In this document: positions 1-4,415 of the stretch, piece by piece | Position numbering within the stretch: position 1 is the stretch's first letter | Layout: the number at the start of each line of letters is the position of its first letter | Virus record (IMG/VR): IMGVR_UViG_2695420658_000007 | DNA from: a virus | Lineage: Duplodnaviria; Heunggongvirae; Uroviricota; Caudoviricetes | Length of the DNA stretch: 4,415 nt | Reading direction: 5' to 3' (one strand) | Position numbers and translations under genes: made by a program | The notes under the pieces: model-generated | What the model saw: the letters and a program-made list of their open reading frames with translations, nothing else | What the model was told of the DNA's origin: nothing | The model's database searches: none

Positions 1-61
1 CAAACTATCTAATTTTTGCGTCGCTTTTTGTGTTAGGTCGCTGTAACTGATAAACCCTACG

Positions 62-265
62 TTAGCACCTACAATTAACACTAAGAACACTTATGAAGGA
101 AATGAATAGAAATATAGATGTTGATGTTTTTAGATATTTTTCAGGAAATAATGGGTGAGCAATAATGTATACAAGATTAAGTAGTATATAAATTGCTACC
201 GGAATGAAAATCATGCTCCAGTGTGTATCTTTTTTGGGAGGGATTGGCTGCAAATAATCAGACAC
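62..265 (-). CDS. hypothetical small membrane protein (two hydrophobic segments); start codon uncertain
   Basis: Minus-strand ORF in the six-frame track (67 aa). Reading the bases, the codon at 265..263 is GTG, and the first in-frame ATG is at 214..212 (giving 50 aa). Two hydrophobic stretches (WSMIFIPVAIYILLNLVYIIAHPLF and SIFLFISFISVLSV). Weak Shine-Dalgarno for either start. Same strand and AT-rich composition as the upstream ORF 348..767. No homolog recognised. Confidence 0.3.
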   Translation of the reverse strand: MSDYLQPIPPKKDTHWSMIFIPVAIYILLNLVYIIAHPLFPEKYLKTSTSIFLFISFISVLSVNCRC

Positions 266-347
266 CGTTTTTCCATCAGTTTCAAGAAGAATTACTAGAT
301 CTCTTACTTCACCACTGACTTGAGTGCATCCTTAGTAGTAATGTTAA

Positions 348-767
348 TCATTTTTTCCCTCCAAATACGATGCCCTCTACGTCTTTGGAAGCTTTTTGTG
401 ATGACCACTCCTCTGAATCAGGTGATTTAATTAAAAATATTGTATCTCCATCAAAAATCGTATTTGTTCCGTAAAAATTCACATTTGATAGATCACCACC
501 AAAAACCCTCTGCCCACTCGAGGTAATTGCCTCACCTAATTTAGTAAAATTACCANNNNNNNNNNNNNNNNNNNNNNNNNNNNNNNNNNNNNNNNNNNNN
601 NNNNNNNNNNNNNNNNNNNNNNNNNNNNNNNNNNTGGCTTTAATTACACCACCACCATCCTTAGAGTTAAATAATTGAATGTCCACTCCAGCAGTTGGTT
701 GTATATATTTTGAAAGCTCTTTCTTGAACTTGTTAATATATTTATCTTTGTTTTCTTTGTTGGTCAT
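348..767 (-). CDS. hypothetical protein, AT-rich prophage cargo gene (no recognisable family); reading frame passes through an N-run
   Basis: ATG at 767..765, TGA at 350..348. The flanks on both sides of the 89-nt N-run are open in the same frame (44 codons before, 66 after). About 30% G+C by hand count over 61..240, versus 58% over 1081..1140 in the Nin genes. The visible protein is Gly/Asn/Ser/Lys-rich with no signal peptide. No strong SD upstream. Confidence 0.5.
   Translation of the reverse strand: MTNKENKDKYINKFKKELSKYIQPTAGVDIQLFNSKDGGGVIKAXXXXXXXXXXXXXXXXXXXXXXXXXXXGNFTKLGEAITSSGQRVFGGDLSNVNFYGTNTIFDGDTIFLIKSPDSEEWSSQKASKDVEGIVFGGKK
546..634. other. run of undetermined bases (N x 89) inside the ORF 348..767
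   Basis: Literal n characters in the sequence; content unknown. Not a multiple of 3, so frame continuity of the surrounding ORF depends on the run being true length. Confidence 0.99.
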
Positions 768-854
768 TGGTTAGATCCATAGTTCTGGCTGTGATTAGGT
801 GAAAGTATACAAGGTTTTTAAAGCGAAGATCACTGTTTTGGCTTCAAGATAGTT

Positions 855-883
855 TTGATTTATCGTAATCAATCCGCCATAAT
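855..883 (+). promoter_or_regulatory. candidate sigma70 promoter for the ylcH-ninB operon, with an inverted repeat over the -35
   Basis: TTGATT (855..860), 17-nt spacer, CATAAT (878..883), oriented toward the SD at 927..932 and the ATG at 940. The -35 is part of an inverted repeat TTGATT-N6-AATCAA (855..872). Sequence pattern only. Confidence 0.35.
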
Positions 884-939
884 CCTCTCATCGGAGCCTG
901 AACAACTCCGGTGACTTCTGCGCATTTAAGGGGACTTAA

Positions 940-1035
940 ATGCGACCACAATCTGAACTCATCACCTTGTCACAGATGCAGAAATGCACCTGCGATTTTC
1001 TGCATTCTGCGGTTTCCGTTAGGGAGGCCGTATGA
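940..1035 (+). CDS. ylcH: ylcH-like micro-ORF (31 aa), translationally coupled to ninB
   Basis: ATG at 940 preceded by AAGGGG (927..932) with a 7-nt spacer. Translates to MRPQSELITLSQMQKCTCDFLHSAVSVREAV. Its TGA (1033..1035) overlaps the ninB ATG (1032..1034) as ATGA. A small ORF sits at this position upstream of ybcN in DLP12 (recalled, not verified here). Below the length cutoff of the supplied ORF track. Confidence 0.4.
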   Translation: MRPQSELITLSQMQKCTCDFLHSAVSVREAV

Positions 1036-1487
1036 CTCTGCCAGTAGACGGCATCAAACTCCATCGCGGTAACTTCGCGGCCATCGGCCAGCAGATTCAG
1101 CCATTGCTGGATGCCGGGCAATGCTTACGCCTGCAGGTTAAGCCGTGGCGCGAGAAGCGCAGCCTGTCGCAGAACGCGCTCAGCCACATGTGGTACACGG
1201 AGATCAGCGAATATCTCATCGCCCGCGGCAAGACCTTCGCTACGCCTGAGTGGGTCAAAGACGCGATGAAGCACACCTATCTCGGCTACGAAAGCAAAGA
1301 CCGTGTAGATGTCGTGTCCGGCGAGGTCACCACCGTCCAATCCCTCCGCCATACGTCAGAGCTGGAAACCGGCGAGATGTACATCTTCCTGTGCAAAGTC
1401 GAAGCCTGGGCGATGAATATCGGCTGCCACCTGACAATTCCGCAGAGCTGTGAATACCAGCAGCTGCGCGATAAGCAGGAGGCGTAA
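1032..1487 (+). CDS. ninB: NinB/Orf-family recombination mediator (YbcN-like, 151 aa)
   Basis: ORF with SD AGGGAGG (1021..1027) 4 nt before the ATG. The protein contains the RSLSQNALSHMWYTEIS segment, which resembles the RSLDQN region of lambda Orf/NinB as I recall it. Same size and operon position as ybcN in DLP12. Confidence 0.88.
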   Translation: MTLPVDGIKLHRGNFAAIGQQIQPLLDAGQCLRLQVKPWREKRSLSQNALSHMWYTEISEYLIARGKTFATPEWVKDAMKHTYLGYESKDRVDVVSGEVTTVQSLRHTSELETGEMYIFLCKVEAWAMNIGCHLTIPQSCEYQQLRDKQEA

Positions 1488-1657
1488 TGGCTACACCGCT
1501 TATTCGTGTCATGAACGGGCACATCTACAGAGTATCAAATCGTCGTAAGCGTAAGCCTGAGCTGAAGCCATCCGAAATACCAACACTGCTCGGATATACC
1601 GCTAGCCTGGTTGATAAAAAATGGTTGCGACTGGCAGCAAGGAGGAATCATGGCTGA
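1487..1657 (+). CDS. ninE: NinE-family protein (56 aa)
   Basis: ATG at 1487 overlaps the ninB TAA (TAATG). Translated by hand to [56 protein letters not shown], stop TGA at 1655..1657. Matches the basic NinE of DLP12-type prophages in size and position. Absent from the ORF track because it is under 60 aa. Confidence 0.8.
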   Translation: MATPLIRVMNGHIYRVSNRRKRKPELKPSEIPTLLGYTASLVDKKWLRLAARRNHG

Positions 1658-1940
1658 TTTGAGAAAAGCAGCGCGTGGTCGGGAATGCCAGGTAAGAATC
1701 CCTGGCGTATGTAATGGCAATCCTGAAACGTCAGTACTGGCACATATCCGGCTGGCTGGATTGTGCGGTACCGGTATCAAACCGCCAGACCTGATTGCCA
1801 CCATTGCATGTTCTGCCTGTCACGACGAAATCGACCGCCGCACATATTTTGTCGATGCTGAGTATGCAAAAGAATGCGCGCTGGAAGGTATGGCGAGAAC
1901 GCAGGTTATCTGGCTGAAAGAGGGGGTTATTAAGGCGTGA
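1650..1940 (+). CDS. ybcO: YbcO, DUF1364 Cys/His-rich putative zinc-binding nuclease (96 aa)
   Basis: ATG at 1650 preceded by AAGGAGG (1639..1645). Overlaps the ninE 3' end by 8 nt. The protein has the motifs [11 protein letters not shown] and ACSACHDE. The track ORF begins at an upstream in-frame TTG (1611) inside ninE, which I do not accept as the start. Confidence 0.85.
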
Positions 1941-2299
1941 ATACCTACAGCATCACATTACCCTGGCCTCCGAGCAATAACCGCTATTACCGCCATAATC
2001 GCGGGCGCACACACATCAGCGCAGAAGGGCAGGCATACCGCGATAACGTCACCCGAATCATTAAAAACGCAATGCTGGATATCGGCCTGGCTATGCCAGT
2101 GAAAATCCGTATTGAGTGCCACATGCCGGATCGCCGTCGCCGTGACCTGGATAATCTGCAAAAAGCCGCTTTTGACGCACTCACCAAAGCAGGTTTCTGG
2201 CTGGATGATGCTCAGGTCGTTGATTACCGCGTTGTGAAGATGCCTGTTACCAAAGGTGGGAGGCTGGAACTGACCATCACCGAAATGGGGAATGAATGA
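1937..2299 (+). CDS. rusA: RusA Holliday-junction resolvase (120 aa)
   Basis: GTG start at 1937 overlaps the ybcO TGA (GTGA). The protein [20 protein letters not shown]...[34 protein letters not shown] carries the acidic catalytic cluster characteristic of RusA. 120 aa, as in DLP12 RusA. Confidence 0.92.
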
Positions 2300-2436
2300 T
2301 GTTTGAGTTTTATATGGCAGAACTTCTTCGCCACCGCTGGGGGCATCTGCGCTTATATCGTTTCCCCGGTTCTGTTTTGACCGATTACCGAATACTGAAG
2401 AATTACGCCAAAACCCTGACAGGAGCAGGAGTATGA
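2296..2436 (+). CDS. ylcG: YlcG small prophage protein (46 aa)
   Basis: ATG at 2296 overlaps the rusA TGA (ATGA). GGGG (2287..2290) lies upstream. Hand translation [46 protein letters not shown], stop at 2434..2436. Below the ORF-track cutoff. Confidence 0.6.
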
Positions 2437-2521
2437 AGTCAGAGATAACAATCAACTAATACTGTTTTGTTGATTTTTGCTTGTAATTGGCGTTCTGGTC
2501 TGATTTTTGTGGAGTAAGTTG

Positions 2522-2905
2522 ATGCGTGATATTCAGATGGTTCTTGAGCGTTGGGGAGCGTGGGCGGCTAATAATCATGAAGATGTGACCTGGTCGTCCA
2601 TTGCCGCCGGTTTTAAGGGATTAATTACTTCAAAAGTAAAATCTCGCCCGCAATGTTGTGACGATGACGCGATGATTATTTGCGGGTGCATGGCCCGTCT
2701 GAAAAAGAACAACAGCGATTTGCACGATTTATTAGTAGATTATTATGTAGTCGGTATGACATTCATGTCACTGGCAGGTAAGCATTGCTGCTCTGATGGT
2801 TATATCGGGAAAAGGTTACAGAAGGCTGAGGGCATAATTGAAGGGATGTTAATGGCATTAGATATCCGGTTAGAGATGGATATCGTTGTTAATAACTCTA
2901 ATTAA
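2522..2905 (+). CDS. quuD: Q-family late-gene antiterminator (QuuD-like, 127 aa)
   Basis: ATG at 2522 with GGAG (2511..2514) 7 nt upstream. The protein [31 protein letters not shown]... has several Cys residues, consistent with a Q-type zinc-binding antiterminator. Sits at the end of the Nin operon as Q does in lambdoid phages. The track ORF starts at an upstream TTG (2507). Confidence 0.85.
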
Positions 2906-2929
2906 TATGCCAATTGTTTACTAAAAATT

Positions 2930-2957
2930 ATTAAAAATGGGGCGTTGCAACGCCCCC
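2930..2957 (-). terminator. Rho-independent terminator for the minus-strand porin/sRNA transcript, between convergent quuD and the porin gene
   Basis: Perfect 18-bp palindrome GGGGCGTTGCAACGCCCC at 2939..2956. On the minus strand the hairpin is followed by ATTTTTAATAATTTTT (complement of 2923..2938), a classic U-tract. On the plus strand it is followed by CAAAAATAAAGG, with no U-tract, so it is a poor terminator for quuD readthrough. Confidence 0.6.
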
Positions 2958-3100
2958 AAAAATAAAGGNNNNNNNNNNNNNNNNNNNNNNNNNNNNNNNN
3001 NNNNNNNNNNNNNNNNNNNNNNNNNNNNNNNNNNNNNNNNNNNNNNNNNNNNNNNNNNNNNNNNNNNNNNNNNNNNNNNNNNNNNNNNNNNNNNNNNNNN
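2931..3100 (-). ncRNA. ipeX: possible IpeX-like porin-regulating sRNA; body lies almost entirely in the N-run, only the terminator is visible
   Basis: Established knowledge recalled from memory: in DLP12 a roughly 167-nt sRNA (IpeX) is encoded just 3' of nmpC and ends at the nmpC terminator. Here the terminator (2930..2957) and the porin are present in the right arrangement. The 5' coordinate is extrapolated, not observed. Confidence 0.25.
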
Positions 3101-3271
3101 NNNNNNNNNNNNNNNNNNNNNNNNNNNNNNNNNNNNNNNNNNNNNNNNNNNNNNNNNNNNNNNNNNNNNNNNNNNNNNNNNNNNNNNNNNNNNNNNNNNN
3201 NNNNNNNNNNNNNNNNNNNNNNNNNNNNNNNNNNNNNNNNNNNNNNNNNNNNNNNNNNNNNNNNNNNNNNN
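2969..3271. other. run of undetermined bases (N x 303) covering the porin 3' end and the porin-to-terminator interval
   Basis: Literal n characters; content unknown. Confidence 0.99.
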
Positions 3272-4257
3272 AGTAATAGGTTGCACCTACATCAATATAT
3301 TCAACCAGGTCCTGATCACCCCACGCACCCAAGTCTTTTCCTTTAGATTGCAGGTAAGCNNNNNNNNNNNNNNNNNNNNNNNNNNNNNNNNNNNNNNNNN
3401 NNNNNNNNNTCGAACTGATATTGTGCAACTACTTCGAAGTTTTGTGCTTTGTTGGCAATATGGTTATTACCAAAAACAGTCATGTTCTGGGTTTCAGAAT
3501 AGGTGGTAGCCAGATAGATGTTGTTCGCATCATATTTCAGACCAGCTGCCCATACTTCAGCATTTTGACCAGATGCATTCAGGCTGTTGTTACCGTAGAT
3601 AACCTGATTATTAGTGCGGTCAGATTTAGCATAGGTTGCACCTACACCGAATCCTTCATACTCATAAGTAGTGGAGAAACCGAAACCATCACCATTAGCT
3701 TCAGTTACGTCAGTGCGGTCATTTTTACCCTGATACTGAGCAGCAAAGTTCAGACCATCAACCAGACCAAAGAAGTCGTTGTTACGATAAGTTGCAACAC
3801 CAGTGGTGCGACCAGTCATGAACACATCTGTTTGAGTCCAAGTGTCACCACCGAATTCTGGCAGGACGTCAGTCCACGCACCGATGTCGTATGCTACACC
3901 GTAGTTACGGCCGTAATCGATGGAGCCGTAGTCACCGAATTTCAGGCCAGCGAAGGCAAGACGGGTTTTATCTTTGGAGGAACCTTGAGATTCAGCGCGG
4001 TTGCCTTTGAATTCATATTCCCACTGACCGAAACCAGTCAGTTGATCGTTGATTTGGGTTTCACCTTTGAAGCCAAGACGGGCATAAGTAGTATCACCAT
4101 CATCTGCATCATTAGAGGAGAAGTAGTGCTTAGCATTAACTTTCCCGTACAGATCCAGCTTGTTACTGTCTTTATTATAAATTTCAGCTGCCTGAGCAGA
4201 CATCGCCATCAGTACTGATGCAGCTACAGCAGAAATTGCCACTGTTAATTTTTTCAT
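3147..4257 (-). CDS. nmpC: NmpC/Lc/OmpD-type general porin (prophage-encoded OmpC/OmpF/PhoE family); 3' end inferred inside the N-run
   Basis: ATG at 4257..4255 with AAGGG 6 to 7 nt upstream. Signal peptide [23 protein letters not shown] followed by AEIYNKD. 282 continuous codons down to ...[10 protein letters not shown] at 3412. Beyond the 50-nt N-run the fragment [29 protein letters not shown] (3359..3273) is typical porin C-terminal sequence. About 40 more residues are expected, so the stop is placed near 3147 by length extrapolation (visible support ends at 3272). The frame differs across the 3360..3409 gap (see findings). Confidence 0.85.
3360..3409. other. run of undetermined bases (N x 50) inside the porin gene
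   Basis: Literal n characters. The round length of 50 suggests a conventional scaffold-gap placeholder rather than a true-length mask. Confidence 0.99.
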
Positions 4258-4415
4258 CGTGAGCCCTTTTATTTGAACTATTATTTAAAAATGATGTCAC
4301 TGCACTACAAATATTCATCCAATCAATGAGATTATTTCAAGATGTAAGTTTTAGTTTCTCATTTAAATTGTGAAGTAGATCCCTGGATTTGCCCCTATAT
4401 TTCCAGACACCTGTT

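Follow-up and report, generated by a model that had tools for sequence, protein, structure and literature searches.

Phage lambda carries rexA and rexB as a two-gene prophage operon outside the lytic programme, in which the gene for a cytoplasmic protein is followed by that for a small polytopic inner-membrane protein. RexB has four transmembrane (TM) helices. Morons, a concept linked to Hendrix and Juhala and exemplified by HK97 gp15, bor and lom, are extra DNA that separates genes found side by side in related phages, and a soluble component paired with a small membrane effector is the logic of defence systems such as Kiwa (KwaA/KwaB), TM-effector CBASS, Thoeris and retrons. Here we describe a prophage locus comparable to all three, consisting of two genes, g1 and g2, for a soluble protein and a membrane protein with three predicted TM helices. 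We read the copy studied here as a decayed form of a rare and uncharacterised two-gene accessory (moron-type) operon with a candidate exclusion or abortive-infection (Abi) function, a tentative reading that we favour while putting it somewhat short of an even chance.

The window, by which we mean the whole stretch of 4,415 nt analysed (IMG/VR virus record IMGVR_UViG_2695420658_000007), corresponds to the nin region of a lambdoid prophage and contains ybcN/ninB (1032-1487), ninE, ybcO, rusA, ylcG and quuD, as well as a prophage porin gene on the minus strand. The NinB-like gene ybcN (plus strand) is the first gene of the nin operon and forms the right-hand border of a variable slot. The best annotated match to the window was found in E. 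coli strain A7, whose prophage adjoins tRNA-Arg and intD, i.e. the DLP12 site. The order at the slot in lambda is P-ren-NinB, and three other E. coli prophages carry unrelated cargo there (ren-emrE-ybcK; ren and a YajG-family lipoprotein gene; a wHTH regulator, IS30 and ead-like genes). In all IMG/VR loci that extend far enough, the g1/g2 pair is encoded on the opposite strand, with the replication gene P on one side and ybcN/ninE on the other, and the flanking immunity and replication modules differ among these loci. With 33.8% G+C, the block 62..767 differs from the nin operon (1032..2905, 50.1%) and from ybcN (57.7%); the hand counts given in the preliminary description (55 of 180 over 61..240 and 35 of 60 over 1081..1140) proved exact. 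Its proposal of horizontally acquired cargo, inserted on the opposite strand into a variable slot that precedes ybcN/ninB, is likewise supported, other prophages having other content in this slot. Slot position and base composition therefore argue for a moron-type insertion. The cassette was present in just 46 of 5426 complete E. coli genomes, each time as a single chromosomal copy.

Two features next to these landmarks were also recorded. A 31-aa ORF (940-1035, plus strand) lies directly 5′ of ybcN and overlaps its start, and the annotation of other genomes has a hypothetical protein (~33 aa) at this position, where the preliminary description had placed 'ylcH'. The A7 prophage (L001 6809-8457, outside the window) carries a DUF4411 and ImmA/IrrE metallopeptidase gene pair adjoining a cI-like repressor, which is a candidate for another accessory or defence pair.

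Both ORFs originally noted in the block (348..767 and 62..265, minus strand, 82 nt apart) do exist in the window. The upstream one, g1, had been listed as 139 aa with a masked segment at 546..634; the run of N in fact covers 556..634 (79 N). We compared the window with L009, an IMG/VR locus 100% identical to it over 2,977 unmasked bases, and found that all three N-runs exceed the real sequence (556-634, 79 versus 37; 2969-3271, 303 versus 250; 3360-3409, 50 versus 22), so that the lengths of ORFs crossing them are untrustworthy. The first run stands for 37 bases that encode, in identical relatives, part of ...TLNRSGKRKSSIA..., an excess of 42 nt. Because of this excess, and because g1 has 125 aa in all intact homologues, the length of 139 aa is a mask artefact. 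Other reading frames across N-runs, that of the porin gene included, look broken or artificially extended. Between the window (~4270-4384) and L009 there were 12 mismatches and one gap, all of them non-coding and upstream of the porin start, and the unmasked porin coding sequence was identical; this cluster suggests either a recombination breakpoint or fast-evolving regulatory DNA.

Outside the mask, g1 appears intact in the window. The protein of the E. coli cassette (WP_000182282.1) matches PHROG 18061 over its full length (E = 9e-85; annotated as 'unknown function') and contains no hydrophobic segment, its maximum 19-residue hydropathy being 0.43. A weak AF2 model (pLDDT 55) displays the order alpha-beta-beta-alpha-beta-beta-alpha, on the basis of which an alpha/beta fold is predicted. 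No recognisable enzymatic or nucleotide-signalling domain was detected in g1, and profile searches against PDB sequences with two alignments returned only chance-level matches to Spc97 and FtsA. A by-eye impression of a Roadblock/LC7-like look was dropped.

The downstream ORF turned out to be something else than it had seemed. Alignment to A7 and to PHROG 16940 identified positions 1..351 of the minus strand as a g2 pseudogene, the remnant of a membrane protein that has 142 aa when intact (WP_000608370.1); its final 9 nt, stop codon included, fall just outside the window. Two lesions separate the window from all 46 E. coli copies of the cassette. The first is a 1-bp deletion at 326..327 (GCC to GC on the plus strand), which shifts the g2 frame after codon 8 and leaves MINITTKD-ALKSVVK followed by a stop (ORF 304..351). 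It is common to the window and L009, and the 113-aa fragment expected from this deletion alone is annotated in Shigella sonnei on 100 contigs (exact look-up among ~15 billion proteins), so we regard it as a natural lesion of the S. sonnei lineage. The second is a 68-bp deletion with its junction at 91..92, which takes out the end of TM2, the following loop and part of TM3 and leads the frame into ...FISVLSVNCRC and a stop. This deletion was seen in the window alone: none of the 46 E. coli copies has it, nor does any of the 17 IMG/VR loci in which this part of g2 is present, and L009 lacks it too. An independent frameshift in TM1 of g2 was observed in another IMG/VR locus (L002).

The 67-aa ORF (62..265) thus lies wholly within g2: its GTG start is codon 30 of the intact gene, and it consists of TM1 and a truncated TM2 followed by out-of-frame residues. 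The two hydrophobic segments ascribed to it are real (residues 18-36 and 45-63), but they belong to a three-TM protein and not to an independent two-TM one. A pair of a soluble and a membrane protein is indeed the ancestral layout, except that the genes overlap in intact copies and are not 82 nt apart. Since g2 is both frameshifted and deleted here, this copy would be unable to act as the working pair proposed for it, and it is probably non-functional as a pair. In its ancestral form the locus belongs to the module, and the window still retains g1, the g2 start, its Shine-Dalgarno sequence and the overlap.

These results bear on the original picture, in which the window would encode a functional Abi, Sie or toxin pair made up of a complete soluble protein of 139 aa and a separate two-TM protein of 67 aa. 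Both ORFs are open, the small one does hold two hydrophobic stretches, and in S. sonnei the longer fragment of 113 aa is annotated with this GTG as its start. Against this, the length of the first protein is an artefact, and the second begins inside a conserved 142-aa gene and owes its end to the 68-bp deletion. None of the exact 67-aa, 50-aa and 34-aa products of the window occurs among ~15 billion proteins. In the 44 intact E. coli copies, as in all distant homologues, the partner has three TM helices and its gene begins right at the end of g1 or overlaps it. We consider this explanation very improbable. The case also illustrates how ORF calls over N-runs or in decaying prophages can make a pseudogene fragment look like a small membrane protein.

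Intact g2 matches PHROG 16940 over its full length (E = 2e-96; 'unknown function'). Its N-terminal head (~44 aa) is acidic and is followed by three TM helices (47-65, 79-97 and 106-124) and a short hydrophilic tail. Its AF2 model shows three long helices (pLDDT 72). A basic HKHK loop follows TM2, and the conservation of this basic loop weakly suggests an N-in/C-out topology. The g2 ATG (351-349) overlaps the g1 stop codon (ATGA), and a GGAGGG Shine-Dalgarno sequence (357..362, minus strand) lies within the final part of g1, with 5 nt between it and this ATG; together they imply that the two genes are translationally coupled. Abutting or overlapping g1/g2 gene pairs are also kept in distant homologues. 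Pairwise comparison of the E. coli, Enterobacter-type and divergent cassettes gave dN/dS values of 0.07-0.08 for g1 and 0.07-0.19 for g2 (dS up to ~2), by which estimates both genes are shown to be under strong purifying selection.

A reading of the two frames as chance ORFs in an AT-rich spacer is refuted by the conservation data. The DNA is AT-rich, with few stop-free frames arising by chance and only on some strands, and no canonical promoter was found; but dN/dS values this low with saturated synonymous change, a g2 start with a strong Shine-Dalgarno sequence overlapping the g1 stop, and homologues from at least five phyla that align over the full length (23-45% identity) and likewise have this partner leave such a reading next to no weight.

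A -10-like hexamer, TATACT (804..809, minus strand), is located ~37 nt upstream of the g1 ATG and represents a candidate promoter element; a cassette that is just 66-76% identical has TATGAT at the same position. The promoter reading of TATACT is weak, since a consensus scan of the minus strand of the window found no full sigma-70 promoter. Downstream of g2, hairpins were present, none of them with the T-run of a terminator.

The comparison set comprised 46 E. coli copies and 18 IMG/VR prophage loci. The E. coli copies are all 803 bp long, with identities of 99.8% or more, and 44 of them are intact; carriers include the uropathogenic (UPEC) strains 536 and F11 and probiotic strains. Close homologues of g1 and g2 are confined to Escherichia, Shigella, Enterobacter and Klebsiella. 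The cassette was absent from INPHARED phages (DNA and tblastn searches) and from PLSDB plasmids (tblastn), and a first contig scan with the enterobacterial profile gave no match. The copies that are disrupted have lost either gene: g2 is broken and g1 intact in the window, in L009 and in L002, g2 is also broken in the S. sonnei lineage, and g1 is broken and g2 intact in E. coli CV839-06 (L052, IS1 insertion) and in Es_ST80_L1_NDM_10_2017 (L053, 1-bp deletion). Decay thus strikes either gene and leaves no mark of g2 as the dangerous partner. The idea of a preferential decay of g2, as a sign of an effector or toxin, was withdrawn on account of the latter two genomes.

A toxin-antitoxin (addiction) system, with g2 as a membrane-damaging toxin and g1 as its antitoxin that together stabilise the carrier element, has to be weighed against the same genomes. 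The operon is small and tightly coupled and is found on prophages, on a mobilisable plasmid (L033) and in an integrative and conjugative element (ICE, L037), and of the two genes it is g2 that is disrupted in L002, S. sonnei and the window. The gene order, with the soluble protein encoded upstream, is compatible with both readings. However, two E. coli genomes keep g2 without a working g1, which under a classical system would be expected to be lethal unless polarity silences g2, and a simple toxin-antitoxin reading is weakened by their existence. Neither protein shows similarity to known toxin-antitoxin families. We therefore rate this alternative as improbable, with a small but real share of our confidence.

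Beyond the enterobacteria, an HMMER profile search of 1.84 billion cluster representatives (E ≤ 1e-3) retrieved 109 distant g1 proteins or clusters, most of them 120-135 aa long and matching end to end. The family conserves Y10, G39, F84-x-G86-T87, K100, W107 and D115, with the signature YINNFRR...GTN...LIKD..EW, and the pair spans from Enterobacteriaceae to Bacteroidota, Myxococcota and Acidobacteriota. Counting only g1 homologues with readable downstream DNA, we found a g2-like partner directly after g1 in 17 of 17 IMG/VR loci that extend far enough, and such a partner in 8 of 8 metagenome look-ups, in 9 of 9 readable species-representative loci and in an additional IMG/VR contig (L054). The nine species representatives comprise Deltaproteobacteria, Acidiferrales, Myxococcales, a betaproteobacterium, 'Ca. 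Aadella', Bacteroides, a Bacteroidetes MAG, Mariniflexile and Flavobacterium. The distant partners share a head motif, G..E(E/V)(V/I)+(D/N)(L/F)...G(L)...Y(I/L)..P (in a shorter form G..EV+DL..G...Y..P), three hydrophobic segments (in a few homologues only two of them exceed the hydropathy threshold) and a basic loop that follows TM2.

One family member departs from this arrangement. In a protein of 447 aa (P0105; L031 246-1589, Logan SRR22012404), g1-like residues 1-120 are fused to an HNH endonuclease domain (PF01844, E = 1.3e-12), followed by a C-terminal part of ~200 aa without a known domain; the fusion is represented by a single metagenomic protein on two short contigs, and L031 does not extend far enough to hold neighbouring genes. 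Two other unusual sequences were seen in the search. The 127-aa protein P0013, on an ENA contig of 1145 bp, joins 79 N-terminal pentapeptide-repeat residues, in frame at 'DLSNVNF', to the C-terminal 48 residues of g1, and could be an assembly chimera or a product of recombination at a short shared motif. On L035, a 545-aa protein (258-1895) is encoded just upstream of a g1 homologue that bears an N-terminal extension; by eye it contains GHKL-ATPase-like N-box and G1-box motifs (ELISNSGAKE, DNGCGMN), and it gave no Pfam or PADLOC match.

Distant pairs were found on phage-like contigs, one on the mobilisable plasmid mentioned above, and one in the cargo region of the ICE together with Peptidase_C14 and DUF4238 genes. 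In a deltaproteobacterial MAG the pair (L042 2008-4150) is positioned directly upstream of brxA-brxB, the start of a BREX locus. In the uncultured Bacteroides sp. UMGS1534 it is flanked by the genes for Mod (666 aa) and for Res (1015 aa) within a type III restriction-modification (R-M) operon (L047 6004-6781), and an HKD+Snf2 helicase protein is encoded upstream; the mod-res interval is an unusual site for an inserted pair. A locus with an Xre-MbcA/ParS antitoxin nearby (L020) is also beside smc-zipA-ligA, and two others adjoin valS (L043, by eye) and a CLC channel gene (L050). The defence neighbourhood amounts to a handful of loci, taken without a statistical control, alongside others next to ordinary chromosomal genes, and is suggestive.

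The loci next to smc-zipA-ligA, valS and the CLC channel gene speak for a non-defence accessory role, in which the pair would be a membrane module for lysogenic conversion (envelope or stress physiology, control of transport, or receptor masking without Abi) or a helper in the life cycle of the element. The lack of any PADLOC match points the same way, as does non-defence cargo such as emrE in the same slot of other prophages. On the other hand, the patchy cross-phylum spread on mobile elements, the position inside a type III R-M operon and beside BREX genes, and the HNH fusion fit conflict systems better than physiology genes. Such a role is rather unlikely in our judgement, and it retains substantially more weight than toxin-antitoxin function.

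Under the reading that we prefer, the operon would occupy the variable slot between P and ybcN/ninB in lambdoid prophages at the DLP12 site, antisense to the early-right operon. g1 would work in the cytoplasm as a sensor or regulator docked on the head of g2, which would lie on the same side of the membrane, and the effector in the membrane would be g2, so that the pair may work as a phage-exclusion or Abi module with Rex-like logic. Because the cassette is antisense to PR transcription, it could be expressed in the lysogen and damped by that transcription during the prophage's own lytic growth. A broader proposal takes g1/g2 as the founding case of an unrecognised cross-phylum system against phages or other mobile elements, in which a g1 sensor controls a three-TM effector or, rarely, an HNH nuclease, and which is carried by lambdoid prophages of UPEC 536 and F11 and is decaying in S. 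sonnei; this is possible, although we lean towards doubting it. If a defence or exclusion function is correct, the cassette would be a compact membrane-acting module of two proteins in ~800 bp, with no homology to catalogued systems, present in uropathogenic E. coli (536, F11), probiotic strains and distant phyla, and the P-ninB slot could be mined as a cargo hotspot like those of P2 and P4.

Searches of Pfam, NCBIfam and PADLOC with the window ORFs, the intact proteins and ten distant g2 homologues gave no match above threshold, and PADLOC-DB v2.0.0 contained no family matching g1 or g2 at E ≤ 1. With Pfam, NCBIfam and PDB sequences all lacking a match to g1, whose homology to a phage structural or housekeeping family would have counted against the preliminary description, neither protein is, by these profile comparisons, part of such a family. 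The accessions and PHROG identifiers of g1 and g2 did not occur in the literature searched, the scope of which leaves out Brenes & Laub (2025, Cell Host Microbe 33:1004), and the identifiers were likewise absent from the DefensePredictor supplements. The module is thus missing from the curated family and defence databases queried and from the literature searched. PHROG holds the two proteins, as phrog_18061 and phrog_16940, which are the same proteins as g1 and g2, and membership adds no biology.

How the cassette stands to the described systems can be stated for each in turn. It shares with morons an aberrant base composition (33.8% against 50% G+C), an independent orientation and an occurrence in less than 1% of E. 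coli genomes; however, no convincing promoter or terminator, the defining elements of a moron, was found, and its proteins are unrelated to any described moron product. Like Kiwa, TM-effector CBASS, Thoeris and retrons it combines a soluble component with a small membrane partner, and it occurs on mobile elements beside BREX and R-M genes, yet no PADLOC model matches g1 or g2. As a sign of modularity, an HNH nuclease fused to the g1 domain can replace the membrane partner. Homology to the Rex proteins was rejected (hhalign probability 0.03% for g1 against RexA and 1.7% for g2 against RexB). RexB and g2 are nearly equal in size (144 and 142 aa), whereas RexA has 279 aa against the 125 aa of g1, and the rexAB genes are situated in the immunity region, whereas the g1/g2 cassette occupies the slot between P and ninB.

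What the first reader, a model, noticed from the sequence alone, without database searches (positions are those of the whole stretch)
2906..3271. Perfect palindromic terminator and a masked interval that may hide an IpeX-like sRNA
Seen: the 18-bp perfect palindrome at 2939..2956 with a U-tract only on the minus strand terminates the porin-side transcript just 33 nt from the quuD stop. By length extrapolation the porin stop should lie near 3147, leaving about 190 nt of non-coding minus-strand RNA before the terminator, almost all of it masked. Established knowledge from memory: DLP12 encodes the sRNA IpeX in exactly this nmpC 3' position, and in K-12 an IS5 interrupts nmpC nearby. Whether this strain carries an IpeX-like RNA, something different, or an unassembled repeat cannot be seen.
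Basis: partly seen in the sequence, partly recalled or inferred. Interest (0 to 1): 0.45.

Follow-up and report, generated by a model that had tools for sequence, protein, structure and literature searches.

The report
Prophage porin terminator; hidden IpeX homologue
This is the ordinary junction between the Q antiterminator gene and the porin gene of a DLP12/PA-2-type prophage; the masked bases almost certainly hold the end of the porin gene and its 3' untranslated region, which is the already described small RNA IpeX.

Summary
The visible observation holds. GGGGCGTTGCAACGCCCC lies at 2939-2956, is terminator-like only on the minus strand, and starts 33 nt after the quuD stop. The run of N at 2969-3271 cannot be read.

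About 120 related loci have 249-251 nt between the same flanks (1450 nt with IS5, as in K-12), never 303. Twelve of the 13 loci with identical 40-nt flanks carry one identical 250-nt filling: 125 nt of porin coding end and 125 nt of 3'UTR.

All three N runs in the window are longer than the homologous DNA, by 42, 53 and 28 nt. Read literally, the 50-nt run would frameshift a porin that is otherwise 100% identical in protein. N-run length is therefore not a usable ruler.

The inferred 3'UTR is 165/172 identical to the K-12 ipeX region. It occurs in 2,503 of 5,426 complete E. coli genomes and 36 phage records, including PA-2. It has an invariant single-stranded stretch that pairs 15 bp with the ompC ribosome-binding site.

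Verdict: an already known element, inferred by homology and not seen in this window. Low interest.

The parts
2522..2905 (+). quuD, the phage Q-type antiterminator gene. It converges on the porin gene; stop codon TAA at 2903-2905.
   Evidence: Pfam Phage_antitermQ, E 3.5e-53. Annotated quuD in 100%-identical relatives.
2923..2938 (-). U-rich tail of the terminator (AUUUUUAAUAAUUUUU on the minus strand). The expected 3' end of the porin mRNA and of IpeX lies around 2930-2933.
   Evidence: Sequence and terminator scan. The exact 3' end is inferred.
2939..2956 (-). Terminator hairpin with a 7-bp G+C stem and a 4-nt loop. It is a perfect 18-bp palindrome only because the loop is UGCA.
   Evidence: The same stem with other loops occurs in relatives.
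2957..2968 (-). Visible 3' end (CCUUUAUUUUUG) of the single-stranded stretch upstream of the terminator. The first 11 nt (CCUUUAUUUUU) end the invariant 31-nt stretch and are part of the ompF-complementary stretch.
   Evidence: Identical in relatives; pairing prediction.
2969..3271 (-). Run of 303 N. The inferred content from relatives is 250 nt: 125 nt of 3'UTR (the IpeX body, with hairpins SL1-SL3 and the ompC/ompF-complementary stretch) followed by the last 125 nt of the porin CDS including the stop. The position of the stop in window coordinates is undefined because the N run is 53 nt longer than the homologous DNA.
   Evidence: Twelve of 13 loci with identical 40-nt flanks share one 250-nt filling.
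3272..3359 (-). Visible island of the porin CDS (residues 291-319 of the 360-aa porin: [29 protein letters not shown]).
   Evidence: 100% identical to L001, L003 and L079; translation.
3360..3409 (-). Run of 50 N inside the porin CDS. All relatives have 22 nt here (codons for DFGLRPSV). A literal 50 nt would shift the frame.
3410..4257 (-). Porin gene (nmpC/lc family, annotated 'porin OmpC' by PGAP), residues 1-282, ATG at 4257.
   Evidence: 282/282 aa identical to WP_000737275.1; Pfam Porin_1 on that homologue, E 3e-153.

Best explanation
The finding is the convergent junction between quuD and a prophage porin gene of the nmpC/lc family, in a DLP12/PA-2-like lambdoid prophage of E. coli.

The hairpin at 2939-2956 with its U-rich tail is the intrinsic terminator of the minus-strand porin transcript. 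This is shown by the sequence.

The N run hides, by inference from relatives, the last 41 codons and the stop of the porin gene, and 125 nt of its 3'UTR. With the visible 12 nt, hairpin and tail, that UTR makes an RNA of about 165-170 nt that is the homologue of IpeX. The cited reviews describe IpeX as a 167-nt RNA of DLP12, made as part of the porin transcript, that lowers OmpC and OmpF.

Proposed mechanism (inferred):
1. The RNA is transcribed from the porin promoter and released by processing near the stop codon.
2. It folds into three 5' hairpins, a ~40-nt single-stranded stretch and the terminator.
3. The invariant single-stranded stretch pairs with the Shine-Dalgarno regions of the host ompC mRNA (15 contiguous pairs) and ompF mRNA (15 of 16), blocking translation.
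4. A lysogen thereby replaces host porins with the phage porin.

The N run is a mask or assembly gap whose length is not the true length.
For: Locus identity:
- The flanks are 98.6-100% identical to E. coli prophage loci annotated ylcG-quuD-porin.
- Pfam confirms Q antiterminator and Porin_1.

Terminator.

Hidden content:
- In 126 terminator matches (about 120 related loci), the spacing between the window's flank sequences is 249-251 nt in the 99 where both flanks were found. Two have 1450 nt with IS5, and 25 lacked the right flank.
- Twelve of 13 loci with identical 40-nt flanks carry one identical 250-nt filling.
- The closest relative, L079, is 100% identical over 2,977 flank bases and has 250 nt there.

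IpeX homology:
- The inferred UTR is 165/172 identical to the K-12 nmpC-quuD intergenic region.
- The same UTR follows lc of phage PA-2.
- Literature for IpeX: PMC12197685, PMC5069750, PMC3617542.

Structure:
- The UTR fold has z = -8.2 against shuffles.
- The consensus of 18 variants gives SL1, SL2, SL3, a single-stranded stretch and the terminator. Seven one-sided changes keep their pairs and two break them.

Conservation:
- Mean pairwise difference is 0.027 in the UTR against 0.124 in the adjacent porin coding end, and 0 in the 31-nt seed stretch, across 44 haplotypes.

Pairing:
- ompC: -19.9 kcal/mol duplex, 15 contiguous pairs over the SD. This was reached by 1 of 300 (energy) and 3 of 2000 (helix length) dinucleotide shuffles.
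- ompF: -15.3 kcal/mol, reached by 5% of shuffles.
- The phage porin's own leader: only -8 kcal/mol.

No sigma-70-like promoter was found in the porin 3' end of a relative, which fits production from the porin transcript.
Against: - The body of the RNA is not visible in the window; everything about it is inferred from relatives.
- The N run is 53 nt longer than any homologous stretch. No tool result explains this.
- No compensatory base-pair changes support the fold, because divergence is too low.
- The loci used for the conservation figures were chosen by an exact match to the terminator, which biases toward conservation near it.
- Reviews disagree on mechanism. One says IpeX does not act by base pairing (PMC3617542). 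Another calls it Hfq-independent (PMC8313858). Another says it needs Hfq for base pairing (PMC5069750).
- The primary paper (Castillo-Keller et al. 2006, PMC1347279) was not available.
- The ompF pairing is only marginally better than chance.
Confidence: 0.85

Rival explanations
1. The N run is literal. This strain would then carry about 53 extra bases (an insertion, a duplication or unrelated sequence) in the porin 3' end or 3'UTR, and 28 extra bases further into the gene. The porin would be a frameshifted pseudogene and the RNA a remodelled, non-IpeX-like molecule.
For: The window shows 303 and 50 N where relatives have 250 and 22 nt. The two excesses sum to 81, a multiple of 3. The window also has a 68-nt deletion at 91/92 that no other genome shows, so this copy may be unusual.
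Against: - All three N runs, including one in an unrelated gene, exceed the homologous DNA.
- The visible porin protein is 282/282 identical to an intact 360-aa porin, and the 88-nt island is 100% identical in DNA and open only in the normal frame.
- None of about 100 loci with both flanks has such spacing, and none of 30 rows sampled across 2,505 E. coli records does.
Confidence: 0.05
2. The N run marks an IS5-interrupted porin gene, as in K-12 and phage 434. A repeated element would have been left unassembled, and the 3'UTR would be cut off from the porin promoter.
For: K-12 has IS5 58 nt upstream of the nmpC stop. Two loci in the sample show the 1450-nt spacing, and the phage 434 record notes an IS5 insertion. 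Repeats commonly break short-read assemblies (general knowledge).
Against: The N run starts 189 nt before and ends 67 nt after the K-12 insertion point, so unique sequence is missing on both sides, which an IS-caused gap would not explain. Two other N runs in the window lie in unique DNA. None of the 13 loci with identical flanks has IS5.
Confidence: 0.04
3. The 3'UTR is only a structured mRNA end (terminator plus stabilising hairpins) with no trans-acting role in this strain. Its conservation would reflect recent spread of one prophage module, not selection on an sRNA.
For: There is no covariation. The UTR variants differ by at most 10%, and prophage modules spread by recombination. No Rfam family exists for it. 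Clinical isolates showed no clear role of ipeX levels (PMC7177473).
Against: The adjacent coding sequence is about 4.6 times more diverse than the UTR in the same loci. A 31-nt stretch is invariant in 123 loci and matches the ompC ribosome-binding site far better than shuffles do. Published genetics assign OmpC/OmpF repression to this region (reviews).
Confidence: 0.1
4. The perfect palindrome is a protein-binding site or a bidirectional terminator that also ends quuD transcription.
For: Perfect 18-bp dyad symmetry, 33 nt after the quuD stop.
Against: The plus strand has no U tract after the hairpin. The symmetry is broken in most relatives: K-12 has UCUC in the loop and others UUUC, with no change in stem or energy.
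Confidence: 0.02

Closest known systems
IpeX sRNA of cryptic prophage DLP12 (E. coli K-12; Castillo-Keller, Vuong and Misra 2006, as summarised in PMC12197685, PMC5069750 and PMC3617542)
   Same: Same genomic position: the 3'UTR of the nmpC-type porin gene, convergent with quuD. The terminator stem and tail are the same. The sequence that relatives carry between the window's flanks is 165/172 identical to the K-12 region. The expected length of about 165-170 nt matches the published 167 nt.
   Different: The body is masked in this window. The terminator loop is UGCA instead of CUCA, and there are five other small differences in the closest relatives. Here the porin gene appears intact with no IS5, so the RNA would be made from the porin promoter as in a PA-2 lysogen, unlike in K-12.
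lc porin gene and its 3'UTR in phage PA-2 (J02580)
   Same: Same gene order and the same 3'UTR (96.4% over 191 nt; alignment), with an intact porin gene followed by the UTR.
   Different: The porin allele differs in the coding 3' end. The PA-2 UTR is the K-12 type.
3'UTR-derived sRNAs processed from mRNAs (a general class, for example CpxQ or SroC; from established knowledge)
   Same: The RNA shares the parent mRNA's terminator, no promoter of its own was detected in the coding end, and the seed lies in a single-stranded stretch upstream of the terminator.
   Different: It is phage-borne and targets host paralogues of its own parent gene. Processing and Hfq dependence were not testable here, and the literature is contradictory on them.
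MicC and MicF, the host antisense sRNAs of ompC and ompF (from established knowledge; cited in PMC3617542)
   Same: Predicted pairing over the ribosome-binding sites of ompC and ompF.
   Different: Unrelated in sequence and origin, and a single RNA carries both complementary stretches. Base pairing by IpeX is a prediction here, not an established mechanism.

Membership tests
IpeX (DLP12/PA-2 porin 3'UTR sRNA) | Lies directly downstream of an nmpC/lc-type prophage porin gene and converges on the Q antiterminator gene quuD | tested here: met
   Window gene order and 98.6-100% identity to annotated loci; Pfam.
IpeX (DLP12/PA-2 porin 3'UTR sRNA) | Shares the K-12 ipeX terminator (stem GGGGCGU/ACGCCCC, tail AUUUUUAAUAAUUUUU) and the preceding CCUUUAUUUUU | tested here: met
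   Window 2915-2968 is identical to K-12 except for two loop bases.
IpeX (DLP12/PA-2 porin 3'UTR sRNA) | Sequence homology of the RNA body (about 125 nt upstream of the visible part) to K-12 ipeX | tested here: inconclusive
   Masked in the window. In 12 of 13 loci with identical flanks the body is 96% identical to K-12.
IpeX (DLP12/PA-2 porin 3'UTR sRNA) | Accumulates as a ~167-nt RNA derived from the porin transcript | not testable with these tools
   No expression data. No promoter-like site in the coding 3' end of a relative.
IpeX (DLP12/PA-2 porin 3'UTR sRNA) | Lowers OmpC and OmpF synthesis post-transcriptionally | not testable with these tools
   Only predicted pairing is available: ompC -19.9 kcal/mol, reached by 1 of 300 shuffles; ompF reached by 5% of shuffles.
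IpeX (DLP12/PA-2 porin 3'UTR sRNA) | Match to a curated RNA family model | not testable with these tools
   No Rfam 15 family matched the window or the unmasked homologue above chance. IpeX appears not to be in Rfam.
Intrinsic (Rho-independent) terminator | G+C-rich hairpin followed at once by a U-rich tract, downstream of a gene on the same strand | tested here: met
   (minus strand only); -13.9 kcal/mol; the porin gene is on the minus strand.
IS5-disrupted nmpC (K-12 configuration) | A 1.2-kb IS5 about 58 nt upstream of the porin stop | tested here: inconclusive
   A literal 303-nt run cannot hold IS5, but the run's length is unreliable. None of 13 loci with identical flanks has IS5.

The most novel reading that the evidence does not exclude
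The N run is literal. This prophage copy would then carry about 53 extra or different bases between the porin coding end and the terminator, plus a 28-nt change that frameshifts the porin. The hidden RNA would be a remodelled IpeX variant, or something unrelated, not seen in about 2,500 other E. coli genomes.
Probability: 0.04. Interest if true: 0.3.

Novelty: already known. Interest (0 to 1): 0.12.

Why it matters
It matters little for discovery. The element is the known IpeX/porin 3'UTR module, present in nearly half of complete E. coli genomes.

Two points are useful:
1. In this window the N-run lengths are not true lengths, so coordinates extrapolated across them are unsafe.
2. The comparison shows that the UTR is much better conserved than the neighbouring coding sequence. 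It also shows an invariant, predicted single-stranded stretch with a 15-bp match to the ompC ribosome-binding site and a weaker match to ompF.

If the second point is not already in the primary paper, which I could not read, it gives a simple, testable base-pairing model for an sRNA whose mechanism the reviews describe inconsistently.

Tried and rejected
- Rfam on the window and on the unmasked homologue gave nothing above chance.
- I could not find the source contig and so could not read the true bases:
  - The junction of the window-specific 68-nt deletion is absent from viral contigs and metagenome contigs.
  - The only genome-contig scan returned three other E. coli records.
  - Two exact-protein look-ups of the deletion-specific ORF found nothing.
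- The primary IpeX paper is not held, by DOI or by PMC id.
- Full-length duplexfold of the UTR against the ompC/ompF leaders gave unrealistic whole-molecule duplexes. I discarded it in favour of local, accessibility-corrected windows.
- The first shuffle script timed out.
- Covariation analysis was uninformative because the variants are at most 10% divergent.
- I rejected a special role for the perfect palindrome. The loop bases vary among relatives with no energy difference.
- PADLOC gave no hit for the two upstream hypothetical genes.

Full report
**What is visible.** The window carries ybcN-ninE-ybcO-rusA-ylcG-quuD on the plus strand and a porin gene on the minus strand with its ATG at 4257.
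- quuD (2522-2905) is a Phage_antitermQ protein, E 3.5e-53.
- The 18-bp palindrome GGGGCGTTGCAACGCCCC is at 2939-2956 and is unique in the window.
- It scores as an intrinsic terminator on the minus strand only: 7-bp stem, 4-nt loop, tail AUUUUUAAUA. The hairpin contributes about -13.9 kcal/mol.
- It starts 33 nt after the quuD stop.
- The window has three runs of N: 556-634 (79), 2969-3271 (303) and 3360-3409 (50).

**Where the locus belongs.** Megablast against 5,426 complete E. coli genomes finds the quuD-porin segment at 98.5-98.8% identity in the best-matching (listed) genomes, annotated ylcG, quuD and 'porin OmpC'.
- The whole window is matched at 99.2% in porcine ETEC strains.
- K-12 MG1655 has the same arrangement in DLP12, with nmpC interrupted by IS5 58 nt before its stop and a 189-nt nmpC-quuD intergenic region.
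- The intergenic region is also found in 36 phage records, including PA-2 (lc gene) and 434.

**What the N run hides.** I collected about 120 loci that contain the terminator.
- The distance between the sequences that flank the window's N run is 249-251 nt in the 99 matches where both flanks were found, and 1450 nt in two IS5-bearing ones. It is never 303.
- The second porin gap is always 22 nt, never 50.
- Thirteen loci have both 40-nt flanks identical to the window. Twelve carry the same 250-nt filling and one carries a 249-nt version.
- That filling is 125 nt of porin coding end (40 codons, a split codon and the stop) plus 125 nt of 3'UTR.
- The closest relative, L079, is 100% identical to the window over 2,977 bases of flank and has 37, 250 and 22 nt where the window has 79, 303 and 50 N.

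**The N-run lengths are not true lengths.** All three runs are too long, by 42, 53 and 28 nt.
- The visible porin residues 1-282 are 100% identical to the 360-aa porin WP_000737275.1.
- The 88-nt island at 3272-3359 is 100% identical in DNA and open only in the normal frame.
- A literal 50-nt run would therefore frameshift an otherwise perfectly conserved gene.
- I conclude that the N runs are masks or assembly gaps. In relatives the stop codon lies 137 nt upstream of the hairpin.
- I could not find the source record to settle this directly.

**Identity with IpeX.** Reviews describe IpeX as follows:
- a 167-nt RNA of DLP12;
- a repressor of OmpC and OmpF;
- with a counterpart in PA-2 (PMC12197685; PMC5069750; PMC3617542; PMC8065619).

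The K-12 stretch from the nmpC stop to the end of the terminator tail is about 165-170 nt, so IpeX corresponds to the whole 3'UTR. This is my inference and the published length. The UTR of the window-type relatives is 165/172 identical to it. In the window the visible 54 nt (2915-2968) differ from K-12 only in two loop bases. Rfam has no family that matches this RNA. The UTR occurs in 2,503 of 5,426 complete E. coli genomes. In the 29 full-length rows of a spread sample it is always a single aligned piece of 184-192 nt.

**Anatomy and likely mechanism (from relatives).** The UTR folds far better than shuffles, z = -8.2.
- The consensus of 18 sequence variants has three hairpins (SL1, long and G+C-rich; SL2; SL3), a ~40-nt unpaired stretch and the terminator.
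- Seven one-sided changes keep pairs, two break them and none is compensatory, so the fold rests on energy, not covariation.
- Among 44 haplotypes, mean pairwise difference is 0.124 in the last 173 nt of the porin gene and 0.027 in the UTR. The loci were chosen by the terminator sequence, which biases this figure near the terminator.
- The difference is 0 in the 31-nt stretch AACCUUCUGUUAUAUAUUACCCUUUAUUUUU, which is invariant in 123 loci.

Local, accessibility-corrected duplex prediction gives these results:
- AACCUUCUGUUAUAU pairs with AUAUAACAGAGGGUU of the K-12 ompC leader, 15 contiguous pairs covering the Shine-Dalgarno sequence, -19.9 kcal/mol.
- GUUAUAUAUUACCCUU pairs with the ompF Shine-Dalgarno-to-AUG region, -14.5 kcal/mol.
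- The phage porin's own leader pairs only weakly, -8 kcal/mol.
- The ompC match was reached by 3 of 2,000 shuffles for helix length and 1 of 300 for energy. The ompF match was reached by 5% of shuffles.

No promoter-like site lies in the porin 3' end, which fits synthesis from the porin promoter. I therefore favour a 3'UTR-derived sRNA that blocks translation of host porin mRNAs by base pairing, so that the lysogen swaps host porins for the phage porin. The pairing is a prediction. Reviews disagree on whether IpeX acts by base pairing and whether it needs Hfq, and I could not read the primary paper.

**The palindrome itself.** Its perfection comes from the loop (UGCA). Relatives have the same stem with loops CUCA or UUCA and the same energy. 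The plus strand has no U tract after it. It is a one-way terminator with no further significance. quuD transcripts would read through it, antisense to the porin gene (inference).

**Verdict.** The visible observation is correct and the length extrapolation is not. The IpeX interpretation is strongly supported by homology but cannot be seen in this window. The element is already known and very common. Interest is low.

Noticed in passing
window 556-634, 2969-3271, 3360-3409: All three N runs are longer than the homologous DNA of a relative that is 100% identical in the flanks (79 vs 37, 303 vs 250, 50 vs 22 nt). N-run length in this window is not a true length.
   Followed up: yes
window 91/92: The window lacks 68-69 nt that are present in L079, L003 and all 46 complete E. 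coli genomes carrying this segment. The junction was not found in the viral or metagenome collections. It shortens a minus-strand hypothetical membrane-protein gene.
   Followed up: partly
window 3410-4257 (-): The porin coding sequence differs from its closest relatives at 11-27 nucleotide positions over about 972 nt. The encoded residues 1-282 are nevertheless 100% identical to WP_000737275.1, so at least against that allele all differences are synonymous.
   Followed up: partly
L001 3165-3195 (-), equivalent to window about 2958-2968 plus the masked bases beyond: A 31-nt stretch of the porin 3'UTR is invariant in 123 loci and predicted to be single-stranded. It contains a 15-bp match to the ompC Shine-Dalgarno region and a 15-of-16 match to the ompF Shine-Dalgarno/AUG region. 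I could not check whether the primary IpeX paper already reports this.
   Followed up: partly
related loci, last ~173 nt of the porin CDS against the 3'UTR: The non-coding UTR is about 4.6 times less diverse than the adjacent coding sequence (0.027 vs 0.124 mean pairwise difference). This is the reverse of the usual pattern, though the loci were selected by their terminator sequence.
   Followed up: partly
window 1-780 (-); L003 1492-2294: Two A+T-rich minus-strand genes of unknown function lie between replication gene P and ybcN. One is a 142-aa predicted membrane protein with a weak sub-threshold 7TMR-DISM_7TM hit. The other is a 125-aa protein with no Pfam hit. Neither has a PADLOC hit. The cassette is present in only 46 of 5,426 E. 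coli genomes.
   Followed up: partly
window 2906-2968 (+): quuD has no terminator of its own on the plus strand. Plus-strand read-through would be antisense to the IpeX region and the porin gene. The possible consequences were not examined.
   Followed up: no
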